Origin: Chara braunii
Lineage: Eukaryota > Plantae > Charophyceae
DNA length: 64,000 nt
Assembly: GCA_003427395.1 (NCBI GenBank)
Contig: BFEA01000029.1
Location: forward strand, 4,433,157-4,497,156
Direction of reading: 5' to 3'
Numbering within the stretch: position 1 is the stretch's first letter; each line of letters begins with the position of its first letter. The translations under genes and the position numbers were made by a program. This document shows positions 1-64,000 of the stretch, piece by piece. Under the pieces are notes generated by a model. It worked only from the letters and a program-made list of their open reading frames with translations. It made no database searches and had not been told where the DNA came from.

Positions 1-670
1 CAGCATGTCAGCTTGTGGGACCGTCTCCCGACCTTTGAGATTTGTTTTTTTTCTTTCTCTGTTCCTGAGATTGTACTTTGCCTACTACGCTCTGGACATG
101 ATTGCAGTCAGATTCGCCTGGGTCGTAATTGCAGTCAGATTCACATGGGTCAGGCCGTAATTGCAGTCAGATTGATTCTGGGAAGTACTAGTGTGAGATT
201 GTATCTTCTCAGCTACATTTGAATTTACTCAGTTGGTTGAATGAGCATTCGCCAGTTTTTTTTCTTTCGTCGTTGCCGTTGCTGCCCTCTAGCGGACTGA
301 ATCCATCAACACATGGATTCATTCATGAGGTCTAATCCACGGCAACAGACAGAACTCCCAGCGATAGTATATGTGATCAGACGTGATCATCGAAATTTCG
401 GCTGATAATGACCTACAGCATTATGGTATGTGTCTTTATGTGCAGAAAAGTGCCCTCTCGGAATTCGCTTTTCATTGGAAAGGGCACTATTCAAATTCAG
501 GCCTTCTTTACATTATAAAAACAAGTCGACCCAGAGCGGCAAAGCCGCGCCCCAATGAATCTCCCGCTATAACATGGGAAGATGCAGCACCGTAACGTCT
601 TAGAATTTATTTTCTGCATGTCGAGAGCGGCGGAGCGACCTCCCTCCCTCCCCCCTCTTTTCTCTCTCTN

Positions 671-749
<79 letters not shown>

Positions 750-879
750 CTCTCTCACACGCACGTGCTCCTTTCCTCCCCCCCCCTGCACTCCCGTCTT
801 TCCCCGTGCACGACGCACCCTCATTTTCGCCGAACCCGACCGGAAAGATAGCATCGGTTCGCTGTGTACGGGGAAGAGG

Positions 880-933
<54 letters not shown>

Positions 934-1389
934 GCGTTGTGCGTAACCATCCAGAGTTCCATGGCGAATTCTCTCTCCCCCGCCCCCCCCCTCTCTCTCT
1001 CTTTGTGTTGTGCCTGAAGAGGGGAACAGTTTCGCCGGTGCGGGGCCGCTCTGCACTTGTATTCGAACATGAGGCCCCATCCACGATGCGCGCCCCCCGC
1101 CCCCTTGAATCCTTAAAAAAAAAAGGCGCACCCCAACGCGCGCTGCCCAAAAAAAGTGCGCGGCCCTAAACCCAACGTGACTCCGCCGCAGCGCACCAGC
1201 CTCCAGACCCGCGTGGACGAAAAAAAAATATCTCTGCACTTTTTGCGGGTTTCCCTTTGGCCTGCGCCTTGCCCCCGACCATTTTCCCAACACAGGGAGC
1301 CCGGGCTCGCGGGAGCGTCGCGCGAGACCCGCTGTTCCCTTTTTATATATAATAATTAAAAAAATGTATATATATAATAATAGTATAAT

Positions 1390-1862
1390 ATGAGTCGGTG
1401 AAACTCCGACGAAACAGTTTGTCACAGCCCCTCGTTTGTTGTCCTCTTCTCCCTCTCTGCCTACGGTTTACCGGGCAGTTCTGTTTGTGACGATATACAT
1501 ATATATATATAGCCTCCTGATGAGTCGGTGAAACTCCGACGAAACAGTTTGTCACAGCCCCTCGTTTGTTGTCCTCTTCTCTCTCTCTGCCTACGGTTTA
1601 CCGGGCAGTTCTGTTTGTGACGATATACATATATATATATAGCCTCCTGATGAGTCGGTGAAACTCCGACGAAACAGTTTGTCACAGCCCCTCGTTTGTT
1701 GTCCTCTTCTCTCTCTCTGCCTACGGTTTACCGGGCAGTTCTGTTTGTGACGATATATAGAAACTCCGACGAAACAGTTTGTCACAGCCCCTCGTTTGTT
1801 GTCCTCTTCTCTCTCTCTGCCTACGGTTTACCGGGCAGTTCTATTTGTGACGATATATATAT
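1390..1862 (+). mobile_element. Tandem stack of four hammerhead-ribozyme-core retro-units (130-bp period) separated by (TA)n
   Basis: Units start at 1390, 1511, 1641 and 1760 with different 5' truncations, and all end ...ccgggcagttct(g/a)tttgtgacga(TA)n. Units 2 and 3 contain CTGATGA-gtcgg-tgaaact-ccgac-GAAAC, the hammerhead core with stem II. Confidence 0.85.
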
Positions 1863-2420
1863 ATTGTCACATGATATCAGAGCGCCTAAGCGAAAAAAAC
1901 AAAAAAACAAAAAAATCTTAAATTCGTTTTTAATCTTCTTCCTTACAACTCCCCCTGTTCAGAACCTCTTGCGTACAAGGCCGCCCACGTGGATGTAGGT
2001 TGAGCGGCGGCTGCCCCCACCCCCGTGTGTCATATCGACCCACTTGCACACAGCCAAAAGGCAAAGAGGCAAAGAAGAGAGGAAGGGAACAGCCAAATGA
2101 AACAAATAGAACAGAGGGAAACAAGACAGATCCCAGATGACAAGTCCCACATGCAAGCACCGNCTGCTCCGTCAAAGGCCAAACAACGGGACAAGACCAC
2201 CCAGGACAAGACATAAAAAAGCGACGATCCACAGTGTGACAACCAAGAAAAAAAGAGAAGACAATCCCGGATAACGATTCCCACATACAGGCACCGCCCC
2301 GCCTCTCAAAGGGCCGAACAACGGGAAACAACCAACCAGGATGCCAAAAACCCGAATGGCTGGTCCCACATGAAAGCACAGCCATGCCCATATATATATA
2401 TATATATATATTCCTCTCAA

Positions 2421-2944
2421 TTTTGAACTGGCATCTGCCATGTCATGGAACATATCTTTTTTCCATCTCTCACTACCTACCTACCTACCACTATTCCTAA
2501 GGCTAACAGGGGACCCCTGCAGGCATAGCTATACACCCTACTTCGGTGAAGGGAGGTTACCTCTCCCGATGGAGGGAGGTCATTGCAATGCCGGAGTGGT
2601 TTAGGGTGCAGGCTTGGGGGCGCCAGCGCCAGCGGGGCCCCGGCCTAACACAAGGACCGAGCATTGGCAGAAACTGCACCTCCCTTTTCATCTTCTCCCA
2701 CCCCCATCGAGCAACAGCAGTGTCTACTCTACAGCGAACATTCTCCCACACAACACACCCAACCCACTCACACTCGCACTTACACCCGTGTTGGCTGAAG
2801 ACCCTACTAATACGGACCGGGCCGGGAGGAATCAGCTGACTTCTCAGTTGATTGGCACCAAGCCTACCGCAGGCGGCCGTGGGGATTGAACCAACGACCT
2901 GCTGAATGCGCCACTTGCGTGCCTAACCAATTGAGCTAGGCCGC
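2421..2944 (-). mobile_element. tRNA-derived SINE (family 1), near full length
   Basis: Minus-strand head at 2875-2944 has an A box (TAGCTCAATTGG) and a B box (GGTTCAATCCC). The 3' part, with (TAGG)n and cctaaggcta..aggggacccctgc, recurs at ~3412-3600 and ~9866-10155. Confidence 0.7.
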
Positions 2945-3411
2945 TGCATGGCAGTGACTGATGTACATTGGGCCTCGCTCCGCTAATCACCACATCCACA
3001 GAAGACAAAAAATATGGCTGCGTATCTACTCATGTTTTAGCGGAAGATTCATTCTCATTTTGCACATTTGGTGGGTAGTGGAGCCAGACCCATTCTCAAT
3101 CGTTTTAGTTGTGATCCATTTGGAACTTCGAACGCGATCTGTTTCAAGGACTTTTTTTTGGGGGGTAACTTCGGCGCAGTCACGAAAACAGTTTGTAATT
3201 GCACTTCAGGCAATCCCGCGAATACAACACACCCCCACGCGACCCCACCGGACCCGAAACGTAGGTCACATACATTCAGCATTACCGGCCCTTTTGCCTC
3301 AAGTGCAATTACAAACTCAATCCCTGACTGCGCCGTAGTTTTCTCTTTTTTTTTTTTTTTACATTCTTCTCTCAAATCTTTCATCATCTTTCACATTCTT
3401 TCAATTCACCT

Positions 3412-3600
3412 TCACTACCTACCTACGACTACTCCTAAGGCTTATATACAGGGGACCCCTGCGAACGTAGCTTTGCTGTCTCCCTCCCTCCAGCCATCAG
3501 ACGGGATGCATGTTGCCCCCCGCCCCAGCCGTGGTGGTCAAGGATGGGCTGGGGCCGCCGGTGGGGGTCCGGCTAACGCAAAGACCGAGCATTTTGCCAG
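3412..3600 (-). mobile_element. SINE family 1, 5'-truncated copy
   Basis: cactacctacctacgactactcctaaggc...ggggacccctgc...ggctaacgcaaagaccgagcatt matches 2471-2665. Confidence 0.65.
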
Positions 3601-4083
3601 TTATGGGGCTTTTTTTGCTTCTTTTTTTTTCCAAACAATCATCACTTTCATTTGGCTTTTTTTTCTCCCTCGAAGGGCGACGGCCTTGAAATATTCATTG
3701 TGTTAAAAAAAAAAAAAAGAAAAAAAAAAGGAGATATTCATTTTCGATCTGACATGCCGGCGTGAGATTGGTGGAATATCTGGCAGGGGATGTGAAAAGG
3801 CGGGAGACTTCACGTGGTCGGGTGTGTGTCTTTTCTCCATTTGTGCGTGCGAACCCATCCTTGCATGTGCAGGCGCCATGCTAATAATGTACTCTGTCTG
3901 TGCATCGTTCCAACGGTAAACGATGTCCCGAAGAACGACGTCATGGCGTGTTCACGGCGGGGCTTGAGGGTTTGGGGGGATTTTTTGTTTTTTTTTTGTT
4001 TAGGGAGGGGGGGGATTGGGAGAAAAAGATCGACATAGACGGACAACAGACAAACTGACTGGCAGATAGACAGACGGACTGAC

Positions 4084-4704
4084 CCGTATATCGTTGTCGA
4101 TCGGAGGCAGCTCAAGGTCTAGCTCAGCTGAAGGAGCTGACGGCATCCTAGCTTCAGAGGACGCGCGGGCTTCGAAACGTTTTCTCCCATGAGAAACACA
4201 CTCCATTTGCGAGGTCCAGCACGTCAATGGTCTGGCCTTCCTCGCGTTTCTCTTTCTTCGGCAAATTTTTTCTGGCTGCTGATAGAACATCGCGCGCATC
4301 GCGCGCATCGCCATCCGCGTCGGCATTCGCAGTCGCAGTGGCAATCCCAATCGCTGGTGCGCGATGCATGGCACAGTCTGGTTTGGATGATCATCGTGCC
4401 GCCGATCAGCGGAACAAATGTCATTTGGCAGTCTGGAATGACAGGGGGAGGAGGGGGAGGAGGGGGAGGGGGAGAAGGGGGAGGAGGAGAGAAGTCTTCT
4501 TGGCCGGCCGGTGGGAGCTATGGAGGAGGATTTAGAACCTGGCCATCGCTGCTGGCTTGCCGCGACTGACGAAGAACACTGACTCGGACTGCAGAAAGAC
4601 AAGGCGCGTTGTTCTTTATTAAGGCATCCACAGTCGTTGAAGCCACGTCCAGCAGCAGCAGCAGCAGCCCACATTGTCCTCACGTCGGAAGTAAATGCCG
4701 CCAT
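4084..4704 (-). CDS. Putative first coding exon of a minus-strand gene; Ser/Ala/Arg-rich N-terminus resembling an organellar transit peptide
   Basis: ATG at 4704 in a good context (atcATGGcg). 207 open codons (MAAFTSDVRT...LELPPIDNDIR) end at a plausible donor CGG|GTCAGT, followed by a (TCTG)n tract. No family motif recognised and no downstream exons located. Confidence 0.4.
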
Positions 4705-4742
4705 GATGACACGTCGCGCGCGCTTCTCGGTTTTTTTCCTCG

Positions 4743-4950
4743 TTTTCCCGCTCTGCTTCTCAATCGGGTAATTCAATGGACAGTGAGACAACGGCGGGAA
4801 CTTCAGCAAAACCGGCGGAAAGACTGTCACGCGAATGGAAATGATCCCCGCCAAAAACAGTTCCCGAAAATTTTGTGTCATCCAGAGGAAGATCGCCCCG
4901 CGAAAACCTCAATCACCGAATCGAACAAATAAAACTCCCGCCAAAACTCT
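4743..4950. promoter_or_regulatory. Cluster of E2F-like motifs upstream of the putative exon
   Basis: TTTCCCGC (~4744), GGCGGGAA (~4793), CCCGCCAAA (~4847, ~4937) and CCCGCGAAA (~4897) match or nearly match the WTTSSCGS consensus. Confidence 0.3.
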
Positions 4951-7900
4951 TTCCCCGCTTGGAGCAACGGCACAGTTCACTTTCGCCCATTTTCGATCCG
5001 CGAAGAAAATTGCATAGAGAATTCCTTGTCACCGCAATCCATTCGTATCCGCTACGTTCTCTATCTATGGCGCCAAACCCACTACCTAAAGCCCGTTCTT
5101 TGCTTCAGCGGGCCACGTCACCCACCGTCAAGAGCTCTGCAACCCGCCTTCCCACCGCCTGCCCCACACGAAGTGGAATGGGTGCGCCAGGGCCTGTGGG
5201 GCACACAACGGCAGGGAGGCATCAGGTCGCTGCTCCGAGTGCTACCGTAGTATTGCTCCAGGGTAAGGGTCTCGTTCCACACCAGTTCAAACTCGAGGGT
5301 GGGCTTTCTTTTTTTTTTTTTCTTTTTTTTTTTGGAAAGGGATCACAATTTCATTTCAAATAACCAGAGTTCGAGGCCGGGGGCAAGGTCCCACTTGCGC
5401 AAATTAGGAGATTTGGACCGTTGATCTTTGCTATCTACGGTCAGTATATGTGGGACCTAGCCCCGGGGATCTCACAATTCAACCCGGTAAGCAGAACCAA
5501 ATGTGCCAGACCAACCTGGCAGACAAAGCAAAGACAAGATGCATCGCCACTAGTACTTAGGCCCGCAAGGCTCTAATACGAGCCTTATTGCCTACCCTAG
5601 TACTAAGGCCTCGCGAACTACGGAGTGGTTGGTAGATTCTGCCTTTTTATCCCAGCCCTTCTGCTCTTCAGCCTACCAGCTACTTGTAATCCCTCAAAGA
5701 GCCCTTTGTGGTTGCCCACTTATTCCCAGTTCCATCTGATGTTTCCACCCAAAGTCGTTCGACTATCCTATCTACTCCAAACGCAGCCACTTAGATAGCA
5801 ACAGTTCCCCTGCAAAGACACTGTTGCGAGTCTGTTCTTTTTTGCCCATGACCGCAGGAACCACAGCCGTGCCCGGTATCGTGCAGGGCCTTCTCTTGGT
5901 AACACCTTCTTTCTCCAGTCTACAGTGATCATGTGCCGTACAGATGCCTCCATTCCTGTCTTCTTTTTATTTCTTTTTTATTTCAATTTTTTTTACAAGA
6001 AAACAACCCAAGATGATCCTAGGGGTGCTGATAGGAGCAGACACCACTAGCAGTCTCGGGAGGGCTCCATCTATTGGTGGGGAGCAACACCTGCTGGAAA
6101 GCAGGTCCAGCGTCCCAGATCATTTGTAATCGAATGTTTGAACAGTTGTAAATGCGCAGGCACGCGGTGATGGGCAGCATTGATTACCATCGAGCGAGGG
6201 GATTGACTGCCCATCAAACCCTAGGACCCTTACCCTGCCTTATTCAACTACTATACTGATACAGTAAGGAGGGAGAAGAACCAGACAAGGTTTGGTATCT
6301 ACTTCTGCAATTTTCTACCCGGTGTTGCAAGCGCATGTGTCTCCCCTATAACAGTAATTAACAAAACCCACTCAAGTGGGGAGAGCACCAAGTCAAAGAG
6401 AGAAAACAAAATTACAGGAGGATGAAAGAGCAGCGAAAAGTCCGATTAGACACCTACTCTTCCGCCCTCACCACGTGGTCGGGACCAAACGACACGCCCT
6501 AGGAGCAACCAACAAACCCTAGTGACATATGCAACAGCACCTCACCCCCCCCACCCCCGGCCCACCACATGGCAGATACTTGTGATCATTGTGATTGGTG
6601 TGCCCATCAAAATTCGTAATGGCCAACGTCGATCGAAACAAGACAGGTGAAGATATGACAATATTTAAACCAATTCGAAGTCCTATCCCTACCCCACTCC
6701 TTCTCGCCACCACGTTGTGCCTTTCCACACCCCCCATTCAATAAGCGGCGGCCAGAACAGAAGAGAAGGGGGCAAGAGGAGGAAAGAGTCGTCGCTCGTC
6801 CCCCGCCACACTCACCCCGTTATTGTTGATGTTGATTTCGCCAGTCGCCCTGTCAATGATTCGGGCATTGGTGTTATTGTTGTAATTGCTGTTATTATTG
6901 TCGTTGCCGTCATCAGTATTGTTGTTCTTGTTGTAGCTAATGGTACCGCCGATCTCGCCAGTGTCAAAACCACCGTTACCAAAACTGGCGGCCTCTGCGA
7001 TACCATTGTTGTTGTTGTTGACGTTGTTGTTGTCATCGTTATTGTTGTTGTTGTTGCTGCCTCTTTCATCAACACACGACCGTGAGATCACACCGACAAC
7101 AACGCTGCCAGTGTTGTTGTTATTGGCGTTGTCATGACTGATGATGCCGCCAATCTCGTCAGAATCGCCATCAAAGGGACCGGCAGTAGCAGCAACGATA
7201 TTGTCGTTGTCGCCAGAAGCGCCATGAAACGGACCGGCAGCAGCAGCAATGATATTGCCTTTGTTGTCGTTATTGTTAATGTTGTTGTTGTTGTTATTGT
7301 TATTGTTGTTGTTGTTGTTTCTGTTGATACCGATGCATGAACATCCTACCATTTTTGTACGTGTTATGGGTGATGATGGTGAATTGTCCTCCTCCTCCAG
7401 ATCTAACTGAGCATACCAGTGCTCCATGGACACGACGCACAGTGCTTGCCCCTCCTCAAAGACTGTGCAGCAGTGTCGCATCAAAGTCGCCGTCTATCGC
7501 AGGTCAATAAACCTTGCCAAATAAGAAGTTGCCCCCTCCTCCAACTTCGTGATAATGTGCACAAGGCTTTGCATCATGCTCTGGTGTGTGAGATATGGCA
7601 GTACGTTCCCCCCATCAGTCACCAACCTCATCTCATTCGCTTTCTGTCGGAGAAGGTCATGATTCATCTGAACAAACGAAAGCCACTGGGCGGCGCCCTG
7701 AAGTAAAGCCTCAGTCGTGCTCATCGGCATTGTTGACCGTGTTGACCCCATTGACCTTGTCACTGTCGTGGCAAAACCTCCCGTCCACGTTGTTGTCTTC
7801 AGTACGCCGGCGTTACTGCGTCCTCCAGATCCCATGTGGGGCTACCCACTTCAGCTGACGAAAGTTCAAATTGGGGCCGTGAACGCTCGAGTTGCGCCGC

Positions 7901-7999
7901 TATGGTCGCTCGAAGCAGCAACCGTGAGGTTCGTGCGCTGCCTGGTGGGCGGGCCTTGCCGTATGTGGACCGCAATGCGCTAGCGCTTGTCTTTCTTTG

Positions 8000-8900
8000 A
8001 TTGTTTTTCATTCCTGTTTTGAGGGTTGGGTCCAAAAAGTACTTGCGTTGGAAGAGCACCGAGTTTCGTTCCTTCTATATCCACCAGAGTACCATTGCCC
8101 TGATTGACACCGCCACATAGCCCCAACCCTTCCTTGACTCAAGTGTGTCCGGAGAATGCCCGTTAGCACCCATTTTAAATCCCATTTAATTTCTTCAGGG
8201 CCCCCCAGTTATTTCCAATGGTACTCCCACCACCTCCAGATGCGTTGAGAAAGCAGGCAGGAGCCCCGTAGATGTTTCGGGTTGACGGTGGCATCTTGAG
8301 CATTGGGTTTCCACGTCCATTCCTTTTAAAAATACTAGTTTCTGCATCCAAAGGAGCCCCATGTGTGATCAGCCACGAAATCGAGGCGTACTTAGTGCTT
8401 GGATATCTTTTGCAGATCCTCCAACTCTCTTTATAATAATCCACTGAGATTTCAGTCCCGTTAGAAGCCCGAGGGCGGGCCTCATGAATCTTCACTGATG
8501 AGCTACCTCTCTGCTTGAGGATATTCATGCCCAGGCGAGAGGAATATTGATACAACTCTGTTTTTTTCCTCGTCTCTGGCCAACCATATTGACATATGTC
8601 CAGCTTCATTGCCCTGACAGGTGTCCCTTCCATATGCAATACTGGTTGAGGTGAGCCCCCAGGTGAAAACTTCATATAAACCCGAACCTCCTCCGTCAGA
8701 ACCTGCCCCCTTAGTTCCCTCTCTTCCTTGTACAACAGTATCACAGTGCCCTGCCCATTTTTCTTTTGCTGCTCCCACACCGCCACATGGTCCTTGTTCA
8801 GGCGCTTGGGTTGGGCTTTCCACATCGCCCTACTGTAGAGTTGCACTAATCCCCTTCTCGTGGTGAGTTTCCTGCCTTTCCCAACCCGCCCTTGAGCACG
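8000..8900 (-). pseudogene. Degenerate 3' fragment of an L1-like LINE ORF2
   Basis: ORF 8175-8846 (KYASISWLITHGAP...) resembles the C-terminal region of the LINE at 38679-39032 (KFASLQWQIIHRCLP). Confidence 0.4.
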
Positions 8901-9524
8901 GTTCCACTAACAAAGGAGTAAGGTAAACTGTGTCCCGCAAACACCTATGGGACATCTACGGGACATCGTCCAACCACTGATGCAGGAGAATCCTATGGCA
9001 GCGAAATTGCAAGGGGTTTATATTCTGAAGTGGTGTTTTTTTTTTTTTTTTGCATTTTTTTTTCAGTTTCCAAGAATTGGAGGGGGGGGAAGAAAATAAA
9101 AAGACTCATTTTGATTGGTAGCTCTTCAAAAGATTAAAAAAAATCAAGTACTCGAAGGGCATGGTTTTGACACCCTTCTTTTCCCCGGTCAATCATAAAC
9201 CCATCCAGTACTTGATTTTTCTCTCAAAATATACGAACTGCACGCTTCAGCATGGCAATCGTCAGAGAAGGGAGTCCCATCAGGCACACGGAAGGACTCC
9301 CTCGCAATGGTACGCGAGACTGCAACAGTCACATACCACTCTGTCCTGATTAGGCATTGGCTGGGTGGGGAGCAGGGGGAGGAGATGAGAGGGTTAGTGG
9401 GACCACAACACTTTCAAAAGTCGGACTCCTTGCCATCTTGGGAAATGTGACATGGCTATTTATTTATTTTGAAGTCTTTCAATTACTTTTCTTCCTTTTC
9501 TTACAGTTCCGCACAGGTCCTAAT

Positions 9525-9562
9525 CTGTCTCTTATACACATCTAGATGTGTATAAGAGACAG
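9525..9562. other. Nextera mate-pair junction adapter (assembly artefact)
   Basis: Exact CTGTCTCTTATACACATCT+AGATGTGTATAAGAGACAG (two Tn5 mosaic ends back to back), lying between identical copies of 9338-9524 and 9563-9749. Confidence 0.98.
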
Positions 9563-9865
9563 ACTCTGTCCTGATTAGGCATTGGCTGGGTGGGGAGCAG
9601 GGGGAGGAGATGAGAGGGTTAGTGGGACCACAACACTTTCAAAAGTCGGACTCCTTGCCATCTTGGGAAATGTGACATGGCTATTTATTTATTTTGAAGT
9701 CTTTCAATTACTTTTCTTCCTTTTCTTACAGTTCCGCACAGGTCCTAATAGGCCATGACTCGTGTGCTAGTGGAACCGTGCCCCTGAAGTTCTCAAGTGC
9801 GACCCAGGGAGATAGGGCCGATTTTAATTATTTTTTTTCCCGGAAACTGCCTTCGCCTCACGTAG

Positions 9866-10155
9866 TTTTGAACTGGCATTCTCCCATATTGTGGAACATA
9901 TTTTTCTTTCACTACCTACCTACCACTACTCCTAAGGCTATACAAGGGGCCCTGCAAGCATAGCTTTTTACCTCTCTTCTGTGAAGGGAGATTACCTCTC
10001 TGGGTGGAGAGGGTAAGGGCATGTTTGCCCCTTTGCCCTAGCCTTTAGAGTGCAGGGTTGGGGCCACCGGCGGGGGCCCAACTAACACAAGGACCATCTT
10101 CCCCCACTCCTGTCGAGTAATAGTAGTGTCTAAAGCCCACACTCTCCCACACACC
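9866..10155 (-). mobile_element. SINE family 1, 5'-truncated copy
   Basis: ttttgaactggcat...ggaacata...cactacctacctaccactactcctaaggcta...ctcccacaca matches 2421-2752. Confidence 0.65.
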
Positions 10156-10176
10156 ACAATAGGGCCGATTTTCAAT

Positions 10177-10643
10177 GACCTCGTTAGACACCACTACAGT
10201 TGAAACGAATTGTGGGTCTGCCCTACATGCGCCCTACAAATCCAACGTAATTAAAAAATACTTCAGTTTGACCCCATTCCACACAACCCTAGACCACCCT
10301 ACAAGTTCCGAGCATGAACTGTGCGGTGGAGGAAACCAATTGAGAGGTGACTTGAAAATCCGGAGTGAGTAAAAAAAAAAAAAAAAGGACGGTGGGGGAC
10401 AAACGCACTTTGAAACTGCCCCCGGTGTCCACTTGCGGCCTTTTGTAGTGGAAGTCACCTGGGGGAGGTGACTAGAAAGTCCGCCTGATTTACCTGGGTT
10501 CCTTATACTCCCACTGCAATTTTTCGGTGCGATTTTGAAATGGTGGTAACACTAATCCAGTCAGGAAGGTGATTCGAGGAGATTGGTGAATTTGTAGGGT
10601 TGCGTGGAACGGTGACTTTAGACTAGTGGTGTCTAACGAGGCC
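10177..10643. mobile_element. MITE (possibly PIF/Harbinger-like)
   Basis: 18-bp terminal inverted repeat cctcgttagacaccacta / tagtggtgtctaacgagg; no coding capacity; TSD not clear. Confidence 0.6.
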
Positions 10644-10705
10644 CCAAGTCACCTGCCGGAGGCGACTGGAGATGACTTGGAAACTCTACAAAACAAGAGG
10701 GAAAG

Positions 10706-10744
<39 letters not shown>

Positions 10745-11520
10745 GGAACACCCACAATCATGTATTTTTCAGTCCCCTGGATAGTGGCGCTGGCCTCCCC
10801 TACCACGCTTCCCTCGCAAGAACTGACACTCCACCTTTTCGGCTCCTTTCCTCAAGGGCAATTTTTAGGGTTAGGTGGAATGAGAACTGTGTTTAGTAAT
10901 TTAAATCACTATTCAGGTTCTCAAGGGCAATTTGTAGGTTTAGGTGGAATGAAAACAATTTTTAAAACTTGTAATCACAATTCGGGCTCTAAGGTCGCCC
11001 TTTACTTTCAAGTGAGGTGAAGTCGTGTCTAGGCCCTACGGCTTGGACCCTGCAGCATGACGTCTGGCAAAAGGTTGGAAATCTTCGCGAAGCAAAAATC
11101 ATAGCGTACGCAGATAACCAAGAGGAAACAGATCCCAATGCCAAAACAATTTTCCGCACCCTCGAGCTTTATATTACCAGAGTAGGAATACTAGCTCGAA
11201 AGGGCAAGTCGACATTCACTTTTACAGCACTCTGTTCAATCCCACTGCCTCCTTTCCGCATGTGATAGCTCAGCCGAGAGGGTAGGCTTGGGGCATAAAC
11301 CTCACGCGGTCCTGCTTTCCTTTCGGAGTGGGGACTTAATGCGGAAGGGTCCAAGAAATTACGGATATGGGGGTGTGCCAAGGATTTTTAGGAAAGTGGG
11401 GGTTGGAGTTCCACGTCGGAACTGAAATCTTCCGCATCAGCTTCGTAAAGAAACTAGACAAGAGCAGGCAACGAGGGAACGAGGCCTTCACGACTCAATT
11501 ATAACAATGTGACAACTCGT

Positions 11521-12048
11521 GTACAACAGAAAAATTTCTCAGAATGAAATATTCATTCTATAGTAAAATTACATTCTAAATTTTAAATTTTCATTCCATC
11601 TTAAAAAATGTCATTCCAATTTTAAAATTTTTCGTCTTACTTGAGAACTTTTCTTCCAAGAATGGGGTATCCCTTCTTATTTGAACTGCATGCTAGAGAT
11701 GGAATGAAAGTCTGAATGAGTTCATGAAATATTCTAATTGGACTGTCATTCTAAGTAAGGATTTTCAGTCATAAATAAGTTAATCCAATTTAAATTAAAA
11801 GATATTTGTTGTAGTAGAATGAAAGTTTAATTAAAATATTTCATAAACTCATCCAGACTTTCATTCCATTTTGAACAAATAGATGTAGTTGAAAGGGAAA
11901 ACTCATATTTAGACGGAAACTTATCAAATAAAACTGGAAATTTTAGAATTTGACAAACATTGGAATGATAATTTATAAATATGAAGGATTTTTTTTTTTA
12001 TGGAATGTTTTTTCAACTTTCATTTCTCGTGGGAATTTTTTCATTGTA
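11521..12048. mobile_element. AT-rich foldback/MITE element
   Basis: Long imperfect palindrome, e.g. atggaatgaaagtctgaatgagttcatgaaatatt (~11699) versus aatatttcataaactcatccagactttcattccat (~11834), with matching outer arms. Confidence 0.6.
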
Positions 12049-13460
12049 ATCTTTAAATATCAAAAACCTTAAAAGTCAATGCAGGTTGTCGCAGCTTCCA
12101 ACATCGTTTTCCTGGCCAAAAGGGAGCGGTGTGTATGAGGGTTCTTTATTTTACATGTCCCACATAGTTTGTAGTCGGAATTGAACGGTCAAAATCACGC
12201 AATTTTTTTTGCCCTTTCCGTTTCACTTCGTGGCAGGTACTAAAACCCTCTCTTTCTCAAATATTCACGTCGTTTACAATCTGAATATAAGGTACAGGAC
12301 CAGCGAGGGGCGATAGCGGGCTAGAGCGTGATTGTAAACTCATTACAGGGTAGCAAGATTGAGTATAGGGAAAATATTACATCTACTATAACAAAACCAA
12401 GATTGACAAAAGCAAAGCAATGTGATTCGCTTGAAAAAAAACTAGGGGTGGTGGATCCAAGTTGCGGTCTCTCGTACGTTCCACTTGCATGCACATGACC
12501 TCTCCCTGATGTATAATAATTCCTTTGTGTGTCCACCGTCGACTCGAGGATGCAAAGCGGATCGACCTGACCTATGGATACAAAATAGTGCACACTGGCA
12601 AACGGTTACGGACTTGCTGAATCTTCACCGAAAGTAATTATGAAGTGGGAAAGATTCAACGCTTTTAAATTTTTCTGAAATTGGGTTTCAATGATTTAAA
12701 CCACCACTCCATCTGACGTGGTTTAAAAGGTCCAGAAAATGTTAAATAACCTCCCTTTGGTGAATGTTGAACATTCTAAATTTTTGAAGAAATGAAAATG
12801 TTGAATATTTTGAATAATGCCCCTATATCCAAATGCAAATCGACGTTGAAGATTCTGAAAAATTTGAAGCGGTAAAGATGCTTAAAATTTTGAACCCCCC
12901 TCCCCCCCTTTCCCCCGGGATATTTGGGTAAATTTTAAAACTGAAGGTTTTGAAATTTTTTAAGTGGTGAAGATGCTGAAAATTTAGACCCCCCCCCCTG
13001 CCTCCCCTTGTTTTATTTTCTTCAAATAGAGGTTGTTCATAAATTTCAACGTCTTCACCACTTCAAAATTTTCATAAATTTCATAATTTATATAATATTA
13101 AAGTTTAATATTTCGAAAACTTTGGAGTGGTGAAAATGTTGAAAATTTTTTCCCGCCCCGCTTCCCTCTCTTTTGTTTTTTTTCTGGGAGAGGGGGGGGG
13201 GGGTTCAAAACTTCAGAACCTTTGTAAATGCAGAATCTTAGTGGACCCGTTAACCATCTCTCAAATAATGGTATGTAAAAAACCACCATTCGCTTTCTAA
13301 CCAAAATAACACGATTCACCAAAGCAATTTCTCACAACTTCCTTCTAACGCGTAAAAAGAGGATTGAAAATTATAAAAAAATCATTTGATCTACGTCGGG
13401 AGTAAAATCAGACGCTTAGTCATTCCAATATATATATATATATATAAGTATATATATATA

Positions 13461-14188
13461 CAGGGTTACCAGCCCGTACGTACGGAGGCCCCCGGGCGGA
13501 CCTCCGTACGTTCGGGCGTTCGGGGTCTCGTACGGGGTCTGAACCCGACGACGTTCGGCCCCCGCCAAAACTTATTTCGGGGCCTAAACATTTTTTTTTT
13601 TTTATGAATTTTGTTTTATGAGTTCTCTATGACGTCAGGTACATGCCTATAAATTTTCAAGTCATTTGGCTCAGCCAAAAAGGAATTAAAAATCACCAAA
13701 GATGGCGGTGTCAAAACGTGCTCGCCCATGTTTTTGTTTCACTTTTTACTTTTTGTTTTCACTTTAGTTCGGAGTCTAAACCCTTTTATTATTTTTTGAA
13801 ACTTTTTTAGTGGTTTTTGTATTATGTGAAGTACACATCCGTAAATTTTCAGGCCATTAAGCTATGCCAAAAAAAAAAAAAAAATCGCCAAAGATAGCGG
13901 TGTCGAAAACATGCTCGCGCACTCACTAAATTTATTTTTTTTATTTTTTTATTTTTTATTATTAGTATTGGTTCTGTGTATTTCATTTTTATTTTAAATT
14001 TGGTGAGGAATTTGGACGTAATGCTCAAGCAAATTTTGTTGAATTTATTTTTTTCCATAATATATTTTTTTTTCAGATTTTTTTAATGATTTTTTTTATT
14101 TTTTTTTTGTCCGCGTTTGGCCCGAACCGCCGAACGCATCCCCAAGGGATCCCATACGTTCGACCCATCCCGAACGCCGGTTACCCTG
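13461..14188. mobile_element. Non-autonomous DNA transposon (hAT-like CAGGG termini) inserted in (TA)n
   Basis: Ends cagggttacc ... ggttaccctg are flanked by (TA)n on both sides. Subterminal cgttcgg/ccgaacg motifs occur at both ends, with an AT-rich core carrying an internal direct repeat. Confidence 0.7.
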
Positions 14189-14527
14189 TATATATATATA
14201 TATACATATATATATAGGTCAGCAAAACAATTCATGCATATTCTTATTATTCATCCAGCCAAACACCAATCGCTCAATATGTCATTCTTTTAGTTTACTA
14301 CAAATTTTAACAAAGAATAAATTTTTCATTTTCGAACTTTTCCAATTATAGGGGTTCTAATTATTCGAGCTTAAATCATTGCATCACAATTTATCATCCA
14401 TAACACACTAATAAACAGAAACAAAATGAAGGCGGAAGCATTCCACAAAAATCGCAAGGCAGAAAGCCACACAAAGAGACGAGGGAATACAAATATTCAT
14501 TCACGCATTCTTATGAGTCATCGACGG

Positions 14528-14563
<36 letters not shown>

Positions 14564-17530
14564 CATGTGTGTACTAGTCCGAGACAACATAATATCATAC
14601 ATTGGCAGAAAACATTCTTATCAAACCATATACAACAGTTGATATGAAGTTGACTTTCAGCGTAAGAGGGAGTGAAATAATTGTGTTTGGTGGATTGAGA
14701 GATAGTTAATGGAAGACAAAAAAATCATGTTTTTTGTGACACCGTCACGAGCAATATGATGCCCAAAGAGGACTTGCAATTTATCAGATCACGATGTGAG
14801 AGACTTAGCCACTTTCTACGCAATGATTCGATCTCTATGGTCCTTTTGGCTTACCAAAATTTCAAATAAAATATGCAAGGGCGAGAAGACCAACCCATGA
14901 AAGATTGCATAAAGAGAAACCAAGATTCAACAATATTAAAACGAAGAGGGAAGGCGAGAGAGAGGGAGGAAAAAACAATTACGATTGCAGGAGTGAGGTG
15001 CAAAGGAGGAAGAAGGTTACTCGTAAGATAGGATGCTCGCATGCAGACATAGATGCCATAAGCATGAAAATGGAAAGGCAGAGGATAGTTATGCAAGACA
15101 TCAATGAAAACGAAATAATAGTGTCTAATAACAAATTTCAAACCTGAAGATTTTGAAAAAAAAATGAGCGCTCACAAAAGTGCACGAATCAGCTGCTAAG
15201 TTTATTTCGTTTTCGATGCACGAAAATAAAAACATAAATTCAAACAATACTTTTAGAAACATACTATGAAACTAAAACATACTAAACTGAAAAAGAGGAA
15301 TTATAATATAATTTATGATAGAAACTTATATTGTGCAGAAAAAAAAATAGAAGTAAAATAACTCGTCACATGGTTGAGTCATCCTATGTGGAAATGAAGC
15401 AATACAGTAAGATGAAGTGTTGAGAAAGCGGTTGTCGAAAGATTGAAAAAACAGCAACGTTCCATTTGCCCAGATTTTTCACGCCAAATTAAATATAAAA
15501 AAATCTTTTAAAATCTTTTGCATCTCGTTTGTAGAGTCCGACTTGAAGCCTAAGGTTGTCTCCCATTGATTTTATTGTTATTTTTTCGATAAACATGTTC
15601 GAGGAACTGTTGCTTGGATGTAATATGAGTGTCCTTCGAGAGAGGACTCCATAATTCTTATGGTTCGTATCTATTGGTAGAGAGTTGCACCTGTTGGAAA
15701 CTATGCCCAACACCCGAAGGTTGTGGTAGCTCGATTGGTTAGAGGTTTGACGTTGTAGAAACGAGGTTGTAACTCCACTTTGTTGACCCTAAGTCTCTCT
15801 GCCGCACGTCCAATTGGTGTTAGGTTAACACCCAAAACACTTGCCCCCAGCCTAACACAATATAGATGAACCTTTATGATAATCGTGATATTATTTAGAG
15901 GATAGTTAGGTGGAGGAGCGCTATCTTATGGGGTACCTATAAGGGGCAGGGTAACTCATCATAGAGGGCAGTGAAGTCCTTGGAGGGAGCAAGTCTAGAG
16001 TAGGGGAGTGGTCTACATTGAATCGCGAGGAGGTGGGTAACAGGGTAGCTCACAAGGTTAGGTAGTAACTCAGACGAGGGAGGAGGGAGCATCACTTAGT
16101 GAAGGCATTATCATAGAGGGCAGTGATGTTTTTGAAGGGAGTGATTGCAGAGTACGGGTATAGTCTACCCTGAATCGCAAGGAGGCGGGTGAAATTTGTG
16201 AGGTCTGCACCTGTATCCGGGTCTGCGTGTGTGGCACCTTGCCATGTGGGCGAGGGTAGTTCTACTATGTTAGGTAGCACATTGGATGAGTGGTCCTATG
16301 GAATATAACATATATGTGTTAAAACAAACATGTGCAAATTCACATATCACGAGGCTAGGTTCTTCGGAGGAAATTAGGAATATAATTCAACTATAAAACG
16401 AATGATATATACTACTAGGAAGGTGTGAACCCTGGCGTGGAGTATAAATTGATTATGTAGTTGGGCAAGGAATATGCATAATTTAACGTACTATAGACCC
16501 ACATCGAAAATGACAGAGAGAAAACATGCACAACTAAGTCGAGCCGAAGTAGGAACTGTGCATGCGCGAATTTCTACACGATTTATAAATTACCTCATAT
16601 AGAAGCCTATATACTACCTTTGAAGACATAATTAAGTTATCTATTATTTTGAAACTTTTAAATTTGTACTATGACTCAAGTTGTAACGTAGGAAGGAAAA
16701 CTACCTACCTTGAGATTCATTTTTTTTTTTTTTTTTTTTTTTTGTGTAATTTTGTAACTAGAATGTGCATTATACGCACATATAGTAGTAAGGATTTTTT
16801 TTTTAATTATGATTTTGTATTTGCTTTAAGATTTTAGGCTCTCTGCTTTTTGTTTGAGTATGTTGTGAAACCGAACTTTGTCCCTATTCACGAGTGCAGT
16901 TCTTCATGTTCTTTTTGTTTGTGCCTTAATTTTGCTCGCAATCTTCAACTGTCATCACTCTTCTTCATCTCTCTTGAACTTTGATCATAACTGTTATTTT
17001 TCCATCATTTGTTTTTCCTTGATACTTGTGCACCTAGCTCTAGCCCGTGCACCTGCCCGCTTCTCCTTCTAGCCTCAATTCTCATTCCGTGAAGCGATTC
17101 AACCGAGACTGGTGTGTGGAGTATGGCCAAGTCCCCCACACCACAGTCAAAGTATGCAACGTGTGGGCACTCCCTTCTCTGTTTTTTTGCTTTATCCCGC
17201 TATTATCACACATGCATTCGAAAGTTATAAATTTAGGAAGCACGACTTTATGTATCGGTAATCTAGCTTGGGAGTTAGCGCTATCGAGTGCATCGGTCCC
17301 ACAGAGGGGACCCTCTTTCCATCCACCCTCATTGAAACCAAACGAAAGTCGCATCACGGTTATTCTAACAAGTGTCGTTGGACCCAAGGCCTATCGACCT
17401 CCAACATTATGGTGTGGTATTATCTAGAGGTCGTGTGTTTAGGTGCACGGTCAAAAGGATGCCAACTTTTACCAAATTGGCAGGAAAGGTTTTTGCTTTC
17501 CGTTAATCGGACCCGACTAAATCATGCGCA

Positions 17531-18300
17531 AACCCAAAACAACGTAAATTAAATAACTAAGTTACGGGATCGCGACTCTGTGAACTCACGCGCTCGCCAC
17601 TTCCTATTTATGCATGGTGAGTACCGAGCGCACACCCTCTTGATACCTTTACCGAAATATTACCGACTAAGTTTTAAGATAAAGGCTAGTTCAGTAACCC
17701 GCTGATATTGCGAGGTACCGAAAGATCTCGGCTTGGTGGTGGACGTAATGTCGAGTCACACACTGTGACAATCAAGCCTTTCCAGTGGTCGGTGCTGATA
17801 CTAACATAGATTTTCTCCACGCATATGGCAAGCCTAATCAATCAAAGTCGTCGCGCACTCTCCTCATCGTGCAAACCCATAGATTAGCTAACTGACCTGA
17901 CTATTTGGCCTAGAGGAAACCCAAATAAAAAATAATCAATGTAAATTGAATAACCGAGTTACGAGATGATCGAGATCACGACTCAACGAATTCAAGTATT
18001 CGCCTCGTCCCATCTATGTAACGCAAGTATCGACTGTGCGCCTTTTCGATACCTTTGCCAAAATACTGCTGACTAAGTCCTTGGATAACGGTTAGTCTCA
18101 TTACCCGATGACATCACTCGGTACTGAAATATCTCAGCTTGGTGGTTGACACAATGTTGAGCCACACCCTGTGGCAATCAAGCCGTGCTTGTGGTCGGTG
18201 TCGATACTTACACAAGTGTGCTCTACGCATGCGGCAAGGGTAATCAACCAAAGTCATCGCACACTTTCGTCCTTGTGCAAACCCGCGGATTAGCTTACTG
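17531..18300. repeat. Diverged ~390-bp tandem duplication
   Basis: 17531-17895 aligns with 17917-18300 (aaacccaaa...gtaaatt.aataac..agttacg...gatacctt...gactaagt...aatcaagcc...gtggtcggtg...gtgcaaaccc...gattagct). Confidence 0.75.
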
Positions 18301-19049
18301 ATTGCCGAGGTTGGTAATTATTTGGTCAATTATTACCCGATGCAATAATGTGCGCTTATACTTACACCCTACATTTATGCAATGACTAAGGTCGTTGAGG
18401 TGTGCGCTCAGGTGAGAGTTGACGCATCATTAAGTCCTTGCATCATCACAGCTGCACCCTGTGCAATCTGCAAAGGCACGATAAACACCCTTGTAAGGGT
18501 GTTCGTTATGACAGTCATCCCAGACCCTATTAAGCGACTTCATCATCACATCGGGTGTCCTAAGTGGACAACGGTTAAGTGTCACCATAAAATTTTTCAT
18601 GTGGATAGCGTAACTTGACTAGCCTGACTAGACAAGTTATCGATCTATGTCGGGATTCAAGTCTTAACATACTCATGGTTAATCTTCCTTTTACAAAAGC
18701 CGAACGTGGATAAGAATATAATTATTTTCGTTGTCTTATCGTGAACATAAGGTTTACTGCAATGGGTCAAACTATTTACATCCCTGTATGTTTATGAAAG
18801 ACAATTCGATCTTGAACTTATTCTGACAACCTTCTCATAATCCTTAAGGTGACATTCCGGTCACATCGAGGGAAAAACTAAAAACATAAGCAAAAAATAT
18901 AAGTAAATGCACAAGCTGACCAATGGATAACAAAGTCCACATAAACGGAAGGACCTCATTGAGGCTTTAGTACGTTGGCCTCGTGACATCCCTATAACTA
19001 GCAGGGGTTGAACCTGCACCTCATGTCTGACTCACGAAAATTCCCTTTT

Positions 19050-19195
19050 GAACCACCAGTACATCCGAAAAAAAAGATTGAGTCTTTCCTGAAAAGTAAG
19101 AGGCTATGAACCACCGATTCATTTTATCGACGGCCCATGACCTCCATATTTTTAGGAAAGACTCAATCTGTTTTTTCGGATGTACTTGTGGCTCA
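19050..19195. mobile_element. Short palindromic MITE-like element
   Basis: agtacatccgaaaaaaaagattgagtctttcct ... aggaaagactcaatctgttttttcggatgtact inverted arms. Confidence 0.6.
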
Positions 19196-19221
19196 ACACT
19201 ATCGTTTTGGATTTTTCCTAA

Positions 19222-22200
19222 TGTGACGGACCCGATAGCGGCCCCGTCAATCTTAAGACGAGGGGTTGAGGAATGAGGAGATAGCGATGAGGTTGGAAGG
19301 GAAAACGTAGCTTCGACGCGGACTCACGCGCATGTACTTCAAGATGTGTAAATGAACTTGAAAAATGATCAAAGTGCACTGACATACTGCAACTGCGGTA
19401 TACCCTTGGCGGACGATCTGGACTGAACTGAATTGGTATCGACAGTTATATCAAAATGGACTGAACTGGATAGACACGTGGCCTATTAGCTCAACCCAGC
19501 AGCATGGTCCCACATGTTGAACGAACAACATGCCAAATAACTCTAGCTATACGTGAGGGTAGACAGAGACCCGTTGCACAATCCTCAAACTTGTGGTGGA
19601 TCACAAGAGCCATAAACACACTATCCACAAAAGCAGCGGAACTCTACAATAATAAAGCTGGAAAATATAGGATGTGGAACAAGCTCCTTGCAGAGGATGT
19701 GGAACAAGCTCCTTGCAGAGGATGTGGAATAAGCTCCTTGCAGAGTCCATGCGATGCAGCCTAAGCTACATAATTTCATAAAGAAAATCGAATGTTTTAT
19801 ATATACATCCTAACTAGTAGCAGGAAATTGCATGTAGCATAATACAGTCTTAAGATCCTGGAGGCAACTACCTCAGTGTTGAAACTCTGATATACATATC
19901 ATAACTAGCCGCATGAAATAAAATGTAGCATGATACAATCTTAAGATCCTGAAGACAACTGCCTCGGTGCCGAAAGGAAAAGATAGCAATATGTCACAAA
20001 ATAATGTCGTTCCGCTACACTACTGAGAGTGAGACGGTCTCAAAGGGGGTAAATGAAAGCCTAAAATAAAAAACTCATAGGGCCAGTCATCAAAAAAATA
20101 TGAGATAGGTTGTCTGGCTCAGGGTGGGAGGAGTGGTAAGGAAACAAAACCAATGACCATAACAAATAAACCATAAAGGCGGGAAATGCCTGATAAAAGA
20201 GTGACATCATGCAGAGTCGACTATGAAAGAAAAGCCTGAAATATGAGAATATGCTTAATTAAAGGCATGGAATGGCTGAAACTAGGTGTGATGAATACAG
20301 TGGGTGACGGAAACATGCACACAACTCACCGACTGGGAGAAATCCGAATTAGGGAACAGGGAATCCAAAATAACGTTACGGTCCCAATGCCTATGCGATA
20401 CTAGAGGGGAGCCAAACTCGACGAAAACCAGCTAAGTGAGAATCATTATACGACACAAAAGAAAATGTATAAGTTAAGATAATGGCATCACAGTGAAGTC
20501 GTCATGTCCAAAGTAACTGAAGTTGATGAAGTAGCTGAAGTTGTCGAGCTCTGCTTTCGTCGATGAAGTATGAGTCCGAGTCGAGTCGATATCGAAGCAG
20601 AGCCGCAAAACGCGGACATCCTGAGTAAAGCTGGTGATGGATTACATGAGGGTGCGAGTAAGTGGAAGAGATGTAGGTAGTGAGAGTGACAATCATCTAG
20701 ATGCTGAGGGCGATGATGAATGCACTGTCGACGCTCGAAAGCGTCTGTCTGTTGCTGAAGAACAACATCAGAGGGAGCACACTCATTCTCAACGATATCC
20801 TCAGCCAGAGAAGGAGGAAGAGGATCAGTTGGTTGAGCAGGAGAAAACATCTCAACACACTGAACATGATTGTATGTACGCACCAACATCCGGGCGTGTT
20901 GTAAGTACTCGAGGGCTCCCAAGTAGTCTCCTCATCAGTAAACACTTCCAACGCACTAGGTAGTACTCATTGTGTGGAAGGTTATCGTCCGTGACTCGAT
21001 GAGATACGATATCGGAAATGACATACTCCTCGTGACCGTCCACTATGATAGGTGAAAAACGCTTATAAGGAGGTCCGATGAAGCGCTCGGACGGACTACG
21101 ATAAGGACGCAACAATGGGACGTGGTAAACATCGTATACGCGAGCTTAACGCAGATAATCAGACAACTTCACGTGGAAGCTAACCGGACTGGTGGCAGAG
21201 TCAGAACTGGTGCTTGGAAGGATGAGGCATGAGAAAAAGAAGCGACGCATGAACTTACAAAGCGTATCCGCTTCGAGCTACAAGTGGTGGGAGTCGACGA
21301 ATATATCGTCATCGACTTTGAATGTATAATTCCGAGTCATTGACGAGTGGTTTGCTCGTGCAACTATGCGGGTCTGGGAGGCGGCTATACACTCGTGAAC
21401 AAGCTTCATAATCTTTGTCGTATGTGCAATTCAGTAGTCAAGCACAGAGCGACGAGGGTTTGGTTTGCAACGGCGATGGTCATAGAAAATCCGTGGTTGC
21501 ATGAGGGTGGTAGCCGAGGTCGCAATTGAATGACAACATTCCCGTAGCTGGCGAAACGACGTGGTTATAAGCGATCTCCGCATGAGCTAAGTGTAAGTCT
21601 CACTCTTAGTATCCCTAACAAACTTTCAGAGGATATTATTGAGAGTTTTGTTGGTGACCTCAGTCACCATCTGTCTAAGTGTGGTTAGACAATGATAAGC
21701 GGAGTTGGGATCCGTACACGTCGTGTAGGAGTTGCTAGAATGTACTGGTAAAGTGTGGATCACAGACGGAGATGATGCTCTGAGGTAAGTCGTCTAGTGG
21801 AGGGAACGCATACGCGTGGTTCCTCACGACCACACTTGTCATGCCAGTACATGAGACAGTTAGCATCAAGGGAATATGGAGGAACAATCTTACCACTTTG
21901 CAATGTCATGTGATGTCGCAATAATTTGTGCAATAGCGGTACTGGGTGCGAAATGCGTCGGTCGCTGAATGATACATTGTGGTGACCGAGATCGAAGCAA
22001 GCTACATCGATTCTTGATTGTGATCAGGATGGCAAAATAAGATGTCGACGATTCGGTATAGGCTTAGTGGTAAAAGTGAACTCAGATAAGTCGCACCACC
22101 AACGTGCCTGTTGAGAGGAAAGTTCGACGTTCGTGAAGAAAGTATGGATAATAGAGTTCGCTATGCACATAGTGAAGGTCGTTCGGTGCAGGTAATGAGG

Positions 22201-25200
22201 CCGGTATCGGGTAACATAAACTATTGTGAGAACCTCACGTTTATTAGTAGTGTAGCTTATCTCGGCAGACAGTAACCGACGGGAACAAAAAATGACCGGA
22301 CAATCCCCAACACGAGCCTCGATGGTCCAGTCCTCACAACGGTCGGAGAGAGTTACGGGTGGACTGCAAATAGAGGGAAGTGGTAGATGGGTAAGCGTCA
22401 ACCGAAAAAAGTGTCAGCAAAAAAAAAAACGAGGATGAGGAGAGTCGTGTGTAGTAGGAAACACTTGATAAAGTATAACTCCTACTGCAAAATCTGCCGC
22501 ATCGGTGGTCATGATAAAAGGACGATCAAAATCGGAAAGACTAAGAACGGGCGCACAAGTCACGCCTTCTTGATGGTGCAGAAAACATCATCGCAGTTGG
22601 GTGTTCAAAAGTACAACACGTTTTTCGGGAGGAGGGTAGAGGTGAAGACGTAGTTATACATAGCGTATTCCCAGATGAAGTTACGATAGTAATTAATAAA
22701 GCCTAGGAAGGTGCGAAGCTACTTGGGGGATGTGGGAGCGGGCCAATCCGCGATAGCAGTGATCTTTGCATTGTGTGTGAAGACCTTGGTCAGAAACATG
22801 GTGTCCTAAAAAGTTCACTTTGCATTGGGCAAATCAGCATTTACCGAGTTTGGCGTAAAACCCATGCTTGCGTAAGCGTTGTAGGAAATCAAAGAGGTGT
22901 CGAATATGGTTTTCTAAGATACCGAGTATAGACCAAGATGTCGTTCAGGTACACGATAATATACTCTTCAAGGATGTCCCTGAAGATATCATTTATCATC
23001 ACCTAGAAGGTGGCAGGTGCAATGGTGAGGTCGAATGACATCACTGTGAGCTGGTATTGGCCGAAGTGCGATCTAGAGGCGGTCTTCGGCTGGTCCTCTG
23101 CGGCAACACGGATCTAGTGACAACCACGAGGAAGATCGATCTTCGTAAAGAAGCGGGTGCTTGCAAAACGATCAAATAGCTTATCAGCGAGAGACATGGG
23201 ATAATTATTTTAGTCGTGTATAACAGTTAAGGTCGTGGTAATCAACGCAGAGGCGAAAATTTTTGTTCGCTTTGAGAGCAAATAGTACGGGTGCACCCCA
23301 ATGGGAGTTACTGGGTTTGATGAAACCCAGACGAAAAAGTTCCTCAGGTTGACGCTTAAGTTCCGCCGCCTCCTGAATCGAGAGTCGGTAGGGTGCCTGA
23401 TGGTGGATGAGGTAGTCAAGCATGACCTGGATAGAGTGTTCAACACCGCGCATCAGAACGATCCCGTTGTATGAGAAATATGGAGGAAAAACGTCGTGGT
23501 ATTATCGAATCAAGTCATGAACGGCGAACTTTTACTCGGTCATGAATCGCGAGAGTTCCTCAACGTGTGGGTTGACACGAAACATATGTGTGGACTCGGC
23601 AGTAGATGACGTGGGGGTTTGGGATTCATAGATTGAGAGGTGGATGTAGAGATGGGAGGTGCAAAGATATGGGAAGAGTCAGGGGGATTGGGATCTAAGG
23701 ATATGAGCTCAACTTCTGGGTAAAGAGGATTATAGCGGAGGATATCCATGATGTTCATCGAGTAGAGGGTGGTGTCCTCCTGACGCAAAAAGTCAGCGGA
23801 CAGGCGAGGGGATGTGAAAACGATGTCCGGATGGGTATTGGAGGGATGATTGTCCAGGGGGGTAAGTCTCGAGGGGTGTCGTTTGTGGTACCCATGAAAG
23901 GGACACTACAATTTCGTTTTAAGAACAAGTGTCTCGGTGACCCATTTGCCCTCTATGCCACAAAATTTGCGGGACCAGGGAGTGCCAAGGATAAAGTCGT
24001 ACCTAATATCTAACACATCGAACTGTGCAGAGGAATGGTAGCGGCAAGTCGACAGGGTACTATTCGACAACTGAAGAGTAAGGGAAAATAGGAAGTTAGG
24101 GACCGTCTGATCGAATAATCACAACGTCTTGTTATCTCCAAGGGTAACGGAGATAGGAGAGTAAGACCCAGTAGGTAGCTAGACGAGCTTCCTCAACCAC
24201 GTGAGGGTGAACGAAATCTCTTTGCAAGTCGAAGTCCCATAAAGTGAGGTACACCCTCGTAGATGTCCCAAGGCGAATGATAATGATTGAGAGGGTGCGA
24301 TCATGGTTGGAGAGTAGAAAGAGAAGACGATGCAAGAATGCATATGTCTGGTAAGTCGCTCTTGACAAGCCTAAAGAATGCTTAGATCCAGGAGAAATGA
24401 CACGACATCATCACGAGTCATCAGTTAAAAACGACTAATTGTGCAAATAACGCAATACATTGAAAATCTCGAAGGGGAAGGACTAAATGCATTGGTTTGC
24501 TGGGGGGACAAACGGTACCTTGACAAACGGTGGGGCAGAGGGAACTGCATCCGTCGTGGTATGAGGAACCTCTGATGTGGTTGACTAGGAGGCAAACCGT
24601 GACTCTGTGGTCAGAAAGTCGTTTGTCGGCGAGGCCTCAACGACACATTGCACCATGACTAGCTAGGTGGGCCGGCCGAGTTGGCACTGGGGGGGGACTG
24701 AGATCGGCAAGGAAGTGAAATGTCGTACTGATCGAGAGCGGCATGGTATGGATACCATGAGGAGGTGTATCCATCCTGGCGACAACGAAGGCAACCGCTA
24801 TGGATCTCCATGACGGCATGCTAATCAGGGGATAGAGCTCCGTGAGGAGAGACAAAACCTAGCGGAAGATACATCTGTGAAACAGCGAATGTGCGACCAC
24901 TAGGCTGTGCGGACCTGCTGTGAGCACGACCCATGATAGCGGACATGGTCATCAACAAGCAATCACCAGGGATAGTCGTGTCGTCATCCAAATGGAAGCG
25001 AATGACGTCCATGAGCTTAAGGTCCTGAGGGGCAGCCCCAAGGGTAAGGTCGAGCTCGACCATGGCGTGATCGTTATACTCGAGTGCACTGTAGCGTTGA
25101 GAGAATGGTGCTCCAGGCTGAGTTGAGCGACAAAAATGACCAGTGAAAGAGGAGAGACCTCGAGTGGTCTCACGAGACTAGATGGTAGCGGTTGACCGCA

Positions 25201-25600
25201 AAAAAAAAGGTGTCTAGCGCATCGGTCTTGCTAGGGGATCCTTCCAGGCGCGTTATGCAGGATTTAGCAGGACTTCCAACCGAGCAGTGCCGCTCCGGCT
25301 GAGTGCACCAGCCATACCTCTCGTAAACCCTTACGACAGGATAGGGTCACGAGAGGTACAATGTATCTCCACCTATGGGAGTTGTCACCATCCCATCAGT
25401 AGGCGTATCCTCACCGAGTTATTGAACCACGTGTGAAAGCTTCTCGGGTGCAATCGCAGAGGTGGCCCAGCCTAGGATGTTTTTTTGTTCGTTGTAGCAT
25501 AGAGGATACGCGCGATTAATCGAACCCACACGAGGACTTCCGCTTGGGTTGCTGATACCCCAAGCGCAGCCCTACGCCTGTCGACTAGGACGACCAGTCT
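19222..25600 (-). mobile_element. Degenerate Ty3/Gypsy chromovirus LTR retrotransposon
   Basis: Order on the minus strand: RT (HQAPYRLS...IKPSNSHWGAPVLF...FRLCVDY, 23205-23453), RNase H (SRRLLSAEISYTTNKREVLTIV, 22024-22401), integrase remnants, chromodomain (EEYVISDIVSHR...YYLVRWK, 20852-21115). Many stop codons. Outer limits are approximate; a possible LTR start TGTGAC is at 19222. Confidence 0.85.
19670..19745 (+). repeat. 25-bp tandem repeat x3
   Basis: ggatgtggaacaagctccttgcaga repeated three times. Confidence 0.85.
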
Positions 25601-25629
25601 AACCACCTGATACACCTCTCAAGGGAAAC

Positions 25630-28600
25630 TTAAGACTTACACTGGTGAGGGAGGGAGGCAAGGTAATCGGGGTAGAGAGTGCAAAAGGTGCGGCGGATGG
25701 CAGAGTGGAAATCCTCATAGTCTTCGCACGTGGGGATTGTGCCCGCGATCATGCAATAAAGCTCTGTATTATTAAATTCCTGCCAATCTACGCTAAAGAG
25801 AAGGACGTGGAGGGGGAAAGAGGTGACGAGCGAGCGAGTGGTAGCGTGTGGGAAGATAGTGACTAGGAGGCGAGTGGAGTAGAGATGGTGGAAGAGGGAA
25901 GGCGGGAAGGGGTGCCATCCATCAAGGAATGGGGGTCGGCCTATGAGCTGTTGAAGGGTGAGGAAGTCACAAGGACGGTGGGATAATGATCGGGGACGAA
26001 GCCCGAGCGCCCCCATCTCGACGTAGGCGAAGGCTGGGCCGGGGAGAGCATTGAGCCGGGGATTCACTTCTTCGGCGGCATCGTCTTTCCGGTCCCTCTG
26101 CAGTGGCGCCTCCATTTCTCTCGATCTCTTCTTGTGGCGGTTTCGGATTAAGCGTCGGATCGTCCTGCAGCAATTGCGGCGCCGGCCCTCCCGATTCCTT
26201 GATCGGCCGCTTGCCTTCTGCCGCTGCCCGTCTTTTCTGCGCCACGACCTCTCTCTCTTCCTTGCTCTGTTCGGCAGGACCATTCGACTCACCTGATCCG
26301 CCCTCTTCCTCCTCAGACTCCTCCCGTTTCGAGCTGGCCTCTTCCGACTCGGCGTCCTCCGATTCGTAATAATCGGGATCATCTGACCCAGCCTCCGATT
26401 CTTCCTCCTCAGAGGTTTCTTCGCCTTCCGTGTACTGAAGATGATCGTCCTCCTGGATCTCTTCCTTGGCTGCTTCTTCCTCCTCTTCTTCGGCTTCCTC
26501 GCTGGTTTATCCTACGTTCACTCGTCGGATGAGAGGGTCTCAGAAGGAGAGCTCAGTGACGTCGATGACCAGGTAAGCGCCTTCGGAGGGATAGTAGCAA
26601 TTATCCCCATCAAGCTCCGTGCACGTAGACCACAGGAGATGGGGGACCAAGGTATGGGCGAGTGTGGCCGTCCCGGCCTTTCATTGCAGCGCGAGAGGAT
26701 CTCCAAAGGTAGATCGTCCAACAGTTGGGTCAAGAACACCAGCAACTCATCCGTAATCGAATTCAGGTGGTCGTCGCGCACTTTCCCGAACAGGATCCCC
26801 AAAAGCTCTCCCTCCGTGTCCGTCCTCCAGGCCTGGATGATCAATAACTCCACCTTGTCGTCCGAAATCTCGTCCTCCTCGCTCCTGTCAGCAGGCTGCC
26901 CAATGGAAGACGACTTCGAGGAGGCAGAAGCTGAGTGCCACATAAGCGTGCCACCACTGTGCCCACTTGGCCGCGTCTAGAATCGGCACGTCCAGCTGCC
27001 TAATTATGAAGGATTGAGCGGGGTCCGGCGCAGACTGCCAAAACGTAGGAGTATCAGATGGAAGGTCGAAGGTGGAGAGGCGGTAACGGTTCATTGAGGC
27101 CAGGTGAAAGGACAAAGCTCCGGGAGAAGGACCTCTGGCGCGCTGGAGGAGACCCGAAGCTAGAGATCGATGTCGTTGGCTGTCACGACACGATCGCGAG
27201 GTCGAGCCAGTAATTGCACCCACGCAGTCATGATGTCCGTTGCCCAGCCCCGCAGCTACCGGAAGATCTCAGTATGCCTCGCCGGATGCAGTGTTGTGAT
27301 GTCGCCTGTAAAGACGACAACGACGCACACGTGGCTCTCGCCAGGTGGAGATAGGCGTAGGAAGGCCGACACCTCCAACAATACACGTGCTGCCCCGGAC
27401 TGTGTGAATTGGAACTCCGCCGCCTCGTGAATGGTCGTTGTACTAAAGAAGGTTGTGGATCGAAGAAGATATGGACTCAGTCGAGGACGCTGTACTTGCC
27501 GGATTGCAGAGATGGCTCCCCCGGGTTGTTCGGTGGAAAAACTCATGGCGATGGCGAGGGAGAAGAGGGTTGAGAAGAAGAAGGATCAAGGTAGTCGAGA
27601 TGGTCGTCTTCCTTCTCGTTGTCGAGGGACAACATGGATGATGGAAGAGAAGGGGAAGATGGGAGAGGGCGAAGGTAAGACACGTGTCGAATGATCGGGC
27701 GAGCCGATCGACGTCCCGACACCTCCGGGGCGAGCCGCACAATGTTCACTCCAACTAGGACCGAGCTCGACTACGCGAAATGGCTTGAAGAATCGTGGCG
27801 CTAGCTTACCCTGGCGAGCAGATTTCCTCACCTGCTCTATGTCCCCTAACTTATACTGGGGTCGTGGTCCAGCGTTCCCATTTCGGGCCTCGTAGCTCTG
27901 GATCTGTCGTTCGTGGGCCATTTCAGTAATTCTTTGTCTTTTTCGGGCTAGCCGAGGGAAGGCCTTTTCCATTAATTCCAGGTGGCATTGGGCCTTGTCT
28001 TTGACCATCGCTCTAGTGGTCCGTCCCGAAAGGGTCGTTTCATCATTTAGGCTCGGTAGGGCTACACAGGCCACACTGCTTTCGCATTTCATCATTTAGG
28101 CTCGGTAGGGCTACACAGGCCCTACTGTTGGTCCGTAATTGGAAGGGGGTCGGGCCAAGGCCTTGTATCCGTGGCCGCGATATTGCCCCGTAATGCTGTC
28201 TTGATTTACCTAGTTGGCGTTTTCTACTAGGCCGTTCGATTGCGACATATGGGGAGCAGTATTGTGGACTGAGACACTGTGTAGGACCAGCCTCCTCAAG
28301 ACTTCCCCGCGGAATTTTGCCCCGTTGTCTGTTAAGATTTCCTCGGTGTCCTGATGCATCCCAAGAAAACGGTTGACATACCGCGCAATTTTCCCGTGTG
28401 TCGCGTCTTACAAGGATACGCCTTAATCCATTTTGAAAAGTGATCCACAAACACCAAAAGAAGTGAATACTCACATCTATTTGGTCCAGGGGGCACAACA
28501 ATATCTGTGGTATTCATGCTGACCCTTTGGAATGACCGTTCAACTACAGTGGGCACTATCAATCTAGGCGGCTGAATCAGCGCCTTGTCGGCAACACAGA

Positions 28601-31600
28601 CGGGACAGTTTAAGGCGATGAATTTAACATCGTCGCGAATATTGGACCAATACCATTCGTTTTTATCAATCGCCATCTCCGTTATCCGGACGGCGAAGTG
28701 GGCCGCCGTTTCCTCATGGACCGACTTAACCCAGTCATACCTCGTGCATGGATGAGGCACAAACATTCAAATCCCACTTCCATCCATCTTCCGCTTTTCT
28801 AACCGTCCCTCATTCCATCGGTAGTCCCATGCCCTCTCATTGGCCCTCCTCCGGTCCTCCTTAGTAAAGTCTCGGAGGGAGTTCCCAACCACCGTAGCTA
28901 TCAAGACGACATTTGTCCATACTTCGGCCCTTCTAAATCGTCGGGTCTATTCCAACCCTTCCAATGTGGCTTCGAGAAATCGAGCTTCCGTCGGAATTTT
29001 ATCAGTGCGGCATAAGGGACGTAACCAGGATTTACCCGTATTTCTATACAAGATGCAGGAACCGTGAGCTCGGGAGACACATCGCTGACAGTCTACCCAC
29101 TCGACATACCCCTCCCTACTAGGACGCATAGGGACCGAATAAACTCTCGAGATTGCTTCGCAAAATTAGCAAAATTTGTCGGGCAGGGAAAAAAAAGAGG
29201 AGACGAGAGGGGAAAAAGAGGACCTTCGGGATTATCTCCATGCTCCATCGCCATCGTGTCTGCCGATCACTTCTTGGAGGTCCGAGGGAGGATGGCCACC
29301 TGGCCGTACGAGGGTTCACCGATTGGTTCCGGTTCCTTCCACGGTGTGATCTCTTCACCCTTGGCCACCTTGCTAGGCCGGTACAATCGTGTCAGTCCGT
29401 CAGCGTTACCATGCTTCTCTGTCTTTCGGTGGACGATATCAAAATCATATTCTTGCAGTCGCACAGCCCAACGCCCGATCATGCCCGTGTAGTTGGTAAG
29501 CCTCTTGAGAGCCAGCAGGGGCTCATGGTCTGTGACAAGGAGGAACTTTTGTCCGTACAAATACGGATGGAAGTGCTGAATCCCCCAGACAACCGTGTAG
29601 CACTCTCCCTGAGGAGCCGAATCGTTTCTTCTCTCGTTCGGTACCGTTCGCGAAGCGTACTCGATGACGTGTTTGTGACCGTCTTTCCCCTTCTGAGCCC
29701 AAATAGCGGAGATTGTTTCAGCCTGCCAGTCCGTAATGAGTATGAATTGTTTCCCCGGGTTAGGCCAAATCAAAATAGGTGTTGTGGCCAAAGCCTCCTT
29801 TAAGGTGACAAAGGCTCATTCACACTCGGCGTCCCAACTCAACGGTTGGTCTTTCCGTAGAAGATTTGTTAGTGGTCGTGCGATTACTGTAAAACCCTTG
29901 ATAAATCGACGATAGTACGAGGCCAGTCCCAAAAAGACCCGAACTTGTGTCAATGTCGTAGGCGTACGGGCATCCCGAACGGCCGCGACCTTTCTCGAAT
30001 CCGGTCATAATCCCCACGTATCCCAGGAACGAGATTTCCGAAGGAAAAACTCACTTTTCTCCAACGCAATCTTGAAGCCAGAATCCTACAACGCCCCAAG
30101 TGTCCACTCGATATGATGTGCATGCCCGTGGAATGATTCCGAGTAGACCACGATGCCGTCCATGTACAAAATGACGCAAAAATTAATCATGCCCTAAGTT
30201 AGCCTGGTCTTGTTGACGAAATTCTAAAGTGTGACGTTCATCTCTCTCTGAAAAGTAGTTGGCGCATTGCAAATTCCCGTTGGGCAGCGAACCCACTGCC
30301 AGGTGCCATCGAATAACACAAAGGTCATCTTCGGTTGATCCTCCTCCTTGACAAGAATATGATGAAATCCATGGCGAATATCAAACTTACTAAAGTACTT
30401 AGCACACCCAATCGCATGCAACAAATCATCAATCCGGGGAAGGGGATACACATCATTAATCGTGATATCATTCAGCTTCCTGTAGTCGATGCAAATGAGA
30501 ATCGACCCATTTTTCTTCGAGACTAAGACCACGGGAAACGACCAAGGTCCGGTCGCCGGTTCAATCCATCCGTTAGCCTAAAATTCTCTGATTCTTTGCA
30601 ATGCCACTTTTCGTTCCACGAGAGAATACCAGTACGGTTTGCAATGGATCGGCGGGTGCGTTCCGGTCTGAATTTCGTGTTGGCTGACTAAGGACAATCC
30701 GATATCCGTATTTGTTATGCTGATCGCCCCTTGGTATTCGGTCAGAATATCCGCAATCAATCGATGAGTTTCATTGGGTACATATCGAGGCACATGTAGC
30801 TCGTATAGCTATCTGTGTATGGTAACTATCACGTGCTTCGTGCCTACTCTGGGGCTGCTCTCCGCAGGGGGAGCAGAGATGAAGGAGTTGTCTGACCGCC
30901 AGGAAAACACGGTGGCGACCATCTGAGCATCTTCCTCTCGGATGGTCACGTGTTCTTCTGGGGTCACGCGATCGCTCATATCTTGCCCGCACGCTGGTTT
31001 CTCGATGATTTTGATTTCGGGCTCATAGGGTATAGAGTCGCCGTGCCCAGGGGATTCCAAAGCTTCCCTTTCGGGCCACTACCATAATAATCGCACCTCC
31101 TTTCTGGAAGACAACAAGGAACGAGGTAGCCCTGTGATGTCACAAAATGCTCCATTGTCTTTATATCTCGAAAGAAGCGGGGCGGTGGCCTCGTACAGGG
31201 TCCAAGGGGGTTCCAAAGAGTCGAGCATCCGGGATATTTGTACGAGTGGTTCCCCTAAGATTAACGAGCGCGTTCGTTGTAGATTTTTTTCCGTAAGGAC
31301 GAACGTTTTCGTGGTCTTCTGTTGGATTGGGTAACGAATCAGTTGTTGAGTCATATCCTGTATTGCAGGATCGGCTTCGTCTCCGCTGTCAGAGTCACTC
31401 GGTAGTTTCAGTTCCTTCCCTCTTTGATCCAATTTGCTGATTGGTTACTTCCAGGTGATCACCCGGAGAGGTCCTTTGGTTCCAGGCGGGGGTCTTTGAG
31501 TCGAGGGCAGTGTGGTCCAAAGAGTCAACCGCGTACGGTATTTCGCCTGTGTTTCGAAAGATGACGGATCGCCTCTCAAAATCCAGGTTGGCTCGCAATG

Positions 31601-33650
31601 CTGTGAGGGCTGGTAATCCCAAAAGGACATTATAGGTGTTTACATCCAGTACTATAACGTCTCCTAGTGCGTAAACTTTTCCTAATCGAAACGCGACGTT
31701 CATCATTTCTCCTACCGCTTTGATTTTCTCTTCATCCGCTGAGACGGGATGATCTTCTTCCGCCAAGGTTATCAGATCCTTCCTTCTTCCTGCCCGTTCT
31801 ATGACTCTCAATGAGATAGCCAGTACCGCGGCTCCCGAATCGATAACAGCGCTGTAGGGGATTCCCCATACCTCGATATCGCATTCCGCTGATTTCCACG
31901 GAATAACTTTCATTCACAAGAAATGATCATCTTTTTGAAGTATTCCTAATCATTTTGGGTCCGAGGTACTAGGAACGTCCAGCCTGTCTTCGAGAGCCGG
32001 GGCTTTTCCTTTCTGAGCCGCTGACTTGGCGAGAGCAAATCGTTTTCTGTTTGCCTTGCAATGTTGTAGCATGCGCTCATTGGCTTGCCCCGATATGGAC
32101 AGCAGGTGCCCGATAGGCAAAGGAATTCGGTGATCTAGAGCTCAGACGATGTCCAACACATCGATCTCTCCAGTAATGAAGATGGGACCGCCCGACTCCA
32201 TTTCTCCCGGAGAAGGTCTCCATTCGGCCATCTCTCATTGTTCATTGGCGGACCGGATAGTTTTGATCATTCCCAATCCCGGGTAACCCAATGCAACGTA
32301 TTGGTCGAGCGGAATAAGTTTCGCAGCTTCTTCAGCAGTGGCTACTGCACTTCCTCCTCCTTCCATTTCTTCAATCATTGTGCCTACCCTCCCTGGCCCA
32401 TTGGCCACGGGCGCAACGGCTACAGGGTTGGTTCCAACTCGAGCTTGTGCAGGTCGGAGCGGACAGTCTTAGGCTATGTGGCCCGGCTGGTGACACGTGT
32501 AACAGACGCTCATATTAGTCGCCGCTCCGCCTATGGCCTGAGTGGGGGCTATTCCTGGCGCCCCTGGTGTGGCTCTGACGGCAATGGGGTGCATCGACCT
32601 CATTAACGATTTTATCCTCACATTGTGCTCACGTTGTTCCTTCTTACTTTCCTGCATCAAGTTAACTAATGTTCGGGTTAGTTCCAGTATGGCACTCGAT
32701 TCGCTCGGCCTTGGTGAGGAGTCCGGATAAGGAGCAGAGGCGGCCATAACTAGCACAAACAATCCCGTAGTTGTATCCGGTACTGGCCTCTTGGTTGCGA
32801 TTTGTTCTAAATAGGTGACAGGGCCAGAGATGAAGCCCATGTTTTCAAATTTGTTTTGAAGTGCAGCTAGCTTGGCCTTCACTCTGGCCAATTCTGAGGA
32901 GTCCCCTTCCCTGGGGTAATCCTTTCCTTCTAGGAAACTGACGGCAAATTTTTGTTCCATCTCTTCCGCCGCGGTCATAATCTGTTGCAGGGTATGATTG
33001 ATCGGGGAGAACTACTTTCGCAGTTTCGCCCTCATTGTCCGGCTACGGAGCCCATCAATGAATATGTCTCTCCCGACCTCTTCCCCTCTCTGTGTTTTGA
33101 CGAACATCCTATAAAACCTTTTACGATATTCAGTAACGGATTCGAGTGGTTTCTGAATCCGATCTTTGATCATAAAAAGGGCCTGCTCCGGATGGATATA
33201 TTCGAATTGGTTTAAGAAATCCAGCTCGAAGGTCGGGAGATCCACCCAAGCGTAAGTGTTGAACCAGTGGTGCGCATCCCCTCCCAACCTGGCGGGGATG
33301 TTGATTCACACCTTATCATTGTCGTATTGTTGCGCAGCAATGTGGCCAGCCATGCTCCAACTAGGTAATGTGTGGGGTCAAAAATATACAAATCAGGTGG
33401 AGCCACCGGTGCGCGAGCTCGGATTGGTGGCGCGGGAATAGGTACCCCGCCTAGCTGTACATTAGTGTTTTGCGCTTGATTGACGCTCATGTTGGTGGCC
33501 CGCCGACATGCCGACCTACTGCGGGCCAATATTGGGTCGCGTCTAGGCGCGTTCCTTTGCCTAGGTCGCCCTCGGTTCGCCAGGTCGCTTAACTAGGGGG
33601 CCTATCCGCTTGTCACTCCGTGAGTTTGCCACGTGTCGACTCCGATACCA
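25630..33650 (-). mobile_element. Degenerate Ty3/Gypsy LTR retrotransposon with an extra 3' ORF region
   Basis: Gag zinc knuckle CYTCHQPGH (32469-32978); protease VIDSGA (31395-31913); RT CIDYRKLN..YPLPRIDDLL (30224-30532); RNase H (29267-29791); integrase HHCC/core (28332-28766) and its C-terminus (27586-28095). A PBS-like tggtatcggagtc lies at 33638-33650 on the minus strand. Confidence 0.9.
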
Positions 33651-33699
33651 ACCTCACGCCCAACGCGACTTCCTGATCGGAGTGGGATGGGGGCCCGAA

Positions 33700-36600
33700 A
33701 GTGCAAAAAAGGGTGTGCCAGAAGGAGGGGAAAGGAAAAAAAGGAAAAGGAAACAAGTCACAGGGCCAAATAAAGACATGAACCTCAATACAATAGAAAC
33801 AACCTCACAAAACAAAACAGGTGAAGTAGAACAAGTGCTCCTGCAAGCAGGAAAAGGAGAAATGTTGAATGAGGAACCAAAAGAGGATCACACGGATGAG
33901 AAAGAAAGAACCTCGGACCCACTCATTGGAGCCTTTGGTCCAACACCAATGGAAGTAGATTCTCCTCCACCAGAATAAGACTTTGAAATGGGAGAAGCAA
34001 GTGCACAAACAAATTCAGATCTCTTAGAAGACAAGAGGTTGAAAAGGTTAACAGAGTGGTTAATTAAAACTCTAAAGACTCGACATGGGGATGACTCGGT
34101 TGAATTCTGGGACACCTCGTACATCCAACTTTATAATCTATTAAGTGGCAGTCCCAGTCTCAACAAAGTTTTGGAGCAAGGTCTACCAGAAGGAGCCAGA
34201 TGGTTAGGAATAAGCCAGAGAATCTTAACCATTGTGGAAGGAATGTTTCAGCCACCAAAATCACCAACAAAAAGAGAGGCTATCCAAGAGGAAGATGATT
34301 CAAGACAGGAGGAAAACCTGGTGATTGATGTATCAGCAAGTAGCAAAGACTCAACTATAACTGAGGAAAGAGAGGAGGGTTTAACGGTAGAGGAAATCGG
34401 TAAAGAAGACCAATGTGATTCTTCTTCATAAAAAATGAAGGAAGAAAAAAAAAAAGCAGAAGAGGTGACAAAAGGAGAAAATGTGGTTGAGAATTTAGAC
34501 TCTCATCTAAAAGGAACAACCAGGATTAGCATGAAAGAAGGAGTGGAGCCATGCAAAAGAATGAGAATGCGTCATACCTTAGAGAAAGGCTACGTTGCAG
34601 GTTCGCCTTCTCCTAGAGGCAACTTGGTAATACCAGTACGAAAGAAAAGTGGGAAGTGGGAAGTTGGTCTCTCCCTAATAGGTCAGGATCAGTATGGGGG
34701 AGTGACATTGAGAGGATGGTCCACGCACGTAGATTACCAAAGCCCGGGAGACAGGATGTTTAAAGGAGACCTGCATGATTTTCTGTCAAAGCATTATGAC
34801 CCAGGACCTCAAGCTACACTCACACTAATGGGGGATCAGGCTAAGATGGCAAAGCGAGATACATTTGTGAAATTCGAGGATAATAAGGAAGCTAGTCTTA
34901 GACGGTTTTCCTATGCAACTTTACTAGATCTGCAACAACTAAAGATCAAAGCTAATGTAGTATGGTCGATCACAGAAGTTTCGTCCGTCCTTTGCTCTAT
35001 TCTTCGTAACGGAATACTTACCTCTTCGACTTCACTAGAAGGAGGAGGATGGGTGAGGCTATAAATTGGATAGATACCTTAGGTTTGACAAAGGATGGAG
35101 GCAATACAAGCTTTGTGTGGAAAAAATTCATCCTGGCTGAGGGCAACGCGAACAACAGATTTGGATTTAAGGACACTTAATGTTAATGGTCTGGCCACAA
35201 CTGATGCACTCAAAAAAAGAGCGATCATAGCACAATTACAAGGGGTAGGAGGAAGAACATGGCCGGATCTTATATGCATACAAGAAACTCATCTTACGGA
35301 TTCTCCAGCTCACAATCAAGCACACAACCTCATATCGCCCCACCAAAGGTTCCAAGCCCACGCAACACGTAATGGGTCATCAGGGGTTGCCATATGGGTT
35401 CCCCCGGATTCTAGGGCAGAGGTGATTCACTGGGAAGCAAATCGGAAAAATGGAAGGTGAATTTCAACACTAGTAATGCTAGAAATAGAGATAGTGTGTG
35501 TATTCAATGTCTATGGTCCGAATGAGGTACAAGAACGCAAACAATGTTTTAGTGATATTCGGGGTCATATACCGAATGGTATCCCAATTATAATGGCAGA
35601 AGATTTTAGTGCGGCACCAGATAGATAGATGGACAGATGGAAAATTCCTTCACCATGCCCTGCCTATATAGAAGAAGACGAAATGATTATCCAACAGTTG
35701 TGTAATACTGAAAATCTATATGACACTTACCGTAGGTTTTTCCCACAGGAACGATTATTCACGTGTATCAGAAATACAGGCAACCCAAATCAATATAGAT
35801 CTAGAATAGATTTAATACTTATGTTAGAGGATTTAGACCATGCGATAGTAGGGGTAAATATTTTTCCTCAAAGCCCATGGCCAGGAGCAGATCACAAGAT
35901 CTGTGTCATCCTATTGAACTTTAGAAAGAAACCGGATAGAGGGAAAAACTCTTATAAACTCAACACCTCCCTCTTAAAAATGAAGGATTTCAATAATTAT
36001 ATTCAGGATGTATGGAAATATTGGCAAACCACGAAAGACAAGCATGAATCCTACACCTCCTGGCTCAACTGTGGACTATGCTTCCTAGCAAAAAAATGTA
36101 ACGAATTTTCCAAAGCAGTTGCTAAGCGGAAACACGAACAAGAAATGGAGATTCATGAAAAAATACTTAATTACGAACAACAGGATCATTCGGAAACTAT
36201 TCAGCCATCAGAAGACATACTGGAACTAAGGAATCAACTTTTCTCCCTAGCTCAAAATAGAGAGCAAGGATACCTCATTAGAAGTAAGCTATCCAGACAC
36301 CAGTCAGAGGGTCAGATGGATTCTTCTTTTTTTGCCCTTGCTAAATCAAGATTTAAAAGAACAAATATAAAAGCTCTGATTGATCCCATGTTATCCCCAC
36401 ACTTCGAACCAGTTTCTTCAGCAAGTAGCCTAAAAGTGACCTATGACTTTTTTAAAAATCTTTACACATCCACGACTAATCCAGCCATATCAGACCAAGA
36501 AATAAGTGACTTCCTCGAACCTCTTACACAAAAATTAACTCTAGAACAAAAAGAGAAATTGGAAGCTCCAATCACTAAAGAGAAAATTTAGACTGCTCTA

Positions 36601-39600
36601 ATGCAAATGGATGAAGATAAAACTCCAGGGATAGATGGCCTGCCTAAGGAATTCTGGGAGGTAATGTGGGCGAATGTGGCAGAGGATCTCATGGAGTACT
36701 ATAAACATGTTCAGGAAACTGGGTGTATGGGAGAGATTGTGGGCCAAGGTATCATAACTTTTTTGTACAAAAAAAAAGACAAGACAAATATAAGGAATTA
36801 TAGACCAATCACGTTATTAACTGTGGTCTATAAAATGCTAGCTAAGGCAATAGCTAACAAATTCATTCATTTAATGAGGGACATCATTCACCTTTCTCAA
36901 ACTGGGTTTATTCAGGGGAGATATATACAGGATAATGTGTTGCTAATCAATGAAACAATTAAGTTATCAAGACAAAATCAGAACAATGCGGCCTTTGTAT
37001 TTATAAATTTCAAAAAAGTTTATATTGACGTTTTCTAGAAGCATGCCTAACCAAGTTAGAATTTGGACCGAAAATGAGGAAATGGATCCAGATTCTACAC
37101 TCGAATGTCGCTACAAGGGTATAAGTGAATGGTTTACTGTCGCCATAAATCCCTCTTCAGAGATCGGTTAGACAAAGAGATCCTTTGATTCCCTTCCTCT
37201 TTGTGATCATCATGGAAGCATTAGGAGTTAATTTGAGAAAAAATCATAATATTCAGCGGTTAAAGATTGCTAACCTTCCTAAGGATGCAATCCCAATTTA
37301 CTCCATGTTTGCAGACGATTTGACAATCATGATGGAGGCCTCCAAAACTAATTTTGAGGAAATTAAGGCAATAATAAATATTTTCAGCCTTATCCGATAT
37401 GTTGGTTAGTTGGGGGAATAAAACATTGGGCTGGTGGATCCATTCACAAGGAGTAAGACCTCTAGAATTCCCCAATATTAAATGGGTTCCGTCATAAGGG
37501 TATTAGGAATAATTCTCACAGCACAAGGAAAACCAAACTCTAATGATATATGGATCTCTTCTCCGACATTGGAAAAAATGAAGGTTTGAAAAAACAAACA
37601 CACTTCAATCTTTGGGAGAACACTGATAATTAATAATGTTGTTTTGACATCGATCTGGTACAAGTCATTGTTGTGGCCTTTGAGTACGAAGCCCACAAAA
37701 GATATACAAAGACAGCTTGCAGCATTCCTTTGGAGAGGGGATCATGAGTTACCACATGTAATCCCAATAGTTGCCTGGAAAACTTTAATTCAGCCAAAGA
37801 CCAAAGGAGGGATTGGACTTATTGACCCAAAAACACAATGTCAGGCTTTAGCGCTTCAAGTTGTAAAACGATCAATTCTAACAACAGATACTATGGCGGG
37901 ATTTAGCACTGGAGCAGATTCGTAGATTAGTCCCTCAAACTACAGAGGAAGTGCATCCCTTAATATGGATAGGGGATAAATATTGGTTTATCCTTCGTAC
38001 CCGAATGTACCAAAATGACACATGGGTTAGGGGTGGACTGAACGGTTTTTGGGCTAACTTATTGAGAACCTGGCGAGAAATGCCCTTACCAGATAAAGTC
38101 ATACCTGAAAGATTCGAACAAGTCTTACGACAATCCCTTTATAATGGTAGAGTCTTTATAAGCTCAGATTCCCCTTGGTTAAATTGGGTCAAGAATGGAG
38201 TAGTAAAAATAAAAGATTTATGGGACCTAGTGAATAAAACTTGGAAGACTGTGGAAGAACTTAAAAAAGGGATTAAATATTGACACAATCTAATGAATAA
38301 TTTGGAAGAAATCACGTCATTTATTCCTTTGGCCTGGACAATGCTGCTTAAAAAAGGCCCGGTATTCCGAACCGCAGATTGGGTGTGTATAAATCGTCAG
38401 GATGAAGCCAAGTCAATAGGACAAATCATGGATATGTAAGAAGGAGGTGCCCTGGTAAATATTTTTAAGATTCAAAAGGACAACAAAATTTCAAACAATG
38501 AATTAGACATGGTCATATTTTCATGCTTTGAGGAAATGTTTAGAATAAGAGCTATGTACTGTACGGAAAAAAAAGCCAAAATTTTCTACCTCAGTATCCT
38601 ATACCGGAGTTTCCCTTAGATCCAACTGAATGGGTATGGCGGCTAAACAAGAAAAACAAACCCTTAAGACTTCAATCCTTGAGTGTAAAAACTTCTTATA
38701 GGCTACTTCAACCTAAAGTAGAGGTGTCTGAAATACTACAAGATCGATGGTATAGACACCTAAACAGAAACAGGGATCTAATCAAACCGGTGAAGTGGTA
38801 CAAAGACCTGAGGGAGAGACCAACTAAGTTTGCATCCTTACAGTGGCAAATAATACATAGGTGCCTACCCACTAATGATTGGCTAATAGACCATTCTTCT
38901 CTTGAACAAAAGGGTAAAGCAGTTCCATGGTGCATATCTTGTGTTCAAGTCTTTCCAATAAGGAAAATCAGAGAAACAATTGAGCATAACTTCCTTCAAT
39001 GCCCATACTCTGTATTACTTTGGAGATTATGAGACTATGTATGGAAAAGACTAACAAGTTTGGATTGGCCATGGGAATGGAGGGTTATTCTTCTTGGTCA
39101 CTGGAATCCTGCTATGATTGAGCTATCGGAGTTTTAACAAAATTTATTCCATTTAAGCAGGAAAGCGGTGCTATGGGCGGTGTGGCATAAAAAATGTATA
39201 CGCACTATTGAAGGAGTTATGGTTGGAAGACAAGAAGTGGTGGATACAATTCAACAATTTAATCAGTCTGAAATAAGATTTCAATGGGAAAAAACGAAAG
39301 TCAAAATGATTGAATATAAACAAAAGAAAGATATCACACATAAAATAAAAAAATTCAATTTGGAATGGTTAGGGGATGCATTAGGGGAGAAATTGGGGAA
39401 GGTGGTGTGGCCAGGAGGAGAAGGGGATCAAGAAACCTTTAAGTGAGATTACCAGATCACTTTCTACAACTGGTTTGATATTCAGTCAGGATTTTTCTTG
39501 AGATCACCTGAGTTTTTTTCTGATCCTTTTCCTCCCTCTGCTCTGGCTGTAGTGGATCTGGGATGGTTTGGGGGGGAAGAGGGGGGATAGGTGATTTTAT

Positions 39601-39852
39601 TAGAAAGGTGGGAGTTGATGGAGATAGATGCTAGGTTAATCACTTTTTTCTGACAATCATTTTATAAGGCTGAAGAGGCATCTAGAGTTTCATGGCTAGT
39701 ACAACACCCTTCTAGGATACAAGAATTTTGGATTTTGGATTGATATTATGTTCAATCAAAGTTATATGTAAGGGACGTTGGACCCGTTTTCTAGCAGGTG
39801 TTGCTCCCCACCAATAAATCGAAGATTATGATTAGAAAAAAAAAAAAAAAAA
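33700..39852 (+). mobile_element. L1/Tx1-clade LINE, near full length but inactivated
   Basis: ORF1 remnants at 33700-35064; APE endonuclease (TLNVNGL, DLICIQETH, SRIDLI, ADHK); RT (KTPGIDGLP, NYRPITLL, QTGFIQGR, MFADD); C-terminal CxxC..H..C; poly(A) tail at ~39836-39852. Multiple stops and frameshifts. Confidence 0.92.
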
Positions 39853-42766
39853 GATAGTGGGGGTGAGTTCCAGGTCGGAACTGAAATCTCCTATGGCAAG
39901 CCTTAAGGACAGTTGTGCAAGATAGCCAACGCGGGCCACGTCTGACTTTTATGCCTTGGGGGATGTCATCGCCATCCTCGCGAGTTTCGTTGCCGAGGCC
40001 GGACTCGGATTTGGTGAACTGGCGGAACACTATGTGTGTCGCGTTGCCAAATTAATCGCTGGCATCGCTCGTGACAAGCCTCAGAGTCAGACGAAGCGGG
40101 CCTCAGGCGTAGGCTGTGTGCTCGCTGCTCGGCCTCAGTCTGAGTTCATCGAACGAACCCCACGGCTCGGTACTCGCTGTCCTGCTGGCACTCAGAGCAC
40201 AGGGTTCGAGGTCAGTAGGGGGCGAGCGCGTGCCACGAGGCCGCCGTCAGGCAGTGAAAAGGCAACACGAGGCAGTAGGGAGGGAAGTCTGTCTCAATGA
40301 TGACAACACCGGGTTCGGAGATGACGTGGCTCGTGTGTGAGCTGGGGAATTGAGAGGGAAAAGGGATCGCGCTTAAGGCTCGTTCAAGGTCCCACTCACA
40401 GACACATTTGTTTCCAGTCCGAAAGGGGAATTTTGGAGGGTTGGGGCGGGGTCGTGCGAGAAGACAGACGTTTTTCCACTCCCAGTATTCACGGAACCGT
40501 CGATGTCTCAGGCTTTCCCGATCCGTGGCGTGGAAGGGAGTCCCATCATCCATGCTATCGAAAATTTGTGACTTTAGATATGGACTCGAGCGTGGGTCTT
40601 GTAGACATGCATGTGGGCAACGCCCTTTTTGGCTGAGCCTACATGTATGTGCACGAGATCACGTTCGCAATCGGTATGATCGGATCGACTAACTATCCTT
40701 TGGTCGGAAAATCGTCTGATCAGTGGACATGCCAGCCCTACATGTGGCACTTATGCTCTCGAGTGCGCGTGTCAAGAAACAGACATTAGGAAGATAATCA
40801 GAGGGTAATCACACATTTGGATCAGTTATCCACTTATCAGCCAAGGCATATATCAGCCAGGACCGCCGAGTTTTCGTTAGACTTTCCTTTCCGCTCAAAA
40901 AGGAATGGGAAACTAACATGCATACTACGTGTGATCCGGCAGAGACAGTGTCAACAATCGGGCGATTGGCCTGCCCGGTAACTTTGTTCGTAGACGCATT
41001 TTCCTAATACTCATGCATCAATCGAACTCGAGGGCCGTGCGAATTTCCAGAAAAGCATAAACAAGAGTTCGACAAAGGTTTATGCATCAAGCCATGTAAC
41101 GGAAGAAAACTACATCATCATAACCCAATCTCACTGAGGTCACGAGCAGACAATCGTCGCATCTGATCTCACCATACTGAAGTGAAACAGGAGTGAGGAG
41201 GGAAAATCAAACCGATTACTAAGAAAAACACGAACCAGGGATAGTCATGAGTAAAAGAGGGTCGACGCCACTTATCAAAACTATATAGACGAGAAAAAGA
41301 AGGACACCATCCCACACACAAGATCCGAAGGTTGGCAAATCCGTACTATGCATGAGGAGCGCATCCAACCTGAGCGCAAAATGGGGACTAGAAAGCGACG
41401 AAATTTGAATTAAGCTAGCATCCAAAGATTGCGTGAGGAGGGGTGAGGGAAGTCCGCGAGTTCGTTCCACACACACCATAAGTAGAAAATCCGAGACGAT
41501 TCGCAAGGAGATCCGAAATGGCCGCAACAAGATCGACCATCAAAATTTATACAGAGGGTTAGAGGAAGGCATCGTCCCATACACACATCTCTCTCTTTCT
41601 TTCTCTCCACACCACATCACCTCCGATGTGGGCAGTCCGTCGCCTCGCACCAACACCGAGTCGTCACCCCGCTTAGTCTGAGCACGCAAGCTAAGTTCGC
41701 CTGTGCGCCACAGTCCGTCGTGGCCTGCACGTCAACCCCGCCTACCCGGCACCAGCTCATCGGGTCGCCCGACTCACTTCTGCTCATCTTCCCACTTACT
41801 CGTTAGCCGATCCTCACTGACCGCGCTAACTTCCAAATTCTTAGAGAGAAAACTAATCGCGCTTGTGAAATTTATAGCGTGCATGCTTGCGCGAGGAACC
41901 CGGGATTATGCCCAAGTGAGGGGAAGGGGAAGAGAAGGAAGTGCCTACGCCTGCATGGCCAAGCTGCGGCGTGGGGGACGCAGCCACACTCCACGCATCA
42001 ATCCGGTAATTCAGTCGCTCCGGCCAATTAGAGTGGAGGACGAGGTATGCACGACAGAGGGGGAGAAGGCGGGGAAACACGAGAGAATCAAGGAGTACAG
42101 TTACGATCGCGCCTGCCAAAAAATACAGTTACACGCAGGATTAAGGGCGCGATACAGTCAGAGCCCAGTCCCCACTGCGGTGAGAGGTGCGCAAGCAAGA
42201 AGCGTGGCGCAACAAGATTTCAGACTTCCTAAATTCCTAGTCTAAATCCTATTTGCAAAAAGAAATTCCGAAAAGACAGAAAAACAATTCCGAGAGCCCG
42301 TCATCCGTTGTAAATTTGAAAAACGACATTCCCGCGTGCTAATCGCGCCAAAATTCCCATCTTCCACAGCAGAACAAGAAAAAAGCTATGGCAACTGTTA
42401 TTTATCTCGCTCACTAAGGCGCGGTCACTCAATCGTCTGCGCAGGACTTTCCCGCCCCGGTCCCGAAAGCCAAAAAGAAAGAAGGAAGGGTATCCATGCA
42501 ACTTGTTCAGCCGACCCATATCTATGCATTCCACCCGACCAACCAGTCCCCAACTCCCGAAGCCGCTTCACGCAGAAAGTAGTGCGATTACGGAAAACAG
42601 TTCGTCACATGCTCTTGCTGGCACGGTGTTTACCGGTAAGAGCATCATTTAGGTTCGCGTGCAACTGGTGGTTTAATCTGATATTAGGTGAGAGGTGCGG
42701 CAGGGAGGGAGGTAGCAGGCTGCCGAAGTCAGGAAGTAGGAAGCAGTGTCTCCAGTGGGGCATACA
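39853..42766. mobile_element. Probable LTR/5' non-coding part of a Gypsy element, possibly displaced by the LINE
   Basis: Non-coding and TE-like in composition, lying beyond the PBS-like motif of the 25.6-33.6 kb element; it ends in ...ggggcataCA. No second LTR copy was found to confirm it. Confidence 0.3.
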
Positions 42767-43845
42767 AGCTGATTAGTCAATCCTTCATTGGAAGCGGGTA
42801 AGCAGTGTTAAATTCCCTTTATTGTTTTGGAGTTGAAGTTGTGGCTTCTGTGTTTACATGGATGGGGAGCTTGACCCTATTTCCAGCAGGTGCAGCTGCC
42901 CACCAATAATCATAATAGACTTGAGCCATCAGGACTTCATCTCTGGGCTGCTCTTATGATCGACCAAGGGATGGGGGCCTATCACTGATGTCAATAAAAG
43001 GAAAACAAAAGGCTGTGTGGTCGGGCCCCTGCGTCCAGAAGAGGCAAATCGAAGGACTGCCACCCATCCCACAATTGCCCGGGCCCTTCACAAGCAAGCC
43101 ACGACGATGCGCGGATTCGAGATCCTACGATGAGGACGGTTAGCACTTGGCCTACTCTTTCGCTCGAATCGATTTATTTGCCTGTACCTGTCTTTGCTGT
43201 CATCTGTTAATCGTTTATTATTGAGGGGTACTGTCGCAAATAGGCTGGGGTGGAAGCGTGTTGCAGGTTGGGGTGGAAGCATTTTGTCCTGAATCTGCCA
43301 CTGAAAGTGTACATGCCCTTCGGGTACAGCCAGGTGCATAGCCTGTAATAGACTTGGCCCTTTCAAGAATTATTACCTATTTGTACATGTCATCTTGCGT
43401 TCGCAGATGTCCCCAAGAACACAGTTCCCAAAGAAAAAAGAAAAAAGAAAAAAGAAAAAAAAGAAGAAAAAAAAGAAAAAAAGAAAAGAGAAAAGAAAAG
43501 AACACAGTTCCTATCCGGGCTTTGGATTTGATGACGGTAAGGGCAACTTGACCGCAACTACCGGTAGGACATTTGTGGATGTACTTGACCGCAACTACGG
43601 GCAGTCGTGGATGTATTTGACCGCAATTATGTCCACAGATCAGTCGAAAAAAGTTTTGTAGAGCACGTGGCTGCCATCTCTGTGCTAGGGTCTCTACATT
43701 GAGAGGAGGGACGCCTCCTCTCCTCTCCTACTCCGCGCACACTGGATAGAGGTCTTGGCTGCATCTTGCGTTCATGAGACTCACAGCAGGCCAGGGGCAG
43801 GCTCCTGCTTGCCACGTATATATATATACTTGATGATATATATAT

Positions 43846-43912
43846 CTATTTGACGATATATATCGTCACAAATAGAACTGCCATATACGGTTTTCCGGGC
43901 AGTTCTATTTGA

Positions 43913-43947
<35 letters not shown>

Positions 43948-44168
43948 GCCTCCTGATGAGTCGGTGAAACTCCGACGAAACAGTTTGTCACAGCCCCTCG
44001 TTTGTTGTCCTCTCCTCTCTCTCTGCCTACGGTTTACCGGGCAGTTCTGTTTGTGACGATATATATAAATACACAGCCCCTCGTTTGTTGTCCTCTTCTC
44101 TCTCTCTGCCTAATGTTTACCGGGCAGTTCTGTTTGCGACGATGCAGTTCTGTTTGTGACGATATATA
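43846..44168 (+). mobile_element. Second stack of hammerhead retro-units in (TA)n, including one inverted fragment
   Basis: Longest unit at 43944-44059 (ttcagcctcCTGATGAgtcggtgaaactccgacGAAAc...tgtgacga) is near-identical to the 1511-1624 unit. Shorter 3'-coterminal pieces start at ~43846, 43886, 44072 and 44144; an inverted piece lies at 43862-43882. Confidence 0.85.
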
Positions 44169-44400
44169 GTCTACAATATAGACATATTATAGACATTATT
44201 ATATACCCTCGATCTTCTTTATCTACGGCTACTATCTAGGGACCTTACCCCAGCAGCAGTACGCCAACTGTGATATCTTTGATATCTTTTCCTTCTTCGT
44301 CTTCTTCTTCCTTTTTGCGGGCAACGGCCTTGAAGAAATCATCAAACGGACCAGTCCTACTGTAGGTAATTCAGAATTGTAGTATGTCACTCATTTGCTT

Positions 44401-44466
44401 CCATTGGTAATCGAACCCGGGTCTGTGGTTCAACAGTTAGGCGATGTACCAACTGAGCTACCAGCC
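44401..44466 (-). mobile_element. tRNA-like SINE head (family 2)
   Basis: Minus strand ggctggTAGCTCAGTTGGtaca...acagacccgGGTTCGATTACC has A and B boxes but no complete cloverleaf; similar to 53449-53515. Confidence 0.55.
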
Positions 44467-44856
44467 AAATTGGTGAATCTCATCTTCTCTGTGAAGTAGT
44501 GAACTATACGCACCTATTCCAGGCAAACACATTTCAGGCAAACACAGCAAACAACTGGGTTCCCAAAAGGAAAAAAAGAAAAAAAAGAAGAAGAAAGAAA
44601 ACAACTGGTTCTAAGGACTCGTCTAGGTTCCCGAAAAAAAAAAGAAAAAAAAAAGGTCTCGTCCAGGTCGAGGTCCCAACGACTTGGTTTCTTGTTGTTG
44701 GTTCTCAATGATTGACTGTCATTGAAACGAGGATCGACGAGGATCAAAGAAGATCAACGGTCAGGAAAAAATAAATAAAAAGAAAAGAAGAGAGGAAAAG
44801 GAAAGAAAATCCAGTCACGTGGTGCGAAGACAGAAACACACCCACACCCACCCACC

Positions 44857-44895
<39 letters not shown>

Positions 44896-45586
44896 ACACA
44901 CACGCACACAAACACAAAAAAATTCTTTCGAAACACGGGGCCAAGTCCCATTAGCAGCGTTGAGTTTTATCAACGCCTGAATCTGGACTTGTTTGTGGAG
45001 ATGTGAGGTTGAGGAAACTCGACACCATTTCTGCACGTCTCCTCAAACACGACCAGGTTCAGGCATTGAGCAAACTCGACCCCGCTAGTGGGACTTTGCC
45101 CCCGGGTCTAGGAACACACTGGAGAAGGCGAGAAAAGAAGGCTTTTTTTTTTTTTTTTTTTTTTTCCACAAGGGGGGGGGGGTTTTCCTCGCAGTCTGAG
45201 CGCAAAGCTTCCTCGGCCGGGCGTTTTTCATCATGGTATTGAGAAGTCGGACCCCACCTCTCTTTTTCGAAGCGCAAGCGGAGGCCACGGCATAAGGTGC
45301 GCACGAGCCCGTTCTGATCGGACCGATTTTTTTCTTTTTTTCTTTTTCCCGTTATGTTCAAAAGTTAACGAGGAAAATTTGAAAGGGAATTCGAAAAAAA
45401 AGATTGCTTGGAAGTTGGAAGCTGGAAGTATGAACTGCGAAAGTACGTTGGCTAATTGGTATGCACATCGAACTGTTGATAAACTGATCAAGAGTTTCAA
45501 TACAGCAATGTTTCCCTTTCACCCCCCCCCCCAAAAAAAAGACGAAAAAGAAAAAGAAATCCCTGCTGTAACATTTCCCCTCCGCG

Positions 45587-45623
<37 letters not shown>

Positions 45624-45770
45624 NNNNNNNNNNNNNNNNNNNNNNNNNNNNNNNNNNNNNNNNNNNNNNNNNNNNNNNNNNNNNNNNNNNNNNNNNNNNN
45701 NNNNNNNNNNNNNNNNNNNNNNNNNNNNNNNNNNNNNNNNNNNNNNNNNNNNNNNNNNNNNNNNNNNNNN
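45624..45770. other. Assembly gap (others at 48418-48507, 50814-50853, 55719-55974)
   Basis: Runs of N, mostly inside microsatellites. Confidence 0.99.
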
Positions 45771-45832
<62 letters not shown>

Positions 45833-45961
45833 GAACATCATTTGATGTAGCCGCATCAATTTTTATCACATTGTCTCCGTGTGTGTGTGTGGAGAGAGAG
45901 AGAGAGAGCGAGAGAGGCGAACATCATTTGATGTAGTTGCATCAATTTTTATCACATTGTG

Positions 45962-46053
<92 letters not shown>

Positions 46054-47840
46054 CCTTTTCAGAATTGACAGTGATGAAGCGAGACCTTCTGTCTCTCTGT
46101 CTCTGTCTCTGTCTCTGTCTCTGTCTCTGTCTCTCTTTCAGGTACACACATACACACACGAGTACACACAAACACAGGCATGCACACAAATACACACACA
46201 CACACATACACACACATACACACACATACACACACATACACGCACATACACACAGCCCTCCGTCCCGCATATCTGCTTTCGCCTTCAATCCCTGGTCGAC
46301 AGTCTCTCCGAGCTTGGGCAGTGAGCGTGCGATTTAATGGTAAGGGGCAAGTTCAATGCACATGACAATGACAATGACAACAATGGCGATGGCGATGGCG
46401 ATCTCTCTCGCAGTCGCCATCGCTGCTGGCAAAGTGGATGACGACCACATTCTGATTGCGTCAGCAGCGGGGTCGGCCACAAGGATCACGGCTAAGAAAA
46501 AATGGCAACCTTGTTTCCTATGTGGTCTTTTTTTTTTTGCCCCCCCTTTTTTTTGGGGGGGGGTGGGGGTTCTTTTTTACCCTCCGCCGCCGTTTCGTTC
46601 TCGCCAGCGTGGATGGACCGTTTCCTCCTCGTCTCGGCTATCATCGTCGCTCAGCTTATTTTACAGTGCATTTTTTTTTTTTTTTTTTTTTTAATAATTT
46701 AATTTAAATGCTGTGCTTTGGACCGTCCGGCTCTTTCAGCAGAGATGATTCGAGACGTGGCAGCCGTTAAAATTGTTGGAATTATTCTAGGTTTCTTTCT
46801 TTACTTTTGATTTCTTTAATTTTAATTTCAGGAGATTAGCTTGGCCCTTGTTCAAGGGTGAGACGCGGAAATGAAGAAATCAAAATTAAAGAAAAGAAAC
46901 CTAGAATGAGAACGGTGAAAAAAAAAAAAGGAGAAAAAAAAAAAGAAAAAAAGAATGAGAACGGTACAGAAAATTACCGCATCGTCGCCTCTGCGCAAGG
47001 CTGGCGCGCACTGACCGTCCCCTCTCTCTGTCTCTCTCTCTCTCTCTTTCTTTCTCCCAAAAAAAAAAAAAAAAAAAAAAAGGAAAAACTGAGCTTCGCA
47101 GGGTGCAATTTCGCCAGTGAGCCAAGCTTGCTGAGCATTTTTTTTTAATAATGAATTTATTTTTAAGGCCTTGATGATAACGGCTGTTCATCTCGTGTCT
47201 TCTTTTGCAGCATGCATCGTGGATCATCTTTTTTTTTTTTTTTTCCCTTTTTTTTTTTCACAATTTGTAATTTTTAAAAGATTTAATGACGTTGAGTATA
47301 CGTTTGAGAAAGAGAAAGTCAAGAAAGCGGCTGGAATACTCGCAGCATTTTTTTTAAGAAGACAATTTCTTTCTTTCTTTTTATTTTTTATTTATTTATA
47401 AGCGCCTGTGTCTCGATCGCTTCCTCCGTTTCTGCGGCAAATGCCCCTGAGTATTTATAAGCGTTCCTGAGTTAACGTCGTCGGTGCATATTTTGCTGAT
47501 GTGGCACGACTGCCTTTTCCCCCCCTCCGAACACAAAGCACCCTCCTTTTTTTTTTTTTTTTTTTTTTTTTTTTGATGTACAACAAGGCGCACCTTCATT
47601 ATGACGGCATGGAACCGGAAGGATAGCTTGTATACATTCATTCATAAGGCGGGTGCGTTGTGTTCGGGGGAAAACATTGGTCTACATTTTCCTCGCAGTT
47701 GTGTGGCATGGCTGAGCGGCAGATGGCTAGCTGAGCGACGGATGGGGGGGGCGCGTGACGATGCGGACCTGGAGCGAAAAGTAATTAAAGTTTTGTTTTA
47801 AAAAAAAAAAAGAAAAAAAAAAAAGAAAAGTAACAGCAGT

Positions 47841-47932
47841 GTCTTTCGAGACATCCGTTAAAAAATTGGATCGATACAGAGAATGAAGATTAGCATGGCG
47901 CCACACACAAATCGAGAAATGGTCCAAATTTT
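47841..47932 (+). pseudogene. U6 snRNA retrocopy with deletion in the ISL
   Basis: gtctttcgagacatccgttaaaaaattggatcgatACAGAGAatgaagattagcatggc...aaatcgagaaatggtccaaatttt matches plant U6. An A-tract follows, and aaagtaac occurs on both flanks (TSD-like). Confidence 0.85.
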
Positions 47933-48861
47933 ATATTAAAAAAAAAAAAACAAAGTAACGACGCCGGCCGTGGAAGAGATGAAATAGGTGGAGGAATTAT
48001 TCACGGAGAGGATTGGAAAAAAACTTAAAGAAATGATAAAGCCTTCTTTTTTTTTTTTTTAAAGGGTTGAAAAACCCCGATGTGTGCGGATTAAAAAACG
48101 CTGATGCGAGGGAGAGAATGAGGAAAAGAGGAGAGGAGGGATCGTGGTGGCGGCAAACAGGAAGAAAGAATGCAGAGAGAGAGGTAAGAAAGAAAAAATG
48201 CAGAGAGAGGTAGAGAAAAAAGGGCTTTTTTTATCATTTCATTATCCCCAGCCATTCCCCTTTCCCCCTGTTTCTCCCTCATATCCCCTTATCCCCAGCA
48301 TTTAACTCTCCGTTAAATCACCCACCCCTTTTCGCCATCTCCCTCTTTAAATGATCAGGGTCCCCCCTAATTCCGCCCCACAATTCCGCTCGTTCCCCTC
48401 GTTCCCCTTGTTGCCCTNNNNNNNNNNNNNNNNNNNNNNNNNNNNNNNNNNNNNNNNNNNNNNNNNNNNNNNNNNNNNNNNNNNNNNNNNNNNNNNNNNN
48501 NNNNNNNCGACTCAATTACTTCCCACGCCCCCGGCTTTTTTTTTTCCTTCTTTTTTTTTTGGGAGTTTCTTTTTTTACCGTCGTTCCCCTGGTCCATTTT
48601 TTTTATGTTCAGTATTCCATTTTCTTTTTATCATTGCCGTATTCCGTCTAGCTGTTTCATTTCCGTTTTCACCCCCCTTTTTTTTTCCCCCTCTGCTCTT
48701 TAGTTTGCGCTCACGCTATCCCCCTCTTACACTCCAATAGTTAACACCTGCATTGCCCTCTTTCACTATTTTAGTATTTATATTTTTTTCTACATTCGCC
48801 TTTTTTTTTTTTTCCCCTTACATTCGTTTTTTTTTTTGAATTTTTAATCCCGCTTTGAATG

Positions 48862-49071
48862 TGGACCATTTCTCGATTTATGCGTATCATCCTTGAAAGC
48901 GCTTCAAGGGCCATAGTAATTTTACGTTTCTTTAAAAAAAAAAAAAAAAAAAAGACACTACTAATTACCCTTCTCTGTATCGTTCCCTTTCTTTTTTTTT
49001 TTTGTCTTTTTTCTTTTGGTTGAGCGTTTGGTTGAGCGTTCCCATATATTAACCGATGTCCCGAAGAGGAC
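48862..49071 (-). pseudogene. U6 snRNA variant copy disrupted by two insertions
   Basis: Minus strand gtcctcttcgggacatcggtt...gggaacgatACAGAGAagggtaattag...atggccc...gcgctttcaaggatgatacgcataaatcgagaaatggtcca. Confidence 0.85.
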
Positions 49072-49483
49072 ATTCGCCTTCTTTACGCAGCTCTCTTTTC
49101 CGTTCATGCTCGTCTCCCCGTCAGGCCATTCGTGCACTAAGAAACGGTTGCAACTGAAGGTGGTCGTAATCACGAGCAGATAAGTCCAGGAAAACCGTAG
49201 GGCGAGTAGTATGCCTTCAACCTCTTCCTTCTCATTCGCCTTTCCTCCTGCGTTTTTTTTTTTTTTTTCAATTACCTCCTGCGTTTTCACTCCTTGCTGT
49301 CATTTGCATTTTTTTGGTTCCCTGTTGATGTTCCCCGCATTCTGATTTCCCCACCGCGCGGGCGGGGCGGGCGGGCCTAGGGGCTGGGGGTTGGGGGGAG
49401 CAGATGGCCGATGCAAATGATTTGCCAATGCCAGGGCCAACTCCATCGGCATTCTCATTCACCCAATTCTGTCAAACTCCTCC

Positions 49484-49886
49484 GTCTTTGTCCCCGTTTG
49501 TCCCCGTTTGTCCCCGTTTATGCCTGCTAGTCCTCGTTAGTTCTCGCTTCTTCCCTGTTTTTGTCCACATTTGTGCCCGTTTGTCCCCACCTCCCTGTCC
49601 CCGGTTATCCCCGTTTATCCCCGTTTATCCCCGTTTATCCCCGTTTGTCGCCGTTTACGTTTATCCCCGTTTGTCCCCGTTTGTCCCCGTTAATCGCCGT
49701 TTGTCGCCGTTTACCGCTGTTTGTCGCCGTTTGTCGCCGTTTACCGCCGTTTGCCCCCGTTTGCCCCCGTTTGCGCCCGTTTGCGCCCGATTGCGCCCGT
49801 TTGCGCCCGTTTGCGCCCGTTTGCGCCCGTTTGCGCCCGTTTGTCCCCCGTTTGTCCCCGTTTGTGCCCGTTTCTCCCCCGTTTGT
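49484..49886. repeat. 10-bp minisatellite
   Basis: Roughly 35-40 units of (t/g)ccccgtttg with variants ttatccccgt, gtcgccgttt and gcgcccgttt. Confidence 0.9.
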
Positions 49887-50112
49887 CCTGCAGCGGATTT
49901 GCCGGATCCCAGGGGCAATCCATCGACTTTCCGCCTGCACGTTTTCTGAGGCTTAGCGAAATTCATACGATGCGTATCCAGAAAGCAAGCAGCGATGGTC
50001 GCGTCTTGCCTCTGCTCAACATTCTCCCCTCTTGTCCGTCTGCTGTGCTTCGATTGGAAATCATACATGTGCTGCGCAAGAAAGCGAAGAGCAATTGCTT
50101 CTCTCTCTCTCC

Positions 50113-50184
<72 letters not shown>

Positions 50185-50372
50185 GCTCCAGATGCTGCCG
50201 TGTTGCTGTGTCTATTGCGGGTGTGTGGTTTTCGTTCCTGATACTGATTCTGAAACCTAGCTCTGGGTTTCTCCTTCCGCTTGCTCATGGTTGTTTCAAC
50301 CGTGGTGGTTCATCGCTGTCTGTCGTTCTTTTTCATCCTATTTTGGTTCTATTAGTGTTGAAGAACTATGTT

Positions 50373-50501
50373 ATCCTTCGGGACACCCGTTAAAATTGGA
50401 ACGATACAGAGAAGGGTAATTAGCAAAATGGTCCCTGCGCTTCCAAGGATGACACGCATAAATCGAGAACTATGTCGTTCACTTAATTTCGATTTTTTTT
50501 T
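50373..50501 (+). ncRNA. U6 snRNA variant (gene or pseudogene)
   Basis: atccttcgggacacccgttaaaattggaacgatACAGAGAagggtaattagcaaaatggtccctgcgcttccaaggatgacacgcataaatcgagaa, then a diverged 3' end and a T-run. Confidence 0.8.
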
Positions 50502-50760
50502 AACAAATTCGGTGAAATCGGACGGAGCACCTTTCTGCGGGCTTTCCTGGCCCATCTGTGTTATTTAAACAGGACGTGGCGGTATAAAAAGGATTATCTT
50601 GTCAAATGTAACAAAATGGCTCTCCGCTTTCGCTTGTCGTTGAACCCAAAAAAAAACGTCAAATTTCACGAAACTATCCTTTTTTTCTTCTTCTTGTGGT
50701 TTGGTTTTGCTCATCCCTTGTTCCTTTGACTCGTTGGTCTGTCTATTTGTCCCCCCCCCC

Positions 50761-50813
<53 letters not shown>

Positions 50814-50853
50814 NNNNNNNNNNNNNNNNNNNNNNNNNNNNNNNNNNNNNNNN

Positions 50854-50904
<51 letters not shown>

Positions 50905-51121
50905 TTTCTTTTGGTATGGTTTTGCTCACCCCTTGTTCCTTTCATTCGTCGGTCTGTCTATTTGGTTCTCTCTCTCTCTCTCGGTGTGTCTTGGTGGTGG
51001 TCGTGGTCGTGGATCGAGATTTTTGGGTTCAATTTTCACAGTCATCATAGGGACAGGTTTTTTTTCTCGGCTATGATTTCGGATCGCAAGGCGGCAATCG
51101 TTCTGTAGCGGAAAGCAGAAC

Positions 51122-51480
51122 TTGAATGCACCTGGACAAAAAATTGTCCACATGCATTCAAATGTGTTGCTCACTTGGCTCTCAATCGAATAAAAAAAGG
51201 GCAAGAGGAGGTACGTTCTATCATGCAGCCCCCCCATGACGCTCCCCTTTTGTCTTTTTGCCCCTTTTTTTTTTTTTNTTTCGGTCTGTCTTTTCGTTTG
51301 CATTGCCATCGAAAGACGTGTGCTAAATTAAAAAAAAAAAAAAAGACGTGTGCTAACTAGTAGTGATGCTTCTTGCATTTGCTCAAGTAGTAGTTGATAC
51401 GGTATCAACCAACGCAATGCTATGGTATCAATCAACACATTTGAATGCATGTGGACAAACTTTTGTCCAGGTGCATTCAA
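51122..51480. mobile_element. MITE with ~48-bp terminal inverted repeats
   Basis: ttgaatgcacctggacaaaaaattgtccacatgcattcaaatgtgttg ... caacacatttgaatgcatgtggacaaacttttgtccaggtgcattcaa. Confidence 0.75.
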
Positions 51481-51760
51481 ATCTCGGCGGATGGCGAGTG
51501 GTTCAACTAGGCCCTCCTAAATAACTACTAGTCGAGCAAACGTGTTGGGTCGCTGGATTGATATCATCATCATAGTTATTATTATAACTTATACTTTATT
51601 ATAACTTGCTGTAATAACCCATTATACAGTTGGTTAGCCGGATTCGTTCTGAGATGCGTTATAATTTGGCTGTATCTAGTCTGAAACTTGCGCCACATAC
51701 CGCTGTAATGAACGGGCGTTGAAGAGATAATAATAACTTCCGGGTTTTCCGGTGACGTCT

Positions 51761-52088
51761 GGTCGATGGATTGGAAAAATCAGCTCTCTTTAAATTTGGT
51801 GATCATCTTTGTGGGTTTTTTTTTCGTCAATAGGCGGCGGCTAATTTTAGCAAAAGTAGCAGCAGTCGACTACCGTCTTCCCCCGAACACAACGGACCTC
51901 GAAAGTACCTGGACAGGATGTCGGGTCGATGGATTGGAAAAATCCTGTCTTTAAATTTGGTCATCATCTGTGTGGGTTATTTTTTTGGCAATAGCCGGCG
52001 GCTAAGCACCCGTCAAACTGGACAGGATGCCGGATATAGCCCAACCGGATTCAAGCAAGTACCTGTCAAACCTGGACATTGGTGATCA

Positions 52089-52126
<38 letters not shown>

Positions 52127-52178
52127 AATTTGGACCATTTCTCGATTTATGCGTGTTATCCTTGGAAGCGCAGGGGCC

Positions 52179-52210
<32 letters not shown>

Positions 52211-52385
52211 ACGGATGTCCCGAAGGACTGGGTTATTTTTTTGGCAATAGGTGGCGGCTAAGTACCCGTGAAACCTGGACAGGATGCCGGATATAGACCA
52301 ACCAGATTCAAGCAAGTACCTGTCAAACCTGGACAGGAATGTAAAAAAAAAAAAAAAAAAAAAAAAAAGACCCTGGACAGGATGG
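51761..52385. repeat. Diverged tandem repeat (about three units) that hosts the U6 insertion
   Basis: Recurring blocks ggtcgatggattggaaaaatc, ttggt(g)atcatct.tgtgggtt, caatag..ggcggctaa and ctggacaggatg. Confidence 0.75.
52127..52228 (-). ncRNA. Full-length U6 snRNA variant, most likely a retrocopy
   Basis: Minus strand GTCCTTCGGGACATCCGTTAAAATTGGAACGATACAGAGAAGATTAGCATGGCCCCTGCGCttccAAGGATAACACGCATAAATCGAGAAATGGTCCAAATT, followed by AAAA(CA)16. Nearly identical to plant U6 except for the 4-nt loop insertion. Confidence 0.92.
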
Positions 52386-52617
52386 CCTTGAGACTTTTTT
52401 AAGTTTCGTGGGCTGCACCTGACCTGCAGGTGGGCGATACGGGGCAGGGGTCAGCCGGTAGCATCAGGACAGAGCGTCTTCCATGGGCCAGTCACAGTGC
52501 CTCCCCTTCGGTCCCCTCCTCCTACGAACATCAGCCGTCACTGCTCAGTGCTGCTGAGGGTGACCAACGGGCTATCTCTAGGTGGCGCGCGCGAAGCTTG
52601 CCCACGAAGGCATATGA

Positions 52618-52692
52618 GGCCAATGGGGATTGAACCCGAAACCTCCTCAGTCTGAATGCCTATTGCAGGCCGTACCAACTGATCTAGGCCGT
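52618..52692 (-). mobile_element. tRNA-like SINE head (related to family 1)
   Basis: Minus strand cggccTAGATCAGTTGG...GGTTCAATCCCCattggcc, similar to 2875-2944. Confidence 0.55.
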
Positions 52693-53448
52693 GGATATGG
52701 GTTTATTACTTCAATAGGTACTAAAATTTGGTAGAAAATCGGGACTAAAATACAGGAAATGCAGGAAGTAGTACTCCTCGAAGTTCCCCCGAAGCAAAGG
52801 GAAAACAGGCCTCGATCCACTACTGAACATTCGACATGCACTGCATGCACTGAACATTCGACATGCACTGAACATTCGACATGCATTTGGATGCATTTTT
52901 CGACTAGGTGCATTGGGAGGAGTCCAACATCTTGAATGTATCTGGACTATTAGGCGTAGAGGAGTGAGGCCCAGTGATGCATGCTTGAATGAAGATGAGC
53001 GATGGCCATGTCGAAGGAGCGCCAGTGTGATGAACAGGACTCGAAACAGAAAGATACAATGCAATGTAGCGCAGCGGAAGACTCAAAGATATGACCTGGC
53101 ACATCAGATCCAGACTGGACTCACACAATCATCATCACACCATGTCACACAGCAAGGAGGGGAACCATACATACATGGAAGAAAGGCCCCTCCTGTACTG
53201 ACCTTGTTTGTCGTGCTCTCGCTGTTTTTGTGTTTGTCGATTGCGTAGTGCTTTGTCAGGTGTACCCACCTTCTGGTTTCTGGTGTAAGCGCAGCGTAAA
53301 GACACAACCTCCCAGCAGCGCGCTTGGACTGCGAGCTTGTCCTTTTTTTTTTTCCCCCTGGTAAGAAAATGTTCAAGATGCCAGGAAAAAAATCGCGCTT
53401 GAGAAACACAAAAAAGCTGTGTGTCTGGAAGTGAGCTGGTGTACGAAC

Positions 53449-53540
53449 GGTCTTAGCTCAGTTGGTACAACCACAAACTGTTGAAATACAGACCCAAGTT
53501 CGAATCCACGGTGCAATCAGAGGAACAGAAAAAAAAAAAA
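53449..53540 (+). mobile_element. tRNA-like SINE (family 2) with A-tract
   Basis: tcTTAGCTCAGTTGGtaca...actgttgaa.tacagacccaaGTTCGAATCC has A and B boxes; the acceptor stem does not pair. Confidence 0.55.
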
Positions 53541-53907
53541 GAATCCTGAATAATGTGGGTCCGGGGGCCGGTCAGTTCAATCGGGGTAGAAAAAGAGAGG
53601 AGGCCAATGTGCTGTCTATGTTGTACTATGGATGTGCTATGTGGCAGGTGTTATAGATATGATCTCCTTATTGTGTGCTGCGTCTGATCTCCTCCTGTGT
53701 GCTACGTCTGACACCTGTGTGCTCTCTCTTATCACCTGCACTGTTTGCATGTGGTGTCGTGCACATTACATATGTCCGAAGGGAGGACTTGACATTGAAA
53801 CACAGGATACCAAGAGCTGTACCGGATATTGTATATGGTGGAGTGCTGTCCTCTGGTCACGCCTATGTCTTCTGTGTATGTGGAGTGTTCTCAGTTTCAC
53901 CATGTCG

Positions 53908-54035
53908 CCCAGAGGTAGCGATACCTCTGACAAAAGAGGGCGACTTTACTCACGCCAACCCTGCAACCCTAGTAGACTGTCAGTTCACGCTCCTGACAAG
54001 AACGGCAAGAAGTCTGCGAAACTCGTCCGTCGCAG

Positions 54036-54093
<58 letters not shown>

Positions 54094-54359
54094 GTCATAT
54101 TCGCTATACAGTGTATACACTCAAAAAAAGCATGACTGTGCCAGGCTGTTTCGTCGGACTTTCACCGACTCATCAGGAGGTTGAACCCCGACAGTCAGTC
54201 TGCCCAGCATGCATTTGACTGATGGATATTAAGGACTCACCACATTACCCAGAGTTAGCGATACCCATCCTTGAGAGAGAAAAGTGGTCGACTTTACTCA
54301 CACCAACCTTGCAACCCTAGCAGACTGCTGGTCCAAACCCTCGACAAGAACGGTAGTAA

Positions 54360-54406
<47 letters not shown>
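53908..54406 (-). mobile_element. Two related short units, each abutting a (GT)n/(CA)n tract; one carries the hammerhead
   Basis: 53908-54016 aligns with 54248-54364 (cccagag.tagcgatacc...cgactttactcac.ccaacc.tgcaaccctag.agactg...gacaagaacgg..a.aagtctg). (GT)n tracts lie at ~54040-54092 and ~54363-54406. Confidence 0.65.
54146..54194 (-). ncRNA. Intact type III hammerhead ribozyme
   Basis: Minus strand CTGTC^GGGG-TTCAA-CCTC-CTGATGA-GTCGG-TGAAAGT-CCGAC-GAAACAG: GUC cleavage triplet, stem I (GGGG/CCUC with one G-U), conserved CUGAUGA and GAAA, stem II (5 bp), stem III (CUGU/ACAG) extended imperfectly to gcatg/catgc. Confidence 0.9.
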
Positions 54407-54411
<5 letters not shown>

Positions 54412-54545
54412 GCTACCCATGTGAGTGGGTGGAAATAATACACGATCCGCTCTGGACTTATTGGCACTTAGCACACTGGTGAGTCGAATGTGAGGTACTG
54501 CTATTGGCAATACCTGGTTTGTTTCAACCACAGATGTCCATCAAT

Positions 54546-54577
<32 letters not shown>

Positions 54578-56319
54578 TTCTCATTAGTCTTTCATTCCAC
54601 TGGTTGGAAGGGGGAATCAGACAAAGTTCGTTCATTCAACTGATACATTGACTTGTGATCTTTCACTCTTTGGTCAATAAAGGAGGGGGAAAATCTTGAA
54701 GGAGGGGGAGAGAGGAGGAGGAGGAGGAGGAGGAGGAGGAGGAGGAGGAGGAGGAGTTCTTGTTTTTCCTCAAGTCAGTTTGAGGCTCTGATTGCGATTT
54801 CCCTTCCCCTTTCTCTCAGTTCTCTCAAGCCCAACCCTGCGATAATCATGGCTGATGTAAACGGAACAGAAATCCTTTTGTAGTAATGATGACAAGGATC
54901 ATGGCATGTGTAAGTGTGGAAATGTTGGTGTACAGACCATCAGTTGTTGTGACAAGGAATCATGACAGGGGCAGTAGATGTAGGGATAAGCTGGTCGGTA
55001 TCTGGCTTTATGCAGGACTTATCACAAAACATGATGAGCAGGGTTGGGAGCAAGGTTAGGCGCAGGTTTGGGAGATGTCAGAGTGAGGCGAGGGAGGGGG
55101 AAGGGGAGCAGGGTTCGGAGCAGGGAGGGCATGAACAAAGATTCCCTTTGCCAGGGTCTAGTCCAAATCTAGTGACAGATGTCTGTGTGGATTTTTGTGG
55201 TACTTGCTCGGTTCAAGACTGTGTTTTACAAGCTGTTGTCAAATTTAGAAAGGCATCCTCACTTTTGCTGCCTTTCTGGAAGTTTTTGCTAACATGCAAC
55301 CCACTTTTCCCTTTTGATTGTGGTGGTCCCGTGCTTTGCTTACTTCGTCCTCTTCGTTCTCCTCTTTTTGTTCTCTTATGTTCCCTGTTTCCTCCTGTTG
55401 TCTATTGAACCTGTTGTCTATTGAACTCTATTGTCTTTTATTTTCATTGCTTCCTCTGTTCTCCTCTCCTTTGTCTGTCTGTCTGTCTGTATGTCCATCC
55501 GTTACTGCGTCCCTCTGTTCGTCCCTTTATTCCTTTCTCTATGTGTCCCTTTTGCCCGTCCTCCTGCGCTCCCTCTTCACATTCTCGCTCCCATGCTTGC
55601 TCCCATGCCCACTCCCTTCCTCTCTTCTGCTCTCTCCATGCATGTCCCTATGGCTGTCAATTTCTCCCCTCGTTCATCGTCTCCCTCCTTCCTTCCCTCC
55701 CTCCCTCCCTCCTCCCTCNNNNNNNNNNNNNNNNNNNNNNNNNNNNNNNNNNNNNNNNNNNNNNNNNNNNNNNNNNNNNNNNNNNNNNNNNNNNNNNNNN
55801 NNNNNNNNNNNNNNNNNNNNNNNNNNNNNNNNNNNNNNNNNNNNNNNNNNNNNNNNNNNNNNNNNNNNNNNNNNNNNNNNNNNNNNNNNNNNNNNNNNNN
55901 NNNNNNNNNNNNNNNNNNNNNNNNNNNNNNNNNNNNNNNNNNNNNNNNNNNNNNNNNNNNNNNNNNNNNNNNNNCTCCTCCTCCTCCTCCTCCTCCTCCT
56001 CCTCCTCCTCTTCCCTCTCCTCCGCCTTCATAACCAGTCTTATCTCTGCTTCGTGTTTTAATCTTTTTCATTTCTCTGTGTGTAGACTGTTCACAAGGCA
56101 TTGAAGTTTGGTTGTTGATGTAAACACTATGTGTTGCATCCAAGAAGTAATAGACATGGCTTACCATACTACGTCACGTACATTAGCGTGCACTGTTGCG
56201 ACCAGAGCTGTGTCTGTACAGCCATCTGGTTATGATGCAGGGAGGATTGAGAAGGTGAGAGAGAGGGGAAGGGAAAGAGGAAGAGAGGGGGAGTGACATA
56301 TGGAATGGCCTGCAGGATC

Positions 56320-56760
56320 CAGGGAGAGCCTTGGATGTGGAAAACTCCAGCGCTTTGTCAGTGTTCTGGCAATGGGTCCTGCATGAAGAAGAAGAAGAAG
56401 ATGTGAGGCACACCATTTCTCCGCACAGGAGGACAAATTATCTTCCAGTCCTGCTCAGCAAGTGTTGCCACTCCCCCCATCGGTGTTGCCAAGGAGATCC
56501 AATGGTCTCATTTAGGGGATTGGGCTGACATGTTCTGCACGCCAGGAGAATGACAAAAAAAAGACGTTCATGCAAGGCTTGAACGCAAGGTTTTGGAGAG
56601 TCACCAAGTTCCAAGGAGAAATCGGGCTGAATTTGGGACGGCCCGAGCTCGATGACAACCCGCGGCGCTGGGCAGTGCAAGTTGCAAGTTGCGGGGAGTG
56701 GTTTTGCACAAGTACCATCCTTCATCCCCTGGTCATATCTCAAAACAATCTCTGACGGAG
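56320..56760 (+). pseudogene. Highly decayed non-LTR reverse transcriptase fragment
   Basis: RCCQGDPM (cf. GVRQGDPL), followed by WAD and EIGLNL (cf. GLxLN) in shifted frames. Confidence 0.3.
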
Positions 56761-57456
56761 CATCAACGAAGCGAACTGCCCGCGATTGCTCTTTGTGAGA
56801 AAAGGGTTGTGGCGCTGCTTCGTTCCAGATGATGCAGTTGTCCGCAGCGGCTCCAGGTGATGCAGGTGCTTCCTTTGGGAATGGAGAGTTGTTTCATAGC
56901 ATTCACTTTCGCTTTCGGTTGACCCAGGCTTCATTGGTGAGGGAAAGAAGTGCTTTGGTGTAGTAGCCAAGCAGGTTGCTCCTTTTGGCATTGGGTATGG
57001 AAAAGGAGTACATGAGCTGGCGCTCATTAATTGTTACAGCTGATTGCGAATGCTTCAGAGAGGGCTGATTAGCCAATGTGAAATGAAGCTGCCTCCTGTG
57101 GTGCTTACTTTGGAAGGATTCCTGGTGTTAATGAATAGTAGGACATGTATGCTCTGGCATTGTGCATGAAATGAAGAGGAGTGAACTCCGACTACGAAGT
57201 GCAAGATTAGCTGGAACATGCAGCCAGCAAGCACCCTGATGAAAACCTGGCGGTGAGGAGGACCTGAAACAAAGCTGCCTGGCCTTGCTGTGCAAGTAAA
57301 CTATCAATGGGCTGGCTTGATGACATGTAAGGAAAGGAGGTTCAGGAGTCGATTTGCTGTTGAAAGGAAGAAGAGTAGGGACTCAGGAAAAGGAGGGTGT
57401 TTGTGGCTGTTCATGCACGAGATCGGTGCCTTTGACAAGCAACAGGAGGCAGCAAG

Positions 57457-60400
57457 ATGGTGTGGTGTGCGTATTGCGGGAAGGACCAGCTGCCTGAGGT
57501 CGACGAGGCAAATGGGTTCACATGCTGCACTGGATGTGGTAGGGTCATCGATGATCACCATTACTCGTCGGATGTGACGTTTTTGAAATCGGCGGATGGA
57601 TCTAGTCATGCAGAGGGGACGTTTGTGTCGCATGGGTCAACGCCTCGGGCCATCACGAGTGCGGGCCGGCAGCTGTTTGGATACCAGGGAGATTCGCATG
57701 AAAAGACGCTCGGCAAAGGAAGGAACAAGATTTACGAGATTGCTGAACAACTGAATGTGAGGCCGAGGGACGATCTTGTCAATGCGGGCCATAGGCTGTA
57801 TACGATTGCGGTGCAGCGTAACTTCACAAGAGGGCGGCGTGTCCCCCAAGTTGCAGCTGCTTGTCTCTACATCGCTTGCCGTCAAGAAAACAAGCCTTTC
57901 CTGTTGATCGACTTCTCTGACATGCTTCAGATCAACGTGTACGTCCTGGGTGCAGTTTTCCTGCAGCTTGCACAGTTGCTGCGGCTTGATGAGCATCCCA
58001 TCATGCAGAAACCGACCGATCCCAGTCTGTTCATACACCGGTTTGCGGATAAGCTTGACCTTGGGAAGAAAATGCACGCAGTCGCGAACACAGCCCTGCG
58101 GCTGGTTGCCAGCATGAAACGTGATTGGATGAACACTGGGCGGAAGCCAAGTGGAATTTGCGGTGCAGCTCTCTGGATTGCAGCACACGTGCATGGCTTT
58201 GAACGGTCCAAGCGTGACGTGGTTTCTGTCGTTCATGTGTGCGAGGTCACTCTGACAAGGCGCCTCATCGAGTTTCAGATGACTCCATCAGGAGGGCTTA
58301 CTGTCGAGGAGTTTGAGCAACGTGCGAAAGCGCTCGAGGCGCAAGGGAACATTCTCTCCCCTCCACCCAAGCTTCACAAAGTTAGTACGATGTCTTCCAT
58401 GTGTGGAGATAAAACAAGTGCTGCACTTGGGGGTGAGCAGGAGGAGGTCGCCGAGGAGGAGGAGCGTGAGCTTCTGTGCGAGCACAAGGGCACAGGTGCC
58501 CCACATTTCTCCCGGGGTCTTTGCCGCTCCTGCTACGAGGAGTTTGCGGCGGTAAGTGGCGGGCTCTGTGGTGGTGAGGATCCTCCAGCCTTTCAGCGGG
58601 CGGAGAGAAAACGGCGAAAACAGGAGGCGGGCACAAAAGATGAGGACGACGACACAGATGACCCTGAAGCTGTGCACATGGGGAAAGCTTCGAAAAGGAA
58701 GCCTGGAAAAAAACGAAATCGGGAGGTTAGCTCTTGCGAGGAGGATTCTGATTACGAGGAAATATCTGTTTGCAAGAGTAATGGCAGCAAGAAGCAGGCA
58801 CAGGGAAAGGGCGGCAGAGGTAGGGGCAGGGCGAAGGGAAGGGATGCAAGAGGGAGAGCCAGAGGTAGGGGTCAAACGAAGCAGCAACGTTCGTGTAGCG
58901 GATCAGGCGAGAGTGATGAAGACAGCTCACTCATGGAAACAGCTGCCAAGGAAGGAAGCACAGGGAAAGGTAGACATAGCCGGGGGAGGTCGAAAGGAAG
59001 AACCCGTCAGAAAAGGGCACAAGAGGTGTCCAGCACATCCGAGGAAATGGATGACAAGGGGGAGGAAAGGAGAGGGAGAGGGAGAGGGAGAGGGAGACAA
59101 GGGGAGGAAGGGGAGGAAGGGAGAGGGAGAGGGAGAGGGAGACAAGGGGCTTCACAGACTGCAAGCATGTCAGAAGATAGTGACTGTGATGACGGCCCAA
59201 ATGCCAACCGCAGTAGGAGTGGGCCTGAGCTGACACTATCAGAACAACATTTGGCCTCGACGTCACAGGCGCCTGGGCAAATGGAGCTCGAACTCGAGCT
59301 TGAAGCAGCACTTTGTAGCAATGAGATGACTAAGTTTTTTGAAGCTGCCGAAGACGGGGGGATAGAAGAGATGCTGAAGGAACTCCAAGGAGCAGCAGAC
59401 AGTTTTGAGGGTGGTGATGAGGTCATGGACGAGGAGCTCCTGCCGTCGGAAATAACAGATGCTCCCGGAACGGCAATTGAAAACGGAAGTTACGATTGCC
59501 TTGACGAAGCACGGAGTTTGATCCTTCAGGGTGAACCTGACAACACCACAGAGTGTCGATCCTTAAGGGCGAACCTGACGACACCTCAGAGCTTGATTCT
59601 TCGGGGCGAACCTGACCACACCTTAGAGCAGGGGGGGAAGGAGAAAGCCCAGACGACTCCGTTGCTACTAGGTAAGAATGGCGGAGAGGGAGATGGGGAT
59701 GAGGTTGAGGATGAGGATGAGGATGAGGATGATAGATTCTCAGATATCGATGATGACGAATTAGGATTGTACATAAACACAGAGGAAGAGGTAAAACTGA
59801 AAACTATGGTGTGGACAGAACTGAATAAAGAGTACTTGGAGGAAGAGGCAGTGAAGAAGGCTGCACTTGACAGACATGAGGCAGCGCTCAAGGCCGCAGC
59901 AGAAGCAGCGGGTACAGAAAGCGTAGCAGCATTGGCCGCAGCTGCTGCTCTGGAGGTCTTCAACAGGAAGAAGGAAAGGGGAAAGAAACCAAAAGTCGCA
60001 AATGCAGCCAAGGCATTGGGAAGGCCAGGCGAAACGGCTATGGAGGCAGCGCAGCACATGCTGGCGAGCAAGAGGTTGAGTTCTAAAGTAAATTATGAAG
60101 CTTTGGCTGAGCTTTTCGGTGATGGCGATAGTGCACCAGGCATTGTTCCAGGCGCAAGTGAAGAACCAGGTCCACATAGAGATGAAGAGGGGAATAAAAA
60201 GAGGCCAAGGACCAAGAAGAGAGTGAGTTTTGCAGATGAGATTGAAGTGAGGAAAGGTGAGAATGATGATGATGACGAGCAGAAGGACGAGGAGGAGGAG
60301 GAGGAGGAGGAGGAGGAGGAGGAGGAGAAGGGTGTTGCTCCCAGTGTAGTAGGCTTTCCGAAAGGTGAAGAGAAGGACGCTGCCGCTGCTCGTGACGGTG

Positions 60401-60597
60401 GTGATGATGAGAACGGTGCGGACGATGATTTGGACGAGGAGGAGGAGGAGGAGGAGGACGAAGGTCTACCTGATGTCCATAAGAGGGGATTTCCTGACGA
60501 GGATGACGAGAGTACTGCTTTCGGTTCATCCCAGTACAGGTTGGCATATGATCACGATGATTTCGACAATGACCCTGGTGATGCTGACTTTTTCTGA
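57457..60597 (+). CDS. BRF1: Transcription factor IIIB subunit BRF1 (TFIIB-related factor), intronless, 1046 aa
   Basis: N-terminal Zn ribbon (CAYC...CTGCG); two cyclin repeats (NFTRGRR..VAAACLYIACR; MKRDWMNTGRKPSGICGAAL); plant-type CEHK..GLCRSCY..GGEDPPAFQRAE block; C-terminal TBP-binding blocks (FSDIDDDELGLYINTEEEVKLKTMVWTELNKEYL; KRLSSKVNYEAL). Confidence 0.96.
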   Translation: MVWCAYCGKDQLPEVDEANGFTCCTGCGRVIDDHHYSSDVTFLKSADGSSHAEGTFVSHGSTPRAITSAGRQLFGYQGDSHEKTLGKGRNKIYEIAEQLNVRPRDDLVNAGHRLYTIAVQRNFTRGRRVPQVAAACLYIACRQENKPFLLIDFSDMLQINVYVLGAVFLQLAQLLRLDEHPIMQKPTDPSLFIHRFADKLDLGKKMHAVANTALRLVASMKRDWMNTGRKPSGICGAALWIAAHVHGFERSKRDVVSVVHVCEVTLTRRLIEFQMTPSGGLTVEEFEQRAKALEAQGNILSPPPKLHKVSTMSSMCGDKTSAALGGEQEEVAEEEERELLCEHKGTGAPHFSRGLCRSCYEEFAAVSGGLCGGEDPPAFQRAERKRRKQEAGTKDEDDDTDDPEAVHMGKASKRKPGKKRNREVSSCEEDSDYEEISVCKSNGSKKQAQGKGGRGRGRAKGRDARGRARGRGQTKQQRSCSGSGESDEDSSLMETAAKEGSTGKGRHSRGRSKGRTRQKRAQEVSSTSEEMDDKGEERRGRGRGRGRQGEEGEEGRGRGRGRQGASQTASMSEDSDCDDGPNANRSRSGPELTLSEQHLASTSQAPGQMELELELEAALCSNEMTKFFEAAEDGGIEEMLKELQGAADSFEGGDEVMDEELLPSEITDAPGTAIENGSYDCLDEARSLILQGEPDNTTECRSLRANLTTPQSLILRGEPDHTLEQGGKEKAQTTPLLLGKNGGEGDGDEVEDEDEDEDDRFSDIDDDELGLYINTEEEVKLKTMVWTELNKEYLEEEAVKKAALDRHEAALKAAAEAAGTESVAALAAAAALEVFNRKKERGKKPKVANAAKALGRPGETAMEAAQHMLASKRLSSKVNYEALAELFGDGDSAPGIVPGASEEPGPHRDEEGNKKRPRTKKRVSFADEIEVRKGENDDDDEQKDEEEEEEEEEEEEEKGVAPSVVGFPKGEEKDAAAARDGGDDENGADDDLDEEEEEEEDEGLPDVHKRGFPDEDDESTAFGSSQYRLAYDHDDFDNDPGDADFF

Positions 60598-60788
60598 TTT
60601 GGGAGCACTGCCTGCCTTGGCAAAGAGAACTGATGCCAGATCTGTCATTCCTGGAGATCACATCTCGATTTTTTTTCACGTTCAGCGGTGATGATGCATG
60701 CCATTGCATGGTACAAAATCGTGGGGCGCGTGACAATTCAAGCAAAACACAGGTCCAGGCAGAAAGTGCATTGGAGGGATGAGAAGTG

Positions 60789-60839
<51 letters not shown>

Positions 60840-60840
60840 N

Positions 60841-60932
<92 letters not shown>

Positions 60933-61779
60933 GATGTCATTGGTCATGCAGGGTAGAAACTGCGCATGTCCACAGCTCAGTTTGATCACCTTGTAGAAAC
61001 GGGAATCATCTGTGCACATTCCTGTGTATACAATGTACTCAGCAGAGGGGAGAAAGGTTGCAGATTGGGAGACACAAATATGAAGGGGGGAATGAGTTAG
61101 AAAAAACAAAATGGATGACTAGCTCAGTCGGAAATTGGAAGGGAGGGATGAGAGGGAGAGAGTAAGGAATTCAGCGCCGTAGAGGAGCTGTTGTTAACGA
61201 TAATGAGGGTGATGAGAGCAGGTGTGGAGGGGAAGAGTCTCTCTGTTCATTCAACTCGAATGCATACGGAATATTGCGGATGTACTGTACTGTCTGTACA
61301 CTTGCACCAACGCTTTTAACTGCTTCATCCTCTGGCAGTATGGAACAAACACAGGGGCCATGGAGACGTGCAGGGATGCACACTGCTGTTCTGATGCCAG
61401 TGTCTGTGATGCTCGATGCTCGATGCTCGATGCTCGATGCTCGATGCTCGATGCTTGATGCTTGGTAATCAACCTTCCTACGAAGCACAGAGGAACTACG
61501 ACTATGATCTTTGATGGCGTTCTTCCCCTTGCAGCATTGGTGGAATTGCGGCATAATCAAATGCAGGACGGCCGGGACATGATTGACGAGGATGATGAAA
61601 ACTCGGCCAAACTTTCAACATGGTTGTATCTGACAACTGCCGAGCAGCAGCATTGCCAATGGAGATCAGTGCGTGGATTGAATAGAACGACTGCTGAGCT
61701 AACGAGCGTGATTGACGCGGATGGCCGATGAGAGACAAGCAAGGTCGATCCAGATGAGTGGCGAGCCTGATCAGGGACA

Positions 61780-61920
61780 GGGAGCAATATGCGGAACATT
61801 ATTTCGTCAATGGTTGGACCAGTTCGTAGTAGTGTATCTCGATGATATCCTCGTGTATAGTAAAACACTACGTCTTGAGGAACATGTGAAACACTTGCGA
61901 ATGGTGCTACAGAAGGAAGT
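61780..61920 (+). pseudogene. Gypsy RT fragment
   Basis: [35 protein letters not shown] contains the YLDD motif. Confidence 0.75.
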
Positions 61921-62653
61921 TGTGAATCGACAAGGTGAATCAATGCGCTGCTGCGCGGCCTGCCCCTCTGTGTGATCATCATATTGGCGCTATGTCGTAG
62001 TTGTTTTTTGTTTTTTTGAATGCGGCTTTGCATACCCTCTGCCATCCGATGTGCTTAGCATGTTCTAGGTTCATTGAACTTCATTCAGTGTTCAGTGAAC
62101 ATGGTCATACATGAAGTTGAACTCATTCAAGACTCAAGTGAAGAGAGAATAGTGAGAAGGAAGGAAAGCTGCGGAGAAGTCTCAAGAGAAGTGAAGTGAA
62201 CTCAAAGATCAAATCTAAATTTCATTCCACCACCCCTTCTCCTCCTACTATCGCTTCCAATCTTCCAATTGATACACAAAGGTTCTGGACCTGGCACAAA
62301 CTGAAGTTCAATTGATACACAAAGGTTCTGGACCTGGCACAAACTGAAGTTCAAGTTGCCCAAAGGTGCTGGACCTGGCATCGACGAGGGCTAAACTTCA
62401 TCATAGTCTCCCAGTCTCTTACCGTTGAAGATATTCTCGAACTGAGCCTCAACAGCGGAGCACCCGACAAGGGTGGATGCCCCTCACCATCCACCGACTA
62501 CCCATGCCGGAAGAGCTCAGAGTGCTAACTAGCTATGGAGGTTCCCACCCTCTGCCAGTTCATTACCGTGGTGAGTAACAATGTCCAAGACCTGCTCTTG
62601 CTTTTCTCCTCCTCCCATAGAACAAGTTGGAGTAGTGGGTCCTCGGTCGAAGA

Positions 62654-62914
62654 GTCGCAACCCAGGCATGAAGGAGTACACTCGCGGAGTCGCAGCCCAG
62701 GTATGAAGGAGTACACTCGCAGAGTCGCAGCCCAGGCATGAAGAAGTCGTACACTCGCAGCCCAGGCATGAAGAAGTCGTACGCTCGCAGCCCAGGCATG
62801 AAGGAGTCGTACACTCACAGCCCAGGCAGGCATGAAGGAGTCGTACACTCGCAGCCCAGGCAGGCATGGAGGAGTCGTACACTCGCAGCCGAGGGATGAA
62901 GGAGTCGTACACTC
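62654..62914. repeat. ~30-34-bp minisatellite, about 8 units
   Basis: cgcagcccaggcatgaaggagtcgtacact units lie adjacent with no unique spacers. Confidence 0.9.
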
Positions 62915-64000
62915 TATAAGCCAACAAGCTCCAGCATTCCTAAGGAGCCCTTCTTCCTCCTCCCTCTAGCTCTGATGATGTTGGAAACTCTGAAAATCGC
63001 TGGACTCAGAAATCCACAGATCAGCACCATGACGTCAGCGCTATGCTGGAATGAGGTCGTGCTCTATTGCTACCACTGCATGCACATATTCCCCATGATG
63101 ACCTGGAGGTAGCTATCCGGTTGCCCCGAGGCCCTTCCTGCAGTCGCTTGACAGTCAAACGATGGGTGAAACTTTCACCGCGGGTAACTCTCTCCCATCT
63201 AGCCTAGGCATGTACTGTTCTCCACGTCTGATATACCTCTAAGCCTGTCATGCTGTACAACAGTGTACAGCATGGACCTGATACCGAACTTGCTGGAAAA
63301 TCTCTTCAAGTACCCGAAGTTTCATGCAACGTTCACCTTTCTTTCGTGTCCCGTCGAGGCGCCTTCAAGAATCCACCGAAGAGCTAAGGGTTCCTGACGA
63401 CTCTTTTCGCCAAATGGAATTAAATAGGCCGCAGCTTCACGGTGGTAATGGTGAACGCTGCGCCCGTCCATTTACGTTTCATTTCACTTGGAGTCATCCA
63501 TTCCATCTGGCATGCTTCTGTTTAAGTCCATTAGTGGGTCCGGATACGCAGAATACTCGGACAAACGATTAAAAGAGATTTTCAATGATCATTGAAATGC
63601 AGCGATGTGGTGTTCTTTGGTGTTTTGGCACTAGGGCAGGCTTATCCTTGTAGAAAGTCCCGAATGCATGCCTTGCAACAAGTAAAGGCATGCTTATCCT
63701 TGTTTCTATACTTCTTATACGCTTGGCAGACGCCTGACCTGCCTTGTGGCCAACTGGTACATTCGTATAGCTACCATGAAGAGGGGATGAGCTCAAACTT
63801 CAAATCCTGCCTGATAGAATGTAAACTAGGGCCTCTACCCGTTTTTTGATGTTGAAAAACAAGCAGAGACCAGCCGCCATGCTGCCGCGGCAGAGGGAGA
63901 GGAATGGACACGCACCTGGAGAGGAACCACAAAAGAGGAGGGCAGCACCTAGGTAGTAGGGGGAGGGGAAGCAGACATCCTGAGAGAAGGGGGGCGCACG

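Follow-up and report, generated by a model that had tools for sequence, protein, structure and literature searches.

Hammerhead ribozymes have been reported in Chlamys and PLE-X Penelope-like elements (PLEs) of Chara braunii, where two subclades carry canonical versions; one such element, with its canonical hammerhead on the 3′ side, is Chlamys-2_cBra (Craig et al. 2021, PMC8557442). Autonomous hammerhead-bearing Chlamys elements of this alga are therefore already published (PMC8557442). Insertions of Chlamys elements, and of non-autonomous elements derived from them, are often 5′-truncated, occur as head-to-tail multicopy arrays or as inverted truncated copies, and favor microsatellites, with (CA)n and (C)n the usual targets of Chlamys and (TA)n those of Naiads, and the role of the hammerhead in PLEs has been described as unclear (PMC8557442). 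Two other groups of hammerhead elements provide points of comparison. Plant LTR retrozymes have two LTRs of ~350 bp with a ribozyme in each, a primer-binding site, a polypurine tract and 4-bp target duplications, give rise to circular RNAs of 600–1000 nt, and depend on Ty3/gypsy elements (Cervera et al. 2016, PMC4918200). Metazoan non-LTR retrozymes have a full type I hammerhead in every repeat and form unit-length circular RNAs (bioRxiv 10.64898/2026.07.22.740005). In our literature search, no short non-coding element with a type III hammerhead had been described from Chara.

We analyzed a 64,000-nt stretch of C. braunii DNA, hereafter the window, in which an initial annotation had read the array at 1390–1862 as monomers of a minimal hammerhead retrozyme of ~125 nt. 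Our results place the array elsewhere: it is a set of headless, ribozyme-dead 3′ tail pieces, most likely of a longer non-coding element.

Anatomy and hammerhead content of the array

Sequence inspection and Tandem Repeats Finder both bore out the tandem repeat: 1390–1862 consists of four head-to-tail copies of one sequence on the plus strand, which we call family A (Table 1). Tandem Repeats Finder called a period of 130 with 2.8 copies and 99% matches over 1390–1757, and a second period of 100 with 2 copies over 1660–1859. The four units have the 3′ end TGTGACGA in common, followed by TA repeats, and their 5′ ends are variable. Unit 2 runs from AGCCTC through the CUGAUGA box, stem II, GAAAC, a pyrimidine tract and a hairpin to TGTGACGA, and the 3′-proximal hairpin, as annotated, is present in the minimum-free-energy fold. 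The annotated length of ~125 nt applies only with the TA spacer included (~125–130 nt); the unit itself measures 113 nt, and the copy at 43944–44059 reaches 116 nt. Unit 1 departs from units 2 and 3 by one substitution.

The spacer C at 1498/1628 is peculiar to the array, since almost all other family A copies among contigs and reads have T at this position. Units 2 and 3 do not differ from each other, nor do their spacers, both of which have the private C. At least one of the two units together with its spacer is therefore probably a local or same-event duplicate, not an independent insertion. This step could have been either local duplication or repeated copying of one template in a single event.

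Table 1 Features of families A and B in the window. Coordinates are window positions; a point marks features given no strand.
Feature	Coordinates	Strand	Basis
Left flank of array, AT-rich, (TA)n-like, target microsatellite	1338–1389	.	Direct sequence inspection
Unit 1, 104 nt, 5′-truncated inside CUGAUGA box, 3′ end TGTGACGA	1390–1493	+	Sequence inspection
Spacer 1, 17 nt TA, locus-private C at 1498	1494–1510	.	
Unit 2, 113 nt, 5′ start AGCCTC (stem I 3′ arm)	1511–1623	+	Inspection, Hammerhead_3, fold
Spacer 2, 17 nt, identical to spacer 1 including private C at 1628	1624–1640	.	
Unit 3, 113 nt, identical to unit 2	1641–1753	+	
Spacer 3, TATATA	1754–1759	.	
Unit 4, 94 nt, 5′-truncated within hammerhead loop II	1760–1853	+	
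Right flank of array, (TA)n	1854–1864	.	Direct sequence inspection
Cluster of very short family A 3′-end fragments in (TA)n, two direct and one inverted	43847–43915	.	
Longest family A copy in the window, 116 nt, (TA)n-flanked, starts at TTCAGCCTC in loop I	43944–44059	+	
Two 5′-truncated family A copies, 71 nt and 19 nt, abutting	44072–44162	+	
Family B element, 268 nt, (CA)n on both sides	54094–54361	-	
Complete type III hammerhead, the only one in the window	54143–54197	-	Rfam search

Family A units of the array retain only the 3′ two-thirds of a type III hammerhead, with the CUGAUGA box, stem II and GAAA. All four units lack the cleavage site as well as the 5′ arms of stems I and III, and therefore cannot self-cleave. 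Type III is the best Rfam family for the hammerheads of the window, in agreement with the initial annotation, but units 2 and 3 reached only 18.4 bits in cmscan against Hammerhead_3 (RF00008), below its gathering threshold (48.5 bits), and in the alignment gaps stood in place of stems I and III. Units 2 and 3 and the copy at 43944 have the whole conserved core, made up of the CUGAUGA box, a closed stem II and GAAA. Unit 1 is missing the first bases of the CUGAUGA box and unit 4 is missing the box and half of stem II. In the window we counted five occurrences of the 29-nt pattern of core plus stem II, against none in 100 shuffles, and the motif is thus not a product of chance.

Related copies and longer family members

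The second family A locus (43847–44162) lies in (TA)n and holds six pieces that end like the array. Its fragment cluster is made up of direct pieces of ~29 and ~11 nt and an inverted piece of ~21 nt on the minus strand at about 43858–43882, and the 116-nt copy has its 5′ end 6 nt past the cleavage site. Together the two loci contain ten copies of ~11, 19, 21, 29, 71, 94, 104, 113, 113 and 116 nt. All ten 3′ ends are GACGA, followed by TA repeats in nine and directly by the next fragment in one. Location in microsatellites was consistent by family, with all family A copies in (TA)n and family B in (CA)n. Taken together with the metagenome contig L001 described below, the window copies combine an invariant 3′ end with 5′ truncation to varying extents, partial head-to-tail tandems and adjoining inverted copies.

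The intact ribozyme annotated near 54146–54194 proved to be a complete type III hammerhead in family B. It scored 46.7 bits, just below the gathering threshold of 48.5 (local E value 2.4e-9), and has a GUC cleavage triplet, a 4-bp stem I and a 5-bp stem II. By direct reading, loop I (UUCA) is complementary to UGAA of loop II in both families. Families A and B have a hammerhead module of ~40 nt in common and little else, possibly also a terminal TGAC-purine-A motif. A candidate compensatory change between A and B in a terminal helix was dropped, as the paired segments lie at non-homologous positions. A more diverged partial family B copy (53908–54040, minus strand) comes directly after the (CA)n that ends the first copy; it has ~30 nt extra on its 5′ side and no ribozyme part.

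Sequence records aligning to 1300–1950 came from two assembled-contig runs of the same organism (one DNA, the other probably RNA), one raw RNA-read run (oligo-dT) and one soil metatranscriptome. In the 2018 DNA run, word depth was ~60 in the unique flank at 1300–1343 and in the hundred-thousands in the units. The flank depth assigns the window to the organism of that run, and the unit depths show that family A is very abundant. The depths are unusable for counting 5′ ends because reads fit several units at once. The records extended the family beyond the 5′ ends seen in the window. On the 5′ side of AGCCTC the consensus reads GCAGACTGTT, then GAGGGTTC, then the unit, and so reaches 30 nt into unrelated upstream sequence, with support from 101 + 51 + 75 DNA contigs, 250 + 324 raw RNA reads and one soil metatranscriptome contig. 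Behind TGTG, ACGA and TA repeats followed in 172 contigs and 440 reads.

The extended consensus makes up a complete hammerhead, in which CTGT pairs with ACAG, and GAGG pairs with CCTC as stem I. Stem III of these longer copies has 9 bp, two of them G-U, between the 5′ arm GCAGACTGT and ACAGTTTGT; the 5′ arm sits upstream of the window units and is therefore not the 3′ end of the unit. Most family A copies among the contigs and reads have T rather than C as the cleavage nucleotide, where family B has C. This T likely stems from decay of a methylated CpG, since the site lies in CpG context.

Scanning with the ribozyme pattern found no match in the genome-contig collection and a single matching contig in the metagenome scan (L001, BFBZ01014625.1). 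The flanks of L001 are 78–89% alike to another repeat of the window, and its source is therefore the same or a closely related alga. L001 contains a 266-nt family A copy (504–769). It starts where a (TA)n run stops, with 142 nt ahead of its cleavage site, and has a decayed type III hammerhead (26.2 bits; gathering threshold 48.5) and the usual family A 3′ end. An inverted 30-nt family A 3′ fragment (441–470) adjoins this copy. After TGTGACGA come TATATA, ~155 nt of other sequence and a 46-nt repeat of the first 46 nt of the copy. The soil RNA contig has the same junction of 3′ end, TATATA and next sequence with a few substitutions, and the junction is recurrent in that it appears in both records. 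Tentatively, from one short contig and one RNA contig, it may be the head-to-tail joint of a ~430-nt unit. L001, a single short metagenome contig that is possibly mis-assembled, suggests a full family A element of at least 266 nt and a repeating unit of ~430 nt.

The repeat that flanks the insertions in L001 (1–395 and 976–1110) is poly(A)-ended and occurs in the window at 13429–13603 and 13986–14225 on the minus strand. It holds (TA)n between the near-palindrome GGTGACCCTG / CAGGGTAACC, which is filled by hammerhead-element insertions in L001 and not in the window copy. Just upstream of the window (TA)n, at about 14214–14225, 12 nt match the 5′ start of the long family A copy.

A viral scan recovered two near-identical IMG/VR phage contigs with an intergenic type III hammerhead (L003 3890–3945, plus strand; L002 3330–3385, minus strand). 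Their 29-nt core, stem II and loop II are letter-identical to the algal element and their stems I and III differ. This identity probably reflects convergence on the family consensus.

Family A is transcribed from many loci with a strand bias. In 6% of the data of the oligo-dT run, 5640 raw RNA reads fit the 1300–1950 stretch, two-thirds of which continue into unlike sequence, and the bias in read orientation was 2- to 10-fold. Among the best-supported joints of the reads sampled from this run, aligned to a tandem reference, there was no back-joint specific to a ~125-nt circle. At 1756–1761, ~160 raw RNA reads gave two clean loose-end consensuses (agreement 0.93–1.0) flanking the TATATA before unit 4, which suggests an abundant unrelated transcript with a similar short stretch.

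Elsewhere in the window, three U6 snRNA matches occur within 4.5 kb (47839–47933, plus; 50370–50484, plus; 52124–52228, minus). One is strong (82.1 bits) and two are weak with insertions and deletions (47.7 and 44.5 bits), the latter probably pseudogenes or retro-copies. A few kb away, 57457–60597 (plus) is an uninterrupted 1046-aa ORF resembling BRF1/TFIIIB, with a TFIIB zinc ribbon, two cyclin repeats and a BRF1 domain; both the ORF and the U6 cluster are related to RNA polymerase III. Its best match was C. braunii CBR_g31712 (65% identity over 99% of its length), the exact sequence had no match in the protein collection, and it may be an unannotated paralogue. Finally, a long near-perfect palindromic hairpin at 45960–46150 had weak matches to several plant miRNA-precursor models on both strands and looks like a MITE or inverted repeat.

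Proposed origin and rival explanations

We consider it fairly likely that the array is a multi-copy head-to-tail insertion of 5′-truncated copies of a longer non-coding retroelement, family A, moved by a Chlamys-type enzyme. The array is read as a Chlamys-type insertion because its combination of anatomical features is the one described for the Naiad/Chlamys clade (PMC8557442). It would represent one or a few insertion events of a non-coding hammerhead element, for which we infer both the enzyme and the priming step. The full element would carry a complete type III hammerhead with GCAGACTGT/ACAGTTTGT as a 9-bp stem III, a predicted cleavage site of CTGT(C/T) followed by G, a 4-bp hairpin as stem I, and a loop I (UUCA) able to pair with UGAA of loop II. 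Its RNA would be copied by a Penelope-like (Chlamys-type) reverse transcriptase supplied in trans, presumably primed on a nicked (TA)n microsatellite annealed to the UAUAUA directly after TGTGACGA. Synthesis would proceed toward the 5′ end of the RNA and halt early or at the end made by hammerhead self-cleavage, the tandem would be made by template jumping or later unequal exchange, and a few bases may be lost at the TA microhomology join. No Penelope-like reverse transcriptase or endonuclease was found among window ORFs of at least 180 aa, nor was a partner element with GIY-YIG endonuclease and reverse transcriptase found within the window. Most copies have T at the cleavage nucleotide, and ribozyme activity is only predicted. 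These points, together with the dependence of the full-length structure on L001, weigh against this reading.

From cleavage site to 3′ end the element spans 121 nt. None of the ten window copies reaches this length, the three longest having their 5′ ends 6–10 nt inside the boundary, a pattern that would arise if synthesis stops early or at a self-cleaved end. These positions hint at self-cleaved RNA as the template, a reading that they fit but that ten copies do not prove. The copies come from two loci and two are identical, a skewed 5′ truncation could look alike, and the 5′ ends lie 6–10 nt inside the cleavage product and not exactly at +1.

The initial annotation took the ~125-nt unit for a minimal retrozyme in full, reverse-transcribed from a monomer RNA that cleavage between tandem hammerheads had released or from a ~125-nt circle. 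Its own 3′ end would serve as the 5′ arm of stem III, and only 10–12 nt at the cleavage site would have been lost and replaced by (TA)n. In favor of this model, the longest copies have their 5′ ends just past the cleavage site, and the predicted fold pairs the 3′ end with the stretch behind stem III. The 3′ end of the unit is not the sequence that precedes the site. Hundreds of contigs and reads show a different pre-cleavage sequence with its own 9-bp stem III, whose real 5′ arm GCAGACTGT is in the upstream part. Family copies run upstream through the cleavage site, which contradicts a complete monomer or a ~125-nt circle, and the longer copies carry unrelated sequence there instead of lacking 10–12 nt. 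The complementarity of the ends does exist in the predicted minimum-free-energy fold, as a 9-bp helix of TTGTCACAG, just after stem III, with the terminal TTGTGACGA. However, a helix at least as long formed in 986 of 5000 shuffles of the unit body with the same tail (20%), whole-unit folds had ordinary energies (z-scores −0.13 and +0.52), and in neither family does the sequence upstream of the cleavage site resemble the last 50 nt of the unit, so the argument from complementarity falls. A permuted monomer was likewise rejected, with similarity between the last 50 nt and the pre-cleavage sequence of family B and L001 at chance (p 0.33–0.40). The predicted intact junction, TGTGACGA-CTGTC, was absent from the window, where TGTGACGA-CTGT had no match with one mismatch allowed, and from the best-supported joints and loose ends of the four runs, although rare copies with it may exist. 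Across the family, what comes after the 3′ end is either TA repeats or TATATA and other sequence; where TGTGACGA lacks a long TA run, TATATA and ~155 nt of element-associated sequence come next and not CTGTC. We therefore regard the minimal retrozyme as highly improbable. The broader idea behind it, a non-LTR, non-coding retroelement with a type III hammerhead in algal microsatellites, is supported.

The units could also be extreme 5′-truncated 3′ ends (pseudo-LTR/3′-UTR) of a catalogued autonomous C. braunii PLE such as Chlamys-2_cBra, with no separate element. That element has a 3′ hammerhead, Chlamys copy numbers in C. braunii are very high (PMC8557442), and the expected insertion anatomy is the same as that observed. 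We nevertheless think this unlikely: the long copy in L001 begins right after (TA)n, 142 nt before the cleavage site, in non-coding-looking sequence, this stretch returns as a terminal repeat of 46 nt, an arrangement like that of a short insertion unit that is complete, and no coding Penelope-like sequence is near any of the three loci. A plain minisatellite, in which one fragment and its TA spacer were multiplied by unequal crossing-over or slippage with no further retrotransposition, would account for the identity of units 2 and 3 and of both 17-nt spacers, including the C that is rare in other copies, and for the period of 130 at 99% identity. It would account for one step of the array only, leaving unexplained the deviating 5′ starts of units 1 and 4, the spacer of 6 nt between units 3 and 4, the second-locus fragments with the same 3′ end (one of them inverted) and the very high read and contig numbers, and on these grounds it is quite improbable. 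A further reading goes beyond truncated insertion and makes family A a distinct non-LTR type III hammerhead retrozyme class, in which self-cleavage in vivo, or circularization of a ~430-nt unit arising from head-to-tail copies, would determine which RNA is copied into (TA)n by a Chlamys-type reverse transcriptase, with the UAUAUA beside the 3′ end as the anchor. We treat this as rather doubtful.

Relation to known systems

The locus at 1390–1862 by itself adds little, as its copies are dead and truncated and the 125-nt minimal retrozyme idea fails. If insertions of the family do stop at the cleavage site, they would demonstrate in vivo cutting by the ribozyme ahead of reverse transcription. 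A distinct type III non-LTR class, if true, would be a bridge between plant LTR and animal non-LTR retrozymes and direct genomic evidence for a role of the hammerhead in PLEs.

Family A resembles the Chlamys and PLE-X elements of C. braunii and MRC1 of Chlamydomonas (PMC8557442) in its fixed 3′ end and frequent 5′ truncation. As in Chlamys and MRC1, there are head-to-tail multicopy insertions, adjoining inverted truncated copies, a short terminal “tail” repeat (in L001) and microsatellite targets. It also agrees with C. braunii Chlamys in having a canonical hammerhead close to its 3′ end, and the host is the same alga or a near relative. This likeness is one of anatomy and description, the hammerhead type being unstated in the main text of PMC8557442. 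Unlike Chlamys, family A looks short and non-coding, and the targets are (TA)n for family A and (CA)n for family B.

Metazoan non-LTR retrozymes are, like family A, short non-coding hammerhead elements that are arranged in tandem and transcribed (bioRxiv 10.64898/2026.07.22.740005). They have been proposed to be PLE derivatives, and family A is likewise likely mobilized by a Penelope-like reverse transcriptase. In contrast to the metazoan elements, the array repeats hold a partial type III ribozyme without the cleavage site, and the host is a streptophyte alga. The type III hammerhead, the non-autonomous and non-coding character and the green-lineage host are features that family A shares with plant LTR retrozymes (Cervera et al. 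2016, PMC4918200), from which it differs in having no LTRs and one partial ribozyme per copy, with ends that abut TA repeats, a microsatellite setting in which any target duplication would be masked.
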